Below the pieces are notes generated by a model. That model was not told the origin of the DNA. It saw nothing but the letters and a program-made list of their open reading frames with translations, and made no database searches. From assembly GCF_013122565.1 (NCBI RefSeq), contig NZ_CP053258.1: a stretch of 64,000 nucleotides of DNA; one strand, 5' to 3'. Positions 1 through 64,000 of this stretch are shown here, in pieces. How positions within the stretch are numbered: the first letter of the stretch is position 1; each line of letters starts with the position of its first letter. The position numbers and the translations under genes are program-made. Source of the stretch: Escherichia coli. Its GTDB lineage: Bacteria; Pseudomonadota; Gammaproteobacteria; Enterobacterales; Enterobacteriaceae.

Positions 1-2160
1 GTTCGCCACACGAGTATTCTCTGCGCCTGGTGCTGCAATCAGAACGTTAGTTTCCCCCAGCGATTGCCCCAGGGTAATGCCCTGTGAATGGGCAACTAAA
101 CTGCCTGAAAGAGCGTAGTTCAGTTGTTGTTGACTGCCGTTATCGCTGTAGTTGTAGCCCACTCGGGCATCCGCAAACGCCCCTTTGTAATCCATGCTGG
201 CGCTACCATTAGCCGTTTTCCCCTCGCTGTTATATCCCTGTTGCACGCTGTAGCTCAGGTTACCGTCATCGAGTAGTGTCTCCGTTAAACCCAGGTTTTG
301 TGTAGTGTGCCCTTCGTTATCGATACTGGTGTTAGAGGTCATCCAGGCGTAATTTTTTTTCCTGGTATAGCTATCATTACTTCTGGGGAGCAACAGATTG
401 AGCGGCAGGGAAAAATTAAGTGCAAACACCTGATCAGCATCAGGTTGACCACGGGACTTACTGTAATTCCAGGAAACCCCTAGCGAGAGATCTTTAATTT
501 GCGTGTTGTAGCCAAACTGTAATAGCCGATCCTGTTGATCGGTATGCCAGTAAGTTTGCTGGCTACCACTTAAATAAAACGAACCGTACTCGCCTAATTG
601 CTGGGAGATATTGACCTGCAGTTTGCCACGTTTGGTGTAAAACAAATTGTAATAACGCGACCACATCGGCGTATCTTCATCATCACCGTCATTAAATTCG
701 TAGCCATCCATATGTTTATACATGGTGTCGGAAAGGGTGTAGAAACCCGACGTCGAATAGCGATAGCCCATCAATTGAAAGTTAGTACCCAATTGGTTGA
801 GCGTTTTGGCATACAGAAAACGATATGACTGACCTTTATGTTCGCTTTGGTCTGCCAGCGTACTCTTCGCCTGGGTCACATCGAACGAAATTGCTCCGAA
901 ATCGCCGAGGTTAAATCCCAGACCAAACATGGCGGCACGGTAATATTCAGCATATTGTCCACCACCATACCAGGTCGTTCCCCACGGTCCGCCCCACTGC
1001 AACGTGGCCTGGGCAAATTTGCTCTCCTGCTGTTCATTAGTATTGGTTCTGTATTTCGCCAGTGTCACCGCGTATTTGATTCGCCCCTGACGCTGGAGTA
1101 ATGGCACGCTGGAAAAGGGTACGCTGTAGCTATTGACGCTGCCGTCCGCTTCTTTGATTTCAACTAACAAATCACCGCTCGACGACGTGGAATAGAGATC
1201 ACTAATTTCAAAAGCACCAGGCGATACATAAGTTTGGTAAATGGTGTAACCATTTTGCTTAATCGTTATCTGGGCATTGCTTTTGGCGATACCACGCACC
1301 ACAGGCGCAAACCCTTTCAGGCTGTCTGGCAGCATGTTGTCATCTGACGCCAGCTGCACACCACGAAAGCTGACACTATCGAAAAAATCGCCTGCAGTAT
1401 AATCATCACCTACGGTCAGTTCGCCTTTCAGAGGAATAACCGCCCGTTGCAAATAGCTGCTGAGATTCTTCCATTCTGCGGTTTGGCCACTACTACGACT
1501 CCATGTTGAATTGTTGCGCAATCTCCATGGGCCTAAATTAACGCCACTGTTTAAATTCAGAAAATAGCTGTCGCCAGAATCACTGTCTGCGCTGCTATGA
1601 ATAGTGTTAGCCCCGCTAAACGAATATCCCAGTAATAGCGCGTTGATCCCTTCATCCCAACGTTCAGGGGGGACATAACCACGGGCATTACTTTTGATGG
1701 CAATTTGCGGTACTGAAATTTCCAGACGGAGTTTATTCACATTAAAAGTTACGCTGGCATCCGGAATAATCTCCGCCAATGGCGCACACGCTTGTTTGTC
1801 CAGTTGTTTAAAAGCCGGAAACGCATCAGTATTCACACCCATTGCATCCAGGCTTTCAGTCGTCAAACAGGCGGCAATCCCCTTCTCTGGCGTTATCTCA
1901 ACAAAATTGACGTTGCGCGTATCTACAATTGTCTGATTCAGAACAATATCGACTCGATAAACCCCTGGCGTTATTTTTTGCCCTTTTTCGAAACGGGACA
2001 AATCGGCCACCATTGAGGGATCATCTTTGAAAAAAGCTGGATCGAACCAGGTTTCAGCTTGTGCATTGAACGCTGCCGACACAAACACCACCAGCCCACC
2101 AATAAACGATGGCACTCCTCCAGAGCATAACAGGCTGTGTTGTCGGTGAGTTCTATACAT
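1..2160 (-). CDS. elfC: Fimbrial outer-membrane usher ElfC (YcbS); partial, 720 N-terminal codons present, 3' end lies beyond window start
   Basis: Reverse-strand frame read open from ATG at 2160 (MYRTHRQHSLLSSGGVPSFIGG...) to position 1; sits directly downstream of chaperone and subunit genes; only short ORFs on the opposite strand. Confidence 0.85.
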   Translation of the reverse strand, partial: MYRTHRQHSLLCSGGVPSFIGGLVVFVSAAFNAQAETWFDPAFFKDDPSMVADLSRFEKGQKITPGVYRVDIVLNQTIVDTRNVNFVEITPEKGIAACLTTESLDAMGVNTDAFPAFKQLDKQACAPLAEIIPDASVTFNVNKLRLEISVPQIAIKSNARGYVPPERWDEGINALLLGYSFSGANTIHSSADSDSGDSYFLNLNSGVNLGPWRLRNNSTWSRSSGQTAEWKNLSSYLQRAVIPLKGELTVGDDYTAGDFFDSVSFRGVQLASDDNMLPDSLKGFAPVVRGIAKSNAQITIKQNGYTIYQTYVSPGAFEISDLYSTSSSGDLLVEIKEADGSVNSYSVPFSSVPLLQRQGRIKYAVTLAKYRTNTNEQQESKFAQATLQWGGPWGTTWYGGGQYAEYYRAAMFGLGFNLGDFGAISFDVTQAKSTLADQSEHKGQSYRFLYAKTLNQLGTNFQLMGYRYSTSGFYTLSDTMYKHMDGYEFNDGDDEDTPMWSRYYNLFYTKRGKLQVNISQQLGEYGSFYLSGSQQTYWHTDQQDRLLQFGYNTQIKDLSLGVSWNYSKSRGQPDADQVFALNFSLPLNLLLPRSNDSYTRKKNYAWMTSNTSIDNEGHTTQNLGLTETLLDDGNLSYSVQQGYNSEGKTANGSASMDYKGAFADARVGYNYSDNGSQQQLNYALSGSLVAHSQGITLGQSLGETNVLIAAPGAENTRVAN

Positions 2161-2184
2161 CTCGCTCTCTTAACTGAAGACGTC

Positions 2185-2886
2185 TTACGATTTACAGTTG
2201 AGTTGCGGCGTTTCCGCCCCGTAGTCATTGATAGTTCGGTACGTTACGCTGCTGCTTTGTGCTCCCTTTGGCAGAGAGAATTGGTATTTATCAAAGGGAG
2301 AAATCATTTGATTTTTAACTACTTTTCCACCAATTTTCAGGTCTGTCAGGGTAATGAAATAAGGTGTTGGGTTACTGACCGTAACCATGTCAGCTGACGA
2401 AGTGCAACGCAGTTTCGCCGGAGCCTCGGCTAAGGGATACGCTAAACCTTTTGGTCGCCAGAAAAGTTTGATGACGCTTTGTGTGGCAATCTTCAGGGTA
2501 TTTCCCTCTTCCCGCTTCGTTGTTGAAGGGACTGCCCGTACGCTAGTGAAGAAAAGGGTTTCTCTGTCTTTCGGCAACGGCGCGCCAATGTACATAATGC
2601 GTAACAGATTCTCATTTGCCGGATTCAGCACAAATAGCGGTGGTGTAATAATAAAGTCTGCTGATTTTTTATTATCTGGGGTCATCACCCATGACTGAAT
2701 AAGATAAGGAACATCCGGACTGGTGTTACGTACACCCAGTGAAATTTGCTCTTCACCTTCTGAATAAACAAGACGTGTTGCTGCAAGTCCAATCCCGCCT
2801 TTACCTGCCGCCCATGCGGATGAGCAGCTGAGCAATATTGCCGTTAAACTTACGGTCACAATTCCCTTTGTTATGCAAGTTTTCAT
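2185..2886 (-). CDS. elfD: Periplasmic fimbrial chaperone ElfD (YcbR)
   Basis: 233-aa ORF with signal peptide and PapD-like chaperone sequence (…RIMYIGAPLPKDRETLFF…). Confidence 0.9.
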   Translation of the reverse strand: MKTCITKGIVTVSLTAILLSCSSAWAAGKGGIGLAATRLVYSEGEEQISLGVRNTSPDVPYLIQSWVMTPDNKKSADFIITPPLFVLNPANENLLRIMYIGAPLPKDRETLFFTSVRAVPSTTKREEGNTLKIATQSVIKLFWRPKGLAYPLAEAPAKLRCTSSADMVTVSNPTPYFITLTDLKIGGKVVKNQMISPFDKYQFSLPKGAQSSSVTYRTINDYGAETPQLNCKS

Positions 2887-2968
2887 AAATAGTCACTCTT
2901 AAAAAATATGAATATCCCCTCCAGAACACTGGAGGGGTACTAATTAATAAAACAATTAATGAGTTCTA

Positions 2969-3508
2969 TTAATAATAGTTAATATGGAAATTTGTTACCG
3001 CATTCACATTACCAGAAGTCGCTTTCCCCGTAGCGATATAATCAACTTTAAAAGTCAACGTCTGATCTCCATCTTGCAACAAAATGTTCCCGGTTTCTGT
3101 GTCTGGCGTGATGGCCGTTCTACCATCATTCATATACATTTGCAGGGCCACGTTTGTAGCAGCATCAGATGAGGCCTGGTTAGCAAACGCTGTAATCTGA
3201 GTAGTATCCGCAGTGCCATTAAAGGTGAACGTTGCATTTTTTGTTACGGTAGTATCACAATCTTTTAATTCAATTGGCACATCAGTTTGCACGCCAGAAA
3301 CCTGACCATTGGTTTGCAACTTCGTGGCACTAACATCTGGCAAAGTCACCACGGAATCTTTCGTCGCAGCGACCAGAGTACAAGCTGGAGCAATAACTTT
3401 ACCATTAAATGTTACTGAGCCATCCGTGATAGCATTATCATCAGCAGCCATAACGCTGGACGTTGCACATACCACAGTTATAAACGCCGTCAATACACTT
3501 TTTTTCAT
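2969..3508 (-). CDS. elfA: Fimbrial major subunit ElfA (YcbQ)
   Basis: ORF 2969..3517; start placed at MKKSVLTAFITVVCATSSVMA signal peptide (179 aa); fimbrillin-like. Confidence 0.88.
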   Translation of the reverse strand: MKKSVLTAFITVVCATSSVMAADDNAITDGSVTFNGKVIAPACTLVAATKDSVVTLPDVSATKLQTNGQVSGVQTDVPIELKDCDTTVTKNATFTFNGTADTTQITAFANQASSDAATNVALQMYMNDGRTAITPDTETGNILLQDGDQTLTFKVDYIATGKATSGNVNAVTNFHINYY

Positions 3509-3863
3509 CGTTATCATCCTGATCTCTTCGTAAATATGATAATGCCTTTAAATGACATTAGACTTAATAATAACAATAATTGTCCGCCATTTAAATCAAG
3601 CATACTAAATCCAATAAGTGACAAATCTTTAATTTATAGATTTCATGAATATTTAAATATTAACTGAACGAGTAATTCATTGATTCAACATCTAATGACT
3701 ATCCAATAAATCAATATGCGTGATATATAAAGCCCTTTCTTTAGTTTATTTTCAGAAAAAGATACACAAAATTTATATTTGGCATTTTCTTGTCTCTCCG
3801 ACAGACTGACCGAATTGTTATCAATGTTAACAAAAAAAGAACAATTGGTTATAAGGAGAGAGT

Positions 3864-4439
3864 ATGCGTGTCATCACCCTGGCGGGTAGTCCTCGCTTTC
3901 CTTCTCGCTCCAGCTCCTTGCTGGAATATGCGCGGGAAAAACTAAATGGCCTGGATGTAGAGGTTTATCACTGGAATCTGCAAAACTTCGCCCCGGAAGA
4001 TCTACTTTATGCTCGTTTCGATAGTCCGGCACTCAAGACCTTCACCGAACAGCTGCAACAGGCCGATGGGCTGATTGTCGCCACGCCTGTGTATAAAACC
4101 GCCTATTCCGGTGCGCTGAAAACCCTGCTCGACCTGCTGCCAGAACGCGCTTTGCAAGGCAAAGTGGTGCTACCGCTGGCGACGGGCGGTACGGTGGCTC
4201 ATCTGCTGGCGGTCGATTATGCCCTTAAGCCAGTTTTAAGTACGATGAAAGCCCAGGAGATCCTGCACGGCGTGTTTGCCGATGACTCACAAGTTATTGA
4301 TTACCATCACAAACCCCAGTTCACGCCAAATCTGCAAACCCGTCTTGATACCGCGCTAGAAACTTTCTGGCAGGCATTGCACCGCCGCGATGTTCAGGTT
4401 CCTGACCTTCTGTCTCTGCGAGGTAATGTCCATGCGTAA
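3864..4439 (+). CDS. ssuE: NADPH-dependent FMN reductase SsuE
   Basis: 191-aa ORF MRVITLAGSPRFPSRSS…; first gene of sulfonate-sulfur utilisation operon. Confidence 0.95.
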   Translation: MRVITLAGSPRFPSRSSSLLEYAREKLNGLDVEVYHWNLQNFAPEDLLYARFDSPALKTFTEQLQQADGLIVATPVYKTAYSGALKTLLDLLPERALQGKVVLPLATGGTVAHLLAVDYALKPVLSTMKAQEILHGVFADDSQVIDYHHKPQFTPNLQTRLDTALETFWQALHRRDVQVPDLLSLRGNVHA

Positions 4440-5391
4440 CATCATTAAACTGGCGCTGGCGGGATTGCTTAGCGTCTCTACGATTGTGGTTGCTGCAGAA
4501 TCCTCGCCTGAAGCGTTAAGGATTGGCTATCAGAAAAGCAATATCAGTTCTGTGCTGGCGAAAAATTACCAAATGCTGGAAAAACGCTATCCGCAAACAA
4601 AAATCTCGTGGGTGGAGTTTCCCGCGGGACCGCAAATGTTGGAAGCGTTAAACGTTGGCAGTATTGATCTCGGCAGTACCGGGGATATTCCGCCAATCTT
4701 TGCCCAGGCTGCCGGGGCTGATTTGGTATATGTGGGCGTCGAGCCACCGAAGCCCAAAGCCGAAGTGATTCTGGTGGCAGAAAACAGCCCGATCAAAACC
4801 GTAGCCGATCTTAAAGGTCACAAAGTTGCCTTTCAGAAAGGTTCCAGTTCACACAACCTTTTACTGCGTGCACTGCGTCAGGCCGGACTTAAGTTTACCG
4901 ATATACAACCCACTTACCTGACACCCGCTGATGCCCGCGCCGCGTTCCAGCAAGGTAACGTTGACGCCTGGGCTATCTGGGATCCCTACTACTCTGCTGC
5001 ATTATTACAGGGCGGCGTGCGGGTGTTGAAAGACGGCACCGATCTCAATCAAACCGGATCGTTTTATCTGGCAGCTCGCCCCTATGCAGAAAAAAACGGC
5101 GCTTTTATTCAGGGCGTACTGGCAACTTTCAGCAAGGCTGATGCGTTAACTCGCAGCCAGCGTGAGCAAAGCATCGCTTTACTGGCCAAAACAATGGGTT
5201 TACCGGCACCGGTGATTGCCTCGTATCTGGATCATCGTCCTCCCACCACCATCAAACCGGTGAGCGCTGAAGTTGCCGCCTTACAGCAGCAAACGGCAGA
5301 TCTGTTTTATGAAAACCGTCTGGTGCCGAAAAAAGTCGATATTCGCCAGCGCATCTGGCAGCCCACTCAACTGGAAGGAAAACAATTATGA
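4432..5391 (+). CDS. ssuA: Aliphatic sulfonate ABC transporter periplasmic binding protein SsuA
   Basis: ORF 4390..5391; start chosen at [21 protein letters not shown] signal peptide (319 aa); overlaps ssuE stop by 8 nt. Confidence 0.93.
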
Positions 5392-6533
5392 GTCTGAATA
5401 TGTTCTGGTTTTTACCGACCCACGGTGACGGGCACTATCTGGGAACGGAAGAAGGTTCACGCCCGGTTGATCACGGTTATCTGCAACAAATTGCGCAAGC
5501 GGCGGATCGTCTGGGTTATACCGGTGTGCTGATCCCAACGGGGCGCTCCTGCGAAGATGCGTGGCTGGTGGCGGCGTCGATGATCCCGGTGACGCAGCGG
5601 CTGAAGTTTCTTGTCGCCCTGCGCCCCAGCGTAACCTCACCTACCGTTGCCGCTCGCCAGGCCGCCACGCTTGACCGTCTCTCAAATGGTCGTGCGTTGT
5701 TTAATCTGGTCACAGGCAGCGATCCACAAGAGCTGGCAGGCGACGGCGTGTTCCTTGATCATAGCGAGCGCTACGAAGCCTCGGCGGAATTTACCCAGGT
5801 CTGGCGGCGCTTATTGCTGGGGGAAACCGTCGATTTCAACGGTAAACATATTCATGTGCGGGGAGCCAAACTGCTCTTCCCGCCGATTCAACAGCCGTAT
5901 CCTCCGCTTTACTTTGGCGGATCGTCAGACGTCGCCCAGGAGCTGGCGGCAGAACAAGTTGATCTCTACCTCACCTGGGGCGAACCGCCAGAACTGGTTA
6001 AAGAGAAAATCGAACAAGTGCGGGCGAAAGCTGCCGCGCATGGACGCAAAATTCGTTTCGGTATTCGTCTGCATGTGATTGTTCGTGAAACCAACGACGA
6101 AGCGTGGCAGGCCGCCGAGCGGTTAATCTCGCATCTTGATGATGAAACTATCGCCAAAGCACAGGCCGCATTCGCCCGGACGGATTCCGTAGGACAACAG
6201 CGAATGGCGGCGTTACATAATGGCAAGCGCGACAATCTGGAGATCAGCCCCAATTTATGGGCGGGCGTTGGCTTAGTGCGCGGCGGTGCCGGGACGGCGC
6301 TGGTGGGCGATGGTCCTACGGTCGCTGCGCGAATCAACGAATACGCTGCACTTGGCATCGACAGCTTTGTGCTTTCGGGCTACCCGCATCTGGAAGAAGC
6401 GTATCGGGTCGGCGAGTTACTGTTCCCGCATCTGGATGTCGCCATTCCGGAAATTCCCCAGCCGCAGCCGCTGAATCCGCAAGGCGAAGCGGTGGCAAAT
6501 GATTTTATCCCCCGTAAAGTCGCGCAAAGCTAA
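5388..6533 (+). CDS. ssuD: FMNH2-dependent alkanesulfonate monooxygenase SsuD
   Basis: 381-aa [22 protein letters not shown]…; ATGA overlap with ssuA. Confidence 0.95.
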
Positions 6534-6543
6534 GGAAGAAATA

Positions 6544-7335
6544 ATGGCAACGCCAGTGAAGAAGTGGTTATTGCGCGTTGCCCCCTGGTTTTTACCGGTG
6601 GGCATCGTGGCGGTGTGGCAACTGGCCTCCTCAGTTGGCTGGCTGTCGACGCGTATTTTGCCCTCACCGGAAGGGGTGGTGATGGCGTTCTGGACGCTCT
6701 CCGCCAGCGGCGAACTGTGGCAGCATCTGGCGATCAGCACCTGGCGGGCGCTGATTGGCTTTTCAATTGGCGGATCGCTGGGCTTGATTCTGGGACTGAT
6801 TAGCGGGCTGTCACGCTGGGGAGAACGGCTGCTGGATACCTCCATTCAGATGTTGCGCAACGTGCCGCATCTGGCGCTGATCCCGCTGGTGATTTTGTGG
6901 TTTGGCATTGATGAATCCGCAAAAATCTTTCTGGTGGCGCTCGGTACGCTATTCCCCATTTATATCAACACCTGGCACGGCATCCGTAATATCGATCGCG
7001 GGTTGGTGGAAATGGCGCGTAGCTATGGATTATCCGGCATACCGCTGTTTATCCATGTGATCCTGCCTGGTGCCCTGCCCTCAATTATGGTCGGCGTGCG
7101 TTTTGCGTTGGGCCTGATGTGGCTGACGCTGATTGTTGCCGAAACCATTTCTGCCAATTCAGGCATTGGTTATCTGGCGATGAATGCGCGGGAGTTTTTG
7201 CAAACGGACGTGGTGGTAGTCGCTATTATTCTTTACGCCTTGCTCGGCAAACTTGCTGACGTCAGCGCGCAGCTGTTAGAGCGCCTCTGGTTGCGCTGGA
7301 ATCCGGCTTATCATTTGAAGGAGGCCACGGTATGA
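6544..7335 (+). CDS. ssuC: Aliphatic sulfonate ABC transporter permease SsuC
   Basis: ORF 6499..7335; start at [19 protein letters not shown] (263 aa); multi-TM permease. Confidence 0.92.
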
Positions 7336-8099
7336 ATACTGCTCGTCTGAACCAGGGCACGCCATTGTTGCTCAATGCAGTAAGCAAACATTACGCGGAA
7401 AATATCGTCCTGAACCAACTGGATTTACATATTCCGGCAGGTCAGTTTGTGGCGGTGGTGGGCCGCAGCGGTGGTGGCAAAAGTACCCTGCTGCGCCTGC
7501 TGGCAGGGCTGGAAACGCCAACCGCTGGCGATGTGTTAGCGGGCACCACACCGCTGGCTGAAATTCAGGAAGACACGCGAATGATGTTTCAGGATGCGCG
7601 TCTGCTGCCGTGGAAATCGGTGATTGATAACGTTGGGTTAGGCCTTAAAGGCCAGTGGCGCGATGCCGCGCGTCGGGCGTTGGCTGCGGTAGGACTGGAG
7701 AATCGCGCCGGGGAATGGCCTGCCGCACTTTCAGGCGGGCAGAAACAGCGAGTGGCGCTGGCAAGAGCATTGATTCATCGACCGGGTTTATTGTTGCTTG
7801 ATGAACCGCTCGGGGCACTGGACGCCTTAACGCGACTCGAGATGCAGGATTTGATTGTGTCACTTTGGCAGGAGCACGGCTTTACCGTACTGTTGGTGAC
7901 GCATGATGTGAGCGAAGCGGTAGCAATGGCTGACCGGGTGTTATTAATTGAAGAGGGAAAAATTGGTCTGGATTTGACAGTGGATATCCCCCGTCCGCGC
8001 CGGTTAGGGTCAGTGCGATTAGCGGAGCTGGAAGCGGAAGTGTTGCAAAGGGTGATGCAGCGTGGTGAATCTGAAACTCGCCTGAGAAAACAGGGATAA
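7332..8099 (+). CDS. ssuB: Aliphatic sulfonate ABC transporter ATPase SsuB
   Basis: 255-aa ORF with Walker [10 protein letters not shown] and ABC signature LSGGQKQR; ATGA overlap with ssuC. Confidence 0.95.
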
Positions 8100-8104
8100 A
8101 TTCC

Positions 8105-8143
8105 CCGAATGGCGGCGCTATTGCCGCCATTCGGTTATTTATT
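8105..8143 (+). terminator. Rho-independent terminator after ssuB (hairpin shared with convergent pepN)
   Basis: 12-bp perfect stem CCGAATGGCGGC / GCCGCCATTCGG with 6-nt loop, followed by TTATTTATT. Confidence 0.6.
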
Positions 8144-10754
8144 AAGCCAGTGCTTTGGTGATCTTCTCGTACAGATCGCCAGAGAGATTTTCCAGCCCTT
8201 TCAACTGTTCCAGCGCCGCGCGCATTTTCTCCTGACGTTTGGCATCATAACGTTTCAGGCGAATCAGCGGTTCAATCAGACGTGAAGCTACCTGCGGGTT
8301 ACGGCTGTTGAGGTCGGTAAGCATTTCCACCAGGAACTGGTAACCGCTGCCATCTTCGGCATGGAACGCTGCCGGGTTGCTGCCCGCAAACGCACCAATC
8401 AACGAACGAATACGGTTCGGGTTGCTCATGGTAAATGAGCGATGCTGCAACAGACCACGCACCGTCTCCAGCACATTCGCCGCCGGGCTGGTGGCTTGCA
8501 GGATAAACCATTTATCCATCACCAGACCATCCTGATGCCACTTGTCGTCGTACTCCTGCATCAGCGCGTCACGGCAAGGCAGCTGTGCAGCAACCGCCGC
8601 AGAAAGCGCTGCCAGCGCATCGGTCATATTGTTTGCTTCATGGTATTGCTTGCTCACCAGCACGTCAGCCAGATGCGTTTCACCAAAAGCAAGGAAGCGC
8701 AGGCAGGCATTACGCAGAGTGCGTTTTGCAATATCTTCATGCTCAACACGGTACTCGCTCTGGTAATTCGCGTTGTAAATAGCCAGGAGCTCATCCGCCA
8801 GTTCAGTCGCCAGAGTACGAGTGAGTGCTTCGCGTACTTCGGCAATAGCAATCGGGTCGATGATATCGAACAGTTCAGCCATTTCATTGACAGAAGGCAG
8901 CGTCAGGATTTCTGCCGCCAGCGCCGGATCAATCTTCTCATCGAGCAGCACCGCGCGGAAAGCGTCAGCCACATGTACCGGCAGAGACAGCGGCTGCCCT
9001 TGCTGATGACGGGCGACGTTCAGCTTGATGTAGGTTGCCAGCAAACTTTGCGCCGCATCCCAACGGGAGAAATCATTACGCGCATGACGCATCAGGAAGG
9101 TCAGTTGCTGATCGCTCCACTTATATTCCAGTTTCACTGGCGCAGAGAATTCGCACAGCAGCGCAGGCACCGGCTGGAAGTAGACATTATCAAAAACAAA
9201 GGTCTGTTCCGCCTGAGTGACGTTCAGCACGGAATTCACCGGATGACCGCCTTTCTGCAACGGGATCACTTTGCCTTCGTTATCATACAGTTCGATGGCA
9301 AACGGAATATGCAGCGGCTGTTTTTCTGCCTGATCCGGCGTGGCTGGCGTGCGCTGGCTGATGGTCAGGGTGTACTGCTCGGTTTCCGGATTGTAGTCGT
9401 CTTTGACGGTCACAACCGGCGTACCGGACTGGCTGTACCAACGGCGGAAATGGGAGAGATCGACATTCGACGCATCTTCCATCGCCTGCACAAAGTCGTC
9501 GCAGGTTGCCGCGCTACCATCATGGCGCTCGAAATAGAGTTGCATCCCTTTCTGGAAGTTTTCCTCGCCAAGCAGGGTGTGGATCATGCGAATCACTTCC
9601 GCGCCCTTCTCGTAAACGGTCAGGGTGTAGAAGTTGTTCATCTCAATGACCATATCCGGGCGGATTGGGTGCGCCATCGGGCTGGCGTCTTCCGCAAACT
9701 GCAATCCGCGCATGGTGCGCACATTATTGATGCGGTTAACTGCACGGGAACCAAGGTCAGAGCTGAATTCCTGATCGCGGAAGACGGTTAAACCTTCTTT
9801 CAGGCTGAGCTGGAACCAGTCGCGGCAGGTCACTCGGTTACCGGTCCAGTTATGGAAATATTCATGGCCGATAACGCGTTCAATATCGAGGTAATCTTTG
9901 TCGGTGGCAGTATCGGTGCGGGCCAGCACATATTTGGAGTTAAAGATATTCAGCCCCTTATTCTCCATTGCGCCCATATTGAAGAAATCCACCGCGACGA
10001 TCATATAGATGTCGAGGTCATACTCCAGGCCAAAGCGTTCTTCATCCCATTTCATGGAGTTTTTCAGCGAGGTCATCGCCCACGGCGCGCGATCAAGGTT
10101 GCCGCGATCGACGTACAGCTCCAGTGCTACTTCGCGACCAGAACGCGTGGTAAAGGTATCGCGCAGTACATCAAAGTCGCCTGCCACCAGCGCAAACAGG
10201 TAGCACGGTTTCGGGAACGGGTCCTGCCACTGTACCCAATGACGTCCGTTTTCCAGTTCGCCTTGTGCAACGCGGTTACCGTTGGAAAGCAGGAAGGGAT
10301 ATTTGGTTTTATCGGCAATAATTTTGGTGGTAAAACGAGCCAGTACGTCCGGGCGGTCGAGATAATACGTAATGTGGCGGAAACCTTCGGCTTCACACTG
10401 GGTGCAAAGCGCATCGCCTGACTGATAAAGCCCTTCCAGCGCCGTATTCGCCGCCGGGCTTATTTCATTAATGATCTTAAGCGTAAAACGCTCCGGCAAA
10501 TTACTGATGACCAGTGCGCCCTCTTCTTCTTTCCAGGCGGTCCACGGCTCATCATTAATATGAACAGAAACCAGTTTGAGGTCTTCGCCGTTGAGACGAA
10601 GCGGAGCATCTGATGCACCATGACGGACAGCCTGGCTGACCGCGGTAACGACCGTCTTTTGCGCGTCGAGGTCAAAGGTCAAGTCAATATCAGTAATCTG
10701 GTAATCCGGCGCACGATAATCGTGACGGTATTTGGCTTGTGGCTGTTGAGTCAT
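8142..10754 (-). CDS. pepN: Aminopeptidase N
   Basis: 870-aa ORF MTQQPQAKYRHDYRAPDYQITD…; M1 zinc motif HEYFHNW…E present. Confidence 0.97.
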   Translation of the reverse strand: MTQQPQAKYRHDYRAPDYQITDIDLTFDLDAQKTVVTAVSQAVRHGASDAPLRLNGEDLKLVSVHINDEPWTAWKEEEGALVISNLPERFTLKIINEISPAANTALEGLYQSGDALCTQCEAEGFRHITYYLDRPDVLARFTTKIIADKTKYPFLLSNGNRVAQGELENGRHWVQWQDPFPKPCYLFALVAGDFDVLRDTFTTRSGREVALELYVDRGNLDRAPWAMTSLKNSMKWDEERFGLEYDLDIYMIVAVDFFNMGAMENKGLNIFNSKYVLARTDTATDKDYLDIERVIGHEYFHNWTGNRVTCRDWFQLSLKEGLTVFRDQEFSSDLGSRAVNRINNVRTMRGLQFAEDASPMAHPIRPDMVIEMNNFYTLTVYEKGAEVIRMIHTLLGEENFQKGMQLYFERHDGSAATCDDFVQAMEDASNVDLSHFRRWYSQSGTPVVTVKDDYNPETEQYTLTISQRTPATPDQAEKQPLHIPFAIELYDNEGKVIPLQKGGHPVNSVLNVTQAEQTFVFDNVYFQPVPALLCEFSAPVKLEYKWSDQQLTFLMRHARNDFSRWDAAQSLLATYIKLNVARHQQGQPLSLPVHVADAFRAVLLDEKIDPALAAEILTLPSVNEMAELFDIIDPIAIAEVREALTRTLATELADELLAIYNANYQSEYRVEHEDIAKRTLRNACLRFLAFGETHLADVLVSKQYHEANNMTDALAALSAAVAAQLPCRDALMQEYDDKWHQDGLVMDKWFILQATSPAANVLETVRGLLQHRSFTMSNPNRIRSLIGAFAGSNPAAFHAEDGSGYQFLVEMLTDLNSRNPQVASRLIEPLIRLKRYDAKRQEKMRAALEQLKGLENLSGDLYEKITKALA

Positions 10755-10972
10755 AAATAACCTTTAGCATCTTTTATAGAGTCTGGTGTTCAGTCTATTC
10801 CTGTTGCGTAAATCGCGCTATGCAGAATCTTCATCTTTTCAGGTACAAACGCCTTTATTGCTACATTTTTATAACATACACCGCGTAATGCCATCGACCA
10901 GAAAGGTGGCATATGGTGTGATCGGGGTTCAATAAATTGCGAAACAAGGTATACTCCAGCAGTTCCTGAAGA

Positions 10973-10990
10973 TGTTTATTGTACTAAACG
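10973..10990 (+). promoter_or_regulatory. Putative NadR operator in pncB leader
   Basis: TGTTTA-ttgtac-TAAACg matches the NadR box TGTTTA-N6-TAAACA; lies 30 nt upstream of the pncB start codon, just downstream of a TATACT -10-like hexamer (10950..10955). Confidence 0.5.
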
Positions 10991-11019
10991 CTCCTGTACG
11001 AGGACGCTACTGCGCACCT

Positions 11020-12222
11020 ATGACACAATTCGCTTCTCCTGTTCTGCACTCGTTGCTGGATACAGATGCTTATAAGTTGCATATGCAGCAAGCCGTGTTT
11101 CATCACTATTACGATGTGCATGTCGCGGCGGAGTTTCGTTGCCGAGGTGACGATCTGCTGGGTATTTATGCCGATGCTATTCGTGAACAGGTTCAGGCGA
11201 TGCAGCACCTGCGCCTGCAGGATGATGAATATCAGTGGCTTTCTGCCCTGCCTTTCTTTAAGGCCGACTATCTTAACTGGTTACGCGAGTTCCGCTTTAA
11301 CCCGGAACAAGTCACCGTGTCCAACGATAATGGCAAGCTGGATATTCGTTTAAGCGGCCCGTGGCGTGAAGTCATCCTCTGGGAAGTTCCTTTGCTGGCG
11401 GTTATCAGTGAAATGGTACATCGCTATCGCTCACCGCAGGCCGACGTTGCGCAAGCCCTCGACACGCTGGAAAGCAAATTAGTCGACTTCTCGGCGTTAA
11501 CCGCCGGTCTTGATATGTCGCGCTTCCATCTGATGGATTTTGGCACCCGTCGCCGTTTTTCTCGCGAAGTACAAGAAACCATCGTTAAGCGTCTGCAACA
11601 GGAATCCTGGTTCGTGGGCACCAGCAACTACGATCTGGCGCGTCGGCTTTCCCTCACGCCGATGGGAACACAGGCACACGAATGGTTCCAGGCACATCAG
11701 CAAATCAGCCCGGATCTAGCCAACAGCCAGCGAGCTGCACTTGCTGCCTGGCTGGAAGAATATCCCGACCAACTAGGCATTGCATTAACCGACTGCATCA
11801 CTATGGATGCTTTCCTGCGTGATTTCGGTGTCGAGTTCGCCAGTCGGTATCAGGGCCTGCGTCATGACTCTGGCGACCCGGTTGAATGGGGCGAAAAAGC
11901 CATTGCACATTATGAAAAGCTGGGAATTGATCCACAGAGTAAAACGCTGGTTTTCTCTGACAATCTGGATTTACGCAAAGCGGTCGAGCTATACCGCCAC
12001 TTCTCTTCCCGCGTGCAATTAAGTTTTGGTATTGGGACTCGCCTGACCTGCGATATCCCCCAGGTAAAACCCCTGAATATTGTCATTAAGTTGGTAGAGT
12101 GTAACGGTAAACCGGTGGCGAAACTTTCTGACAGCCCTGGCAAAACTATCTGCCACGATAAAGCGTTTGTGCGGGCGCTGCGCAAAGCGTTCGACCTTCC
12201 GCATATTAAAAAAGCCAGTTAA
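11020..12222 (+). CDS. pncB: Nicotinate phosphoribosyltransferase
   Basis: ORF 10972..12222; start at [24 protein letters not shown] (400 aa). Confidence 0.94.
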
Positions 12223-12230
12223 TATCATCA

Positions 12231-12255
12231 GGGAGCTAATCGGCTCCCTTTTTTT
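12231..12255 (+). terminator. Rho-independent terminator after pncB
   Basis: GGGAGC-taatcg-GCTCCC hairpin followed by T7 run. Confidence 0.6.
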
Positions 12256-12391
12256 ACCTTTAATTCCGAAATCTTTCGCTGCATTTGCGAATTCTGCTTG
12301 TCTGATTGCAGATGCCAGGTAACATAGGTATCCCCCCCATTTACGGGTGGACAAGTGTTTATTTTTTCCGACTATTAACAGAGAGAATATT

Positions 12392-13792
12392 ATGAGCGTT
12401 GTGCCTGTAGCCGACGTACTCCAGGGCCGCGTAGCCGTTGACAGCGAAGTCACCGTACGCGGATGGGTACGTACCCGCCGAGATTCAAAAGCTGGCATCT
12501 CCTTCCTCGCCGTTTATGACGGTTCCTGCTTTGATCCTGTACAGGCTGTCATCAATAATTCTCTGCCCAATTACAATGAAGACGTCCTGCGTCTGACCAC
12601 CGGTTGCTCGGTCATTGTGACGGGTAAAGTCGTGGCGTCGCCGGGCCAGGGGCAACAATTTGAAATTCAGGCCAGCAAGGTTGAAGTTGCTGGTTGGGTT
12701 GAAGATCCAGACACTTACCCGATGGCGGCAAAACGCCACAGCATTGAGTATCTGCGTGAAGTCGCTCACCTGCGTCCGCGCACAAACCTGATTGGTGCCG
12801 TCGCGCGCGTTCGTCATACGCTGGCGCAGGCGCTGCATCGCTTCTTTAACGAGCAGGGATTCTTCTGGGTTTCAACGCCACTGATTACTGCGTCTGATAC
12901 CGAAGGTGCTGGCGAAATGTTCCGCGTTTCTACGCTGGATCTGGAAAACCTGCCGCGTAACGATCAGGGCAAAGTGGATTTCGACAAAGACTTCTTTGGT
13001 AAAGAGTCTTTCCTGACCGTATCTGGCCAGTTGAACGGCGAAACCTACGCTTGCGCATTGTCCAAAATTTATACCTTCGGCCCGACTTTCCGTGCTGAAA
13101 ACTCCAACACCAGCCGTCACCTGGCGGAATTCTGGATGCTGGAGCCGGAAGTGGCGTTTGCTAACCTGAACGATATCGCGGGTCTGGCTGAAGCCATGCT
13201 GAAATATGTCTTCAAAGCGGTTCTCGAAGAACGCGCAGACGACATGAAATTCTTCGCTGAACGCGTAGATAAAGATGCCGTTTCACGTCTGGAACGCTTC
13301 ATTGAGGCCGATTTCGCGCAGGTGGATTACACCGACGCAGTGACCATTCTCGAAAACTGCGGCAGGAAGTTTGAAAACCCGGTTTACTGGGGCGTCGATC
13401 TCTCTTCTGAGCATGAGCGTTATCTGGCGGAAGAACACTTTAAAGCACCGGTAGTGGTTAAAAACTATCCGAAAGATATTAAAGCGTTCTATATGCGCCT
13501 CAACGAAGACGGTAAAACCGTTGCGGCTATGGACGTTCTGGCTCCGGGCATCGGTGAGATCATTGGTGGCTCCCAGCGTGAAGAACGTCTGGACGTGCTG
13601 GACGAGCGTATGCTGGAAATGGGCCTGAATAAAGAAGATTACTGGTGGTATCGCGATCTGCGTCGCTACGGTACTGTTCCGCATTCAGGTTTCGGTCTTG
13701 GTTTTGAACGCCTGATTGCTTACGTAACTGGTGTGCAAAACGTGCGTGATGTGATTCCGTTCCCACGTACTCCGCGTAACGCCAGCTTCTAA
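12392..13792 (+). CDS. asnS: Asparagine--tRNA ligase
   Basis: ORF 12347..13792; start at [25 protein letters not shown] (466 aa); class II aaRS. Confidence 0.95.
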
Positions 13793-13805
13793 TTTAGCGT
13801 CTACA

Positions 13806-13832
13806 AGAGCCAGCACCCGCTGGCTCTTTTTT
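13806..13832 (+). terminator. Rho-independent terminator after asnS
   Basis: AGAGCCAGC-accc-GCTGGCTCT hairpin followed by TTTTT. Confidence 0.7.
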
Positions 13833-14182
13833 ATCCTTTCTGTCAAGTTATCTGTTTGTTAAGTCAAGCAATCTATTTGCAACCCCGCCATAACGATCAT
13901 CCTGTTACGGAATATTACATTGCAACATTTACGCACAAAAAATAACCCGCATTCTTATTGCGGATTAGTTTTTTCTTAGCTGATAGCACAATTTTCATAC
14001 TATTTTTTGGCATTCTGGATGTCTGAAAGAAGATTTTGTGCCAGGTCGATAAAGTTTCCATCAGAAACAAAATTTCCGTTTAGTTAATTTAAATATAAGG
14101 AAATCATATAAATAGATAAAAATTGCTGTAAATATCATCACGCTTCTATGGAAATATGACGGTGTTCACAAAGTTCCTTAAT

Positions 14183-14245
14183 TTTTACTTTTGGTTACAT
14201 ATTTTTTCTTTTTGAAACCAAATCTTTATATTTGTAGCACTTTCA
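14183..14245 (+). promoter_or_regulatory. ompF promoter-proximal OmpR binding region (F1-F2-F3 tandem sites)
   Basis: TTTACTTTTGGTTACATATTT / TTTCTTTTTGAAACCAAATCT / TTATATTTGTAGCACTTTCAC: three tandem ~20-bp GTTACA/GAAAC-containing repeats located about -100 to -40 from the expected ompF start site (~110-nt leader). Confidence 0.55.
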
Positions 14246-14392
14246 CGGTAGCGAAACGTTAGTTTGAATGGAAAGATGCCTGCAGACACATAAAGACACC
14301 AAACTCTCATCAATAGTTCCGTAAATTTTTATTGACAGAACTTATTGACGGCAGTGGCAGGTGTCATAAAAAAACCATGAGGGTAATAAATA

Positions 14393-15481
14393 ATGATGAA
14401 GCGCAATATTCTGGCAGTGATCGTCCCTGCTCTGTTAGTAGCAGGTACTGCAAACGCTGCAGAAATCTATAACAAAGATGGCAACAAAGTAGATCTGTAC
14501 GGTAAAGCTGTCGGTCTGCATTATTTCTCCAAGGGTAACGGTGAAAACAGTTACGGTGGCAATGGCGACATGACCTATGCCCGTCTTGGTTTTAAAGGGG
14601 AAACTCAAATCAATTCCGATCTGACCGGTTATGGTCAGTGGGAATATAACTTCCAGGGTAACAACTCTGAAGGCGCTGACGCTCAAACTGGTAACAAAAC
14701 GCGTCTGGCATTCGCGGGTCTTAAATACGCTGACGTTGGTTCTTTCGATTACGGTCGTAACTACGGTGTGGTTTATGATGCACTGGGTTACACCGATATG
14801 CTGCCTGAGTTTGGCGGTGACACGGCATACAGCGATGACTTCTTCGTTGGTCGTGTTGGCGGCGTTGCTACCTATCGTAACTCCAACTTCTTTGGTCTGG
14901 TTGATGGCCTGAACTTCGCTGTTCAGTACCTGGGTAAAAACGAGCGTGACACTGCACGCCGCTCTAACGGCGACGGTGTTGGCGGTTCTATCAGCTACGA
15001 ATACGAAGGCTTTGGTATCGTTGGTGCTTATGGTGCAGCTGACCGTACCAACCTGCAAGAAGCTCAACCTCTTGGCAACGGTAAAAAAGCTGAACAGTGG
15101 GCTACTGGTCTGAAGTACGACGCGAACAACATCTACCTGGCAGCGAACTACGGTGAAACCCGTAACGCTACGCCGATCACTAATAAATTTACAAACACCA
15201 GCGGCTTCGCCAACAAAACGCAAGACGTTCTGTTAGTTGCGCAATACCAGTTCGATTTCGGTCTGCGTCCGTCCATCGCTTACACCAAATCTAAAGCGAA
15301 AGACGTAGAAGGTATCGGTGATGTTGATCTGGTGAACTACTTTGAAGTGGGCGCAACCTACTACTTCAACAAAAACATGTCCACCTATGTTGACTACATC
15401 ATCAACCAGATCGATTCTGACAACAAACTGGGCGTAGGTTCAGACGACACCGTTGCTGTGGGTATCGTTTACCAGTTCTAA
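14393..15481 (+). CDS. ompF: Outer membrane porin F
   Basis: 362-aa [25 protein letters not shown]…VGIVYQF; C-terminal Phe beta-barrel signature. Confidence 0.98.
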
Positions 15482-15507
15482 TAGCACACCTCTTTGTTAA
15501 ATGCCGA

Positions 15508-15536
15508 AAAAACAGGACTTTGGTCCTGTTTTTTTT
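15508..15536 (+). terminator. Rho-independent terminator after ompF
   Basis: AACAGGAC-tttg-GTCCTGTT hairpin followed by T8 run. Confidence 0.7.
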
Positions 15537-15665
15537 ATGCCTTCCAGAGCAATCTCACGTCTTGCAAAAACAGCCTGCGTTTTCATCAGTAATAGTTGGA
15601 ATTTTGTAAATCTCCCGTTACCCTGATAGCGGACTTCCCTTCTGTAACCATAATGGAACCTCGTC

Positions 15666-16856
15666 ATGTTTGAGAACATTACCGCCGCTCCTGCCGACCC
15701 GATTCTGGGCCTGGCCGATCTGTTTCGTGCCGATGAACGTCCCGGCAAAATTAACCTCGGGATTGGTGTCTATAAAGATGAGACGGGCAAAACCCCGGTA
15801 CTGACCAGCGTGAAAAAGGCTGAACAGTATCTGCTCGAAAATGAAACCACCAAAAATTACCTCGGCATTGACGGCATCCCTGAATTTGGTCGCTGCACTC
15901 AGGAACTGCTGTTTGGTAAAGGTAGCGCCCTGATCAATGACAAACGTGCTCGCACGGCACAGACTCCGGGTGGCACTGGCGCACTACGCGTGGCTGCCGA
16001 TTTCCTGGCAAAAAATACCAGCGTTAAGCGTGTGTGGGTGAGCAACCCAAGCTGGCCGAACCATAAGAGCGTCTTTAACTCTGCAGGTCTGGAAGTTCGT
16101 GAATACGCTTATTATGATGCGGAAAACCACACCCTTGACTTCGATGCACTGATTAACAGCCTGAACGAAGCTCAGGCTGGCGACGTAGTGCTGTTCCATG
16201 GCTGCTGCCATAACCCAACCGGTATCGACCCTACGCTGGAACAATGGCAGACACTGGCACAACTCTCCGTTGAGAAAGGCTGGTTACCGCTGTTTGACTT
16301 CGCTTACCAGGGGTTTGCCCGTGGTCTGGAAGAAGATGCTGAAGGACTGCGCGCTTTCGCGGCTATGCATAAAGAGCTGATTGTTGCCAGTTCCTACTCT
16401 AAAAACTTTGGCCTGTACAACGAGCGTGTTGGCGCTTGTACTCTGGTTGCTGCCGACAGTGAAACCGTTGATCGCGCATTCAGCCAAATGAAAGCGGCGA
16501 TTCGCGCTAACTACTCTAACCCACCAGCACACGGCGCTTCTGTTGTTGCCACCATCCTGAGCAACGATGCGTTACGTGCGATTTGGGAACAAGAGCTGAC
16601 TGATATGCGCCAGCGTATTCAGCGTATGCGTCAGTTGTTCGTCAATACGCTGCAGGAAAAAGGCGCAAACCGCGACTTCAGCTTTATCATCAAACAGAAC
16701 GGCATGTTCTCCTTCAGTGGCCTGACAAAAGAACAAGTGCTGCGTCTGCGCGAAGAGTTTGGCGTGTATGCTGTTGCTTCTGGTCGCGTAAACGTGGCCG
16801 GGATGACACCAGATAATATGGCTCCGCTGTGCGAAGCGATTGTGGCAGTGCTGTAA
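15666..16856 (+). CDS. aspC: Aspartate aminotransferase
   Basis: 396-aa [39 protein letters not shown]…. Confidence 0.97.
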
Positions 16857-16871
16857 ACGTTAAAAACAATG

Positions 16872-16897
16872 AAGCCCGCTGAAAAGCGGGCTTTTTT
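16872..16897 (+). terminator. Rho-independent terminator after aspC (in convergent gap with gloC)
   Basis: AAGCCCGCT-gaaa-AGCGGGCTT hairpin followed by TTTTT. Confidence 0.7.
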
Positions 16898-16905
16898 ATG
16901 CGCCT

Positions 16906-17553
16906 TTACCAGACGGGCATTTCGTCTTGCAGGAAGGGATTATGCAGGCGTTCATAACCAAGTGTGGATAATGGTCCGTGACCCGGAATAAATGTCACGT
17001 CATCCCCCAGTGGCAGCAATTTATCTTTGATTGAAGAAATCAGTTGATTATGATCGCCACGCGGGAAGTCACTGCGCCCTACTCCGCCTTTGAAAATAAC
17101 ATCGCCAGAAATCAGCAGCTTTGCCCGATCATCAAAAAACACGACATGACCCGGCGTATGCCCAGGGCAATGTAACACCTGTAAAGTCACATTCCCTATG
17201 CTGATAGTATCGCCTTCGTTCAGCCAACGATCTGGTGTCAGCGGCTGGCACTCTTCCAGACCAAACATACGACTTTGCGCAGGCAAGCCTTGCAGCCAGA
17301 ACTCATCTTCTTTTTCCGGGCCAAAAACCGGCACGCCGTAATGTTGCGCCAGTTCCGCCGCTGCGCCAACGTGGTCCAGATGACCATGCGTCAGCAGGAT
17401 CTGCATCAGTGTCAGGCCGCTGTCATCAACTTCCTGTTTGATTTTTTCCGCATCGCCGCCAGGATCGACCAGTGCGGCCAGGCGGGTTTGTTCACACCAG
17501 ATCAATGAACAGTTCTGGGAGAATGCGGTGACCGGAATAATACGATAGTTCAT
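16906..17553 (-). CDS. gloC: Metallo-beta-lactamase-fold hydroxyacylglutathione hydrolase (glyoxalase II-like) GloC/YcbL
   Basis: 215-aa ORF with HxHxDH motif ([12 protein letters not shown]). Confidence 0.9.
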
Positions 17554-17579
17554 ACTGCCCCTGTTTCGTTAAGCGATTA

Positions 17580-18128
17580 CTACCAGTGCCGTGCTGGCCC
17601 GGTATCAATATGCACAAAGTTACTACGTGGGTAATATCCTACACCACCTGCGCGCATAGATAACGCGGCTTTGCGAATATTGCTTAACGCGATACCTTCA
17701 ATATGGAAATCCATCGCCTGGCCTTTAGTGTGATAGCTTTTCTTCGCTACTCCACGGCTGCGGGCGCGTAGTTCATTGTTGGTATCAATAGAACGATAAC
17801 CGGAAATGAGTTGCACCGGTTTGCGAGTGCCTAACAACCCTTGCAGGCGATACAACTGGTCGAATAATCCTGGGTCGATGGACTTTATTTTGTTCGCGCG
17901 GTAATCGCGGAAAAAATGGTTAAGTTTTGCCAATTCTTCCTGAATATAGCCTCTGCCATCGAAAAACTCCGCTTTGATTGACTCTCCGGTATGAAGATTA
18001 TTGAGTGTCAAAATGCGCGGGCGTGGGGTAGAGAGTGTTGCAAACGCAGGGGTCGGCAGGATGGCGGCACCGAGTGCAACGCCACCAAGCGCCAGCAATT
18101 TGCGGCGATTAGCGTCGAATTTGTCCAT
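17580..18128 (-). CDS. mepK: Peptidoglycan L,D-endopeptidase MepK (YcbK)
   Basis: ORF 17580..18137; start at MDKFDANRRKLLALGGVALGAA (twin-arginine-type signal), 182 aa. Confidence 0.9.
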   Translation of the reverse strand: MDKFDANRRKLLALGGVALGAAILPTPAFATLSTPRPRILTLNNLHTGESIKAEFFDGRGYIQEELAKLNHFFRDYRANKIKSIDPGLFDQLYRLQGLLGTRKPVQLISGYRSIDTNNELRARSRGVAKKSYHTKGQAMDFHIEGIALSNIRKAALSMRAGGVGYYPRSNFVHIDTGPARHW

Positions 18129-18308
18129 GATAATCAAGTCTACAGGTCAATGTTATCGTTTATATGCACTTCTGGCGCACAAGAGGCACCTTAACCGCCC
18201 GTAAAGCAGACGTCAAGATGACTCAACCCCAGCAGTGACGGGGGCTGCAGAGAATTGCCCCCAATCATGCTAATTATTACGACAACTGATTTCCCCGAAC
18301 TACTTCAT

Positions 18309-20156
18309 TTACCTGATTAATTGTTCCGCTTTCGATACGATTTGCGAGCTGGATCGCGCAGGCAGATCATAATTGTAAATATCTGTACGATACTGGGTAC
18401 GACCATCTGCACCAACAAAGGCCGTCAGGTAGTAGAGATTCACCGGAATCGACTGCCGAATATTGACGTAACGTGTATCACCCTGCTTCAGCGCATCAGA
18501 AATACGTTTGTCATTCCAGCCTGCATCCTGCAACAGCATATTCGCCAGATCGGAAGCTTTATTCACTCGTACACAGCCTGAGCTCAATGCGCGTGTATCA
18601 CGCTTGAACAGATTGTGGTTCGGCGTGTCATGCAAATAAATGGCCTCTGAACTCGGCATATTGAATTTATAGCGCCCCAGCGAGTTTCGTGGGCCTGGAG
18701 CCTGCTGGAAGCGGAACGGTAAATTCGAGGCCGTGATTGTAGACCAGTCAACCTGCCATGGGTCAATCGCTTCTCTGCTGTTCCAGCCGCGCATCACCGT
18801 ATAGCCATGGCTTTCGAGATATCCCGGATCGTTGCGCACTTTCGGCAGAATATCTTTGCGTGCCAGAGTTGGTGGTACGTTCCACGGCGGGTTTACCACT
18901 ACGTTGTTAAGGGCACTGCTCATCATCGGCGTTTTGCGATCGGGGCGACCGACAATGACTCGCGAATCCAGCACCTGATTGCCGTTCTGATAATAAACCA
19001 GCGAATAGGCCGGAATGTTAACCATGATCCCGGTAGAAAGCTCTGTTGGCAGCAAGCGCAATCGCTGGATGTTGAGAGCCAACACGCCAGCACGCTGGGC
19101 GGGCGTTACGTTTAACCAGTCCCGCGTTGCCGGGCCAATAGCACCATCTGCCCCCAATCCTTGCCATGCCTGAAAACGTTTAACGGCTTCCACCAGTTCA
19201 TTATCGTAGGCGGCACGAACGGCAGGCGCAGGTTTACTACGAGACGTCGTTTGTTTGTCCATCGGTTTAGTTTCTGCTGTTTCAACAGTAACAGCGGATG
19301 GGCTGACTACCGCGTCACTTGGCGTGTCATCGCCAGGTAGAGTAATTTTCGGCCCCCCGTCCAACATGCCTGTGCGTTGCAATATTTCGCGCAACGCCGG
19401 TACGTCGTTACTCCACTGCCCTGGGCGCAACGTTGCTTTACCGGTCAGTTGAGGCCACGGTTTGGTGTCACTGAGTAAGGCCAGTAACGATTCATGCATC
19501 GCCGCATATTGCGGATGCTGCGGTGCCAGTCCTGCAACAAACGTAGGCAATTGACCTTTATCCAGCGCCAGCTGCCATTGGTTAATCACCGAAAGCGGCG
19601 GCGTTGAAAGCGCATAAGGTTTACTGCTATATAGCCAGCGAGTGCCTTTGACCGGAATATTTGCAATGAAATGGAGATAGCCCATCATCGCATCGGAGAG
19701 CACCACGTCGCGTGCCATCCCGTTAACACCAGGATCGGTCAGTAACTCTACCCATTTATTAAACTGCGGCTGGAAACCGGCAATCGCCACCTCTGCCAGC
19801 TGTTGCTGGAAGGCTTTAACAGCATCACGGTTTTCCCACATGGGTTGCATATCGCGTGCGGCATACAACAGTTGAAGCTGGTTAAGATAAACCGGCTTGT
19901 AACCTGCGGGTAATTGAGATTCGATTTGCGTGCGGGCTTTTTCAGCCGCACCTTCAGGCAATGGCTGGATCCCCGCCATTATTGCCGTGGCTTGCGCCTG
20001 CGGCAGTGCCTCGCCCTGTTCACTGACAGCCACCGGGCTGTCGCCAGGGATTACTTCAGGCTCATCGGCCTGCGCATTGAACAGTGGAGCGAATGTTACG
20101 GCCAGGCACAAACTGATTGCCGACAGCCGACGACCACACATCATATTAAGCAACAT
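18309..20156 (-). CDS. ldtD: L,D-transpeptidase LdtD (YcbB)
   Basis: 615-aa ORF with signal peptide and YkuD-type catalytic region (…ALSSGCVRV…). Confidence 0.92.
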
Positions 20157-20377
20157 CCCTTGCCCCCTGTTTTTATCATACTCTGAATAGCCAGGCTGTT
20201 ATTTTACGACTTGCCTGTACAACGCCAATACTCACGAAAGTATGACGAGCAAGCCTGTTACTCATCAGGCTTATCTTCAGTATATAAACGCCGATACGTT
20301 TTTACATAACCTAATGTAAAGAAGTTTAAAGAAAAGCGCGCCGTTATGTGCCATTTTTTTAGTGCAGAAACGGAGTT

Positions 20378-20412
20378 TTCGGAAAAAGAAAAGGCGGCAT
20401 TGCTGCCGCCTT
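20378..20412 (-). terminator. Rho-independent terminator after mukB
   Basis: AAGGCGGCA-ttgc-TGCCGCCTT hairpin; on the mukB strand followed by UUUUCUUUUUCC. Confidence 0.6.
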
Positions 20413-20416
20413 AATT

Positions 20417-23400
20417 TTAACTCGCCTGAGAAGGCGCTTCGTCACTTCCTGGAAGCGTTTCAGGGAGTTGCGGCGCAAATCCTCGCAGGCCGACGACATG
20501 AACGTGTTCGGTATTCTGGAAGACTTTACGTACCAGTTTATAGGTGGTGCCTTTTTCCGGACTGATATTTTCCGGCGCTGCGATGATGAGCTGCATTTGC
20601 AAACGTTCACACAATTCAAACAGCGTGGCGATAGAACGAGCATCCAGTCGCGCTGCTTCATCGAGGAACAGCAGGCGGCAAGGAGAGATATCTTTACCGC
20701 GCAGACGGCGAGATTCATCTTCCCAGCTTTGTACCACCATCACCAGAATCGACATACCGGTACCAATCGCCTCACCGGTCGACAATGCACCAGACTCTGC
20801 GCGCAACCAGCCATCGGAACCACGGTTAACCTCAACTTCCATTTCCAGATAGTTGCGGTAATCCAGCAGTTCTTCGCCAATGGTCTGCGGCGTGCGCTGC
20901 CCCATATCAATCTGCGGATTAAGACGCTGATACAATTTCGCCAGCGCTTCCGAGAAGGTCAGACGGTTGCTGTTAAACAGATCCTGATGCTGCTCGTGCT
21001 GTTCAGAGAGCACATCCAGCAGCATGGCGTGCGTTTCACGCACGTTCACGTTCAGGCGGACGCTGTTCACCTGACCGAACGATACGTTCTGCAAGCCCTG
21101 GTTGAGCATACGGATACGGTTCTGTTCGCGCTGAATAGTTTTGCGGATGATGTTCGCCACACTGCGGGAACTGATTGCCAGTTTCTGTTCACGGGAGGTT
21201 AACTCTTCGGTCAGACGGCTAAGTTCGATCTCCATCTGCTCGATAGCTTCCACTGGATCATCGGTACGAATAATATCCTGACGAATACGTTCACGCAGAT
21301 GCTGATAAACCGCCACGAAGAACTGGATTTTGCGCTCAGGTCGTTTCGGATCTTCCGACATACGCAGCACATCGCGCAGATGTTCGTTATCCGCCACCGC
21401 CAGACGCAGCGCACCCAACGCCTTATCCGACATGGAGCGCAAATCATCAGCGGAGAGATAAGCCAGCTCACGACGGTGTAAGCGGCGCTCAACGCCGTTA
21501 TCTTTCACCATGCGCATCACCGCACACCAGCCCGCTTTGGCGGTCACTACCTGCTCGCGCATCTCAAAGTAATCCCGCTCCAGCTTGCGCAGTTTGCGGG
21601 TCAGGTTGTCCATCTCCGCTTCGCAGAAGGTAAGCGCTTTTTCCAGTTGATTGCGGCGTGAACGGTTATTGCTCAGTTGCGCATGCAGCTCGTCACGGCG
21701 AATACGCGCCCGCTCTTCTGCCCCGCTATCAGCACGCACGCCGATATCCTGCAATTCACGTTGCAGATCGTTGAGTAGCTCTTTTTTGGTGTCGTAAGAA
21801 CTTTTCAGCGAAGCCAGCACCTGGTTGTACTGACTCAACTGCGCTGCGTGACCGCGCAACGCTTCGCGAGCGCGGGTACGCTCCGCTTCCGCCTGTTCCA
21901 GACGTTCACGCAGTTTTTCGTTGAGATCGCTGTTACCGCTAAGCATTTCTGCCGAGTCAGAGTAGCTAAAGTGCGCACGACGCTGCACCACTTCCGTCAG
22001 GGCAAACGCCTGCTGACGGGCATCACGCTGCATCTGCTGAGAGTACGCGTAATCTTCTTTTAACTGTTCGAACTGTTCCGGGTCGCTCTGCAACACTGAA
22101 ACAATCGGTTCCAGTTTCGCCAGTTGATTGCCAAACTGCTGAACAAAACGCGCGGCTTCCTGGGCTTCATCCAGACGTTCGCGGATTTCATCGACGCGAT
22201 CCGCCAGGCTGTCATCAGCCAACAGGTTGAGACGCGGCAGAATGCGGTTCAGCGCCGTAACGCCCTCTTTCGCCTGCTCAAATTGAATACGCTGCTGCTG
22301 GTTATCATTTTCATGATTACTCAGCGCCCGCTCCAGTTCGACGCGACGGCTGTTCAGTTGACGGATTTCTGCTTCCGGGTCAGACTCAAACGCCACCGCC
22401 AGATGACTGCCGATAAAGCGGCTGAACGCCTGATGCAGACGCTGGGTTTTCTGTACATCAAAGGAGAGCGTGGCGAAGCGTTCGGAAAGCACTTCACGCT
22501 CGGCATGGAGGCTTTCAATACGGCTTTCACGCGCAGCACGACCAAACAGCGGCACTTCCGGGAAACGTGAATAACGCCACTGACGATCGGCGATTTTCAC
22601 CACTACCGCTTTTTCCAGCTCATCAACGCTGAACACGCTGTCATCGAATGACTGCGGATCCCCTTCGATCAAATAGAGATCTTCCGGGCAATCGGTCAAG
22701 CCTTCCAGGTGTTCGGTTACCTGTGACAGATCTGGCACCACGATGGCGTGGCGTGACGGGCCATACAATGCCGAGAAGTACGGCGCATCTTCCAGGCTAA
22801 CGTCGTCATAAATTTCTGACAGCAGCACACCACCAAAACGCTCCGCCAGCGCGTTCAGACGCTGATCTTCCGAGCCGCCAGGCTGGCTTAAACGTTCGAT
22901 CTCTTCATCGACAGCGTTTTTGCGCGCGCCCACTTCATCGCGTTCAACAATCGCCTCTCGCTCACGCTCCAGCAACTGTTGCAGATATTCGGTAACGTCC
23001 TGGCTGGAGGTGAACTCTTCGCCGCACTGTTCGCTCAACTGGTTGAGACTGTTTTGCGCTGCCAGCCAAACCGGCGCACGCTGCATCAAACTCTGAATGC
23101 GAGACTGCAGCTGTTCCTGCTCCTGGCGCAGTGCCATACGCTCTTCGCGGGCGTTAGACACGCTATCGGAAAGAGAGGCAATACGCGCTTCCAGCTCCTG
23201 ATGCAGGGCTTCCAGTTCGTCGATATCAAAATTCTTGCCCTGACGTTTGCAGAAATCTGCCAGCAGGCGTTCGGCTTCTTGCTGCTCGCGCAGACGCTGT
23301 TCCAGTTCGCTTAAGCGCATCCGCAACGGCTGAACCTGCTCTGCCAGGTGACGCTGATCGACCCCTTCGCGCAATAGTTCGCGAGCGACATCCCACGCCT

Positions 23401-24877
23401 CGTTACGCGCCAGCGGGCCGTTGATTGCCACCACCAGCTGATAAGCCTGCTCAAACTGGCTGTGCGCGGTTTGCGCCATGCTCATTTTCTGCTCAAGAGA
23501 GAGCATTTTTTCAGTCGCTTCCAGCTCTTTCGCCTGGAAGGTTTCCAGCCATTCGGCGGCGCTGTCGGCGGTTAAGTCCGGCAGATGGCACAGTTCTTTG
23601 GCACGATTAAGCGCAGCAATCGCCTGGTTATACTGGATCGCGCGCGTTTGCTGGACGTCCAGCGCCTGCTGATAGTCAGCAAGCTGGCTTTTCAGCTCGT
23701 CCACTTCCAGTTCGGCAGCTTCCGCACGAGCCTCGTTCTCTTCCTGGCGTTCGATGGCTTCTGCCACCACTTCGTTTTGCTCTTCCAGACGGATCTGCAG
23801 CTCATCAAGATCCGCTTCGTAACGTTCGATCTTCTCCTGCTGACGTAGTGCGGTTTGCACCAGGTTCAGGTGATCGCTGGCCGCCTGATAATCTGCTTCC
23901 AGATCGCCTTCGGCACCGTTGTGCTCTGCCAGCTCACGCGCCATATCGACGTGTTTGTACTGCTCAGCCGCCAGTTGCTGACGCGAAGTATGTAGCTCGC
24001 GACGAAACTCCAGGGCTTTGTCGAGATGGACACGGCGCTCGTTGGCGTGACGCATGTAGTCCGCCGCCACGTAGTTGGTGGCTTCGCTGATCAGATGCTT
24101 AAACAGGTCACGGTCCGACTGGGTGACACGAATCGCTTCCAGCGTCATGCGATTTTCACGCAGTGCCGCTTCCATGTCCTGGAACGCTTTACGCACCCCG
24201 CTGTTTTCCGGCAACAGGTAGTCGCGCAGAGAACGGGTAATGGCACTGGAGATCCCGCCATACAGCGAAGCTTCGATCAGACGATAGAATTTGCTACGGT
24301 CAGATGCGGAGCGCAGACGACGCGCGATGATGCCCAGATCGAACATCAGCGAGTGGTAATCGGTAATGGAGTTGAACTGTTTAAACTGCACGCCTTCCAT
24401 CGCCTCGAGCTTGTCTTTCAGCTCGTTAAGCGGCAGCACGCGCGCCTGGCGTTCGTTCAGGGTTTCGGTCACCAACTGCGTCGGCTGCACCGACATCGGT
24501 AAACCCTGAATGGCAAACGGTTTGATATCGACTTTACGATCGCGTCCGGCAACCTGTTGCAGACGCACACCGACCACCACGCGCTGGTGGCGCGAGTTAA
24601 TGGTGTCGAGCATCGAATAACAGACACCCGCTTTCAGCTTACCGTGCAGACCTTTATCGCGCGAACCGCTGGTGGCCCCGGCTTCCGTAGTGTTACGGAA
24701 ATGCAGCAGGGTCAGGTCGGGGATCAGCGCCGTAACGAACGCCGCCATGGTGGTGGATTTACCCGCCCCGTTACCGCCAGAAAGCGTCGTGACCAGCTCG
24801 TCAAGGTCAAAAGTTCGGGCAAAAAAGCCGTTCCAGTTAATCAGCGTCAGTGAGCGAAATTTACCGCGTTCAATCAT
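20417..24877 (-). CDS. mukB: Chromosome partition (condensin) protein MukB
   Basis: 1486-aa [26 protein letters not shown]…; Walker [10 protein letters not shown]; long coiled-coil regions. Confidence 0.97.
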
Positions 24878-25581
24878 TATTCTTCCTCTCCGCTATCTGG
24901 CTGATTCTCTTCGGTTTCATCGTTGAGTTGCAGATGATTTTCAATCGGCATTGCTTCGCCATCACGAATCAGGCGACGCTGTGCTTCACGGGGATCGTCG
25001 CCAGCACGCACATCGGCTCCGAAGCGGAACACCGATTCGGTAATGCGGAACTTGCTGCTGTCGTGGCCCATAAACCACACCATGCCTAAACGACGCAGAC
25101 GGTTGAGCGAAGAACGTACTTTTTCCTGCAACTTCTGACGGTCAACGTCTGAACCGGTTGAACGGTTGTTCACCAGTTTCAGCAGTTTCGCTTCATCGGC
25201 CAGGGTGAGCAGTTCGTCGTACAGTTCCTGTTGAGTAAAAATCCCCTCATTCGCCAGCCGTTCCGGGCTGAGATAGAGATAACAGAGGATTTTCCCGACC
25301 ATCATATCCAGTTCCGACAAGACGGAACGAGGGATCAGCGTGGTGGAACGTGGACGTAAATAGAAGAACCCTTCCGGTGCACGAATAAGCTCAACGTTAT
25401 AACGCGCGTAAAACTCTTCCAGATATTCCTGAAAATCCATCAGGAATGCATGATTATCCAGTTCGTCGAGGCCAATATGGCGGCCTGAACGTAAGGCGCT
25501 GTCCAGCGCCGGAAATAACGGATTCGCCAGCGCCTGCGCCAGCTTAACCGGCATCACTTGTTCAATATTTGTCGATGACAT
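24877..25581 (-). CDS. mukE: Chromosome partition protein MukE
   Basis: ORF 24877..25608; start placed at [21 protein letters not shown] (234 aa); stop overlaps mukB ATG (TAATG). Confidence 0.88.
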
Positions 25582-26884
25582 GCGCCTGTACCTTGGCTCC
25601 GTAATCATTAATCGGCTGCCATTTCGCTGGCAGTCCGGTGAAATCTGCTTGCGCTACGCCAAGACGTACCGCCTGATCAATAACAATGCGCGCAACGTCA
25701 AAGTGACGTGCACGCGGATACTGTGACAGATATTCGCGTACCACCAGACCAAGATCCAGCGGCACTTGTCTGGTTTTGTACACAGCAAGTTGTTCTTCGA
25801 TGATCGCCGCCAGCTGTTCGCGGATCTCGTTAAATTCTTCGTATTCCAAATCTGGCGGAAGTTCCCCAGTCACTTCTTCATCGCGCAGTGCCATCTCTTC
25901 GTCACGCATATCCAGCAGACGATCGGCATTGGCATAAGTTAGCGCCCACGGCTCATCAAAATAGGTTTGTACCGACTGACGTAACCGCTGAGCAAAGACG
26001 CGGTTTTTATCCATATCGATCGCGGTACGAATAAATTTATGTACGTGGCGGTCGTAGCCAATCCACAAATCGATGGATTGCTGGCCCCAACTGATAATAC
26101 GGTCGAGTTTGCTCTGCAGATCGAACACCAGACGATCGACAAAATGCAGATCGTCATGAGTCATCGTCGCATCCTGAATGCGCAACAGATTAGCCTGCAA
26201 TTTGTCGCCTGCCGCTTCCAGCGTATCCTGCAATTCACGCAGCGTTCCGGAAGTTTCCGAAAGCAACAATTCACAGCTGGAAATCGCCGCCCGCCAGTCT
26301 TTGTTCAGCAACTGGGCAATATCGTCCTTCACCTGCTGCTGCTGTTCGTCCATCAGACGTTGCGTCAGGTCGATACTGTCGAAAATTTCTGCTACCGAAT
26401 ATTTCAGTGGCGCATAGACATTACGGTGCCAGTGAAATTCATCACCGCCCTCTTCGGCGGCATCTGCTGCGCGTTTTAGCTCACCCGCCACAATCGACAA
26501 CTGCATAGAAAGACGCAGCGTAGAAAACTCGCGCTGACGGATGTAATAGTCAGTAATGCCGATGCCGAGCGGCGTCAGACGGTAAATTGCGTTCCCTTCC
26601 GCCTGCTCGCTGGTAAAGCGGTTCAGCAGACGTTGACGCACCATGTCGTTGATCGCGTTGTTGGCGCGCACGCCGATGGTTTCGCTGGTTTGCTCAAACG
26701 CATCACTCACATGGCGGAATGCATCCACCAGCTCGCCTTCACTCATCTCACCATCCAGACGCTCGCTGTTCAGCGTGGCAACCGCCAGCAGAAAAGAGAG
26801 TCGGTCTACCGGCAGCGAGATGGAGAAGTCATTTTTTCTGGCCCAGGCAACCAGTTCGGGGACTGTCTGGGAAAATTCACTCAT
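25562..26884 (-). CDS. mukF: Chromosome partition protein MukF (kleisin)
   Basis: 440-aa [37 protein letters not shown]…. Confidence 0.95.
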
Positions 26885-27666
26885 ACTTTATCCTTGCTCT
26901 GCGGTTTGCGCGCGGTGACATGAATATAACGCCCCAGGGTAATATACGGTTCCTGACGGCAATAACGCGTTTCTAATTCAAGTAATGCTTCATAGCAGTC
27001 GCGCTGCTGGTGCTTCTCGCGCAGATAATCATGAAACACACGAACGCCTGTCTTACCCATAATTTGCCAACCAGCTTCTTCCAGCCACAGATAAACCTGC
27101 GCAGGGTCGCGTGGATAATCTGGCGAAAGCGTCCGTTTTTTCTTTTTCGGCATTCCCGCCTGCACGTAATCAAAATTCCCGGCGACCATGTTATGCATCA
27201 ACAAACCATGCGCATTGTAGAACATTAACGACAACACGCCGCCTGGACGCAACACTGACCACAGGGTCTGCAATACGCTGCGGGGATCAGCCACCCACTC
27301 GAGCACCGCATGGAACAATATCAGATCAACGGGCGTTTCCAAATGCGAAGCAACATCCTGAGCGGCGCAATGTATAAATTGCATGTTGTCGCTCACACCT
27401 TTTGCTTCTGCCGCCTGTTTTGCGCGGACGATCATCTGCGCAGAAAGATCGCATAAAATAACCTGATGCCCACGCTCGGCCATTTTGATTGCAGTCTGCC
27501 CTTCTCCACCGCCCGCATCCAGCACACGCAGTTTTTGCGGGCCCATTTCCGCCAGCACGCGATCGAGATCCTGCCACAGAATAGCCTGTCGAAGCTGTCC
27601 TTTGGTGGTGCCGTAAATGTTACGGGAAAACTTTTCCGCAATATCATCAAAATTGCGATCCTGCAT
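26881..27666 (-). CDS. cmoM: SAM-dependent tRNA methyltransferase CmoM (SmtA)
   Basis: ORF 26881..27678; start at [20 protein letters not shown] (261 aa); class I MTase motif LDAGGGEG; ATGA overlap with mukF. Confidence 0.9.
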
Positions 27667-27801
27667 TGCTTTCTCCACCGGTTGGCTAAGACGTTTTCTG
27701 ATAAAGACGCTATTTTGTCACAGCCACGGCGAGAATGAACCCGTCTGGTGTAATATCGCTGGCGATCCCTTGCTATATGGTCAAAAAAGGAACCAGAAAG
27801 G

Positions 27802-28581
27802 ATGCTTTTTACACTGAAAAAAGTGATCGGCGGTATGCTGCTGCCACTTCCGCTGATGTTGTTAATTATTGGCGCTGGCCTGGCGCTGCTGTGGTTTAGC
27901 CGTTTTCAAAAAACCGGGAAGATTTTTATTAGCATTGGGTGGCTGGCACTCTTGTTATTGAGTTTGCAACCGGTAGCCGACCGGCTGCTGCGTCCCATCG
28001 AAAGCACCTATCCGACATGGAATAATTCGCAAAAAGTGGACTATATCGTGGTGCTCGGAGGTGGTTATACCTGGAACCCACAGTGGGCACCGAGCTCTAA
28101 TTTAATCAATAACAGTCTGCCACGCCTGAATGAAGGTATTCGCTTATGGCGCGCAAATCCGGGATCAAAGCTGATCTTCACGGGAGGCGTAGCAAAAACC
28201 AATACGGTGAGTACAGCGGAAGTAGGTGCCAGAGTTGCGCAATCGCTGGGCGTGCCGCGCGAGCAAATTATCACCCTGGATTTGCCAAAAGATACCGAAG
28301 AAGAAGCTGCGGCAGTGAAACAGGCGATTGGTGTCGCCCCTTTCCTGCTGGTGACCTCCGCATCACATCTGCCGCGGGCGATGATCTTTTTTCAGCAGGA
28401 AGGGTTAAATCCGCTACCAGCCCCGGCGAATCAGCTGGCCATCGACTCGCCGCTTAACCCGTGGGAACGGGCAATCCCTTCTCCGGTCTGGTTAATGCAT
28501 AGCGACCGCGTTGGCTATGAAACGCTTGGTCGCATCTGGCAGTGGCTGAAAGGTTCGTCAGGCGAGCCACGGCAAGAGTGA
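27802..28581 (+). CDS. elyC: Envelope biogenesis factor ElyC (YcbC), DUF218 family
   Basis: 259-aa ORF MLFTLKKVIGGMLLPLPLMLLIIGAGLALLWF…. Confidence 0.9.
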   Translation: MLFTLKKVIGGMLLPLPLMLLIIGAGLALLWFSRFQKTGKIFISIGWLALLLLSLQPVADRLLRPIESTYPTWNNSQKVDYIVVLGGGYTWNPQWAPSSNLINNSLPRLNEGIRLWRANPGSKLIFTGGVAKTNTVSTAEVGARVAQSLGVPREQIITLDLPKDTEEEAAAVKQAIGVAPFLLVTSASHLPRAMIFFQQEGLNPLPAPANQLAIDSPLNPWERAIPSPVWLMHSDRVGYETLGRIWQWLKGSSGEPRQE

Positions 28582-29451
28582 TTTTGATGCCAGATCGAAG
28601 TTGCGCCGACTAAATCGTCCGGTATTAACCAGTTGCGCAACTTCATCCCATAACACATACAACCAACGCCGCCAGATGAACGACTCCGCCACTGGCGCGC
28701 GTTGCAGGTAACTCCAGAGCAAATCTTCCGCCAGAGAATTATCCATTAGTCGGAACAGTTCGTATTCCCGCGGTGCCCAAAGCATTAGTCCCGGCCCGAC
28801 CATCGCCAGTAACTGATCGCTGCGCGAATCTTTCAGCATGCTGCGTAAACAGAAGTTACCGTGAATCAGCACACAATTGTCGTTAAAGCCTTCAAATAAT
28901 GCCGGGAGACATTCGCGAGTGCGGAACAGGATCCGCTTATCCTGCATCGTCAGACCGGTGTTATTGAACTGATTGAGCGTGGTCCATAGCACTTCAACAT
29001 GTTGCCGGTACCATGAGGGCCAGAAATTTTCCTGAGTATTGTCGACCGCGCCGACGCAACCGCGACTGTCCTGACGGTGCCAGGCCAGTAAGGCTTCAAC
29101 GATTTGGTCTTTGAGCTGTTCCCAGCGTTCTGGTGTTCGGGCTGGTGCTTCCACCGAAACACCACGCATCCGCTCCAGTAGCAGGACATCGGGGCCGGAG
29201 TGTTCTTCATGCGTCATCACACCATAAATAGTCGGCATACGGACAGTCCCACTTCTTGCCAGCATGGTGGTTTTCCATGCCAGCTGTCGGGCTTTTCCGG
29301 GCGTACTAAAGCTTCTTGCCATTAACGGCATTGGGTTTCCCTGGCTGTCATACAAAGCCCACAACGCCGTATCCGCTTTTTCATTGACGCACTCAATACG
29401 ACTGAGTTTTTCGCCCAGTAAATGGCTTAATTCGGCACGCAGCTGTTCCAT
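28558..29451 (-). CDS. ycbJ: Uncharacterised kinase-fold (APH/choline-kinase-like) protein YcbJ
   Basis: 297-aa ORF MEQLRAELSHLLGEKLSRIECVNEKADTALWALYD…; 3' end overlaps elyC 3' end by 24 nt (convergent). Confidence 0.88.
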   Translation of the reverse strand: MEQLRAELSHLLGEKLSRIECVNEKADTALWALYDSQGNPMPLMARSFSTPGKARQLAWKTTMLARSGTVRMPTIYGVMTHEEHSGPDVLLLERMRGVSVEAPARTPERWEQLKDQIVEALLAWHRQDSRGCVGAVDNTQENFWPSWYRQHVEVLWTTLNQFNNTGLTMQDKRILFRTRECLPALFEGFNDNCVLIHGNFCLRSMLKDSRSDQLLAMVGPGLMLWAPREYELFRLMDNSLAEDLLWSYLQRAPVAESFIWRRWLYVLWDEVAQLVNTGRFSRRNFDLASKSLLPWLA

Positions 29452-29561
29452 TCAGATTACCCTCATAAAAGCTACTGCTTTCATAATGAGCGCCAATATA
29501 AAAGATGTCACCTGAATGAGATCAATTGTTGAAAAGAAAAATTGAGGAAAATCGTAACGGT

Positions 29562-29595
29562 ACGACACTCCTCCCAAAATTGTCTGGAGTGTCGT
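29562..29595 (-). terminator. Candidate terminator hairpin after kdsB
   Basis: 10-bp stem ACGACACTCC / GGAGTGTCGT with 14-nt loop; moderately U-rich tract follows on kdsB strand. Confidence 0.4.
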
Positions 29596-29604
29596 GAAGT
29601 GAAA

Positions 29605-30530
<926 letters not shown>

Positions 30531-30581
30531 AGTTCCTCCAGATGGATCGGGTTATGAATGCATAAATCTTATCATAATCAT

Positions 30582-31814
30582 TTATGCGACGGGGTCTATT
30601 TCCCAGCCAGTGCGGCAATCAGTAAAGAGACCTTGCGGGCAGCGTCCTAATGTCACCCGCGTTGCCTGCTGCCAGCTCGCGAAATCAGTAATCGCCTGAC
30701 GTAACCCTTTTTGCAGCGTTGTCGTTGGTTTAATACCTTCCTGTAACCACAGAGAGATAACTTCAAGGATGCCTATCTGGCGATGCATTTTGGCATCCAT
30801 TCGCCCAACTAATTGCCCACGATGTAATAACGGCAGAACAAAATAGCCATACTGACGTTTCGGCGCTGGGGTATAGCACTCCAGCCGGTAGCTAAAATCA
30901 AAAAGCTGCTCTGCGCGTTTGCGATCCCAGACAACAGGATCAAAAGGCGAAAGTACCGCGCTGTGCGTTGCAGTGAGCTTTCCGGCCAGCGCACGCTCGA
31001 GTAGCGGCAGCAAATCAGCATGCAGCCAAAGATTGCCCAATTTTTCAACATGCACAGCAATGATTTGCTGCTGTTCAGCCCTCGCTTCACGCCACGCCGC
31101 CAGTGCCGGACGTTTCAGCCGATAGTAATCTGCCAGCCACTGTTCGCGGAATATTCCCAGGCTACGCGCACTGTTATCCAGCATGCTGATTTCTGCTTCT
31201 GTTTGCGAAACGAGATCGCGCTCATCATCCCAGTCAGGCATGACACGGTGGGTTAAATCATAAACGCGCTGGAAGTTACGCCGTTCAATCACCATCACCT
31301 TTCCGGCAGTAAATAAACCTTCCAGATGCCGTTTATGCGGCTTCCATTCCCACCAGCCGCTTGCACCTTTACGAGGATGCTCAAAATCGGCTGAACGTAC
31401 CGGCCCCTTATCATGAATATGCTGAATTAACTGTGCAATTTCCGCCTCATGTTCCTGCATCCAGGCGTCTTTGTATTTCCAGCCCATTTTTTCAGGTGCC
31501 AGCATGCGGTGGCGAATAAGACGAAAGTCGCTACGCGGCATAAAGCAGGCTTCATGCGCCCAGTATTCCATTAATTCGCCACGCGCCAGAGACTCATCCA
31601 GCCACTGGGCAGGATAATTTCCCAGACGACTGAAAAGCACCAGATATGGACTACGGGCAACAATATTGATGGTATCGATTTGCAGCAAGGACATGCGGGA
31701 GATAGTTGCCGGAATATCCTCCAACGACGCTCGACGGCGGGGTTTGTTTAACAGGCCTTGTGCGGCAAGGTGAAGATTACGCGCATCAGCAAGGGAGAGG
31801 TGCGGCAGCGACAT
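30582..31814 (-). CDS. ycaQ: Winged-helix DNA glycosylase YcaQ (AlkZ-like)
   Basis: 410-aa ORF MSLPHLSLADARNLHLAAQGLLNKPRRRASLEDIP…. Confidence 0.88.
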   Translation of the reverse strand: MSLPHLSLADARNLHLAAQGLLNKPRRRASLEDIPATISRMSLLQIDTINIVARSPYLVLFSRLGNYPAQWLDESLARGELMEYWAHEACFMPRSDFRLIRHRMLAPEKMGWKYKDAWMQEHEAEIAQLIQHIHDKGPVRSADFEHPRKGASGWWEWKPHKRHLEGLFTAGKVMVIERRNFQRVYDLTHRVMPDWDDERDLVSQTEAEISMLDNSARSLGIFREQWLADYYRLKRPALAAWREARAEQQQIIAVHVEKLGNLWLHADLLPLLERALAGKLTATHSAVLSPFDPVVWDRKRAEQLFDFSYRLECYTPAPKRQYGYFVLPLLHRGQLVGRMDAKMHRQIGILEVISLWLQEGIKPTTTLQKGLRQAITDFASWQQATRVTLGRCPQGLFTDCRTGWEIDPVA

Positions 31815-31850
31815 TCATGACTCCATCAATCGAACGCTGCCGCGGCGTAA

Positions 31851-32837
31851 CTAGTTGCCAGAAGCCAGCGAGGTTAGTTGCGTAAGCAGTTTCGCTGGTT
31901 CTTCACCTGAAAGCTGTGCGTCAACGGGCAAATACCACCAATTTTCTTCTGCAAAGGCCCGGCATTTCACCGCATCTTTTTCAGTCATTACCAGCGTTTG
32001 CCCGGTGCTTACCAACGCGCTGACATCCGCATGGTTCAAAGACTGATGATCGGCCAGCGGTACACATTTTTCCGGTTGTACGCCGCACATCTTCAGCGTG
32101 GCAAAAAAGCGCGGCGGATGCCCAATCCCCGCCATCGCCACTACATGTTCAAGCTGAGCAACGTCACAACGCGTACCGGTACGTAAATTCACCGCCTGAC
32201 CCGGCAGCAGATGCATGGGGATTTCACCGCTGCGGGGGACACCGCCGTTGACGATTACCGCATCAACCGACTTTAAGCGCCCCGCTCGCTCACGCATTGG
32301 CCCCGCCGGCAACCACCAGCCATTGCCAAAGCGACGCACACCATCAATAACGACAATTTCCACATCACGCGCCAGACGGTAATGCTGTAAACCGTCGTCG
32401 GTTACGATGATCTGCACATCAGGGTGTTGCGCCAGAATGGCTTTTACCGCATCAGAACGCACGGGAGAAACCGCAACGGGCGCGCCAGTGCGTTGATAAA
32501 TCAACACAGGTTCATCACCCGCCTGTGCTGTGGTGGTATCTGCCGACAATAACAGCGGATAAGATTCAGCCTTACCACCATATCCCCGCGATACGACCCC
32601 CACGCGAATACCGCGCTGTTGCAACTGTTCCACCAGCCAGACAACGACCGGGGTTTTTCCGTTGCCGCCTGCGGTGAGATTACCAACCACGACAACCGGT
32701 ACGGGGGCACGCCAGGCGCGCTTCAGTTTTAGTTTATAGCAAAGACGGATCGCGCCACTCACCAGGCCATACAAGCAGGAGAGTGGCAGCAATAGCCGCC
32801 ACAAAGGGGATTCACCAGACCAGATTTTTTCGATCAT
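31851..32837 (-). CDS. lpxK: Tetraacyldisaccharide 4'-kinase
   Basis: 328-aa ORF with P-loop [12 protein letters not shown]; 4-nt overlap with msbA stop. Confidence 0.95.
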
Positions 32838-34582
32838 TGGCCAAACTGCATTTTGTGAAGTTGCGCGTAAACGCCACGGTGCTCAAGCAAATCGTTATGC
32901 GTACCGCGTTCCACAATGACACCATCCTCGACGACCACGATTTCGTCTGCCTTTTCAATGGTAGACAAGCGGTGGGCAATCACCAGAGAGGTACGGTTTT
33001 TCTGCAACTCATCCAGTGCCGCCTGAATCGCACGTTCGGATTCGGTATCCAGAGCCGAGGTAGCTTCGTCCAGAATCAGAATCGGGCTATCACGCAGCAA
33101 GGCTCGAGCGATAGCAATACGCTGACGCTGACCGCCAGAGAGCAGCACGCCGTTTTCACCAATCACTGTATCGAGACCGTTATCCATCTTATTGATGAAG
33201 TCCATGGCGTAGGCCATACGCGCCGCTTCTTCAATTTGCTCACGGCTGTACTGTTCAGTCCGTGCGTAAGCAATGTTGTTAGCAACCGTATCGTTAAACA
33301 GATGGACATTCTGCGACACCAGAGCAACCTGGTTACGTAACGACGCCAGGGTATACTCGCGCAGATCGTGACCATCCATCAGGATTTCGCCTTCATCAAT
33401 ATCGTAAAAACGCGTGATCAGGCTGGCGATAGTTGATTTACCTGAACCAGAGCGTCCAACCAGAGCAACCGTCTTCCCTGCCGGAATTTTCAGGTTGATG
33501 TTACGCAATGCGGGTACGTCACGTCCCGGATAAGTAAAGGTGACATTGCGGAATTCCACGTCGCCAGTCGCACGCTCGATCACGCGCTTACCTTCGTCTT
33601 TCTCCTGCTCACTGTCCAGAATGGTAAACAGCGTCTGACAAGCCGCCATACCGCGCTGGAACTGGGCGTTAACGTTGGTCAGCGATTTCAGTGGACGCAT
33701 CAGTGCAATCATTGAAGAGAAAACAACGGTAATCGTACCGGCAGTCAGGCTATCCATGACACTTGGGAAGCTCGCCGCATACAGAACAAACGCCAGCGCC
33801 AAAGAGGCGATCAGCTGAATGATCGGATCAGAGATGGAAGAGGCTGAAACCATTTTCATCCCCTGAAGACGCATTCGGTTACTGACTTTATCGAAGCGTT
33901 TCGTTTCCACTTCCTGACCACCGAAAATCAATACTTCTTTGTGGCCCTTCAGCATTTGTTCTGCGCTGGTGGTCACCTGCCCCATTGTGTTCTGCATGTT
34001 TTTACTGATGTTACGAAAACGCTTCGATACAACGCGAATCGCAATCGAAACAATCGGTGCCAGCACAATCAAAATGATCGACAGTTGCCAGCTGTAATAG
34101 AACATCATGATGAACAGGCCGATGATCGACGCACCTTCACGCACAACAGTAATCAGTGCGCTGGAAGAAGAAGAAGCAACCTGTTCGGAATCGTAGGTGA
34201 TACGTGACAACAGCGTACCCGTTGACTGTTTGTCAAAAAATGAAACAGGCATTCCCATCATGTGACCAAACAGGCGGCGACGCATAGTCATTACCACCTT
34301 TCCTGATACCCAGGAGATACAGTAGCTGGAGACATAGCTGGTGATACCACGTAAAATCATCAGCCCGATCACCACCAGCGGCATCCACACCAGCACGGAG
34401 CGATCTGTTTTACCAAAGCCATCATCAAGAAGTGGCTTAAGGAGCGATAACATGAAGGTATCGCTGGCTGCGTTGAGGATTAACGCTACGCCCGCCACGA
34501 TCAGACCCGCTTTAAAAGGCGCAATGGTTGGCCACAGTCGGCGGAACGTCTGCCACGTAGAGAGATCTTTGTCGTTATGCAT
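32834..34582 (-). CDS. msbA: Lipid A / phospholipid ABC exporter MsbA
   Basis: 582-aa ORF; Walker [13 protein letters not shown] signature LSGGQRQR, six-TM N-terminal domain. Confidence 0.97.
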
Positions 34583-34618
34583 TCAAAAAACCAGCATTTG
34601 TTGAAATAGCCGCATATT

Positions 34619-36883
34619 CTACCCGTTATCCACTGGCACGCCAAACCACTGATGATACCAACGAGGTAAAATTTGCTCCCTGAGGCTGCTAATCCGCCAG
34701 CCTTGCGCTGAAAAATTGACCGCTATTTGCCCCTGATGAGGAGTATCAAGCCACGTATAACCCTGTTGTTGATAGCGATGTTTAACTTTGCTTGAGGGCA
34801 ATCGCCATGCGTTATAGCGCGATGCCGATGCGAGTGCCACTTTTCCATTCACCCGCTGAATTAATGGTAACGATGATGAGGTATTACTGCCATGGTGAGG
34901 TACCTGAAGCAATGTTGCCTGCACTTGCTGCCAGTAACGGCTTAGCATCTTTTGTTCAGCGGGGACTTCAATATCACCGGTTAGAAGAATGCTATTCGTC
35001 CCGTCATCAACCTTAACCACACAGGAATGGTTATTTCCTTTATCGTTGCTAGCTTGTAAAGGCCAGTGCACGCTGAAACGCAATCCTTGCCATTGCCACG
35101 CTTCGCCACGCACACAGGGCTGATGATGTTCCCAGTTTAACGGACTTCTGATCCATAACATCGGCCATGTGTGCAATATTGAGTCCAGCCCTCCCCGGTG
35201 ATCCAGATGTTCATGACTCAGAATAACGCCTTCCGGTTCAAGATTATGCCAGTGGAGCCAGGGGATAATCAGTTGTTGCCCACTATCCCCTTCAGGCCAG
35301 GCCAATCCCGTGTCATAGAGAATCGCTTTGCCGTTTCTGGCTATCACCATTGCCAGCCCTTGCCCGACATCAAGCATGTACACTTGCCACTCGTCAGGTC
35401 GAGGTTTTTGCCACAGCGGCCAGCACATCAGCAAGCCTACAGCCACACACATTGCTGGCAACGTTCGCCAGGCGTTTAATCGCCATACCACCAGTAAGAA
35501 CCATGGGGAAAATGATAGCCATTGCCAACGTTCAGCAATGTTGATCCACCCTTCTGGCAAACTCTTTAACCCCCAGAAAAGTAAAGCCAAAGACCGGTCG
35601 GCAAGAAACCATAACCCTTGCTCCAGGATTAACAGCCCGCTTAAATGCACAACCATCGCGGCGAGGATCAACGGAACCGTGATAAATGTCACCAAGGGAA
35701 TTGCTAATAGATTTGCAATAAACGAGGTCAGACTAATGCCATGAAATATGACGATTTGCACGGGCATAAGCAGAAGTGTGATTCCCAGTTGCAGATGGAT
35801 GAGGGAAACAACTGCACGCAATACCGGCGGCAGTTGCCACTCAGGACAGGGAAACCACTGATACCAAAATATCAATGCCGCGACCGCAGCGGCAGAGAGC
35901 CATAAACTTTGCGAGAGAATGGCAACAGGATCCATCAGCAAAATTGCCGCCAGACAACATATCCATACATCCCAGCCACTCCACTGTCGCCCACTTAACT
36001 TAAGCATTCCCCACGTAGCAAGCGCCACAACGGTACGCAATGCAGGAGGTTGCATTCCCGTCAGCCAGGCATAAAAAGCAGCACAGCAGATTCCGCCAAT
36101 TAATGGCATTTGCCAGTGGATCCAGCGCCCAGGCAGAAAAATTTGTCCACTGCGAATGAGTCCGGCAGCCAGCAACGCCGCAAAAGCGATGTGCAATCCC
36201 GATATCGCCATTAAATGCGCCGTTCCAGTATCACGCATGATATTTTTGATTTCTTTAGGGACGGATAACCGTTCCCCCATACCTAAACCAAGAATAACCG
36301 CATTCCACATATAGGGTTGCAGCGTTGTTTGTAGTGACGCCAGATACTGTGCCCGCAGGCTACAATTCGGTTCAATGACACTTGCCTGCAGAAAGCGGCC
36401 GGTGAGCGGCTGATGCTGGGCAATGGCATAACGCTGGCTATCAAAGCCGCCATCATTAAGTTGACCATGAACTGCACGAACTTTGAGTTTCATTGACCAC
36501 AGTTGTCCGGCACAAACCGCTTGCGGAAGATATTCGCCATACAGCACAAGGCCTGGCGCAGGGAATATACGTCGACCTTGTAGATAAGTAATTTGACCGT
36601 AATGAGTGGTCATGCCGTCAGTAGCAGTGATCTCAACAATTGCATCCTGCGTCGCGCCAGTTAAGGTTTCTCCTGCCCACAAAATTTGCTTTGCTGATAA
36701 TATGCCCCAAACGAAAAACAGCAACGTCAGCGCGATATAACGGACGGTTTTAACAGGGATAAATGCCAGTACGCAGGCGAAGAGAGTCAGAAACGCAAGG
36801 GTTAATGTCCCAGGCAATTGGGGCAAAATCAGCAACGGAAAAATTCCGCAAATTATGCATACGCCGACTGTCGTTATTTTCAT
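34619..36883 (-). CDS. ycaI: ComEC/Rec2-family DNA internalisation-related membrane protein YcaI
   Basis: ORF 34619..36961; start placed at MKITTVGVCIICGIFPLLILPQL (754 aa); polytopic membrane domain plus C-terminal metallo-beta-lactamase motif HEHLDHRGG. Confidence 0.88.
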   Translation of the reverse strand: MKITTVGVCIICGIFPLLILPQLPGTLTLAFLTLFACVLAFIPVKTVRYIALTLLFFVWGILSAKQILWAGETLTGATQDAIVEITATDGMTTHYGQITYLQGRRIFPAPGLVLYGEYLPQAVCAGQLWSMKLKVRAVHGQLNDGGFDSQRYAIAQHQPLTGRFLQASVIEPNCSLRAQYLASLQTTLQPYMWNAVILGLGMGERLSVPKEIKNIMRDTGTAHLMAISGLHIAFAALLAAGLIRSGQIFLPGRWIHWQMPLIGGICCAAFYAWLTGMQPPALRTVVALATWGMLKLSGRQWSGWDVWICCLAAILLMDPVAILSQSLWLSAAAVAALIFWYQWFPCPEWQLPPVLRAVVSLIHLQLGITLLLMPVQIVIFHGISLTSFIANLLAIPLVTFITVPLILAAMVVHLSGLLILEQGLWFLADRSLALLFWGLKSLPEGWINIAERWQWLSFSPWFLLVVWRLNAWRTLPAMCVAVGLLMCWPLWQKPRPDEWQVYMLDVGQGLAMVIARNGKAILYDTGLAWPEGDSGQQLIIPWLHWHNLEPEGVILSHEHLDHRGGLDSILHTWPMLWIRSPLNWEHHQPCVRGEAWQWQGLRFSVHWPLQASNDKGNNHSCVVKVDDGTNSILLTGDIEVPAEQKMLSRYWQQVQATLLQVPHHGSNTSSSLPLIQRVNGKVALASASRYNAWRLPSSKVKHRYQQQGYTWLDTPHQGQIAVNFSAQGWRISSLREQILPRWYHQWFGVPVDNG

Positions 36884-37029
36884 GCACCCCTCCCTGTTTA
36901 TGGAAAGTGTGCAACTTTGTTGAGCGGTTGTCTGGTGGGAATTTTGCGTTCCCCGAGGCACATTCAGAAGAATTTAACGAAAGGGTGAAAACTGCTCAAA
37001 ACTCTGCGAGGCAGCTTCCAGTTCCTGAT

Positions 37030-37064
37030 TAGAGAAATGAAAAAAGCACCCGACAGGTGCTTTT
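37030..37064 (-). terminator. Rho-independent terminator after ihfB
   Basis: AAAAGCACC-cgaca-GGTGCTTTT hairpin; U-rich tract follows on ihfB strand. Confidence 0.6.
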
Positions 37065-37089
37065 CTCGCGTTCAAGTTTGAGTAAAAAC

Positions 37090-37374
37090 TTAACCGTAAA
37101 TATTGGCGCGATCGCGCAGTTCTTTACCAGGTTTAAAGTGAGGAACGTATTTTCCTTCCAGTTCTACTTTATCGCCAGTCTTCGGATTACGTCCGGTACG
37201 TGGTGCGCGGTAGTGCAAAGAGAAACTGCCGAAACCGCGGATTTCAATACGCTCGCCCTGCGCAAGAGTCGAGGCCATATGCTCCAGCATCTCTTTTACT
37301 GCATCTTCAACCGTCTTGGCGGGAATGTGCGATTGCTGGGTGGCAAGTCTTTCTATCAATTCTGACTTGGTCAT
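37090..37374 (-). CDS. ihfB: Integration host factor beta subunit
   Basis: 94-aa [37 protein letters not shown]…. Confidence 0.98.
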
Positions 37375-37428
37375 GATTCCTCCGGTTCCTTAAAGGCAAA
37401 TTAAGCGGCTGCTGTTGCTGCATTGATT

Positions 37429-37450
37429 AAGGGCGGCCGTAGCCGCCCTT
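37429..37450 (-). terminator. GC-rich hairpin between rpsA and ihfB (possible partial terminator/attenuator)
   Basis: AAGGGCGGC-cgta-GCCGCCCTT perfect 9-bp stem, 80 nt downstream of rpsA stop; no strong U tract. Confidence 0.4.
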
Positions 37451-37533
37451 AGTGCTTGATTACAGGACGAAACCTGCAATCTGTCAAGTAAACTCAACAA
37501 ACTTCGGAATAAAAATCCCGAAGAGTCAGAGAA

Positions 37534-39207
37534 TTACTCGCCTTTAGCTGCTTTGAAAGCTTCAGCCATTGCGTTGTTGGAGAAGTTTGCATCTTCCTGT
37601 TTGTTAACAGTTGCGATTGCATCTTTCTCGTCAGCTTCGTCTTTCGCACGAACAGACAGGCTGATTGCGCGGTTTTTACGATCAACGCCGGTGAATTTAG
37701 CTTCAACTTCGTCGCCAACGCTCAGAACCAGGGTAGCGTCTTCAACGCGGTCACGGGATGCTTCAGAAGCACGCAGGTAACCTTCAACGCCGTCAGCCAG
37801 TTCTACGGTTGCGCCTTTAGCGTCAACTGCAGTTACTTTACCGGTTACGATAGCGCCTTTCTTGTTCAGAGCAACCCAGTTGTTGAACGGATCTTCTGCG
37901 AGCTGTTTAACGCCCAGGGAGATACGTTCACGTTCTGCGTCGACCTGCAGAACAACTGCAGCGATTTCGTCGCCTTTTTTGTATTCACGAACTGCTTCTT
38001 CGCCTGCAACGTTCCAGGAGATGTCAGACAGGTGAACCAGGCCGTCGATGCCGCCGTCCAGGCCGATGAAGATACCGAAGTCAGTGATAGACTTGATTTT
38101 ACCTTCAACACGGTCGCCCTTGTTGTGGGTTTCCGCGAACTGCTGCCACGGGTTAGCTTTGCACTGTTTCAGACCCAGGGAGATACGACGACGTTCTTCG
38201 TCGATATCCAGAACCATAACTTCCACTACATCGCCAACGTTAACAACTTTGGACGGGTGGATGTTTTTGTTGGTCCAATCCATTTCGGAAACGTGTACCA
38301 GGCCTTCAACGCCTTCTTCGATTTCAACGAAGCAGCCGTAGTCGGTCAGGTTGGTCACGCGACCAGTCAGTTTGGTACCTTCCGGATAACGTTTAGCGAT
38401 AGCTACCCACGGATCTTCGCCCAGCTGTTTCAGGCCCAGGGATACACGGGTACGTTCGCGGTCGAACTTCAGCACTTTAACAGTGATTTCGTCGCCCACG
38501 TTGACGATTTCGCTCGGATGCTTAACGCGTTTCCAGGCCATGTCAGTGATGTGCAGCAGGCCGTCAACGCCGCCCAGATCAACGAATGCACCGTAGTCAG
38601 TGAGGTTCTTAACGATACCTTTAACTTCCATGCCTTCCTGCAGGTTTTCCAGCAGCTGATCGCGCTCTGCGCTGTTTTCGGATTCGATAACGGCACGACG
38701 AGAAACAACAACGTTGTTGCGCTTCTGATCCAGCTTGATTACTTTGAATTCAAGCTCTTTGCCTTCCAGGTGCAGAGTGTCACGCACCGGACGAACGTCT
38801 ACCAGAGAACCTGGCAGGAACGCACGAATACCGTTCAGCTCAACAGTGAAGCCGCCCTTAACTTTGCCGTTGATAACACCGGTAACAGTTTCAGCATCTT
38901 CGTAAGCTTTTTCCAGCGTGATCCAGGCTTCGTGACGTTTAGCTTTCTCACGGGACAGCAGAGTTTCACCGAAGCCGTCTTCTACTGCGTCCAGAGCAAC
39001 GTCAACTTCGTCACCTACCTGGATTTCCAGCTCGCCCTGGGCGTTTTTGAACTGCTCAGCCGGGATGGCGGACTCAGATTTCAGACCAGCGTCAACCAGT
39101 ACTACGTCTTTGTCGATAGCAACAACAACGCCACGAACGATAGAACCCGGGCGGGTTTCGATTTCTTTTAAGGACTCTTCAAAGAGTTGAGCAAAAGATT
39201 CAGTCAT
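37534..39207 (-). CDS. rpsA: 30S ribosomal protein S1
   Basis: 557-aa [35 protein letters not shown]…; six S1 repeats. Confidence 0.98.
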
Positions 39208-39317
39208 GTTTAATCTTCAGGTTTATATTTAACGTCCACCTGGCTCCATGCCGGATGGGGTTGTTTAACATACCCGCTGTCATTCCATTGCAACGGGGGT
39301 ACTGCAAATTCGGTCGC

Positions 39318-40001
39318 TTATGCGAGAGCCAATTTCTGGCGCGCGTATTGTAGCGCTTTTTCAATCACTTGCTCAATGCTTAAGGTGGTGGAATCCAACA
39401 CTAAAGCATCGGCTGCCGGAACCAGTGGCGCTACCGCTCGGTTACGATCGCGGTCGTCGCGTTCTTTGATCTCGGCCAAAAGGCGCTCAAAGTTAACACT
39501 AAAGCCCTTCTCCTGCAACTGTAGCATGCGGCGATGCGCACGTTCTTCCGAGGAGGCGTCAAGGAAAATTTTCACTGGCGCATCAGGGAATACCACCGTT
39601 CCCATGTCGCGGCCATCGGCAATCAGGCCTGGTAATTCGCGAAACGCGCGTTGGCGACGCAATAATGCTTCACGAACGCGTGGGAATGCCGCGACTTGTG
39701 AAGCTGCATTCGCCACTTCCTGAGTACGAATTTCGCCGCTGACATCTTCCCCTTCGAGGATCACTTCCAGATTGCCATTGGTCGACACAAAACGTACATC
39801 CAGATGGGATGCCAGCGGTACCAGCGCATCTTCCGACGCAACATCGACATGGTGATGTAATGCCGCTAGTGCCAGTACGCGATAAATTGCACCCGAATCC
39901 AGCAGATGCCATTGCAATGCTTCCGCCATAGCCTTACACAAGGTGCCTTTCCCTGCACCGCTTGGGCCATCAATGGTAATAACCGGGGCAATTGCCGTCA
40001 T
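39318..40001 (-). CDS. cmk: Cytidylate kinase
   Basis: 227-aa [32 protein letters not shown]…; P-loop. Confidence 0.97.
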
Positions 40002-40173
40002 CTTTATCTCCTTAAAACAGGCGTACCGTTAACATAACCGCGCGCATTATACGCGCCGACGCCACAAATCGTTAACGTTGTGTGCAAAAACCAGTTTTGT
40101 CTGTATTCAGATGGGGATTTATTGCGCAATTATAGCGGGCTGGCAGAAGACCAGCCCGAAAGATGACAATGAT

Positions 40174-40938
40174 TTACTTACCAGAGGCGATACGATCACG
40201 GATGTGTTGCGCACGCTCTGTTGATGGTGGGTGAGAGTCAAACATGGACTGGGTGCGACCGCCATCCAGGCTAGCCAGTTTTTCAAAGCTGCCAACCAGC
40301 CCCTGGGTGCTGATGCCACGTTTCTTCAACAGATCAAAGGAGAAATCATCTGCTTCGGACTCTTTATCGCGGGAGTATTTCGCATTGATAGCGCCTTCTG
40401 CGATATCGCCTAATTGTGAGCGAGAAAGCTGGGAAGCCACACCGCTGGTAGCGGAAATCGCATCACGTGCGGCCACGATCGCATAAGAAGCTTTCATTTC
40501 AGCCAGAGAGTGACCCAACGCGACGTGGCCCAGTTCATGGCCCAGAACGCCTTCAATTTCGTTGTCGTTCATCATGTCCATCAGGCCACTGTAGACACGA
40601 ACACAGCCGTTCGCCATCGCCCATGCGTTGACGTCGCTGGTCATATAAACCTTATAGTTGACCGGCGTGCCATTAATATTGTTACCCAATGCTTTGGCGA
40701 TTTTTGCCAGACGTTTACCGTACTTGCTGGATTTACTTGCGACTTGATTGCCGCTGTCCATTTCGGCACAGCCCTGATTGGCAATCGCTTTTGCATCGGC
40801 ATCGCTTAATGTTGCTGCTTTATAGGCATTTAAACCGGAGCTGATAGCCATATTGGTATCAATACCGTGGGTATTTTGACACCCTGTCAGTAATGCTGCA
40901 GAGACCGCAATCGCCAGCAGTAATTTAGTATTCTTCAT
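40174..40938 (-). CDS. loiP: Outer-membrane metalloprotease LoiP (YcaL), M48 family
   Basis: ORF 40174..40962; start at MKNTKLLLAIAVSAALLTGC (lipoprotein signal with Cys); HELGH zinc motif. Confidence 0.9.
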   Translation of the reverse strand: MKNTKLLLAIAVSAALLTGCQNTHGIDTNMAISSGLNAYKAATLSDADAKAIANQGCAEMDSGNQVASKSSKYGKRLAKIAKALGNNINGTPVNYKVYMTSDVNAWAMANGCVRVYSGLMDMMNDNEIEGVLGHELGHVALGHSLAEMKASYAIVAARDAISATSGVASQLSRSQLGDIAEGAINAKYSRDKESEADDFSFDLLKKRGISTQGLVGSFEKLASLDGGRTQSMFDSHPPSTERAQHIRDRIASGK

Positions 40939-41025
40939 GTGAATCATCCGTTGATTAATCATATATAAATATTATGTATCAACAACTTACATTGACAAGC
41001 GACGCTACCATTAATCAAAATGACT

Positions 41026-41058
41026 CACAAGGTCCGAAAAAAAACGCCGGCAATGTGC
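41026..41058 (-). terminator. Rho-independent terminator after aroA
   Basis: Near-perfect hairpin (A)CGCCGGCA-atg-TGCCGACG(T) followed on aroA strand by U8 (A8 run 41026..41033 on + strand). Confidence 0.55.
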
Positions 41059-41106
41059 CGACGTTTTGATAAAGAAAGATTTGGCTATTTATTGCCCGTT
41101 GTTCAT

Positions 41107-42390
41107 TCAGGCTGCCTGGCTAATCCGCGCCAGCTGCTCGAAATAATCCGGAAATGTTTTGGCCGTACATTTGGGATCAAGAATCGTCACTGGTGTATCT
41201 GACAACGCCACCAGCGAGAAACACATCGCCATCCGGTGATCATTGTATGTCGCGATCTCGGCAAAGTTCAGTTTTTCCGGTGGAGTGATACGAATGTAAT
41301 CGTGCCCCTCTGCTACTTCTGCACCGACTTTACGCAGTTCTGTTGCCATCGCAAACAGGCGATCGGTCTCTTTAACACGCCAGTTATAGATATTGCGCAG
41401 CGTGGTGGTGCCTTTTGCAAATAACGCCGCGGTGGCAATGGTCATCGCCGCATCGGGAATATGGTTCATATCCATATCAATAGCGTTCAGTTCACCACGC
41501 GTGCAGGAAATATAATCATCGCCCCAGCAAATGGTCGCGCCCATTTTTTCCAGCACATCAGCAAAGCGAATATCACCCTGCATACTGTTGCGTCCAATGC
41601 CGGTCACTTTTACAGTGCCGCCTTTGATTGCTGCTGCTGCCAGAAAGTAAGAAGCGGAAGATGCATCGCCTTCGACCAAATAAGTACCCGGAGACTGATA
41701 AGACTGCCCGCCTTTAACGACAAATTGTTGATAGTGCTGATTTTCAATTTCAACACCAAACGTCTTCATCAGATTGAGTGTGATGTCGATATAAGGTTTA
41801 GAAACCAGATCGCCTTTAATACGAATCACCGTATCTTCCGGCGCAAGAGGCGCAGTCATTAATAGTGCGGTGAGGAACTGGCTGGAAACAGAGCCATCAA
41901 CGTCAACGTTGCCGCCAGTAAAGCCGCCCTGTAAACGCAATGGCGGATAATTTTCTTGTTCCAGGTAAGTGATCTTCGCCCCGCCCAGGCGCAGCGCATC
42001 CACCAGATGACCAATCGGGCGCTCTTTCATACGCGGCTCACCGGTCAGCACAATATCATTGCTACCCAGACAAAGAGCTGCCGCCAGCGGACGCATTGCC
42101 GTTCCGGCGTTACCGAGGAACAACTCCAGGGCGCTTTTTGCGTGTAATGGACCGCCGTTACCGATAATTTCGCAACGCGTACGATCGGCTGAAAGCGTAT
42201 AGCTTACCCCTAACGCTGCTAATGCATTCAGCATATGGCGCACGTCATCGCTATCCAGCAGATTGGTTAATACTGTTTTGCCGTGTGCTAATGCCGCCAG
42301 CAATAAAGCGCGGTTAGAAACGCTCTTGGAACCGGGCAGATTAATAGTGCCATCGACACGAGCGATGGGTTGTAACGTCAGGGATTCCAT
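41107..42390 (-). CDS. aroA: 3-phosphoshikimate 1-carboxyvinyltransferase (EPSP synthase)
   Basis: 427-aa [38 protein letters not shown]…. Confidence 0.98.
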
Positions 42391-42406
42391 GAACTCAACT
42401 CTCTAC

Positions 42407-42441
42407 AACAGAAATAAAAACCCCACAGGCTGGCTGTGGGG
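42407..42441 (-). terminator. Intercistronic terminator/attenuator hairpin between serC and aroA
   Basis: CCCCACAG-gctgg-CTGTGGGG stem followed on coding strand by UUUUUAUUUCUGUU, ending 17 nt before aroA ATG. Confidence 0.55.
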
Positions 42442-42460
42442 ATTAAGCAAAATTTCGGCA

Positions 42461-43549
42461 TTAGCCGTGACGGCGTTCGAACTCAACCATGAAGTCTGTC
42501 AGCGCTTTAACGCCTTCCAGTGGCATGGCGTTATAAATGGACGCGCGCATTCCGCCGACCACACGGTGACCTTTCAGTGCATGAAGGCCAGCAGCAAAAG
42601 ACTCTTCAAGGAACAATTTGTCAAGCGCACTGTCTGCCAACTGGAAGGGTACGTTCATCCGCGAACGGTTAGGTTTCGCCACGTCGTTGCGGTAGAAATC
42701 GCTGTTATCAATCACCCCATACAGCAGTTCTGCTTTTTGCTGATTGATTTTATCCATTGCACCTACACCGCCGTTCGCTTTCAGCCATTTAAAGACCAGA
42801 CCAGACAGATACCAGGCAAATGTCGGTGGCGTGTTAAACATGGAGTCGTTATCGTTGAGGATGGAATAATCCAGAATCGACGGACACGCGATATTCGCTT
42901 TGCCCAGCAAATCTTCACGAACGATGACGATTGTCAGGCCTGCCGGGCCGATATTTTTCTGCGCGCCAGCGTAAATCACACCATAACGGTTAACATCGAT
43001 TGGACGAGAAAGAATGGTTGAAGAGAAGTCGGCGGCAACCACCACATCTTTGCCGAAGTCTGGCGTTTCGTCGATGGCGATACCGTCGATGGTTTCATTC
43101 GGGCAGTAATGCATATAAGCAGCATTATCAGAGAGTTGCCATTCACGCATTGGCTTAACCGCGCGCAGACCATCAACAGTCACTTTGGCGTCAAAGACAT
43201 TAGGCGTGCAGTATTTTTTCGCTTCTTTAATGGCACTTGCCGCCCAGTAACCGGCATCAACATAATCTGCGGTGGTTTTATCACCGAGAATATTCAGCGG
43301 TACCGCAGCAAACTGACCGCGACCACCGCCATGGCAGAATAATACCTTGTAGTTGGAGGGGACATTAAGAAGATCGCGAAAATCCTTCTCGGCTTCCTCT
43401 GCAACCTGAATGAACTCTTTGCCACGGTGACTCACTTCCATCACCGACGTACCAAGACCGTTCCAGTCGCGCAGTTCCTGTTGAGCCTGTTTAAGCACCT
43501 CTGCCGGTAGCATTGCCGGACCAGAACTAAAATTGAAGATTTGAGCCAT
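42461..43549 (-). CDS. serC: Phosphoserine aminotransferase
   Basis: 362-aa [36 protein letters not shown]…. Confidence 0.98.
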
Positions 43550-43747
43550 TTCCCCTCACCACGTTGCGTTGCTATTAACCCGCGGTCAATCGATTGCGAC
43601 CACAGGTAATACATTATTCCTGTGGCTATCGGTTTTATCATTCAGTGACACACATCGCAATGAGTAAAACCGTTGAGGGCAAAAATGTGGCTTGCATCAC
43701 ACAAAAGAATCTCTCGGATTATTAGCAAAAAGCCGATGTTTTTACTG

Positions 43748-44440
43748 TCAGGTCACCCGTTTTGCCCGACTTGCCTTCGTCCATTCTGGATTTGCACAGC
43801 GCGGACATAATTGTTTTTCCCCCGCGTTCATATGAATGATTTCACTACAACGAATGCAGGCATAGTCCGCCGACTCCGGCACCACTTTGTAACGCTGCGT
43901 ACAATCACTGGGTAAAATAAGTAAACCCGGTTTCACCTTGTCATCTTCAAAGAAATAGACACTGATTTGCCCGTTGGTTTCGAGAATTGCCAGACGTACT
44001 TGCCCCAACTGCTCTACACCACGCAATCGTAGCTCCATAAAGAACTCAAATTCCGTCATGTTGGAGTTATTGAGTTTCGACCAGGCCAGCTCGCCATCTT
44101 CAATAATAACAACCGGCTTGCCTTCCAGAAGATCTTCCAGTTTTTCACTGTGCGCCATCAACCACATTACCAGGCGGTATAACAACGCCAGAGTCATAAA
44201 GACGATAAGTACCGGCACCATCGGCACATCATCATAAAACGCCACATCTCCCGCCGCTGAACCCAGCGTCAGAATGATTAACACTTCAAAAAGCGACATC
44301 TGCCGCACTCCGCGTCGTCCGGTCATTTTGAGGAACAAAAAGACCAGTACAAAGGTATAAAGACTACGTAGTGCAACTTCGCCAAGGAAATCAAAAGGCA
44401 CTTTATCAAATGCCATACGGTGGAGATCGAACGCCTTCAT
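43748..44440 (-). CDS. ycaP: DUF421-family inner membrane protein YcaP
   Basis: 230-aa ORF with N-terminal TM helices and C-terminal CxxC…CxxC (CIRCSEIIH…CPRCANP). Confidence 0.85.
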   Translation of the reverse strand: MKAFDLHRMAFDKVPFDFLGEVALRSLYTFVLVFLFLKMTGRRGVRQMSLFEVLIILTLGSAAGDVAFYDDVPMVPVLIVFMTLALLYRLVMWLMAHSEKLEDLLEGKPVVIIEDGELAWSKLNNSNMTEFEFFMELRLRGVEQLGQVRLAILETNGQISVYFFEDDKVKPGLLILPSDCTQRYKVVPESADYACIRCSEIIHMNAGEKQLCPRCANPEWTKASRAKRVT

Positions 44441-44569
44441 TTTTATGCTCTTATCGTGGTTTATCCGCTAAAAGCATAGTCAACAGTTCATCGGCATGGC
44501 GGCGGTGATAGCGCCTTTGAGATAAAACCCGTATTATTGCGCGCTTTCCGTACGACTAAAGTGATTTTC

Positions 44570-46330
44570 ATGACGCAAACATTTATCCCCGGCAAAGATG
44601 CCGCTCTGGAAGATTCCATCGCTCGCTTCCAGCAAAAACTTTCAGACCTCGGCTTTCAGATTGAAGAGGCCTCCTGGCTGAATCCCGTGCCTAACGTCTG
44701 GTCTGTACATATTCGCGACAAAGAGTGCGCACTGTGTTTTACCAACGGTAAAGGCGCAACCAAAAAAGCAGCGCTGGCTTCTGCACTCGGTGAATATTTC
44801 GAGCGTCTCTCAACCAACTACTTTTTTGCTGATTTCTGGCTGGGCGAAACCATCGCCAACGGCCCGTTCGTACATTACCCCAACGAAAAATGGTTCCCTC
44901 TGACAGAAAATGACGATGTGCCAGAAGGGCTGCTCGATGACCGTCTGCGTGCTTTTTACGATCCGGAAAATGAACTGACCGGCAGCATGCTAATTGACCT
45001 GCAATCCGGTAACGAAGATCGTGGTATTTGCGGTCTGCCGTTTACACGCCAGTCTGATAATCAAACCGTTTATATTCCGATGAATATCATTGGTAACCTG
45101 TACGTTTCTAACGGTATGTCCGCTGGCAATACCCGCAACGAAGCGCGCGTTCAGGGATTATCTGAAGTTTTCGAACGCTACGTGAAAAACCGCATTATTG
45201 CTGAAAGCATCAGCCTGCCAGAGATCCCGGCAGAGGTGCTTGCGCGTTATCCAGCGGTGGTTGAAGCGATCGAAACACTGGAAGCGGAAGGTTTCCCGAT
45301 CTTCGCTTATGATGCCTCGCTTGGCGGTCAATATCCGGTGATCTGCGTGGTACTGTTCAATCCAGCTAATGGTACCTGCTTTGCATCCTTCGGTGCACAT
45401 CCTGATTTTGGCGTTGCACTGGAACGTACCGTGACCGAGTTGCTGCAAGGACGCGGTCTAAAAGATTTGGATGTGTTTACTCCGCCAACCTTCGATGATG
45501 ATGAAGTCGCTGAACATACTAACCTCGAAACGCACTTTATCGATTCCAGCGGTTTAATCTCCTGGGACCTGTTCAAGCAGGATGCCGATTATCCGTTTGT
45601 GGACTGGAGCTTCTCCGGCACCACGGAAGAAGAGTTTGCTACGCTGATGGCTATCTTCAACAAAGAAGATAAAGAAGTTTATATTGCCGATTACGAGCAT
45701 CTGGGCGTTTATGCTTGCCGCATTATCGTGCCTGGCATGTCCGATATTTATCCGGCAGAAGATCTGTGGCTGGCGAATAACAGCATGGGCAGCCATTTAC
45801 GTGAAACGATTCTTTCGCTCCCAGGCAGCGAGTGGGAAAAAGAAGATTACCTGAACCTTATCGAGCAACTGGATGAAGAAGGTTTTGATGACTTTACCCG
45901 CGTGCGTGAGCTATTGGGTCTGGCGACCGGGTCGGATAACGGTTGGTACACCCTGCGTATCGGTGAATTAAAAGCCATGCTGGCGCTGGCTGGTGGCGAT
46001 CTGGAACAGGCTCTGGTCTGGACCGAATGGACGATGGAGTTTAACTCATCAGTATTTAGTCCGGAACGCGCCAACTATTATCGCTGCCTGCAAACGTTGT
46101 TATTACTGGCGCAGGAAGAAGATCGCCAGCCGCTGCAATATTTGAATGCGTTTGTTCGCATGTACGGCGCAGATGCCGTGGAAGCCGCCAGTGCGGCAAT
46201 GAGCGGCGAAGCGGCGTTTTATGGCTTGCAACCAGTAGATAGCGATCTGCACGCGTTTGCTGCACATCAGTCGTTGTTGAAAGCCTACGAAAAGCTGCAG
46301 CGCGCCAAAGCAGCATTCTGGGCAAAATAA
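44570..46330 (+). CDS. ycaO: YcaO-domain protein (ATP-dependent; ribosomal protein S12 methylthiolation accessory factor)
   Basis: ORF 44537..46330; start at MTQTFIPGKDAALEDSIARFQQ (586 aa). Confidence 0.9.
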   Translation: MTQTFIPGKDAALEDSIARFQQKLSDLGFQIEEASWLNPVPNVWSVHIRDKECALCFTNGKGATKKAALASALGEYFERLSTNYFFADFWLGETIANGPFVHYPNEKWFPLTENDDVPEGLLDDRLRAFYDPENELTGSMLIDLQSGNEDRGICGLPFTRQSDNQTVYIPMNIIGNLYVSNGMSAGNTRNEARVQGLSEVFERYVKNRIIAESISLPEIPAEVLARYPAVVEAIETLEAEGFPIFAYDASLGGQYPVICVVLFNPANGTCFASFGAHPDFGVALERTVTELLQGRGLKDLDVFTPPTFDDDEVAEHTNLETHFIDSSGLISWDLFKQDADYPFVDWSFSGTTEEEFATLMAIFNKEDKEVYIADYEHLGVYACRIIVPGMSDIYPAEDLWLANNSMGSHLRETILSLPGSEWEKEDYLNLIEQLDEEGFDDFTRVRELLGLATGSDNGWYTLRIGELKAMLALAGGDLEQALVWTEWTMEFNSSVFSPERANYYRCLQTLLLLAQEEDRQPLQYLNAFVRMYGADAVEAASAAMSGEAAFYGLQPVDSDLHAFAAHQSLLKAYEKLQRAKAAFWAK

Positions 46331-46338
46331 AATCAAAT

Positions 46339-46357
46339 AGCCTACGCAATGTAGGCT
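46339..46357 (+). terminator. Hairpin immediately after ycaO stop (weak terminator candidate)
   Basis: AGCCTAC-gcaat-GTAGGCT; a second hairpin GGGGCAT-N7-ATGCCCC lies at 46383..46403. Confidence 0.35.
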
Positions 46358-46661
46358 TAATGATTCGTCTGAGTTATATTATGGGGCATTTTTTTAATGC
46401 CCCGCTTTACATATATTTGCATTAATAAAATAATTGTAATTATAAAGTTAAATATCGGTAATTTGTATTTAATAAATACGATCGATATTGTTACTTTATT
46501 TGCCTGATGCTCCCTTTTAATTAACTGTTTTAGCGGAGGATGCAGAAAAAATTCAACTCATTTGTTAATTTTTAAAATTTATTTTTATTTGGATAATCAA
46601 ACATTTACTCCGTATTTGCATAAAAACCATGCGAGTTACGGGCCTATAAGCCAGGCGAGAT

Positions 46662-46675
46662 ATGATCTATATCAA
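46662..46675 (+). promoter_or_regulatory. Putative FNR box upstream of focA-pflB
   Basis: aTGAT-ctat-ATCAA (13/14 match to TTGAT-N4-ATCAA) about 70 nt upstream of focA GTG, followed by -10-like TAGTAT (46698..46703). Confidence 0.4.
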
Positions 46676-46735
46676 TTTCTCATCTATAATGCTTTGTTAG
46701 TATCTCGTCGCCGACTTAATAAAGAGAGAGTTAGT

Positions 46736-47593
46736 GTGAAAGCTGACAACCCTTTTGATCTTTTACTTCCTGCTGCAATGGCCAAAGTGGCCGAAGAGGC
46801 GGGTGTCTATAAAGCAACGAAACATCCGCTTAAGACTTTCTATCTGGCGATTACTGCCGGTGTTTTCATCTCAATCGCATTCGTCTTCTATATCACAGCA
46901 ACCACTGGCACAGGCACAATGCCCTTCGGCATGGCAAAACTGGTTGGCGGCATTTGCTTCTCTCTGGGGCTGATTCTTTGTGTTGTCTGCGGAGCCGATC
47001 TCTTTACTTCCACAGTGTTGATTGTTGTTGCTAAGGCGAGTGGGCGCATCACCTGGGGTCAGTTGGCGAAAAACTGGCTAAATGTCTATTTCGGCAACCT
47101 GGTCGGCGCACTGCTGTTTGTACTTTTAATGTGGCTTTCCGGCGAGTATATGACCGCAAATGGTCAATGGGGACTAAACGTCCTACAAACCGCCGACCAC
47201 AAAGTGCACCATACTTTTATTGAGGCCGTCTGCCTTGGTATCCTGGCAAACCTGATGGTATGTCTGGCAGTATGGATGAGTTATTCTGGCCGTAGCCTGA
47301 TGGACAAAGCGTTCATTATGGTGCTGCCGGTCGCGATGTTTGTTGCCAGCGGTTTTGAGCACAGTATCGCAAACATGTTTATGATCCCGATGGGTATTGT
47401 AATCCGCGACTTCGCATCTCCGGAATTCTGGGCCGCTGTCGGTTCTGCACCGGAAAATTTTTCTCACCTGACCGTGATGAACTTCATCACTGATAACCTG
47501 ATTCCGGTTACGATCGGTAATATTATCGGCGGTGGTTTGTTGGTTGGGTTGACATACTGGGTCATTTATCTGCGTGAAAACGATCACCATTAA
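46736..47593 (+). CDS. focA: Formate channel FocA
   Basis: In-frame GTG start at 46736 giving (M)KADNPFDLLLPAAMAKVAEEAGVYKATKHP…, 285 aa; FNT family; no ATG in frame nearby. Confidence 0.9.
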   Translation: MKADNPFDLLLPAAMAKVAEEAGVYKATKHPLKTFYLAITAGVFISIAFVFYITATTGTGTMPFGMAKLVGGICFSLGLILCVVCGADLFTSTVLIVVAKASGRITWGQLAKNWLNVYFGNLVGALLFVLLMWLSGEYMTANGQWGLNVLQTADHKVHHTFIEAVCLGILANLMVCLAVWMSYSGRSLMDKAFIMVLPVAMFVASGFEHSIANMFMIPMGIVIRDFASPEFWAAVGSAPENFSHLTVMNFITDNLIPVTIGNIIGGGLLVGLTYWVIYLRENDHH

Positions 47594-47647
47594 TGGTTGT
47601 CGAAGTACGCAGTAAATAAAAAATCCACTTAAGAAGGTAGGTGTTAC

Positions 47648-49930
47648 ATGTCCGAGCTTAATGAAAAGTTAGCCACAGCCTGGGAAGGTTTTACCAAAGG
47701 TGACTGGCAGAATGAAGTAAACGTCCGTGACTTCATTCAGAAAAACTACACTCCGTACGAGGGTGACGAGTCCTTCCTGGCTGGCGCTACTGAAGCGACC
47801 ACCACCCTGTGGGACAAAGTAATGGAAGGCGTTAAACTGGAAAACCGCACTCACGCGCCAGTTGACTTTGACACCGCTGTTGCTTCCACCATCACCTCTC
47901 ACGACGCTGGCTACATCAACAAAGCGTTGGAAAAAGTTGTTGGTCTGCAGACTGAAGCTCCGCTGAAACGTGCTCTTATCCCGTTCGGTGGTATCAAAAT
48001 GATCGAAGGTTCCTGCAAAGCGTACAACCGCGAACTGGACCCGATGATCAAAAAAATCTTCACTGAATACCGTAAAACTCACAACCAGGGCGTGTTCGAC
48101 GTTTACACTCCGGACATCCTGCGTTGCCGTAAATCCGGTGTTCTGACCGGTCTGCCAGATGCTTATGGCCGTGGTCGTATCATCGGTGACTACCGTCGCG
48201 TTGCACTGTACGGTATCGACTACCTGATGAAAGACAAATACGCTCAGTTCACCTCTCTGCAGGCTGATCTGGAAAACGGCGTAAACCTGGAACAGACTAT
48301 CCGTCTGCGCGAAGAAATCGCTGAACAGCACCGCGCTCTGGGTCAGATGAAAGAAATGGCTGCGAAATACGGCTACGACATCTCTGGTCCGGCTACCAAC
48401 GCTCAGGAAGCTATCCAGTGGACTTACTTCGGCTACCTGGCTGCTGTTAAGTCTCAGAACGGTGCTGCAATGTCCTTCGGTCGTACCTCCACCTTCCTGG
48501 ATGTGTACATCGAACGTGACCTGAAAGCTGGTAAGATCACCGAACAAGAAGCGCAGGAAATGGTTGACCACCTGGTCATGAAACTGCGTATGGTTCGCTT
48601 CCTGCGTACTCCGGAATACGATGAACTGTTCTCTGGCGACCCGATCTGGGCAACCGAATCTATCGGTGGTATGGGCCTTGACGGTCGTACCCTGGTTACC
48701 AAAAACAGCTTCCGTTTCCTGAACACCCTGTACACCATGGGTCCGTCTCCGGAACCGAACATGACCATTCTGTGGTCTGAAAAACTGCCGCTGAACTTCA
48801 AGAAATTCGCCGCTAAAGTGTCCATCGACACCTCTTCTCTGCAGTATGAGAACGATGACCTGATGCGTCCGGACTTCAACAACGATGACTACGCTATCGC
48901 TTGCTGCGTAAGCCCGATGATCGTTGGTAAACAAATGCAGTTCTTCGGTGCGCGTGCAAACCTGGCGAAAACCATGCTGTACGCAATCAACGGCGGCGTT
49001 GACGAAAAACTGAAAATGCAGGTTGGTCCGAAGTCTGAGCCGATCAAAGGCGATCTCCTGAACTACGATGAAGTGATGGAGCGCATGGATCACTTCATGG
49101 ACTGGCTGGCTAAACAGTACATCACTGCACTGAACATCATCCACTACATGCACGACAAGTACAGCTACGAAGCCTCTCTGATGGCGCTGCACGACCGTGA
49201 CGTTATCCGTACCATGGCGTGTGGTATCGCTGGTCTGTCCGTTGCTGCTGACTCCCTGTCTGCAATCAAATATGCGAAAGTTAAACCGATTCGTGACGAA
49301 GACGGTCTGGCTATCGACTTCGAAATCGAAGGCGAATACCCGCAGTTTGGTAACAACGATCCGCGTGTAGATGACCTGGCTGTTGACCTGGTAGAACGTT
49401 TCATGAAGAAAATTCAGAAACTGCACACCTACCGTGACGCTATCCCGACTCAGTCTGTTCTGACCATCACGTCTAACGTTGTGTATGGTAAGAAAACTGG
49501 TAACACCCCAGACGGTCGTCGTGCTGGCGCGCCGTTCGGACCGGGTGCTAACCCGATGCACGGTCGTGACCAGAAAGGTGCTGTAGCGTCTCTGACTTCC
49601 GTTGCTAAACTGCCGTTTGCTTACGCTAAAGATGGTATCTCCTACACCTTCTCTATCGTTCCGAACGCACTGGGTAAAGACGACGAAGTTCGTAAGACCA
49701 ACCTGGCTGGTCTGATGGATGGTTACTTCCACCACGAAGCGTCCATCGAAGGTGGTCAGCACCTGAACGTTAACGTGATGAACCGTGAAATGCTGCTCGA
49801 CGCGATGGAAAACCCGGAAAAATATCCGCAGCTGACCATCCGTGTATCTGGCTACGCAGTACGTTTCAACTCGCTGACTAAAGAACAGCAGCAGGACGTT
49901 ATTACTCGTACCTTCACTCAATCTATGTAA
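47648..49930 (+). CDS. pflB: Pyruvate formate-lyase (formate C-acetyltransferase 1)
   Basis: 760-aa [27 protein letters not shown]…; C-terminal glycyl-radical motif RVSGYAV. Confidence 0.98.
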
Positions 49931-49971
49931 TTAGATTTGACTGAAATCGTACAGTAAAAAGCGTACAATAA

Positions 49972-49998
49972 AGGCTCCACGAAAGTGGGGCCTTTTTT
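49972..49998 (+). terminator. Rho-independent terminator after pflB
   Basis: AGGCTCCAC-gaaa-GTGGGGCCT hairpin followed by TTTTTT. Confidence 0.7.
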
Positions 49999-50121
49999 AG
50001 CACGAGAGCCTTTTTTGTCAGCTATCTATACTTTAAGGTGACTGCCAAAACAGACTCGACGTAGCCTTCGAGCTGCGCACCAACACGGCCTCAGATGGGC
50101 CACATCTGGAGAAACACCGCA

Positions 50122-50862
50122 ATGTCAGTTATTGGTCGCATTCACTCCTTTGAATCCTGTGGAACCGTAGACGGCCCGGGTATTCGCTTTATCACCTTTT
50201 TCCAGGGCTGCCTGATGCGCTGCCTGTATTGTCATAACCGCGACACCTGGGATACGCATGGCGGTAAAGAAGTTACCGTTGAAGATTTGATGAAGGAAGT
50301 GGTGACCTATCGCCACTTTATGAACGCTTCCGGCGGCGGCGTTACCGCATCCGGCGGTGAAGCAATCCTGCAAGCTGAGTTTGTTCGTGACTGGTTCCGC
50401 GCCTGCAAAAAAGAAGGCATTCATACCTGTCTGGACACCAACGGTTTTGTTCGTCGTTACGATCCGGTGATTGATGAACTGCTGGAAGTAACCGACCTGG
50501 TAATGCTCGATCTCAAACAAATGAACGACGAGATCCACCAAAATCTGGTTGGAGTTTCCAACCACCGCACGCTGGAGTTCGCCAAATATCTGGCGAACAA
50601 AAATGTGAAGGTGTGGATCCGCTACGTTGTTGTCCCAGGCTGGTCTGACGATGACGATTCAGCGCATCGCCTCGGTGAATTTACCCGTGATATGGGCAAC
50701 GTTGAGAAAATCGAACTCCTCCCCTACCACGAGCTGGGCAAACACAAATGGGTGGCAATGGGTGAAGAGTACAAACTCGACGGTGTTAAACCACCTAAGA
50801 AAGAGACCATGGAACGCGTGAAAGGCATTCTTGAGCAGTACGGTCATAAGGTAATGTTCTAA
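50122..50862 (+). CDS. pflA: Pyruvate formate-lyase activating enzyme (radical SAM)
   Basis: ORF 50095..50862; start at [20 protein letters not shown] (246 aa); CxxxCxxC (CLMRCLYC). Confidence 0.95.
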
Positions 50863-50871
50863 TTTCCCCGT

Positions 50872-50904
50872 AAAGCGGCAACTTTATTGAGTTGCCGCTT
50901 TTTT
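50872..50904 (+). terminator. Rho-independent terminator after pflA (in convergent gap with ycaK)
   Basis: AAAGCGGCAAC-tttattga-GTTGCCGCTTT hairpin followed by TTTT. Confidence 0.65.
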
Positions 50905-50943
50905 ATTCCGCGCTTCATTCTGCTACAGCGTTTTTAACACATT

Positions 50944-51534
50944 TTATAGTGCATCTACCATATCCCGTACCTGAGATAATAACGACTGATAATAGCTCGC
51001 ATGAAGTTCTTGCCCATCGAATACCACTGTATTACACAAGAAAGTGACATCGGCATCTTCAATACCAAGATAACTGCACATATTTATCAAATAATCGCTT
51101 ATATTTTTTTCCCAGCCCATCTGGACAAATGATTCTTTGTCTCCTCCAACCAGCGCCACCCAACGAACTTTATTGAATGGTAATTTGTGCCCATCTCCAT
51201 AAGCCAGCCCATTATTCCATACTCTGTCAATATATCCTTTTAGCATTGCCGGGAAGCTGTACCACCAGAGAGGAAAAACCACCACTAACGTGTCATGTTC
51301 AAGCAGCTCTGAATAAAGCTGATGAACCTCTGGAGAATAACGTTTATCCATATTCTTCCAGTCTGGTTCATCTTCTGGCGTCATCACCGGGTTGAAATTA
51401 CGCCGATATAAATCGAGTTCCGTCACCTGTATTTTCCGCTCCATTGCCCGCTGATGGATCGCATCAGCAATATGTGCGGTCAATGAATCATGACGAGGAT
51501 GGGCCCATACCAAATAAATACGTTCAGACTGCAT
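50944..51534 (-). CDS. ycaK: Flavodoxin-like NAD(P)H dehydrogenase (quinone)-family protein YcaK
   Basis: 196-aa ORF MQSERIYLVWAHPRHDSLTAHIADAIHQRAMERK…. Confidence 0.88.
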   Translation of the reverse strand: MQSERIYLVWAHPRHDSLTAHIADAIHQRAMERKIQVTELDLYRRNFNPVMTPEDEPDWKNMDKRYSPEVHQLYSELLEHDTLVVVFPLWWYSFPAMLKGYIDRVWNNGLAYGDGHKLPFNKVRWVALVGGDKESFVQMGWEKNISDYLINMCSYLGIEDADVTFLCNTVVFDGQELHASYYQSLLSQVRDMVDAL

Positions 51535-51583
51535 AATTTTACCTCCACGTTAAGTTCTGGAGCGCACTTTACGCAGGCGGCAT

Positions 51584-51604
51584 AATCATGTAAACGTGAT
51601 GATT
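51584..51604. promoter_or_regulatory. Interrupted dyad in ycaK-ycaN divergent promoter region (candidate LysR-type operator)
   Basis: AATCAT-gtaaacgtg-ATGATT (6-N9-6 perfect inverted repeat) 30 nt upstream of ycaN start and 50 nt upstream of ycaK start. Confidence 0.3.
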
Positions 51605-51633
51605 CAGGATGAGTTAATGAAGGATTTTCACTA

Positions 51634-52542
51634 ATGCGGATGAATATGTCTGACTTTGCCACTTTCTTTGCTGTGGCCCGTAATCAAAGCTTTCGTGCAG
51701 CGGGCGATGAGTTAGGCTTATCCTCGTCCGCCATTAGCCATAGTATTAAAACACTGGAACAACGTCTTAAAATTCGCTTATTCAATCGGACAACCCGAAG
51801 CGTATCGTTAACGGAAGCGGGTTCTAATCTCTATGAACGATTGCGCCCAGCTTTCGACGAAATTCAGATCATGTTAGATGAAATGAATGATTTTCGTCTG
51901 ACACCGACAGGAACGCTCAAAATCAATGCCGCCCGGATAGCTGCACGTATATTTTTAATGCCTTTACTGGTTGGTTTCACACGTGAATATCCTGATATTA
52001 AAGTCGAGCTCACAACTGACGACTCTCTTATCGATATCGTCCAGCAGGGCTTTGACGCTGGCGTTCGACTTAGTGGCATCGTCGAAAAAGATATGATCAG
52101 CGTGGCGATCGGCCCGCCAGTGAAATTATGTGTAGCAGCAACGCCAGAGTACTTTACAAGATATGGCAAACCCCGCCATCCTCATGATCTGCTTAATCAT
52201 CAATGTGTTGTTTTTCGTTATCCCAGCGGTAAACCTTTCCACTGGCAATTTGCAAAGGATCTGGAAATTGCTGTCGCAGGGAATATCATTCTGGATGATG
52301 TTGATGCTGAACTGGATGCCGTTTTGATGGGGGCTGGTATCGGGTATCTGCTCTATGAACAGATCAAGGAGTACCTTGATACCGGTCGTTTAGAATGTGT
52401 ACTGGAAGACTGGATCACAGAGCGTCCAGGCTTCCAGGTCTATTACCCAAACCGCCAGTATATGTCCTGCGGCTTGCGCGCATTTCTCGATTATGTAAAA
52501 ACGGGCCAGATCTGCCAGAGTCAGCGTCACCGACCACAATAA
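51634..52542 (+). CDS. ycaN: LysR-family transcriptional regulator YcaN
   Basis: 302-aa ORF with N-terminal HTH (FRAAGDELGLSSSAISHSIKTLEQRLKIRLFNRTTRSVSLTEAG); divergent from ycaK. Confidence 0.9.
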   Translation: MRMNMSDFATFFAVARNQSFRAAGDELGLSSSAISHSIKTLEQRLKIRLFNRTTRSVSLTEAGSNLYERLRPAFDEIQIMLDEMNDFRLTPTGTLKINAARIAARIFLMPLLVGFTREYPDIKVELTTDDSLIDIVQQGFDAGVRLSGIVEKDMISVAIGPPVKLCVAATPEYFTRYGKPRHPHDLLNHQCVVFRYPSGKPFHWQFAKDLEIAVAGNIILDDVDAELDAVLMGAGIGYLLYEQIKEYLDTGRLECVLEDWITERPGFQVYYPNRQYMSCGLRAFLDYVKTGQICQSQRHRPQ

Positions 52543-53973
52543 TTATTTACTATTCGCTTTACGCGCCAGCAGCGGGAATATCAGTCCTAATCCTACCAGC
52601 ACAAACGGCGTTGCAACATTCAGCGCCAACTGGAAGGTCCACTCTGCAGTGAAGGCTTCCATTTTCGGGAAGATCCCCGTCAAACAGGCAAAGGCGGTAA
52701 AGGCAAAACACCAAATCCCGACGGTCATTGCCAGAGACTTATTACGAATAAAGACATATTCTGGTTTATATTTCTGCGCCAGGCGAACGACTGCAATAAA
52801 TGCAACAAATACCCATAAATAACGCAGCGGCATCACTACCGAGTTAAGATTCAACAGCCATTTATAGAGATTGTTCATATCACCGATGCCGAGAGTCGGC
52901 AGCATAATCAGGATCGCCACCAGCACCAGGGTCAGAAAATAGCCATTAACGGGCGTACCAGAAGCGTTGGTACGACATAAACTGGCAGGAATATATTTGC
53001 TGTCAGCGTCGCCTAATAGCACTTTAAGCGGGGCATCAATCGAGAATACCAGCGCAGCTACTTGTCCCAGGGTATTCGCAATGGCGTAAATCACCATTAA
53101 AGTATTCCCCATGTTGTAATACTCGCCCAGCTTCTGAAAGGCGTAATACTGACCGTTAGTCATTAAGTCATCCGGGATATTACGCGAGTCAAACATCATT
53201 CCCATCGCCAGTGAGCCCAGAATGGCACAAACCGCAACCATCACCGCCAGGCATAGCATCCCTTTTGGAAATTCTTTTCCTGGGTTGCGCGTTTGATTAA
53301 CGTAAGGAGAAATCTTCTCTGCTCCGCCAACCGCGAAAACCAGCATTGAAATAGTGGTAATGTAGGTAAAGTCGATATGAGGAATGAACGTTTCCCAGGT
53401 AATGTTTGTGGTCGCAATATGCACTTCAGTAATCGCAGGCGCGGTTACTGCCATCGCCACATACAGGAGCGACATAACAAACATCGCAATCCCTGCCACA
53501 GAACCGACGATTTTCAGCGATTTCATACCGCGTGAAGCAACCCACATAAAGAAGATAAACAGCACCAGCGTTAACCCCTGTAACGCTACGACTGAATATT
53601 CTTTGATTAGCGAACCGTCGCCTTTCATCGCCCAACCGAGCGCAATCAGAATTGCCTGGGGTTTTTGTGCCAGATAGGGAATATGCACCACCCAGTAGGT
53701 CCACGCGGCGAGATAAGCCAGTCCGGGTCCCATCGTGTGTTTAATCCAGGTACTGACCCCGCCCTTCCCATCTTTGAAGGTCGAGCCTAACTGTCCAACA
53801 ATTAGCGCATAAGGTGTGAAATAGAGCGCAAAGATAAACACCCATGAAAAAACAACCACCAGCCCCTGGTTGGCATAGTTATTAACAACATTGCCAAAAC
53901 CCCAGACAGTGATAAAAGACATCAGCGCAATGTTGTACCATCGCAGCTGTTTTTCCTGAACATTCCCAGCCAT
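52543..53973 (-). CDS. ycaM: APC-superfamily amino acid/polyamine transporter YcaM
   Basis: ORF 52543..54165; start placed at MAGNVQEKQLRWYNIALMSF (476 aa) with AAGGA SD upstream; polytopic membrane protein. Confidence 0.85.
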   Translation of the reverse strand: MAGNVQEKQLRWYNIALMSFITVWGFGNVVNNYANQGLVVVFSWVFIFALYFTPYALIVGQLGSTFKDGKGGVSTWIKHTMGPGLAYLAAWTYWVVHIPYLAQKPQAILIALGWAMKGDGSLIKEYSVVALQGLTLVLFIFFMWVASRGMKSLKIVGSVAGIAMFVMSLLYVAMAVTAPAITEVHIATTNITWETFIPHIDFTYITTISMLVFAVGGAEKISPYVNQTRNPGKEFPKGMLCLAVMVAVCAILGSLAMGMMFDSRNIPDDLMTNGQYYAFQKLGEYYNMGNTLMVIYAIANTLGQVAALVFSIDAPLKVLLGDADSKYIPASLCRTNASGTPVNGYFLTLVLVAILIMLPTLGIGDMNNLYKWLLNLNSVVMPLRYLWVFVAFIAVVRLAQKYKPEYVFIRNKSLAMTVGIWCFAFTAFACLTGIFPKMEAFTAEWTFQLALNVATPFVLVGLGLIFPLLARKANSK

Positions 53974-54130
53974 AGACAAATCCTTCGCCAAAATTAAAGG
54001 GGCATCTGTAAAACGAGGGATTATGCGCGGCAAATAAGAAGTGCGGAAATAGCGAAATGCAAAATTATAACCTGCTGCACATTTTATTTTTAAACGAATA
54101 AAATTTGGAAAAAAGCAAGTCAGATAGAAG

Positions 54131-54168
54131 AAACAAAAAAGCAGAGTGTGAAACAGTAAGTTCACACT
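54131..54168 (-). terminator. Rho-independent terminator after ycaD
   Basis: AGTGTGAA-acagtaag-TTCACACT hairpin; on ycaD strand followed by UGCUUUUUUGUUUCUUC. Confidence 0.55.
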
Positions 54169-54182
54169 TTGCTTGAATTCAT

Positions 54183-55331
54183 TTACACGTGAGCAACGGG
54201 TTTCGGCGTATGACCGGCGTTGCGAAGCAACATCAGCAAATAGATAAACGATACGCTGGCGATCATGATAAACAATAAATTATCGGAGAAATTCTGCATT
54301 AGCATAGCGGTAAATGACGGGCCAAGCAGACTTCCCACGGTATAGCTCAACAGTAAGGCCTGGTTCATCGCCACCAGTTGATGATGTTCAACTTTCTCGC
54401 AAGCCCAGGCCATCGCCACCGGATATAGCGTAAAGCCAGCGGCACCGAGGATGAATAACGCTGGGGCCATCGCCGCCTGGCTAAGCATCGCGATACTGCC
54501 GAGAATGACGACAAAGACCTGAACACGCAACACCAGCAGTCGACCAAACTTATCCGCCAGACGTCCGATCGGCCATTGTCCGAGGATACCCGCACTGACC
54601 AGTACCGCCATCCAGAAACCAATGCTGGCATTGCTCACCCCTTTGTGATTGAGGTACAGCGGCATCAGGCCATATAGAGATCCCAGAACGATTCCTGAGA
54701 TAATGCAGCCATTCACGCCAAGCCGCGCCTGACGGAGTTTTAGCATTGACGTAATTGACGTCGAATCATGGTTTTCAGCCTGCTGATTCAGGACACGTGT
54801 AAACAACAGCGGTAAGATCCCTGCCAACGTCAAACCTGTAACCCACGGCAATACGCTCATCAGCTCGGTTGAGACTTTGCTGACCAGTAACTGGCCTAAA
54901 AATGTTCCCACGTAATAAACCATCATATACGCAGCAAGCAAACGCCCACGGTTACGTGACGTTCCACTGCACATCAGCGCGCTCTCAACGACTACCCAAA
55001 TCATGGCACAGCCGACGCCCGCGACAAAACGCCACGCCAACCAGCTCCAGAAACCAATCATCAGGCCAAGGCCGGCACAGCCAGCGGCAAAAATGAAGGA
55101 GGCCAGATAATAGCTGCGGTTAAAGCCAATGCGTTTAATGACATACCCTGTCAGCAATGTACCGACAAGGTTGCCGGTAAAATAGGATGAGCTGACAACG
55201 CCTACCTGCCATGTGGACATGTGTTCCTGGGCGAGCCAAAGCGGCACGAGTGTATTTAACACCGCGATCGCCAGAGTCAACAAAAGCAGGCCAGACAGCA
55301 AAAGCATGACAGGCCGGGTATACGTGGACAT
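54183..55331 (-). CDS. ycaD: MFS transporter YcaD
   Basis: 382-aa [36 protein letters not shown]…; 12-TM MFS pattern. Confidence 0.9.
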
Positions 55332-55645
55332 GAATTAAAACCGTGAGGAAGTTCAAATTTCATGCGCATCATGCCACCGCCAAAAACATTGTCAATGGGT
55401 GAAAATACGCGCATATCGCAGCGGCGGTATTATCGATTTATATTACTCATTCATAACGCTAATGCTGAAGAGATGATTAGTCTCATCTGATTGTTTTTAT
55501 TGATCTAACACAAATTTCATACGCTTCGTTCAGTCGAAAAATTTCATGGTCACAGCAAACTCATATTTCCCGTCTATGCTTTCAGAGCAATGCATCGCGT
55601 CTGACCGATTTCAGACGTACCACTGACTCTCGAAAGGAGAAGAGG

Positions 55646-56272
55646 ATGACCAAACCGTATGTTCGTCTTGATAAAAATGATGCTGCCGTTTTGCTTGTTG
55701 ATCACCAGGCTGGTTTACTTTCCCTTGTACGGGATATCGAACCCGATAAGTTTAAAAATAACGTGCTGGCGCTGGGTGACCTGGCTAAGTATTTCAACTT
55801 ACCAACTATTCTTACCACCAGTTTTGAAACCGGTCCTAACGGCCCATTAGTTCCAGAACTGAAAGCACAATTCCCCGATGCACCTTACATTGCTCGCCCG
55901 GGCAATATTAACGCCTGGGATAACGAAGATTTTGTAAAAGCAGTCAAAGCGACAGGTAAAAAACAGTTAATTATTGCCGGTGTGGTAACCGAAGTTTGCG
56001 TGGCATTCCCGGCGCTTTCAGCCATTGAAGAGGGGTTTGATGTGTTTGTCGTGACTGACGCATCAGGGACCTTTAATGAAATTACCCGGCATTCGGCGTG
56101 GGATCGCATGTCGCAAGCTGGTGCGCAATTGATGACATGGTTCGGCGTGGCTTGCGAGCTGCACCGTGACTGGCGTAATGATATTGAAGGACTGGCGACG
56201 TTGTTCTCTAACCACATTCCTGATTATCGTAATTTGATGACCAGTTATGACACGTTAACGAAGCAGAAATAA
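55646..56272 (+). CDS. ycaC: Isochorismatase-family hydrolase YcaC
   Basis: 208-aa ORF MTKPYVRLDKNDAAVLLVDHQAGLL…; catalytic Cys context VVTEVCVAFPA. Confidence 0.9.
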   Translation: MTKPYVRLDKNDAAVLLVDHQAGLLSLVRDIEPDKFKNNVLALGDLAKYFNLPTILTTSFETGPNGPLVPELKAQFPDAPYIARPGNINAWDNEDFVKAVKATGKKQLIIAGVVTEVCVAFPALSAIEEGFDVFVVTDASGTFNEITRHSAWDRMSQAGAQLMTWFGVACELHRDWRNDIEGLATLFSNHIPDYRNLMTSYDTLTKQK

Positions 56273-56299
56273 AAGAGAACCGGGGCCGAAACCCCGGTT
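56268..56299 (-). terminator. Rho-independent terminator after dmsC (in convergent gap with ycaC)
   Basis: AACCGGGG-ccgaaa-CCCCGGTT hairpin; U-rich tract follows on dmsC strand. Confidence 0.55.
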
Positions 56300-56307
56300 G
56301 TTACTGA

Positions 56308-57171
56308 TTAGCTTGCGACGGCCATCCCCACGGTCATATGCAAACCATAGAATACGCCGCGACCGATTAATTCCCCTGCCAGAAGCAGAATGAATGAGAC
56401 AGATAGTAGCGGAACCGCAGGCTGATAACCTTTTAGCTGTGGTGCAATCCACAAGCACAGGGCAACAGCCAAAAGCACGATCCGCCAGGACATCAGCGCA
56501 CCATAGTCCGGCACCAGCGCTGCGGCCTGCTGCACAGAACTATGAATAGTCGCCAGCTCAGCGCCCTGCATCACTGACATCACTCCACTCACTACTAGTG
56601 CAAGTACAGAAATGGCTGGCAGCAGACGCATCGCCCAGCCATCGACGCCAGACAGACTCAGCAACAGGTAACCCAGTAACGGGCCGCCCATAAACATTGT
56701 CAGGAAGAAGCCCATCGGCGTCCAGATGCTGTACCAGGTCGGAACGGTATCAATGCTGTTATACACACGCACCATCATCCAGACAAAGATGACGCCAAGA
56801 ACCATCGTCACTACCAGCCACAGCGTACGCAATGCCGGTGACAGCTTTTTCAGCATTGCCAGCAACCAGCCGATGCCGCCTACGGCAAAAAAGATCGAAC
56901 CGCTGGCGATTTCGTTACTGAGTGCTGAAGCCCCTACCCGGTTGAGCGAGTTAAAAGCGCGCATCGGTGAACCAAGATGGAGCATAGAGGCGATAAAGCC
57001 AATGCCCATCAGCACCCATAAGCCAAACATGCAGGCGATAACACGCTGCTGGGCTTCTGCTCGCAGGTCGCCTTTGAGCAGCGCCAAAGCCAGAACGATA
57101 AAACCACCCGCCACACATTGCCCGAAGACCGTGAAGATCATCAGCGGCCATTCATGCCATCCACTTCCCAT
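56308..57171 (-). CDS. dmsC: DMSO reductase membrane anchor subunit DmsC
   Basis: ORF 56308..57234; start at MGSGWHEWPLMIFTVFGQCVAGGF (287 aa). Confidence 0.9.
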   Translation of the reverse strand: MGSGWHEWPLMIFTVFGQCVAGGFIVLALALLKGDLRAEAQQRVIACMFGLWVLMGIGFIASMLHLGSPMRAFNSLNRVGASALSNEIASGSIFFAVGGIGWLLAMLKKLSPALRTLWLVVTMVLGVIFVWMMVRVYNSIDTVPTWYSIWTPMGFFLTMFMGGPLLGYLLLSLSGVDGWAMRLLPAISVLALVVSGVMSVMQGAELATIHSSVQQAAALVPDYGALMSWRIVLLAVALCLWIAPQLKGYQPAVPLLSVSFILLLAGELIGRGVFYGLHMTVGMAVAS

Positions 57172-57172
57172 C

Positions 57173-57790
57173 TCACACCTCCTTCGGGTTTGCCAGATAG
57201 CCAGTGGTATCCCCGGTCGGGCGGCTATTGGCATTGGGTTTGATCACAATATTCGGTTTGGTAAAGTGAGCTCGCGGCAACGGCGCAACGGCCGCCAGAT
57301 CGCCATGTTTTTTACGCAGCTCGTCGATAGGGCCGAAATCCAGCGCCCGCAGCGGACAAGATTCAACACAGATCGGCTTTTTACCCTCCGCAACACGGTC
57401 ATAACAACCATCGCATTTGGTCATATGGCCTTTCGTTTCGTTATATTGCGGTGCGCCATACGGGCAAGCCATATGGCAGTAGCGGCAGCCAATGCACACA
57501 TCCTCATCGACCACAACAAAACCATCTTCACGTTTATGCATCGCACCGCTCGGGCAGACTTTAGTACAAGCCGGATCTTCGCAGTGGTTGCACGAGATCG
57601 ACAGATAGTAGGCAAACACGTTCTGGTGCCAGACACCGTTATCTTCCTGCCAGTCGCCACCAGCATATTCATAAATGCGGCGGAAGCTGACTTCTGGTGT
57701 CAAATCTTTGTAGTCTTTACAAGCCAGCTCGCAGGTTTTGCAACCGGTGCAACGGCTGGAATCAATAAAAAATCCATACTGGGTTGTCAT
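57173..57790 (-). CDS. dmsB: DMSO reductase iron-sulfur subunit DmsB
   Basis: 205-aa ORF MTTQYGFFIDSSRCTGCKTCELACKDY…; multiple 4Fe-4S Cys clusters. Confidence 0.97.
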   Translation of the reverse strand: MTTQYGFFIDSSRCTGCKTCELACKDYKDLTPEVSFRRIYEYAGGDWQEDNGVWHQNVFAYYLSISCNHCEDPACTKVCPSGAMHKREDGFVVVDEDVCIGCRYCHMACPYGAPQYNETKGHMTKCDGCYDRVAEGKKPICVESCPLRALDFGPIDELRKKHGDLAAVAPLPRAHFTKPNIVIKPNANSRPTGDTTGYLANPKEV

Positions 57791-57800
57791 CGGTTACTCC

Positions 57801-60245
57801 TTACACCTTTTCAACCTGAACAAGGTTTGTATGTGACGGATTCCCCTTAGCGAGAGGAGACGGACGTTGAGTGGTCAGTACGTTAATACAACCACCCTTA
57901 TCGACACGTTTTGCATCCGGGTCATACCAGGCACCTTCACCCAGTGCGACCACACCCGGCATCATTCGTGGCGTCACTTTCGCCTCAATATGAACCTCAC
58001 CACGATCGTTAAAGATCCTGACTTTATCGCCGTTGTGGATACCGCGTTTTTGGGCATCAAGCGGGTTGATCCACATTTCCTGACGGCAAGCCGCTTTCAG
58101 CACATCAACGTTGCCGTAAGTTGAGTGAACGCGAGATTTATAGTGGAAACCTGTAAGCTGCAGCGGATACTGTTTGTTCAGCGGATCCTGATAACTTTCA
58201 AAGCCCGGCGTGTAGATCGGCAGTGGATCGATCACATCGCCTTCTGGCAATTCCCAGGTAGCGGCAATGTCAGCCAGCGCCTGCGAATAAATCTCAATTT
58301 TGCCCGATGGCGTAGTCAGTGGGTTTGCCTGCGGATCTTCACGGAAGGCTTTATAAGCAACGTGATGCCCTTGTGGGTCGCGCTTTTTAAAGATCCCCTG
58401 CTTGCGGAACTCTTCAAACGTTGGCAGTTCAGGAATCGCTTCCCGCGACTGGGCATACAGATGCCGCATCCACTCTTCCTGGGTACGGCCTTCAGTAAAC
58501 TGTTGCTCAACGCCAAGACGTTTTGCCAGTTCGCTGGTCATTTCATAGATGGTCTTACATTCAAAGCGCGGTTTAATCACCTGATCGTTGAAAATCACGT
58601 AAGACATATTCCCGCAGGATGCATCCAGTGCAAAGTCCATCTGTTCGGAAGCGGTGCAGTCAGGCAGCAGGATGTCAGCATATTTCGCCGATGAGGTCAT
58701 GTGGCAGTCGATAACCACAATCAGCTCGCACTTCTTATCATCCTGGAGGATTTCATGGGTACGGTTGATTTCAGAATGCTGGTTAATCAGGCAGTTACCG
58801 GCATAGTTCCAGATCATTTTGATCGGCACATCCAGCTTATCTTTCCCGCGCACACCATCACGCAGCGCCGTCATTTCCGGGCCACGTTCAATGGCATCGG
58901 TCCACATAAACATAGAAATGCTGGTCTGGATCGGGTTTTCCAAGGTCGGCATACGGACAAACGGTAAGCTGTATGAACCTTCACGCGCGCCGCTGTTCCC
59001 TCCATTAATACCAACGTTACCGGTCAGAATCGCCAGCATCGAGATAGCACGGGTTGCGATTTCACCGTTAGCGTGACGCTGCGGGCCCCATCCCTGGCTG
59101 ATAAACGCCGGTTTGGTACTGCCGATTTCACGAGCCAGTTTGATGATTTTGTCTGCCGGAACACCGGTGATTTGCGAGGCCCATTCCGGTGTTTTAGCCA
59201 CGCCATCTGGCCCTTCACCCAGAATATAAGCTTTATAGTGGCCATTTTTCGGCGCACTGGCTGGCAGGGTTTTCTCATCGTAGCCAACGCAATATTTATC
59301 GAGGAATGCCTGATCCACCAGGTTTTCGGTGATCATGACATACGCCAGACCGTTAACCAGTGCGGCATCTGTTCCCGGACGAATAGGGATCCACTCATCT
59401 TCGCGCCCGGCACCGGTGTCGGTATAGCGCGGATCGATGATGATCATGCGGGCATTAGATTTCTGGCGTGCCTGTTCAAGATAGTAAGTCACCCCACCGC
59501 CACTCATTCGCGTTTCGCCAGGGTTATTACCAAACAGCACTACCAGTTTACTGTTTTCGATATCCGACGGGCTGTTACCATCTGCCCAGCCGCCGTAGGT
59601 ATAGTTCAAACCTTCCGCAATTTGCGCGGAAGAGTAGTCACCGTAATGGTTCAGATAACCGCCGCAGCAGTTCATCAGGCGCGCAACCAGGGTATTTCCC
59701 GGGGGCCAGGAGCGGGTCATGGTGCCGCCCAGCGTACCGGTGCCATAGTTCAGATAGATGGATTCGTTGCCGTACTCTTTGATCAGGCGCTGCATATTGG
59801 TCGCGATGATGTCGTAGGCTTCTTCCCAGCTAATGCGCTCGAATTTGCCTTCACCGCGCGCCCCGACTCGTTTCATCGGATATTTCAGGCGGTCCGGATT
59901 ATAGACACGGCGACGCATGGAACGCCCACGCAAACAGGCGCGAACCTGGTGCAGGCCGTCGTAATTGTCATCGCCGGTATTGTCCGTTTCGACATATTTG
60001 ATTTCACCGTCCACGACGTGCATACGTAGCGGGCAGCGACTACCACAGTTAACTGTACAGGCGCTCCAGATAACCTTTTCGTCTGATTTTGTTGGAATGG
60101 CGCTATCGACAGCGTGCGCAATCCGACTAAAAGGTAATGTTAATGCGCTGCTGGCCATTGCCAGGCCGCCGATCGCTGTCGTTTTTACCAAACCACGGCG
60201 ACTCACCTCAGCAGCCAATACCGCATCAGGGATTTTCGTTTTCAT
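57801..60245 (-). CDS. dmsA: DMSO reductase catalytic molybdopterin subunit DmsA
   Basis: 814-aa ORF with long Tat signal peptide (…VSRRGLVKTTAIGGLAMASSALTLPFSRIAHA). Confidence 0.97.
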   Translation of the reverse strand: MKTKIPDAVLAAEVSRRGLVKTTAIGGLAMASSALTLPFSRIAHAVDSAIPTKSDEKVIWSACTVNCGSRCPLRMHVVDGEIKYVETDNTGDDNYDGLHQVRACLRGRSMRRRVYNPDRLKYPMKRVGARGEGKFERISWEEAYDIIATNMQRLIKEYGNESIYLNYGTGTLGGTMTRSWPPGNTLVARLMNCCGGYLNHYGDYSSAQIAEGLNYTYGGWADGNSPSDIENSKLVVLFGNNPGETRMSGGGVTYYLEQARQKSNARMIIIDPRYTDTGAGREDEWIPIRPGTDAALVNGLAYVMITENLVDQAFLDKYCVGYDEKTLPASAPKNGHYKAYILGEGPDGVAKTPEWASQITGVPADKIIKLAREIGSTKPAFISQGWGPQRHANGEIATRAISMLAILTGNVGINGGNSGAREGSYSLPFVRMPTLENPIQTSISMFMWTDAIERGPEMTALRDGVRGKDKLDVPIKMIWNYAGNCLINQHSEINRTHEILQDDKKCELIVVIDCHMTSSAKYADILLPDCTASEQMDFALDASCGNMSYVIFNDQVIKPRFECKTIYEMTSELAKRLGVEQQFTEGRTQEEWMRHLYAQSREAIPELPTFEEFRKQGIFKKRDPQGHHVAYKAFREDPQANPLTTPSGKIEIYSQALADIAATWELPEGDVIDPLPIYTPGFESYQDPLNKQYPLQLTGFHYKSRVHSTYGNVDVLKAACRQEMWINPLDAQKRGIHNGDKVRIFNDRGEVHIEAKVTPRMMPGVVALGEGAWYDPDAKRVDKGGCINVLTTQRPSPLAKGNPSHTNLVQVEKV

Positions 60246-60415
60246 AATGGCTCACTCAAGCTTGCTCACGATTGATTCCAGTAACAAACCGTATTGTGTA
60301 ATTATTTCTATAGCAGTTCGCTATATAGGCTTGTATACATCGAATGATTTGAAAATCAAAGAGATAGGTAGATTTTCACTCGAAAGTAGTATTACGTGTA
60401 AGTGAGGAGTAATTA

Positions 60416-60429
60416 TTGTTCGGTATCAA
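60416..60429 (-). promoter_or_regulatory. FNR box of the dmsABC promoter
   Basis: On dmsA strand reads TTGAT-accg-AACAA (TTGAT-N4-ATCAA family), about 175 nt upstream of dmsA ATG. Confidence 0.5.
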
Positions 60430-60430
60430 A

Positions 60431-60462
60431 GGGAGACAAAAAAAGCGCCCGCAGGCGCTTTT
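60431..60462 (-). terminator. Rho-independent terminator after serS
   Basis: AAAGCGCC-cgca-GGCGCTTT hairpin; on serS strand followed by UUUUUUGUCUCC. Confidence 0.65.
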
Positions 60463-60483
60463 TAGATTCAGAAAAATTGGGTA

Positions 60484-61797
<1,314 letters not shown>

Positions 61798-61866
61798 TTA
61801 AATGGGAGATGTGGCCACAGCCTGCGACCACAGGGATACAGTAACAACATTACCGCAACGATAACA

Positions 61867-63210
61867 TTAACGGTAGCGTTTTATGGGGCTATTTTGATCC
61901 TGTTCAGCCAGCCAGGCGAGCTTTTCGCCAATCTTGCCTTCAAGGCCCCTGTTTGTCGGGAAATAATAGCGTGTTTGTGCTATTTCCGGCGGGAAGTAAA
62001 CCTCACCGGCAGCATAAGCGTTTGCTTCATCATGAGCGTAACGATATTCCTGCCCGTAGCCCATTTCCTTCATTAATTTCGTCGGCGCATTACGCAAATG
62101 AACCGGTACGTCATAATCCGGACGTTCGCGAGCATCTGCCAACGCGGCTTTAAACGCAGTGTAGACAGCGTTACTTTTTGGCGCGCAGGCCAGGTAAACA
62201 ATCGCCTGGGCAATGGCGCGTTCACCTTCCGCCGGGCCAACGCGAGTAAAGCAATCCCAGGCCGCAATTGCCACCTGCATCGCTCGTGGATCAGCATTAC
62301 CCACATCTTCAGACGCTATCGCCAAACAGCGACGCGCGACATATAACGGATCGCCACCGGCGGTAATAATTCGCGCATACCAGTATAGCGCCGCATCGGG
62401 TGCGCTACCACGTACCGACTTATGCAGTGCGGAAATGAGATCGTAAAAGCGATCGCCTTTGTTATCAAAGCGGGCGCTTCGCTCACCGGCGATTTCGGTC
62501 AGTAATTCAGGCTTCAGGACCCGCTTACCGCTATCATCGACTTCGGCCATATCCGCCATCATTTCCAGCGTATTTAACGCCCGGCGCGCGTCGCCATTCA
62601 CCAGTTCAGCAATGGCGCGTCGTGTTTCATCTGGCAGAACAATATCCTGACCACCATAGCCACGGGTTTTGTCTTCCATCGCCTGAGTTAGTACTTGCTC
62701 AATATCCTCTGTACTCAGGGATTTCAACAGATAGACACGGGCACGGGAAAGCAGTGCCGAATTAAGCTCAAACGACGGGTTTTCAGTGGTTGCGCCAATA
62801 AAAGTGATGGTGCCGTCTTCAATATGTGGCAGGAATGCATCCTGCTGGCTTTTGTTGAAACGGTGAACTTCGTCAACAAAAAGAATAGTGCGGCGACCTG
62901 CATTGCGGTTTTGCCGGGCGCGCTCGATCGCCTCGCGAATCTCTTTCACGCCAGAGGTGACGGCAGAAATACGTTCCACATCAGCGTTCGCATAGCGGGC
63001 AATCACTTCAGCGAGGGTTGTTTTGCCGGTACCCGGTGGCCCCCAGAGGATCATAGAATGTAAATGCCCGGCTTCGATAGCGCGCGGCAACGGCTTCCCC
63101 GCAGCCAGCAAATGTTGCTGACCGATATACTGTGCTAAATTTTCTGGCCGCATACGCGCGGCCAGAGGTTGAAAAGTATTATCCGAAAAATCGAGCGACA
63201 GATTGCTCAC
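61867..63210 (-). CDS. rarA: Replication-associated recombination protein A (AAA+ ATPase; MgsA/YcaJ)
   Basis: 447-aa ORF; Walker [10 protein letters not shown]. Confidence 0.96.
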
Positions 63211-63220
63211 TCAGGTGCCT

Positions 63221-63832
63221 CTACTTACGTTGATCATCTACCGTGACGCCTTGCGGCGGGGTGAAGGTAAATTTCGCTGCATCCACAGCCCCATTTTGCT
63301 GGGATTTCAGCTGATAACTGCTGCGCTGATCGTCCTGCTCCACCGCGCTAAACTGATGGATTGTGCCATCACGTCCCACGTTAATGGTGAACTGCTTCAG
63401 ATTGCCATTGCTGGCTTTCGGCGTCAGGACAAAATCATCGCCATTCTGTTTGATATTGTACTGCTGCCAGTCGCTGGACTGGTTGCGGGCAATCAGCATA
63501 AACGGCGTATTACCGGTGGCATCTTTCAGCCAGGTTGCCGTAGCTTGCTCAACGAACGGGTTATAGAACCACAGTGTTTTACCGTCAGAAACCAGAATGC
63601 TTTCATCAGGTTGTGTCATATGCCAGTTGAATAAGTTTGGACGTTTCACCCACAGATCGCCCTGACCTTCCTGCACCGCCGCGCCGCTACCGTCAGTCAC
63701 TTTTTGTGTGAAGCTGGCGTGGAAGCTGCTGACTTTATCCAGGCGGCTTTTCAGATCGCTTGCGGCATCAGCCCAAACGCTGCTTGCTACTAAGCTTGAG
63801 AGTAATGCACAGGTGATGGCAATTTTTTTCAT
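63221..63832 (-). CDS. lolA: Periplasmic lipoprotein carrier LolA
   Basis: ORF 63221..63835; start at [21 protein letters not shown] (203 aa). Confidence 0.95.
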
Positions 63833-63944
63833 CATTATTCCTCAAATTACGTCACTCCCGATCGGGAGTTCCCTCTACTCTCTATTCCAGGCTAATAATC
63901 AGCTTGAGGAAAGAAGAAAATACTGAATTTTCAGTTGATAGAGT

Positions 63945-63976
63945 GCCGGATGCGACGCTACCGCGCCTTATCCGGC
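63945..63976. repeat. REP (repetitive extragenic palindromic) element between lolA and ftsK
   Basis: GCCGGATGCGACGCTACCGCGCCTTATCCGGC matches the E. coli REP consensus (GCCGGATG…CGCCTTATCCGGC). Confidence 0.55.
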
Positions 63977-63986
63977 AATGCATTAA

Positions 63987-64000
63987 TTAGTCAAACGGCG
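63987..64000 (-). CDS. ftsK: DNA translocase FtsK, extreme 3' end only (last 4 codons …PFD-stop)
   Basis: Reverse complement of 63987..63998 reads CCG TTT GAC TAA (P F D stop), matching the FtsK C-terminus as I recall it; position fits the known neighbour of lolA. Confidence 0.5.

Follow-up and report, generated by a model that had tools for sequence, protein, structure and literature searches.

The 64,000-nt stretch of Escherichia coli DNA analysed in this study, hereafter called the window, harbours the genes ycaO, focA, pflB and pflA in the same orientation, all without internal stops and coding for four intact proteins (Table 1). Each product scores above the cut-off of its NCBIfam equivalog model (YcaO_for_S12, FocA, PflB and PflA, respectively), and the genes are separated by intergenic gaps of 405 bp (ycaO-focA), 54 bp (focA-pflB) and 191 bp (pflB-pflA). 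In K-12 (ycaO b0905, focA-pflB b0904-b0903, pflA b0902), order, orientation and the 405-bp gap are all as in the window. The position of ycaO directly upstream of focA-pflB-pflA, put forward in the initial annotation, is therefore borne out by the protein models and the K-12 gene order, and the gap proposed there (46331..46735) equally holds. The comparison with K-12 extends over 11.2 kb with 97.97% identity and zero gaps, while the proteins show 0-4 residue differences. At least 80% of the region is present in 5416 of 5426 complete E. coli genomes, and the strain is about 2% diverged from each complete E. coli genome searched. With a probability of about 95%, the locus represents the enterobacterial ycaO / focA-pflB / pflA block and functions as described for K-12.

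Table 1 Features of the ycaO-focA-pflB-pflA region in window coordinates
Feature	Position	Strand	Remarks
ycaO (586 aa)	44570..46330	+	S12 methylthiotransferase accessory factor; NCBIfam NF040716, 917 bits
Hairpin 1	46331..46365	+	abuts ycaO stop codon; dG -13.4 kcal/mol, z -5.3; inverted repeat I1
Hairpin 2	46383..46403	+	GGGGCATT-TTTTT-AATGCCCC; dG -14.1 kcal/mol, z -3.6
ArcA site, four direct repeats	46423..46476		upstream part of pfl regulatory region
uRBS Shine-Dalgarno GGAGG	46535..46539	+	30S 'standby' site of long focA leader
IHF-type core AATCAAACATTTA (WATCAANNNNTTR)	46595..46607	+	A/T-rich tract 5' of core; putative
FNR box ATGATctatATCAA	46662-46675		class II site of promoter P6; K-12-identical
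TATAAT hexamer	46685..46690	+	between FNR box and P6 -10; invariant in alignment
P6 extended -10 TGtTAGTAT	46695..46703	+	invariant across genera; inferred start ~46709-46710
Weak Shine-Dalgarno AGAGAGAG	46723..46730	+	5 nt 5' of GTG; GAGAGAGTTAGTGTG invariant 77/77
focA (285 aa)	46736..47593	+	formate channel, GTG start; NCBIfam NF008069, 633 bits
pflB (760 aa)	47648..49930	+	pyruvate formate-lyase glycyl-radical enzyme; TIGR01255, 1458 bits
pflB intrinsic terminator	49970..49998	+	stem 49970-49995, UUUUUU; dG -18.5 kcal/mol, z -5.2
pflA (246 aa)	50122..50862	+	radical-SAM activating enzyme for PflB; NF008356, 525 bits
pflA hairpin terminator	50872..50901		13-bp stem, then T-run; dG -20.3 kcal/mol, z -6.1

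An FNR-like sequence aTGAT-N4-ATCAA had been noticed in the ycaO-focA gap, and this 14-bp inverted repeat (ATGATCTATATCAA) has one mismatch to TTGAT-N4-ATCAA. As the gap is A/T-rich and the left half reads ATGAT instead of TTGAT, a chance match or a CRP site might be considered, all the more as window-wide the plain consensus with up to two mismatches gives 48 matches versus 34.5 expected, a just mild and not significant excess. Such an interpretation is, however, hardly conceivable in view of the score, the conservation and the occupancy of the site. A matrix derived from 62 ChIP-bound sites, the focA site left out, gives the box 16.65 bits, the highest score anywhere in the 64 kb; when the gap was shuffled 5000 times with its dinucleotides preserved, only 9 shuffles attained this value. 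Throughout a sample of 77 Enterobacteriaceae sequences the ATGAT half-site is found without exception and ATCAA in 74, the other three carrying the allowed variant GTCAA, while seven of the eight box variants differ in the N4 spacer and the distance from box centre to GTG is fixed at 67.5-69.5 nt. Selective constraint thus acts on the half-sites and leaves the spacer free, as a class II FNR site would predict. Furthermore, the right half TCAA corresponds to the TTGA of FNR sites and not to the GTGA of CRP sites. The identical K-12 site (TTGATATAGATCAT, at 953750) is located at the focA-pflB FNR ChIP-seq peak (953,741; category directly activated), with the top site at -40.5 and direct activation listed (Myers 2013, Tables S6 and 1), so that the recognition of an FNR-like element in the gap has been well founded. 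The aerobic/anaerobic expression ratios in K-12 are 0.145 for focA, 0.21 for pflB and 0.34 for pflA, and a 0.35-kb fragment with the same FNR box is in use as a portable anaerobic promoter.

Additional FNR sites had been expected inside focA, where they would drive internal pflB promoters. The matrix scan of 46331-47647 identified the P6 box as the sole score above 5 bits, and the best focA-internal matches, with 4.0-4.7 bits and window ranks 69-96, are as frequent as background matches (1.5 per kb). Early S1 mapping reportedly located several 5' ends within focA, which would speak for internal promoters, as would the pflB 5' ends at -371 and -35 given in the table of transcription start sites. 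In addition, two FNR sites have been counted under the K-12 peak at a permissive threshold (Myers 2013, Table 1). On the other hand, the focA-internal ends are attributed to multiple processed transcripts with differential decay in Sawers 2006, in the form in which that work is cited. Weighed against the background-level scores and this processing, FNR-dependent promoters within focA seem very improbable, and the expectation has not been sustained. Equally, neither the promoter P7 nor a weaker second FNR site could be placed by the matrix scan of the gap, where the next-best score is 3.1 bits. Candidates for P7 are a start near 46505-46511, just 3' of the ArcA repeats, or the published focA 5' end at -348, which corresponds to window position 46388 at the ycaO terminator hairpin. 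A sigma70 ChIP peak at about 46393 lies inside or adjoining the same hairpin, and neither this peak nor the -348 end could be fitted into the classical promoter scheme.

The gap as a whole differs from K-12 by 7 substitutions in 405 bp (98.3% identity), with the FNR box, the TATAAT hexamer, the extended -10, the Shine-Dalgarno sequence and the GTG being identical. Four of the differences fall at 46446 (ArcA repeat 2), 46544 (next to the upstream Shine-Dalgarno sequence), 46602 (spacer of the IHF core) and 46388, where the substitution strengthens the terminator stem in the window. The pfl region of K-12 also contains the GGAGG 30S site and the ArcA site with its four repeats (953949-954002 in U00096.2, ChIP peak focA2; Park 2013, Tables S2-S4), of which the published 54-nt sequence is found in the window except for a single A in place of G at 46446. 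The GGAGG motif belongs to an upstream 30S site (uRBS) with a strong Shine-Dalgarno sequence and a 5' end at -213 of focA (window 46523), described in a 30S-seq preprint as having no functional start codon, and mutation of which lowers focA-lacZ expression approximately 10-fold. A GGAG motif near -200 occurs in about 46 of 77 species. An upstream open reading frame at GGAGG was considered and rejected, as its ATG at 46540 abuts the Shine-Dalgarno sequence with zero spacing and is absent in other genera. Further downstream, a match to the IHF consensus at -141 from the GTG is present in 56 of 77 species, and the changes fall chiefly in the NNNN positions. IHF presumably binds this core, as the literature describes.

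The TATAAT hexamer, located 3' of the FNR box and 5' of the -10 of P6, is a candidate -10 of an overlapping FNR-independent promoter; relative to the start of that promoter, FNR would sit at about -28.5. The promoter may correspond to the 'P6A' of Kaiser & Sawers 1997. The start of P6 itself can be estimated by adding 40.5 or 41.5 to the box centre at 46668.5, leading to 46709 or 46710, which the spacing of the extended -10 fits; the exact base is a prediction from this geometry and the published -40.5. A sigma70 ChIP peak at 953695 (U00096.2) corresponds to window position ~46730. A sigma70 scan of the region returned one site, TTTACA-17-AATAAT at 46406-46434, which was set aside as evidence because the count is below chance (1 versus 3.0 expected). 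Folding of the P6 leader gave no structure that masks the Shine-Dalgarno sequence or the GTG (z = 0.0). Taken together, approximately 80 nt spanning the core of P6 and the region of GUG initiation are almost invariant among the 77 sequences from Enterobacteriaceae, in keeping with the multilayered control described in the literature.

Initiation of focA at the GTG at 46736 had also been proposed, together with the statement that no in-frame ATG is nearby. The start codon is substantiated by its presence in 76 of 76 related species, by a codon-position signature and by the preprint, which states a GUG start. The second statement is correct for the upstream side, as no in-frame ATG occurs between the nearest in-frame stop (TGA 46505) and the GTG, and it is inexact downstream because codon 15 is an in-frame ATG (46778-46780), 42 nt 3' of the GTG. 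As the first in-frame ATG, this codon could be regarded as the true start, with the GTG a mere convention of annotation, a notion for which there is next to no room in view of the pattern of variation. In codons 2-15 the third positions hold 194 of the 242 minor alleles, with this variation beginning right after the GTG, whereas in the 42 nt 5' of it the minor alleles are distributed flatly by position (123/113/130). The residues before Met15 (KADNPFDLLLPAA) are conserved as protein. Moreover, the GTG and the Shine-Dalgarno-like AGAGAG are invariant in 76-77 species, while the 20 nt 5' of ATG 46778 (ATCTTTTACTTCCTGCTGCA) are without such a motif. The toeprint of the 30S subunit in the start region requires tRNAi and SD_TIR, and mutation of SD_TIR abolishes focA-lacZ expression (30S-seq preprint). 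At the protein level, K-12 annotation and PDB entries have an identical 285-aa extent, NF008069 spans FocA residues 1-285 and the crystal structure 3KCU aligns over 1-285 with one difference (T233A). [quoted passage not shown] FocA thus begins at the GTG, and with the pore residues Thr91 and His209 present the protein belongs to the formate/nitrite transporter family.

The two hairpins predicted 3' of ycaO were recovered by folding (dG and z) and as inverted repeats. Hairpin 1 is poorly conserved and variable between genera, and hairpin 2 is read as the conserved intrinsic terminator of ycaO. In most other genera of the Enterobacteriaceae the stem of the latter is kept as GGGGCAAT..ATTGCCCC and followed by 5-7 T, whereas the tail in the window and in K-12 and other E. 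coli is a degraded T-run (GCTTTACAT), with which the plus-strand terminator scan made no call despite the good dG of the stem. The sole Rfam match over both hairpins, DapZ, was discarded as sub-threshold (24.8 versus 56 bits, E 0.56) and is taken as chance or generic terminator likeness.

The immediate neighbourhood of ycaO and the anaerobic genes, stressed in the initial annotation, might indicate coupling by read-through or shared regulation, in which case YcaO would serve the glycyl-radical system. The genes share orientation, and ycaO is located directly 5' of focA in every one of the 76 Enterobacteriaceae loci whose upstream DNA is long enough, with a steady gap length of 382-407 bp. The order recurs in Pantoea eucrina and a second contig of that group, and the T-run after the E. 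coli hairpin is weak. However, the serC-ycaO-focA-pflB-pflA neighbourhood is syntenic as a whole, and the adjacency of ycaO and focA is therefore unspecific to these genes. In K-12, ycaO is 3.8-fold higher aerobically and focA about 7-fold higher anaerobically, so that the two respond to oxygen in opposite directions; furthermore, the terminator hairpin 3' of ycaO is conserved, YcaO orthologues with 67% and 53% identity occur in unrelated contexts without focA or pflB, and the equivalog name designates an accessory factor of S12 methylthiotransferase. Opposite oxygen response, a probable terminator of its own and loss of adjacency in distant orthologues make a functional link highly doubtful, and it was not upheld. 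A narrower variant can be considered, namely a physical coupling between the 3' end of ycaO and the most distal upstream portion of the pfl regulatory region. The -348 end and the sigma70 peak at the terminator, the lost U-run in E. coli and the constant spacer point to a possible effect of ycaO on pfl, for which we see a slim chance. If it were true, transcription or termination of ycaO could modulate aerobic, long-leader expression of focA-pflB by read-through or promoter occlusion, which would add to the opposite behaviour of the two units towards oxygen.

The enzymes encoded downstream possess the hallmarks of a glycyl-radical enzyme and its activase. PflB contains the RVSGY motif at 732-736 with Gly735 as well as Cys419-Cys420, and PflA, identical to the K-12 protein, has the CX3CX2C radical-SAM motif as CLMRCLYC at residues 30-37. 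The terminator 3' of pflA is common to pflA and the convergent ycaK.

From these components, a scheme for expression can be proposed, in which the gap represents the focA-pflB ('pfl') promoter-regulatory region with, from 5' to 3', the ArcA repeats, the 30S Shine-Dalgarno site, the IHF-type core and the class II FNR site. Without oxygen, a [4Fe-4S] FNR dimer would bind ATGAT-N4-ATCAA approximately 40.5-41.5 bp 5' of the P6 start and recruit sigma70 RNA polymerase, giving rise to a focA-pflB transcript predicted to end at the terminator 3' of pflB. Translation of focA would proceed from GUG 46736 with the weak AGAGAG Shine-Dalgarno sequence 5' of it, and ycaO would constitute its own transcription unit, ended by hairpin 2. 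Directly observed are the identities of the genes, the sequence identity of the elements with those of K-12, the score of the matrix, the footprints across species and the coding signature from the GTG. The literature on K-12 adds occupancy by FNR and ArcA, induction that is anaerobic and depends on FNR, binding of 30S subunits and the start of focA at GUG, a behaviour that would carry over to the present diverged strain. Every element flagged by the initial annotation has already been characterised in E. coli K-12, and the locus is ordinary. While it serves as a model for the study of anaerobic gene regulation and glycyl-radical enzymology, its value as a discovery is small, and the yield consists of a clean annotation and three negatives concerning focA-internal FNR sites, a functional link between ycaO and pfl, and an alternative focA start.

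Compared with known systems, class II FNR promoters such as those of narG, nirB, dmsA and yfiD/grcA likewise carry a TTGAT-N4-ATCAA-type repeat, centred near -41.5 as predicted for the focA box, and the score of the focA box exceeds the median of the 62 ChIP-bound sites (15.2 bits). Unlike in these class II sites the left half-site starts with A, and unlike in promoters of the narG/nirB/dmsA/grcA type a TATAAT hexamer is placed between box and -10. As ArcA and IHF elements are found upstream, the promoter is composite rather than simple. The FNR site of dmsA is located in the same window, at 60416-60429.

RimO-dependent methylthiolation of S12 Asp88 in K-12 requires YcaO. Within the YcaO superfamily (PF02624; E. 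coli YcaO, structures 4Q84-4Q86) the window protein is full length, matching 4Q84 over its entire extent and carrying both the YcaO and YcaO_C domains, as do its close homologues (PF02624 and PF18381), and of the 74 nucleotide differences of ycaO to K-12 only four amino-acid differences result. The score to NF040716 lies well above the cut-off of 700 bits, in contrast to the azoline-forming SagD model (46.5 versus 219) and the McrA-thioamidation model (40.2 versus 365), both below cut-off. The YcaO encoded here is thus a member of the non-RiPP 'S12 accessory' subfamily, unlike the azoline and thioamidation members of the superfamily.

The four genes, called by ORF listing and translation, are all intact, with ycaO directly upstream of focA-pflB-pflA, as the initial annotation had placed it, all on the + strand and with intergenic spacings of 405, 54 and 191 bp in the order ycaO-focA, focA-pflB and pflB-pflA. 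Each product scores well over the cut-off of an NCBIfam equivalog model (YcaO_for_S12, 917 bits; FocA, 633 bits; PflB, 1458 bits; PflA, 525 bits), FocA and YcaO match PDB 3KCU (one substitution) and 4Q84 over their full length, and catalytic motifs were found in PflB (RVSGY with Gly735; Cys419-Cys420), PflA (CX3CX2C) and FocA (Thr91 and His209). PflB differs from K-12 by Q93A, I97V, L198Y and V470L, two of which need multi-base codon changes, unusual in an enzyme so conserved. A stop-free antisense ORF of 750 aa covering almost the whole of pflB (minus strand, 47669-49921) was rejected as a gene, being the usual artefact of the strong codon bias of a highly expressed gene.

Coordinates of genes and regulatory features at the ycaO-focA-pflB-pflA locus
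Feature	Position	Strand	Details
ycaO	44570-46330	+	586 aa, ATG start, intact
Hairpin 1	46331-46365		dG −13.4 kcal/mol, z −5.3
Hairpin 2	46383-46403		dG −14.1 kcal/mol, z −3.6
ArcA site	46423-46476		four direct repeats; Park et al., 2013, under ChIP peak focA2
GGAGG	46535-46539		upstream 30S binding site of the 30S-seq preprint
IHF-type core AATCAAACATTTA	46595-46607		sequence match
FNR box	46662-46675
TATAAT	46685-46690		conserved
Extended −10	46695-46703		TGtTAGTAT
AGAGAGAG	46723-46730		followed by GTG at 46736
focA	46736-47593	+	285 aa, GTG start, intact
pflB	47648-49930	+	760 aa, intact
Terminator 3' of pflB	stem 49970-49995, T-run to 49998		strong; dG −18.5 kcal/mol, z −5.2
pflA	50122-50862	+	246 aa, intact
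Terminator 3' of pflA	50872-50901		dG −20.3 kcal/mol

Consensus matches to FNR with at most two mismatches are unimpressive in the 64-kb window (48 observed, 34.5 expected), and therefore a weight matrix with symmetric weights was built from 62 sites at ChIP-seq peaks, omitting the focA site (Myers et al., 2013, Table S6). With this matrix, the FNR-type box proposed for the 405-bp gap between ycaO and focA ranks first in the window at 16.65 bits, above the training-site median of 15.2. When the A/T-rich gap was shuffled 5000 times with dinucleotides preserved, only 9 shuffles got as high. All 77 Enterobacteriaceae sequences (76 related species and the window) carry the left half-site ATGAT; on the right, 74 have ATCAA and 3 have GTCAA, a permitted variant. 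The box occurs in eight sequence variants, seven of which differ in the 4-bp spacer, and the distance from box centre to GTG stays at 67.5-69.5 nt. Constrained half-sites around a free spacer are the signature of a protein-binding palindrome. In the same 77 sequences the ~80-100 nt from the box to the first focA codons (46661-46760) are near-invariant, with conservation far above the remainder of the gap. The second-best score in the window, 14.1 bits, belongs to TTGATCTAACACAA (55500-55513), which by coordinate conversion falls into the ycaC/ycaD region and is absent from the K-12 FNR ChIP peaks consulted; by the same conversion, TTGTTCGGTATCAA (60416-60429, 10.6 bits) corresponds to the FNR site already known at dmsA (Myers peak 939992/940035).

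Function has been published for the identical K-12 sequence, whose coordinates were converted as window = 1001202 − x (NC_000913.3; U00096.2 + 777 = NC_000913.3) and the conversion validated with the published 54-nt ArcA site sequence. [quoted passage not shown] TTGATATAGATCAT, the reverse complement of the box, stands at an FNR peak (Table S6), and aerobic/anaerobic ratios are 0.145 for focA, 0.21 for pflB and 0.34 for pflA (Table S12). FNR control of promoter 6 (P6) of the focA-pflB regulatory region is credited to Reyes-Ramirez and Sawers (2006) by Trotter et al. (2011), and a 0.35-kb fragment with the box is used as a portable anaerobic promoter in metabolic engineering. From the box centre at 46668.5, a distance of 40.5-41.5 leads to a predicted start at 46709/46710 with the extended −10 suitably spaced, a geometry that fits a class II promoter. 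The TATAAT, from whose own start FNR would sit near −28.5, presumably corresponds to the overlapping promoter P6A of Kaiser and Sawers from 1997.

The expectation of additional FNR sites inside focA did not hold, as the matrix scan of 46331-47647 found none: the best scores beyond the P6 box are 4.0-4.7 bits and take ranks 69-96 of the window, where sites of ≥4 bits have a background density of 1.5 per kb. The many 5' ends mapped inside focA are described, as quoted in a citing paper, as 'multiple processed transcripts' that undergo differential decay (Sawers, 2006). Two FNR sites have been listed under the focA-pflB peak at a permissive threshold (Myers et al., 2013); the second was not found by the matrix, the next-best score in the gap being 3.1 bits.

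Initiation of focA at GTG 46736, as initially annotated, is well founded. The aligned start is GTG in 76/76 species and GAGAGAGTTAGTGTG is invariant in the cross-species alignment. The coding signature starts at this GTG, because third positions take 194 of the 242 minor alleles in codons 2-15 while the 42 nt upstream are flat by position (123/113/130). The peptide ahead of Met15 is kept as KADNPFDLLLPAA with conservative variants only. The assertion that no in-frame ATG is nearby is correct upstream, where the frame stays open as far as TGA 46505 and contains no ATG, but not downstream, where the first one is codon 15 (46778). The GUG start is said to have been established by mutagenesis by Suppmann and Sawers in 1994. 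It is stated in a 30S-seq preprint, and the FocA N-terminal helix has been reported to contact PflB. The preprint also describes the upstream 30S site, whose 5' boundary is −213 (window 46523) and whose mutation lowers focA-lacZ ~10-fold. The IHF-type core occurs at −141 in 56/77 species, with changes mostly at NNNN positions.

Both hairpins noticed after ycaO are present with negative z scores. The sequence of hairpin 1 is not conserved between genera. Hairpin 2 recurs in other Enterobacteriaceae as GGGGCAAT..ATTGCCCC followed by a T run, which argues for a predicted intrinsic terminator of ycaO; the T-run is degraded in E. coli and the window. A sub-threshold Rfam DapZ match over both hairpins (46336-46412; 24.8 bits, gathering score 56, E 0.56) is probably generic hairpin or terminator similarity. 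A published focA 5' end at −348 (K-12 954814; 5'UTR of 348 nt) converts to window 46388 and a sigma70 ChIP peak to ~46393, inside or beside hairpin 2. At 46388 the window has A for G of K-12, leaving the stem fully paired. As end and peak fall at the terminator, there is a small residual possibility that ycaO termination is coupled with long-leader focA transcription. For promoter P7, a start near 46505-46511 would suit the ArcA repeats better than 46388, and the −348 end is not read as a sign of novelty.

Whether ycaO belongs functionally with the pfl genes can be judged from its neighbourhood. Besides the common orientation, ycaO is immediately 5' of focA in 76/76 Enterobacteriaceae loci with enough upstream DNA, at a constant 382-407 bp, and the order extends to Pantoea eucrina and a second contig of its group. 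However, the entire serC-ycaO-focA-pflB-pflA block is syntenic in the latter genomes, which makes the adjacency unspecific to ycaO and the pfl genes, and a conserved predicted terminator separates the ycaO and focA units. Moreover, in K-12 ycaO is 3.8-fold up aerobically whereas focA-pflB-pflA is induced anaerobically, and YcaO orthologues sharing 67% and 53% identity reside in unrelated contexts with neither focA nor pflB nearby. On these four grounds the juxtaposition is best read as lineage-specific synteny, not as a functional module.

The locus is plainly that of E. coli: of 5426 complete E. coli genomes, 5416 contain 80% or more of the 6.6-kb stretch. Since none of these genomes is more than ~98.5% identical (44400-51000 and window 1-25000), the source strain lies slightly outside sampled E. 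coli diversity, possibly in a cryptic Escherichia clade or a Shigella-like lineage. The genome named 'E. coli SCPM-O-B-8794' (L002 9238) shares 94% identity with the window and is without the ycaK-ycaN segment (window 50960-52439) that window and K-12 have. Compared with K-12 MG1655, gene set, order, orientation and the 405-bp gap are the same; identity is 97.97% over 11.2 kb ungapped, and none of the seven substitutions in the aligned gap and flanks touches the FNR box, −10 elements, Shine-Dalgarno or GTG. The initial observation is thus confirmed and its interpretation essentially right, and everything at this locus has already been described in E. coli K-12.

Follow-up and report, generated by a model that had tools for sequence, protein, structure and literature searches.

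Gene organization of the ycaK-ycaN locus

The window, i.e. the whole 64-kb stretch of Escherichia coli DNA analysed here, contains the divergent genes ycaK and ycaN (Table 1), whose start codons (ATG at 51534 on the minus strand and at 51634, respectively) border an intergenic region of 99 bp (51535..51633). In K-12 and near-identical E. coli, the RefSeq names are ycaK, ycaN (LysR family) and ycaM, with pflA/pflB on the other side. The ycaK-ycaN module is missing from about 39% of complete E. coli genomes.

The ycaK product contains a Flavodoxin_2 domain (Pfam PF02525, 4e-39), and the solved structures closest to it by sequence are NAD(P)H quinone reductases, NQO1/2 and KefF. YcaK is plausibly a candidate NAD(P)H quinone oxidoreductase of flavodoxin-like fold. 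YcaN is a LysR-type regulator (LTTR), with an N-terminal HTH_1 domain (PF00126, 9e-21, residues 7-63) and a C-terminal LysR_substrate domain (PF03466, 6e-32, residues 91-290), and it gives full-length matches to the LTTR structures 3mz1, 3t1b and 3hhg (7e-30), the last of which we take to be CrgA.

Table 1. Features of the ycaK-ycaN region (window coordinates).
Feature	Position	Strand	Description and basis
ycaK CDS	50944..51534	-	196 aa, Flavodoxin_2 NAD(P)H oxidoreductase; ORF, RefSeq annotation, Pfam
ycaK TSS	51558 (+/-1 nt)	-	Cappable-seq in K-12, transferred to the window
PycaK -10, TAAAGT	51566..51571	-	promoter scan; ACTTTAC invariant in 12/12 species; 7 nt upstream of the mapped TSS
Alternative candidate ycaN -10 (CATAAT, consensus nATAaT)	51581..51586	+	11/12 species; partial overlap with the left arm of the flagged dyad; putative
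Conserved block	51582..51636	.	about 55 bp; presumed full extent of YcaN contact plus both core promoters; per-column information content
Flagged dyad, AATCAT-gtaaacgtg-ATGATT	51584..51604	.	sequence; centred at about -36 from the ycaK TSS
Strain-private SNP	51588	.	A in this strain against C in other E. coli and in most genera; completes the palindrome
PycaK -35, TTTACA	51589..51594	-	promoter scan; equals TGTAAA in the spacer of the flagged dyad; invariant in 12/12 species
Candidate ycaN -10 (GATGAT in E. coli, TAGTAT in other genera)	51598..51603	+	conserved column in 10/12 species; overlaps the right arm of the flagged dyad; putative
Conserved dyad, TTAATGA-N7-TCACTAA	51614..51634	.	T-N11-A (T51618, A51630); proposed primary YcaN site
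ycaN CDS	51634..52542	+	302 aa, LysR-type regulator; ORF, annotation, Pfam

A strain-specific palindrome

The inverted repeat AATCAT-N9-ATGATT lies between ycaK and ycaN at 51584..51604, where a preliminary description of this DNA had placed it, with its centre (51594) indeed 40 nt away from the start codon of ycaN and 60 nt away from that of ycaK. When the 99-bp gap is shuffled with its dinucleotide composition kept, 1.8% of shuffles contain one or more perfect 6-bp inverted repeats with a spacer of exactly N9, and this share rises to 15% if spacers of 5-15 are admitted and to 26% with spacers of 0-20; over the whole window, perfect 6-bp inverted repeats occur at a density of 0.46 per 99 bp. 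The palindrome is real, and it is no more than would be expected by chance.

Across the gap, a single difference separates the window from K-12 MG1655, namely A instead of C at 51588 within the left arm, and it is because of this strain-private A that the palindrome is perfect; the K-12 version, AATCCT-N9-ATGATT, has 5/6 pairs. No complete E. coli genome among the 3,327 having the locus contained the 71-bp core of the gap as it reads in the window, and 3,164 of these 3,327 genomes were 100% identical to a query with the C allele. Strains AH04 and E2865 have C at 51588, as does strain EC-10, whose left arm is altered at one more position (51584 A to C). The column is also C in 10 of 11 orthologues from other genera. 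Arm pairing reaches 6/6 in this strain only, against 5/6 in K-12 and 2-5/6 in the 11 other-genus loci, for which the consensus at this place is AATTCT-N9-AGTATT (5/6 pairs). A T-N11-A motif is not found at the centre of the dyad, the bases at +/-6 from 51594 being A/T in the window, C/T in K-12 and, in the majority of other genera, C/G, and no conserved T-N11-A was found within 51582..51606. The flagged dyad has neither the central T-N11-A of LTTR sites nor a symmetry that is kept among strains and orthologues.

It appears highly improbable that this dyad serves a different regulator (Nac, CRP, FNR or ArcA, for example). The locus adjoins pfl, ycaK is stated in the literature to be a predicted Nac target, and TGTAA-N6 weakly resembles, by eye, a CRP half-site. 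Consensus sites are ATA-N9-TAT for Nac, TTGAT-N4-ATCAA for FNR and TGTGA-N6-TCACA for CRP, but inspection of the gap by eye revealed neither the Nac nor the FNR consensus, nor a full CRP site, and that one statement of prediction is all that was found in the literature on a link between Nac and ycaK.

Conservation of the intergenic region and the ycaK promoter

A scan of species-representative genomes with YcaN gave 11 clear orthologues at 59-75% identity and about 70 paralogues near 40%. The orthologues are from Limnobaculum, Rahnella, Cedecea (two), Serratia proteamaculans (two), Enterobacter sp. (two), Symbiopectobacterium (two) and one assembly labelled Caballeronia; E. coli and its close relatives (Escherichia, Shigella) are not among the scan results, and the resulting footprint is one without intermediate distances. 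All 11 orthologous loci feature a divergent ycaK orthologue (50-57% identity) across a gap of 99-102 bp, and none of the paralogues has one beside it.

Twelve gaps, i.e. the window and the 11 orthologous loci, were aligned and information content was computed per column. Conservation is near-random at 51535..51565 and 51574..51581. A fold on the minus strand with z = -2.28 lies mostly upstream of the mapped ycaK start, in a variable stretch. The invariant blocks are ACTTTACG at 51566-73, ATAaT at 51582-86, TGTAAA at 51589-94, TT at 51603-04, AT at 51609-10, TAnTGA at 51615-20, a single A at 51624, and TTCACTAATG at 51627-36. The conserved block 51582..51636 has, at about 55 bp, the size of a LysR-type footprint. 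The preliminary description had seen in the LysR-type gene divergent from an oxidoreductase gene the layout of a regulator and its target, and this proposal is supported by the constant divergent partner in 11/11 orthologous loci and by the conservation of some 55 bp of the gap.

A promoter scan of the ycaK strand gave one sigma-70-like site, in which TTTACA and TAAAGT (5/6 and 4/6 matches to consensus, respectively) are separated by 17 bp; across the 12 species both hexamers are invariant, and the spacer is free of indels and variable in sequence. Coordinates on U00096.2 were converted to NC_000913.3 with an offset which we take to be +777, and which puts the ycaK start at 949644, with the ycaK ATG 24 nt further downstream at 949668. 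This offset agrees with the observation that six converted ChIP coordinates fall beside the genes named for them. The start itself was mapped in K-12 by Cappable-seq, on the plus strand, at 948867 of U00096.2 (PMC4782308 Additional file 1). PycaK is a sigma-70 promoter by its spaced hexamers upstream of a mapped 5'-triphosphate end, which lies 7 nt past the -10 element. The TGTAAA within the spacer of the flagged dyad is invariant because it is the ycaK -35 element.

A conserved dyad at the ycaN start codon

LTTR regulatory sites are characterized by high dyad symmetry and a T-N11-A motif and are located near -65, with a weaker activation site over the -35 element and a footprint of 50-60 bp (PMC11495319, PMC2724274). 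A second dyad in the ycaK/ycaN gap, the box TTAATGA-N7-TCACTAA (51614..51634), has these features of a regulatory site. It contains T-N11-A in an interrupted dyad, and its centre at 51624 corresponds to -66 from the ycaK TSS (+/-1 nt, from the coordinate conversion), 30 bp from the centre of the flagged dyad on the ycaN side. It is located in the divergent gap over the ycaN promoter or leader, ends on the A of the ycaN ATG, and has half-sites that are conserved and tied to the regulator.

Six symmetric pairs of the box are invariant over the 12 species, with one exception in Limnobaculum, and the centre varies. The arms pair at 7/8 positions in E. coli, the mismatch 51617/51631 being present in every species. 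The extended motif TTANTGA-N7-TCANTAA occurs once in the window and once per locus in L002-L011, always in the homologous place, and L001 is one base off. The bare core TGA-N7-TCA occurs 17 times in the window against about 16 expected, which is chance level, and therefore only the extended motif is informative. Among 18 orthologues and paralogues, dyad symmetry at the box was observed in 77% of cells versus 35-53% in slid controls, with symmetric switches from G:C to A:T.

The box, instead of the flagged dyad, is on this comparison of sequences most likely the primary YcaN operator, for which it is our candidate. The conserved pair T51604-N11-A51616 was considered as a second site and rejected, since it overlaps the box by half a site and the two cannot be occupied simultaneously. 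A second T-N11-A at 15 bp from the box, as in CrgA, was likewise not seen on inspection of the alignment columns.

Two candidate -10 elements are apparent for ycaN (Table 1). An earlier study with NNPP found no ycaN promoter (PMC9308461). The candidate at 51581..51586 has no conserved -35 element. In many paralogues a TAnAAT sequence precedes the box by about 11 nt, and in the ycaN orthologues TAGTAT precedes it by 10 nt; 51598..51603 is favoured because of this similar spacing, and is the probable ycaN -10 element. The perfect 6-N9-6 symmetry of the flagged dyad is an accident of two core promoter elements and an A/T-rich flank, completed by one private A at 51588. In itself it carries no weight, and it illustrates that a perfect short dyad in one genome can arise from a single SNP.

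That the flagged dyad might nevertheless be the primary YcaN operator, serving both autoregulation and ycaK activation, must be judged quite improbable. It does sit in a regulator-target gap within the conserved 55-bp block, and its pairs A51584/T51604, T51586/A51602 and T51589/A51599, the three outer ones, are fairly well kept. However, not only is its perfect symmetry private to one strain, but the variation within E. coli affects its left arm, and six of the 11 loci from other genera keep only 2-4 of its 6 pairs. Its invariant bases can be put down to the ycaK -35 element, it lacks a central T-N11-A and is statistically ordinary, and a far better conserved T-N11-A dyad is found 30 bp away.

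Paralogues of YcaN and residue 36 of the recognition helix

The register of the box relative to the start codon is shared with distant paralogues. Among 69 paralogous LTTR loci (about 40% identity), 16 have TGA-N7-TCA with its T exactly at -16 from the ATG, as in ycaN, compared to a shuffle expectation of 1.2 loci with a match anywhere in 72 nt (maximum 5). These box-bearing paralogues span the alpha-, beta-, gamma- and deltaproteobacteria. The genes divergent from them encode aldo-keto reductases, cupins, CMD/AhpD-like proteins and Zn-dependent alcohol dehydrogenases.

Presence of the box correlates with the residue at position 36 of the recognition helix (S-A-[LIM]-S-H), which is His in 27/27 box-bearing proteins; in 53 proteins without the box it is Gln in 33, His in 9 and Tyr in 5. 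The half-sites differ between these classes at the same offset, with ...TTATGAG-N5-TTCATgAATG for His36, TTATAAG or TCATTAG for Gln36, and TTATAT...ATCAAT for Leu36. For the paralogues alone, His36 is associated with G(-15)/C(-5) in proportions of 20/6 vs 5/37 (Fisher p = 8e-8, a value not corrected for shared ancestry).

A tentative generalization is that YcaN may belong, as its E. coli representative, to a LysR subfamily spread across the proteobacteria, in which the site would be fixed at -20 to +1, ending on the regulator's own start codon, with a half-site code set by residue 36 (His, TTATGA...TCATAA; Gln, TTATAA/TTATTA; Leu, TTATAT). In this scheme every regulator would have a single small redox or detoxification enzyme as its partner (Flavodoxin_2 reductase, aldo-keto reductase, cupin, AhpD/CMD-like protein or Zn-dependent alcohol dehydrogenase), the two forming a mobile sensor-enzyme cassette. 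If so, sequence would suffice to predict the operators of many uncharacterised LTTRs and, through these, their targets, and biosensors could be built by re-engineering the code.

A dyad that abuts a start codon might also act in RNA, where the leader would form a hairpin that carries the Shine-Dalgarno sequence in its loop and modulates translation of ycaN. The last base of the dyad is the A of the AUG, and orthologues as well as paralogues have a variable centre rich in purines (AAGGA, GAGGG); the arms change together between classes, and one pair alternates between A-T and G-T, the latter G-U in RNA. Even so, we give this idea very little credence. RNAalifold predicted 0 consensus pairs in the box region, the single-sequence fold of the plus strand gave z = -0.44, and no Rfam match was obtained in 51400..51800, on which grounds an RNA element at the gap was rejected. 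Moreover, the stem would be short, AU-rich and broken by the 51617/51631 mismatch in every species, its arms are invariant rather than covarying among orthologues, and the correlation with a DNA-recognition-helix residue has no explanation at the RNA level.

Published genome-wide data on YcaN

The preliminary description presented the gene pair as a small unexplored regulon. This is right only in part: YcaN itself has already been the subject of both ChIP-exo (PMC8464067) and knockout RNA-seq (PMC9068703), neither of which implicates the gap or ycaK. With YcaN-8myc in glucose M9, ChIP-exo yielded six weak peaks (cspE, ynjB, yobF, ung/grcA, rho, yihQ) with signal/noise of 1.06-4.45, none of them at ycaK/ycaN; the sites at yihQ and grcA turn up with several unrelated factors as well, and several other y-LTTRs in the same dataset have a peak at their own gene (PMC8464067). 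The box is absent from the six published peak regions, in which the best matches have 3-4 mismatches of 12, the same as in shuffles. In the ycaN knockout, 702 genes were differentially expressed, with ycaC down and ycaD and focA up, and ycaK is not mentioned as changed in that study (PMC9068703). No TGA-N7-TCA core was found in the ycaC/ycaD gap or upstream of focA. Taken together, the ChIP-exo and RNA-seq results are mild evidence against YcaN acting at the gap under the conditions used, and are compatible with very low YcaN levels.

These data would be accounted for if YcaN did not control ycaK at all, the conserved blocks being core promoters and the ycaN translation start, the dyads incidental, and YcaN either acting elsewhere (ycaC, ycaD, focA) or largely inactive. 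This would also fit with the near-consensus ycaK promoter and its TSS under standard conditions, and with the dispensability of a module absent from so many complete E. coli genomes. We nevertheless consider it unlikely. Signals for translation would not account for half-sites that are invariant and symmetric about a variable, purine-rich centre, and no comparable conservation is seen in the ycaK start region; nor is it explained why the box should be in equal register in distant paralogues and track a residue of the recognition helix. In addition, the proposed alternative targets lack even the core of the box in their upstream regions, the published peaks are weak and several are common to unrelated factors, and the linkage between ycaK and ycaN is strict across genera.

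Proposed mode of regulation

The ycaK/ycaN gap is best read as an ordinary LysR-type divergent promoter. The explanation that we prefer, and hold to be probable, is that it operates as a classical LysR-type bidirectional control region, in which the conserved box is the recognition site of YcaN and ycaK is expressed from a conserved sigma-70 promoter. Transcription of ycaK proceeds from TTTACA (51594..51589) and TAAAGT (51571..51566), 17 bp apart, with a start near 51558. The box, over the ycaN leader and start codon, would provide the high-affinity site for YcaN, and ycaN would be repressed by a YcaN dimer anchored there. Another dimer from that oligomer would contact less symmetric DNA near -36, over the ycaK -35 element and the probable ycaN -10 element. 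Promoters of the "sliding dimer" type are bidirectional, with the regulatory site on the regulator's own promoter or leader (PMC11495319). A ligand, plausibly a quinone or electrophile, would turn on ycaK by this usual route.

The flagged dyad had been put forward as an autoregulatory or activation site. It is not a conserved recognition site, given the private SNP, the poorly kept arms, the missing T-N11-A and a core that is the ycaK -35 element, but its position near -36 means that it may lie in the YcaN footprint, where it would be at most part of a secondary contact region. Its region may constitute a low-symmetry activation site, as suggested by the -36 position and the 30-bp distance to the box; conservation of this region is explained equally well by the ycaK -35 and ycaN -10 elements.

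A further point counts against the proposed control of ycaK: PycaK is fairly good by itself and its TSS was detected without added inducer, so that an activator may be unneeded. If YcaN does bind the box, a one-enzyme ycaK regulon becomes testable with a defined operator, promoter and TSS, and the published ChIP-exo and RNA-seq outcomes can be read as artefacts of non-inducing conditions or low expression.

Comparison with known systems

YcaN shares its family and the logic of a divergent neighbour with other E. coli y-LTTRs (YbdO/CitR, YbhD, YneJ/PtrR, YfiE, YhjC). Several of these differ from it in that ChIP-exo gave a clear peak at the regulator's own promoter or at one next to it (signal/noise of 97 for YbdO and 12.5 for YfiE), whereas YcaN has no peak at ycaK/ycaN and its published candidate targets ycaC and ycaD are without a box.

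A closer parallel in layout is provided by CrgA-mdaB of Neisseria meningitidis, in which a LysR-type regulator is divergent from an NADPH quinone oxidoreductase gene (PMC2724274). CrgA, an octamer, represses its own gene and activates mdaB, and gives a 63-bp footprint comprising two adjacent T-N11-A sites, one over the regulator promoter and one near the -35 element of the target (PMC2724274). The arrangement of a regulator divergent from a candidate quinone oxidoreductase gene is the same in ycaK/ycaN, and YcaN matches 3hhg at 7e-30. By contrast, ycaK/ycaN features the proximal T-N11-A only, with no second one at the expected 15-bp spacing, and the YcaN side of the comparison is known from sequence.

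The canonical "sliding dimer" promoters of the BenM/CbnR/DntR/OccR type differ from ycaK/ycaN in three respects: the half-site of the YcaN box is TTAnTGA, and not for example that of ATAC-N7-GTAT; the box abuts the start codon of the regulator, in a register that is fixed in orthologues and many paralogues; and the ycaK promoter already has near-consensus hexamers. A fixed-register operator that tracks residue 36, beside detoxification enzymes, could help in target prediction and biosensor design, and is still well-known LysR-type regulation. The likeness to BenM, CbnR, DntR and OccR concerns the architecture of the control region, with the ycaK/ycaN box at -66 and a second region at -36, 30 bp apart.

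Distribution of the ycaK-ycaN module

The divergent ycaK-ycaN pair, encoding an NAD(P)H oxidoreductase and a LysR-type regulator (LTTR), forms a module of the E. coli accessory genome: its intergenic region is present in 3,327 of the 5,426 complete genomes of this species, with flank-only matches in about 1,039 further ones. Strain ABW_A19 carries a clean deletion, in which pflA is followed by a 111-bp remnant of the 3′ end of ycaN and then by ycaM. Five copies are plasmid-borne. The best match to the segment among complete E. coli genomes has 99.2% identity (strain AH04) and the majority about 98.5%, and the lineage of the window is therefore absent from this collection.

An assembly labelled Caballeronia sp. 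dw_276 (Burkholderiales) encodes YcaN and YcaK homologs with 72% and 52% identity, respectively, separated by an intergenic region of the Enterobacterales type, with an exact match to the box (the proposed YcaN recognition dyad, TTAATGA-N7-TCACTAA in the window) and both ycaK promoter hexamers. Such sequence features in an assembly of this label point to horizontal transfer, or else to a mislabelled or contaminated assembly. In Symbiopectobacterium ‘North America’, a frameshift close to codon 63 interrupts the ycaN ortholog: its tblastn match falls in two frames and its translation contains stop codons. This locus nevertheless retains the box as well as both promoter blocks, which suggests a recent pseudogene in this symbiont lineage.

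Coordinates of features and loci
Feature	Sequence	Coordinates	Strand
ycaK-ycaN module	window	50944..52542	
Predicted RNA fold, ycaK upstream and leader	window	51530..51600	minus
Pairing partner of ycaK Shine-Dalgarno and AUG	window	around 51575-51590	minus
Adjoining ycaN/ycaM stop codons	window	52542/52543	
Extended-box near-copy in ycaM	window	53146..53166	
Deletion locus (L085)	ABW_A19	4904..5114	
Orthologous locus (L002)	Caballeronia sp. dw_276	1809..3379	
Orthologous locus (L011)	Symbiopectobacterium ‘North America’	2501..3398	
YfeD ChIP-exo site labelled ‘b0900 ycaN’	PMC8464067, Dataset S4	939919-939929	

Other signals at and around the locus

A near-copy of the extended box with one mismatch, ATACTGACCGTTAGTCATTAA, lies well within the ycaM coding sequence. 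It is the sole other near-match in the 64 kb and is probably due to chance. RNA folding of the ycaK strand (-20.6 kcal/mol, z = -2.28) pairs the ycaK Shine-Dalgarno sequence and AUG with a segment located largely upstream of the mapped transcription start; because of this, and because the ycaK leader lacks conservation, the fold is probably irrelevant. Row 12 of the YfeD list in a published ChIP-exo dataset (PMC8464067) assigns a site to ycaN; its coordinate lies about 8 kb away, near serS/dmsA, and the label is likely an annotation slip.

Comparison with other systems

The convergent genes ycaN and ycaM, whose stop codons adjoin with no gap, feature as a pair in an RNA-seq list of convergent ‘excludons’ (PMC12288877). 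A second conserved element, GATTAG-N4-TAnAAT, is common to the 69 paralogous LTTR loci. It occupies roughly positions -45 to -25 relative to the start codon of the respective regulator gene, some 30 bp upstream of the start-proximal box. Often readable as a dyad, GATTA-N7-TAATC, and found whatever the class of the regulator by recognition-helix residue 36, this element probably combines the regulator's own -10 sequence with a second site.

Follow-up and report, generated by a model that had tools for sequence, protein, structure and literature searches.

The window considered here is the whole stretch of Escherichia coli DNA that was analyzed, 64,000 nucleotides (64 kb) in length. Within it, the genes ycaD and ycaC diverge from a shared spacer of 314 bp, as established by comparing the window with annotated E. 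coli chromosomes, to which the ycaD/ycaC region is 99-100% identical. The coding sequences were taken from the list of open reading frames together with the RefSeq annotation of matching E. coli genomes: ycaD (54183..55331, minus strand) encodes an MFS transporter of 382 amino acids, and ycaC (55646..56272, plus strand) encodes an isochorismatase-family hydrolase of 208 amino acids. The same list places ycaM past ycaD and dmsCBA past ycaC. The spacer is moderately A/T-rich, with a G + C content of 41%. In one E. coli strain (NZ_CP144926.1) an IS1A element splits the matched ycaD-ycaC stretch, and in a few genomes the region is also found on plasmids, where 7 places were matched.

A sequence-only reading of this DNA had drawn attention to a 9-mer, AAATTTCAT, that occurs three times in the spacer. 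An exact search of both strands of the window bears this out, with three matches, all on the plus strand: copy 1 at 55355..55363, which reads ATGAAATTT on the ycaD (minus) strand, copy 2 at 55512..55520, and copy 3 at 55539..55547. The count expected in the whole window is 1.25, and the 11 copies with one mismatch in the 64 kb show no obvious pattern. The distances that had been given are also right: copies 2 and 3 are 27 bp apart when measured start to start, the end of copy 1 is 23 nt from the ATG of ycaD at 55331, and copies 2 and 3, described as about 100-135 bp upstream of ycaC, lie 134 and 99 bp before its ATG at 55646. A repeat finder identified a 10-mer, AAATTTCATG, common to copies 1 and 3, and CAAATTTCAT, common to copies 1 and 2. 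Copies 1 and 3 have nothing in common beyond the 10-mer; of 8 flanking positions upstream, 1 is identical.

The significance of such a cluster depends on what it is compared with. Against shuffled spacer sequence, the enrichment check that had been proposed, the triple is rare (p ~0.001): any 9-mer with three same-strand copies appeared in 0.085% of 20,000 dinucleotide shuffles of the 314-bp spacer (p = 0.00085), whereas a 9-mer pair appeared in 21% and a 10-mer pair in 6%. Against real sequence it stands out less. As a control, the whole 64-kb window was searched for all 9-mers that occur three times within 314 bp without overlap, and this yielded two triples, AAATTTCAT itself and CATCCAGCT, at 61506, 61527, and 61698. 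The second triple (61506-61706) is inside the 430-codon serS open reading frame (60484-61776, minus strand) and probably consists of repeated codons of the serS coiled-coil arm. Triples of this type are found at about one per 32 kb of real sequence, and they can arise without regulatory meaning, since the second one sits in coding sequence. The cluster of AAATTTCAT is locally unusual, yet it is unremarkable because of the look-elsewhere effect.

Start sites and promoters of ycaD and ycaC

Transcription start sites have been published for both genes. In the supplement of Kim et al. (2012), ycaD is assigned a start site at 945064 (U00096.2) on the plus strand with a 30-nt leader, and ycaC one at 944839 on the minus strand with a 59-nt leader. 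The supplement also gives the sequence from -50 to +1 for each start site, which was used for mapping onto the window. Both published 51-nt strings are unique in the window, and they end at 55361 (minus strand) for ycaD and at 55587 (plus strand) for ycaC. Independently, Cappable-seq places a strong ycaD start site at 945064.

A promoter scan identified the core promoter of ycaD (55368..55395, minus strand) as a sigma-70 promoter, with a -35 hexamer TTGACA at 55395-55390, a 16-nt spacer, and a TG-extended -10 hexamer CATGAT at 55373-55368, scoring 10/12 with the TG. The distance from the -10 hexamer to the mapped start site downstream is exactly 7 nt, so that hexamers, spacer, and register are all as in a sigma-70 promoter, and the core promoter is invariant across genera. 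A GC-rich discriminator follows the -10, and a perfect 8-bp palindrome, ATGCGCAT at 55362-55369, constitutes this discriminator between the -10 and +1. GC-rich discriminators are typical of promoters that are sensitive to ppGpp/DksA.

The 5' untranslated leader of ycaD, GAAAUUUGAACUUCCUCACGGUUUUAAUUC, is 30 nt long (55332..55361, minus strand; start site 55361), as mapped from Cappable-seq and Kim et al. (2012). Between genera, its positions +1 to +24 hardly vary, less than the first codons of ycaD do. The leader has no recognizable Shine-Dalgarno sequence and contains the CU-rich CUUCCUCAC; it may be a site of post-transcriptional control or pairing. RNA polymerase initiates ycaD transcription at the G of ATGAAATTT, and copy 1, which makes up the start-site region of the sigma-70 promoter together with the first bases of the invariant leader, is therefore conserved as positions -2 to +7 of ycaD. 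A second, distal ycaD promoter near copy 3 was rejected, as Cappable-seq lists no further ycaD-strand start site upstream within the spacer. In glucose-limited chemostats, ycaD is lower in a cya mutant.

On the other side of the spacer, a consensus scan combined with the start site of Kim et al. (2012) defines a sigma-S-type promoter for ycaC (55573..55587, plus strand), with the -10 element TCTATGCTT at 55573-55581, the start site at 55587, and a 59-nt leader. The element matches the sigma-S extended -10 consensus KCTAYRCTT at 9/9, a score seen in 1.5% of shuffles. In the literature, ycaC is strongly RpoS- and Crl-dependent, activated by BaeR, and repressed by FNR; the reported RpoS dependence and a 9/9 -10 in register with the start site are together what is looked for in a sigma-S promoter. 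The -35 region of ycaC is not conserved in the alignment. Sigma-S promoters that lean on upstream contacts usually lack a conserved -35.

Further observations concern the regulation and history of ycaC. Deletion of ycaN lowers ycaC and raises ycaD (PMC9068703); the same paper notes that regulation of both genes by Nac is predicted in EcoCyc. Neither this paper nor the work on the cya mutant defines a site in the spacer. A perfect Nac-type ATA-N9-TAT motif, ATATTTCCCGTCTAT at 55563-55577, overlaps positions -24 to -10 of the ycaC promoter, and it is not conserved outside Escherichia. Compared with all other genera, C. werkmanii and C. freundii (L002 and L085) have a 71-bp insertion in the ycaC leader, between the -10 and the ATG, located at about 2400-2480 in L002. 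Proteins with 86-92% identity to YcaC occur in Pseudomonas, Marinobacter, Vogesella, Geobacter, Sphingopyxis, and others (loci L004-L080), a level unusually high across orders and classes that suggests extreme constraint or frequent horizontal transfer.

Conservation of the spacer within and beyond E. coli

Within the species, 30-mers around copies 1, 2, and 3 are found exactly in 5414/5424, 5289/5421, and 5346/5421 complete E. coli genomes, respectively, and the triple is a species-wide feature of E. coli. This conservation (at least 97.6% exact) is uninformative on function because overall identity is about 99%. Strain K-12 MG1655 (L081) is without one base at window position 55411 (CGCG-ATATC), and it has TTGAAC where the window has TTGATC at 55500-55505, with the loss of a GATC and a weaker FNR-like half-site.

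Orthologous spacers provide the more distant comparison. Those with both genes come from a divergent Escherichia lineage (L001), a second Escherichia whose YcaD is 89% identical (L082), four Citrobacter species (L002, L003, L083, and L085), Intestinirhabdus (L089), and Atlantibacter (L088); Salmonella (L084), Leclercia (L086), and Enterobacter (L087) have ycaD without ycaC. Across the ten non-E. coli sequences, identity to the window is 0.90 for copy 1, 0.44 for copy 2, and 0.98 for copy 3, with a spacer mean of 0.67. Copy 1 occurs as the variants AAATTTCAC, AAAATTCAC, and AGATTTCGT, which vary at motif positions 2, 4, 8, and 9. Copy 3 varies at position 5 only, its sole variant being AAATCTCAT in two Citrobacter species. 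At the place of copy 2, the sequence is AAACTTCAT in the divergent Escherichia lineage L001, AACGTTCTT in Escherichia L082, and AAAAATCTC in Citrobacter, where the stretch is unalignable. Three exact copies of AAATTTCAT are found in E. coli only, and other genera have two, one, or none.

These patterns speak against the three copies being one motif. Repeated sites for a transcription factor are expected to be conserved in orthologues in all their copies, and copy 2, at 0.44, is less conserved than the spacer as a whole (mean 0.67). Such sites would also be expected to resemble one another over a longer stretch and to tolerate the same substitutions, and copies 1 and 3 do neither, varying at different positions. 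Several sites for a single protein do not evolve in this way, with unlike substitutions, unrelated flanks, and an unconserved copy 2.

The alignment divides the spacer into four conserved blocks. Block A (55338-55397) takes in the two ycaD promoter hexamers (-35 and -10) along with the start site and the leader. Block B (55433..55452; -72 to -91 of ycaD), recognized from per-column conservation, reads TCGATT and then TTACTnATTC. Block C, TTGTTTTTATTGAT (55491..55504; -130 to -143 of ycaD and -96 to -83 of ycaC), is conserved in at least 9/10 sequences over most columns. Block D, AGTCGAAAAATTTCATGG (55531..55548), is an A/T-rich presumed factor site of 18 bp that is nearly invariant in 13 sequences. 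Copy 3 forms its right-hand half, and the block lies at -57 to -39 of ycaC and about -180 of ycaD. This 18-bp block holding copy 3, AGTCGAAAAATTTCATG, is nearly invariant across seven enterobacterial genera, including the Salmonella, Leclercia, and Enterobacter that have no ycaC. Relative to the ycaC start site, copy 3 itself spans -48 to -40 and copy 2 spans -75 to -67; relative to that of ycaD, the two copies span -178 to -186 and -151 to -159, respectively.

The spacing of the blocks is conserved too. In 13/13 sequences the distance from block A (for block D, from the ycaD -10 region within it) is 68-69 bp to block B, 127-128 bp to block C, and 171-172 bp to block D; the 1-bp difference is due to a single-base indel between A and B, and the DNA between the blocks has freely diverged. 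On the ycaC side, block D is 25-27 bp from the -10 element and 36 bp from it in Atlantibacter (L088), where an insertion of 10 bp, one helical turn, keeps the block on the same face of the helix as the -10. Because its distance to both the ycaD and the ycaC promoter is fixed, block D is a possible shared cis element of the divergent pair.

The association of block D with the two genes is uneven. It is present in 9/9 loci with ycaC and ycaD and in 3/3 loci with ycaD only, and its best match among 77 ycaC loci without a ycaD neighbour is at most 11/17, which is background. These 77 loci (mostly Pseudomonas, with some Serratia/Yersinia) belong for the most part to distant taxa, in which a conserved promoter would not be expected in any case. 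Judged from these alignments, block D travels with ycaD and not with ycaC. In Salmonella, Leclercia, and Enterobacter, ycaC is missing between dmsC and ycaD (upstream of position 2501 in these loci); of its -10, Salmonella retains a decayed trace, TCTATGGAT. In Leclercia and Enterobacter the deletion junction is one and the same, positioned right after block D and followed by the dmsC terminator hairpin. Block D has therefore been kept since before these genera split, without an adjoining ycaC promoter.

Explanations for the repeated word

The sequence-only reading had suggested a shared regulator site or a repeated promoter element. Part of this holds, as copies 1 and 3 are located in functional, conserved promoter DNA, but the copies do not constitute one motif. 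We think it probable that the three AAATTTCAT words represent separate contexts of an A/T-rich divergent promoter region and not a single regulatory motif. Copy 1 then has its explanation in the ycaD start site, and copy 3 in block D. The most likely role of block D, to judge from its conservation, is to bind a protein, which may be some factor or the alpha subunit of RNA polymerase. It would probably also give an upstream contact to the ycaC promoter, a sigma-S promoter without a -35. Since the block is kept, with its spacing fixed to 1 bp, where ycaC has been lost, we infer that it must also serve ycaD. Copy 2 appears to have been created in the E. coli lineage when point substitutions fell in an otherwise freely varying stretch, and it has no demonstrable role; it is probably a chance word or a young copy specific to that lineage. 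Two observations count against a reading based on coincidence: the probability of the triple (p = 0.00085) and the 10-mer AAATTTCATG shared by copies 1 and 3 at an invariant 183-184 bp. Such a separation combined with AAATTTCATG is also what a looping pair of operators is expected to look like.

Different arrangements of functional sites have been considered in its place. In one of them, copies 2 and 3 (at -75 and -48) are tandem ycaC sites, either for an activator of the sigma-S promoter, for instance a response regulator like BaeR, or for a contact with the alpha subunit similar to that of an UP element. Both copies are upstream of the mapped ycaC start site, the gene is reportedly activated by BaeR, and its unconserved -35 is in keeping with sigma-S promoters that use upstream contacts. 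Furthermore, the distance from copy 3 to the -10 is fixed at 25-27 bp, with one helical turn more (36 bp) in Atlantibacter. Against this, copy 2 is not conserved, and since the two copies are 27 bp apart, or about 2.6 helical turns, they are on opposite faces of the helix. Block D is also kept in the three genomes without ycaC.

Direct scans for the proposed contacts are no more favourable to tandem sites. The BaeR box consensus is reportedly TTTTTCTCCATDATTGGC (Nishino 2005). A scan of the spacer with this consensus gave a best match of 11/18 at 55458-55475 on the minus strand, clear of all three copies. For the UP element consensus, NNAAAWWTWTTTTNNNAAANNN, whose register is -59 to -38, the best match is 10/14 at 55536-55557, equivalent to -51 to -30, a register shifted by 8 nt; an A-tract that covers -53 to -45 of ycaC could still allow a weaker contact with the alpha subunit. 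The tandem arrangement suits copy 3 and not copy 2, and we regard it as unlikely.

In a second arrangement, copies 1 and 3 are operators for one candidate regulator of ycaD, which represses by looping as at gal, lac, and ara, and copy 2 is an auxiliary site specific to E. coli. The two copies do have the conserved separation of a looping pair, 183-184 bp in 13 sequences from seven genera despite the diverged DNA between blocks; the 10-mer AAATTTCATG is common to them, both are within deeply conserved blocks, and the upstream one is kept in genomes without ycaC. However, their likeness ends at the 10-mer, neither site is a shared palindrome, and they are substituted at different positions across species. 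A 10-mer pair is also found in 6% of shuffles, and at 10.5 bp to the helical turn a separation of 184 bp makes 17.5 turns, a phase unsuited to a simple loop. In addition, no regulator gene is conserved beside ycaD in the compared loci. Looping between these copies seems quite unlikely.

A broader proposal takes all of blocks A-D, from -187 to +24, as a four-block cis-regulatory architecture of ycaD, in which the AAATTTCATG pair, at the start site and at about -180, would anchor a looped or wrapped nucleoprotein complex formed by a putative ycaD regulator, and the distal anchor would double as upstream element for the sigma-S promoter of ycaC. It is built on spacing that is invariant to 1 bp in at least seven enterobacterial genera and is retained where ycaC is deleted; we consider it doubtful to a similar degree.

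Nucleoid proteins offer a more general explanation, in which a protein such as H-NS or Lrp would nucleate on the TCGA-starting, A/T-rich blocks B and D, which are separated by 101 bp, and would silence or shape the promoters, with the 9-mer as an incidental part of its A/T-rich preference. The high-affinity H-NS motif is said to be TCGATAAATT; block D contains TCGAAAAATT, a 9/10 match to it, and block B contains TCGATTTATA. The four best matches to the Lrp consensus are on blocks D, B, and A (Lrp-like, 12/15), and fixed spacing would suit a multi-site nucleoprotein complex, but shuffles equal these matches (p = 0.09 for H-NS and p = 0.47 for Lrp), the number of Lrp-like sites is the shuffle mean, and the spacer is only moderately A/T-rich. 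We regard this explanation as quite unlikely.

Consensus scans of the spacer for BaeR, CRP, FNR, Nac, GAD box, IHF, Fis, ArgR, Lrp, CpxR, PhoP, UP element, and H-NS gave no convincing match on the 9-mer. The best H-NS, Lrp, CRP, and FNR scores were reached in 9-47% of shuffles, and among the scans the sigma-S -10 alone stands out. For example, the FNR-like TTGATCTAACACAA at 55500-55513 matches TTGAT-N4-ATCAA at 8/10, which 42% of shuffles attain, and it extends into copy 2 by its last two bases. A conserved FNR site seems unlikely here, as only the left half of TTGATCTAACACAA is conserved, the right half is not, and K-12 has TTGAAC. The one ChIP-exo peak that Gao 2021 assigns to ycaC falls outside the spacer, and a FliA site listed for ycaD lies within the coding region.

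Products encoded by the spacer were also considered. A structured RNA or riboswitch was rejected on the basis of no Rfam match at E <= 1 and an RNAalifold energy of 0 for both strands of 55385-55552. On the ycaD strand all copies read ATG-AAA-TTT, and small open reading frames starting there were rejected: the transcript starts at the G of the copy 1 ATG, and the frames from copies 2 and 3 have 7 and 5 codons in E. coli, differ in length elsewhere, and are preceded by no start site. The plus-strand open reading frame from 55362 was rejected as well, its ATG being lost in several species.

The spacer is thus probably ordinary promoter DNA, and the triple repeat matters little, being mostly coincidence, with two of the copies explained by promoters with mapped start sites. 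The by-product of the analysis is a phylogenetic footprint of the ycaD/ycaC region, consisting of four rigidly spaced blocks of which the distal one survives the loss of ycaC. This footprint supplies an 18-bp probe toward a ycaD regulator, together with base changes for reporter fusions. It also has practical relevance for strain engineers: DNA is integrated into this spacer on the view that it is "neutral", and the replacement that has been published, from -221 to -114 relative to the ycaD ATG, takes out copies 2 and 3 along with blocks C and D.

Comparison with known promoters and operators

Several well-characterized systems provide reference points for the locus. Copies 1 and 3 resemble the gal OE/OI, lac O1/O3, and ara O2/I1 pairs in being two similar short sites, of which the first coincides with the start site and the second lies far upstream, at a separation conserved across genera. 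Unlike those pairs, their likeness covers 10 bp without dyad symmetry, they are separated by a half-integral number of turns, the two copies evolve differently, and there is no known cognate repressor. The arrays of boxes for BaeR, PhoB, and TorR are similar to the locus in that short repeats on the same strand are located upstream of a stress-induced gene reported to be activated by BaeR. In contrast with the spacing of about 10-11 or 21 bp in such arrays, the repeats here are 27 and 157 bp apart and one of them is unconserved, and the published BaeR consensus matches elsewhere in the ycaD-ycaC spacer.

The two promoters compare more closely with their respective classes. Like sigma-S promoters, that of ycaC has a perfect TCTATGCTT 7 bases before the start site, no conserved -35, and an A/T-rich upstream block; unlike them, its upstream block is out of register with an UP element and is kept where ycaC and its -10 have been deleted. 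The ycaD promoter is fully alike to a sigma-70 extended -10 promoter with a mapped start, with no difference between them, and the 9-mer there is the start-site sequence itself.

Follow-up and report, generated by a model that had tools for sequence, protein, structure and literature searches.

The serS–dmsA spacer of Escherichia coli and the known control region of the dmsABC operon: a comparative view of its promoter, terminator and leader

The spacer between serS and dmsA in the E. coli chromosome window analysed here (the window being the whole stretch of DNA, 64,000 nucleotides) very probably corresponds to the known regulatory region of dmsABC, the DMSO reductase operon. It covers exactly positions 60246..60483 (238 bp). 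On one side lies serS, encoding serine--tRNA ligase (minus strand, 61776..60484; stop codon TAA at 60486..60484), which was assigned from the open reading frame list, the RefSeq annotation of MG1655 and the translation of its C-terminus. On the other side lies dmsA (minus strand, 60245..57801; ATG at 60245..60243), whose predicted product begins with a twin-arginine signal (MKTKIPDAVLAAEVSRRGLVK...). The sequence from 60100 to 60600 is 99.8% identical to that of E. coli K-12 MG1655. Of 5426 complete E. coli genomes, 5425 carry it, with the two genes annotated as serS and dmsA. The dmsA promoter has long been characterised and is among the model class II FNR promoters, and the observation reported here is therefore correct but ordinary and already known. 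The locus is that of E. coli dmsA P1, which is class II FNR-activated, NarL-repressed and ModE-responsive, and nothing of substance distinguishes the two. What our analysis adds is only comparative detail, namely the 35-bp spacing from the FNR box to the -10 hexamer, the 7-11 bp spacing from the terminator to the box, and a second ModE-type box in Citrobacter.

The FNR box TTGATaccgAACAA lies on the minus strand at 60429..60416, and its assignment draws on sequence, conservation and published ChIP data. Read on that strand, TTGATACCGAACAA agrees with TTGAT-N4-ATCAA at nine of ten positions. The centre of the box, at 60422.5, is 177.5 nt upstream of the A of the dmsA ATG, which bears out the original prediction of an FNR-type site about 175 nt before the start codon. 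The -10 hexamer AATACT of dmsA P1 occupies 60393..60388 (minus strand) and was recognised by its fixed spacing to the box and by its (nearly) invariant alignment columns. Given that the hexamer ends 35 bp past the box centre and that the site, which overlaps the -35 region, is published at -41.5, the hexamer falls at -12..-7 and transcription is inferred to start at 60381 on the minus strand. A start near 60380 and a leader of more than 100 nt had been anticipated; the geometry gives 60381 and a 136-nt leader from this start to the ATG (60246..60381, minus strand). We take the dmsA ATG to be at 940,182 in U00096.2, which places the box centre at 940,004.5 and the start at 940,046 in that version. 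This coordinate agrees with the serS start at 939,428 (U00096.3) minus the 777-bp offset between the two versions, which is its sole cross-check. At class II FNR promoters, [4Fe-4S]-FNR dimers bind the box under anoxia and recruit sigma-70 RNA polymerase. At dmsA, [4Fe-4S]-FNR dimers on the box would likewise bring sigma-70 RNA polymerase to AATACT at 60393..60388 under anoxia, and transcription would then proceed from 60381 through the 136-nt leader.

Published experiments place FNR and RNA polymerase at this promoter. Table 1 of Myers 2013 (PMC3688515) gives dmsABC an FNR ChIP-seq peak at 940,035, a site at -41.5 and direct activation, and the FNR-type site thus belongs, as predicted, to the dmsABC promoter, being a published class II site. 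The supplements of the same study (Myers 2013, PMC3688515) list a second FNR peak position at dmsA (939,992) and a sigma-70 peak at 940,050, with an occupancy of 30.8 under aerobic compared with 447.5 under anaerobic conditions. The RNA ratios of the fnr- strain to wild type are 0.018 for dmsA, 0.021 for dmsB and 0.056 for dmsC (Myers 2013, PMC3688515), so that dmsA RNA is approximately 55-fold lower without fnr. FNR dependence, on which the original prediction was to be judged, is accordingly on record, both in the dmsA ratio and in the anaerobic sigma-70 ChIP peak. Bearson 2002, as quoted secondhand, also describes the dmsA FNR site as class II at -41.5, and mutational work on the site has been published. 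In the SMRT-Cappable-seq supplements, dmsA was absent in searches that included U00096.2 coordinate prefixes. Among other E. coli promoters, narG is likewise a class II FNR promoter with its site at -41.5, responds to NarL and involves IHF; NarL, however, activates narG from far upstream, whereas it represses dmsA by covering the promoter (Myers 2013, PMC3688515).

We compared the locus across species. A scan of one genome per species yielded 80 dmsA loci, in approximately 48 of which serS is the immediate upstream gene. The genera sharing this synteny are Escherichia, Salmonella, Citrobacter, Klebsiella, Enterobacter, Leclercia, Lelliottia, Pluralibacter, Pseudocitrobacter, Phytobacter, Cedecea, Buttiauxella, Hafnia, Edwardsiella and others. 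Thirty-seven serS–dmsA spacers, one per enterobacterial species, were aligned (alignment A1). Mean column identity is 64%, with sharp conserved islands at the terminator, the FNR half-sites, the -10 hexamer, a 24-bp palindrome and a block around the ribosome-binding site. The half-sites TTGA and CAA do not vary in the 37 species, the spacer between them is free, and (A/G)ATACT ends exactly 35 bp past the box centre in 34 of the species. The spacing from the T-run of the terminator to the box ranges from 7 to 11 bp, and that from the box centre to the ATG from 135 to 178 nt, a variation in leader length of approximately 40 nt. Furthermore, dmsA also has an FNR box ahead of it in groups that lack the serS neighbour, namely Yersinia, Proteus, Providencia, Morganella and Vibrionaceae (Vibrio), which argues that FNR control is older than the adjacency to serS.

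Upstream of the box, the serS intrinsic terminator occupies 60438..60463 on the minus strand (-82..-57). It consists of a stem AAAAAGCGCC (60463..60454), the loop TGCG, a stem GGCGCTTTTT (60449..60440) and a run of seven T (60444..60438); relative to the dmsA start, the stem lies at -82..-59 and the T-run at -63..-57. The hairpin AAAAAGCGCC-TGCG-GGCGCTTTTT (60463..60440) begins 20 nt past the stop codon TAA. Its free energy is -16.3 kcal/mol (z -3.9), and none of 200 shuffles folds as well. Five G-C pairs extended by A-U pairs, a loop of 4 and the following T7 identify it as an intrinsic terminator, and its symmetry (A-run/T-run) could in principle allow termination on both strands. A simple terminator scan reported none at the serS 3' end, although direct folding shows the hairpin; our guess is that the scan carries the stem on into the T-run. 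The Term-seq tables of Adams 2021 (U00096.3 numbering), searched by gene name and by sorted rows, show no 3' end for either direction in the interval 939,546-944,900 and are uninformative on serS termination. Across the 37 species only the loop of the terminator varies, its stem, A-run and T-run being invariant; with 18 invariant columns, no part of the spacer is more conserved. No compensatory change was found in comparisons of 24-37 species.

The original prediction had set the FNR box only 2 nt from the hairpin. This distance was too short, the gap being 8 nt (GTCTCCCT, 60437..60430) from the last T of the T-run, or 10 nt when measured from the last base paired in the longest stem. The broader idea that the terminator is tightly packed against the anaerobic promoter holds, with the T-run at -63..-57. 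A sigma-70-like combination on the minus strand, TTGTCT-16-AATAAT (60412..60439), overlaps the end of the T-run and the FNR box; it was treated as chance because its -35 part is unconserved in other genera and one such match per shuffle is expected. The terminator probably insulates the oxygen-regulated dmsA promoter from constitutive serS transcription. Insulation would be the most economical reading of an arrangement in which serS, a constitutive housekeeping gene, comes to its end right ahead of a promoter that has to stay off in air. We know of no upstream-gene terminator abutting the FNR box of narG.

The leader contains a further conserved element, a 24-bp palindrome of the ModE operator type, CGATGTATA-CAAGCC-TATATAGCG, at 60319..60342. 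It is conserved in 33 or more species, with the alignment consensus CGTTATATATAAAACTATATAGCG. The dmsA box CGATGTATACAAGCCTATATAGCG and the modA operator CGTTATATTGTCGCCTACATAACG are the same type of 24-bp palindrome, and the modA ModE operator taken from MG1655, CGTTATATT-GTCGCC-TACATAACG, shares with the dmsA box the layout CGnTATATn-N6-TAyATAnCG. A matrix made from the dmsA boxes scored the modA site at 13-14 bits, compared with 500 shuffles whose maxima had a 95th percentile of 4.0 and reached at most 13.1. At modA, ModE acts as a repressor on an operator that overlaps the promoter. The dmsA box, in contrast, would be centred at +51.5 within the leader, a position relative to P1 that we read from the sequence. 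The title of McNicholas 1998 states that dmsABC expression requires ModE, and a putative ModE operator downstream of the start is an unusual place for a positive regulator.

Citrobacter has an intact second ModE-type box, 31 bp further towards dmsA than the first and approximately 60-67 nt before the dmsA ATG (six loci), which scores 25-29 bits; in S. arizonae the second box is weak (13 bits). The corresponding stretch of E. coli, 60290..60312 (alignment columns 190-225), appears to be a degenerate remnant of this tandem box, and no match above background was obtained there. The second box looks like a tandem duplication in the Escherichia/Salmonella/Citrobacter lineage that lengthened the leader, which would account for the approximately 30-40 nt longer leaders of this group. 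C. werkmanii and C. youngae ATCC 29220 carry a 30-bp deletion (A1 columns 147-176) by which the left half of the first ModE-type box is gone and the second box is kept.

Two heptamers on the minus strand fit the NarL-type pattern TACYYMT, namely TACTCCT at 60405..60411 (-30..-24) and TACCTAT at 60364..60370 (+12..+18). A published sentence, cited here from a quotation, states that at dmsA NarL shields a large stretch in which both the FNR and the RNA polymerase sites lie. Nitrate repression, as published, acts via NarL-phosphate coating the FNR/polymerase region, and the presence of the two consensus heptamers is consistent with it. A search of the spacer with the strict IHF consensus gave no match. 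As for the leader RNA, its predicted fold does not stand out from those of shuffled sequences (z -1.65; 14 of 200 shuffles), and an RNA switch was rejected on this ground. A candidate upstream open reading frame of 10 codons (MYTSLYSELL; 60308..60340, minus strand), which starts inside the ModE-type box, was also set aside, as it is unconserved and its ATG is absent in most other genera. Next to dmsA lies a conserved block, GTGAGCAA ... GAGTGAG (60251..60269, minus strand), which was delimited from the alignment and whose GAGTGAG, 5 nt from the ATG, resembles a Shine-Dalgarno sequence. Over the 37 species this block, GTGAGCAA ... (A)AGTGAG, is (nearly) invariant, which is more than a Shine-Dalgarno sequence alone would need. 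Taken together, the dmsA leader appears to owe its length to DNA operators, namely the ModE-type palindrome and the decayed second copy, rather than to an RNA switch, a conclusion that is partly shown and partly inferred.

The terminator is also a site of phage integration. A 20-bp core, AAAGCGCCTGCGGGCGCTTT (60442..60461), serves as the attachment core of P2-family prophages in other strains, and the window carries the unoccupied site. In NZ_CP018970.1, the core AAAGCGCCTGCGGGCGCTTT is found at both ends of a P2-like prophage of approximately 38.5 kb (38310..38329 of locus L083 and 1799..1820 of locus L084), which sits between serS and the dmsA promoter. The int gene of the prophage, encoding a tyrosine integrase, ends 84 bp from attR, and the arrangement qualifies as an attachment site. 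At attR, the T7 run and the FNR box are kept behind the phage int gene, and attL leaves serS only three T after the stem. The junction of int, attR and FNR box was detected in 335 of 5426 complete E. coli genomes (approximately 6%), and the prophage is also present in E. albertii. The region encoding the C-terminal part of the integrase is 100% identical to three phage records, vB_EcoM-569R5, vB_EcoM-705R2 and one named after P88. Elsewhere in the prophage (L083, 32875..33072), Rfam matches to C4 antisense RNA (83 bits) and isrK (65 bits) were observed. Among the papers searched, none dealt with a prophage site at the serS terminator.

Other explanations can be offered for parts of this region. 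Motif counts by themselves would permit the view that the FNR-like motif arose by chance and regulates nothing, given that sites with at most one mismatch are no commoner in the window than expected (5 compared with 3.2; 21 of 100 shuffles equal this). The counts being non-significant, the argument for the box rests on its position, its cross-genus conservation and published experiments, and these leave the chance reading with next to no probability. Its half-sites are invariant across genera, its distance to the -10 hexamer is fixed at 35 bp, the published mutational work is known through quotation, and the FNR and sigma-70 ChIP peaks together with the approximately 55-fold FNR dependence of dmsA RNA (Myers 2013, PMC3688515) have already refuted a chance origin. 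Of the further one-mismatch FNR-type sites in the window, one, ATGATCTATATCAA at 46662..46675, lies by coordinate conversion approximately 20 bp from a published FNR ChIP peak assigned to focA (953,746); the others are at 2281, 4297 and 54378. A different reading concerns the opposite strand: from 60336 to 60470 (plus strand, antisense to dmsA), the Rfam family RF02084 (STnc130) gives 138.8 bits compared with a gathering score of 55. These 135 bp might be an antisense small RNA gene, with a plus-strand promoter inside the ModE-type box and an end at the bidirectional serS terminator, acting on the dmsA promoter or leader. As modelled, the RNA would begin within the ModE-type box, cross the dmsA start, the -10 hexamer and the FNR box in antisense direction, and finish with the serS hairpin read backwards. 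In favour of such a gene, the family has matches at the equivalent position in seven other genera, including matches on the same strand in Salmonella, Citrobacter, Klebsiella, Enterobacter, Leclercia and Phytobacter; the terminator is symmetric, its conserved A-run being a T-run on the plus strand; and the plus-strand fold has a z of -2.1. Nevertheless, Table S3 of Sittka 2008 places STnc130 of Salmonella in class V (previously predicted only), flanked by serS and dmsA in the orientation -> <- ->. Neither of the two cDNA libraries gave a read, a dedicated Northern probe yielded 'nd = no detectable transcript', and Barquist 2013 still terms the candidate 'putative'. An RNAalifold consensus built from 24 species recovered nothing but the terminator hairpin (9 bp); compensatory pairs numbered 0 and the covariation term was 0.08, so that RF02084 shows no conserved structure beyond the terminator that it shares with serS. 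The promoter scan found no sigma-70-like promoter on the plus strand. Moreover, conservation is limited to the FNR half-sites with their free 4-bp spacer, the -10 hexamer and the palindrome, a signature of protein-binding DNA, and the conserved positions of the family coincide with the FNR, -10 and ModE-type DNA sites. In view of the missing transcript (Sittka 2008) and the lack of covariation, a real small RNA was rejected as the main explanation and is, in our judgement, highly improbable; RF02084 most likely captures conserved promoter and regulatory DNA, above its family threshold, and not an RNA gene.

The closeness of the terminator to the FNR box raises a separate question, whether it serves a function beyond insulation. 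The T7 run at -63..-57 could double as an A/T-rich contact for the alpha C-terminal domain or as DNA covered by NarL, and such a dual role would explain why the hairpin sequence does not change. The invariance of stem, A-run and T-run around a free loop, the want of compensatory substitutions and the constant placement of the T-run end 7-11 bp before the box are all consistent with it. FNR activating region 1 makes contact with the alpha C-terminal domain when this domain sits upstream of the activator, and the title of Lamberg and Kiley 2000 states that this region is required at dmsA. On the other hand, a spacing of 7-11 bp lacks helical phasing, and a stem with five G-C pairs tolerates no single change, so that its invariance may reflect terminator function alone. 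The FNR box in the same orientation before dmsA of Yersinia, Proteus and Vibrio, all without serS upstream, also speaks against a dual role, and we regard it as possible but unlikely. Somewhat more doubtful still is a broader proposal, in which the serS hairpin and T7 form a multi-purpose DNA element that would be at once a terminator for serS and for antisense transcription, an A/T-rich part of the promoter (for the alpha C-terminal domain or NarL) and the integration core of P2-like phages.

As a discovery, this re-analysis of the dmsA promoter carries little weight, and its practical uses are three. It flags the Rfam family STnc130 as probably conserved promoter DNA; it accounts for the length of the dmsA leader by DNA operators rather than by an RNA switch; and it records the serS terminator, beside an oxygen-regulated promoter, as a phage integration site that is occupied in approximately 6% of complete E. 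coli genomes. If the hairpin were indeed a multi-purpose element, its packing against the promoter would have been selected, and lysogeny would measurably alter serS termination or the control of dmsA.
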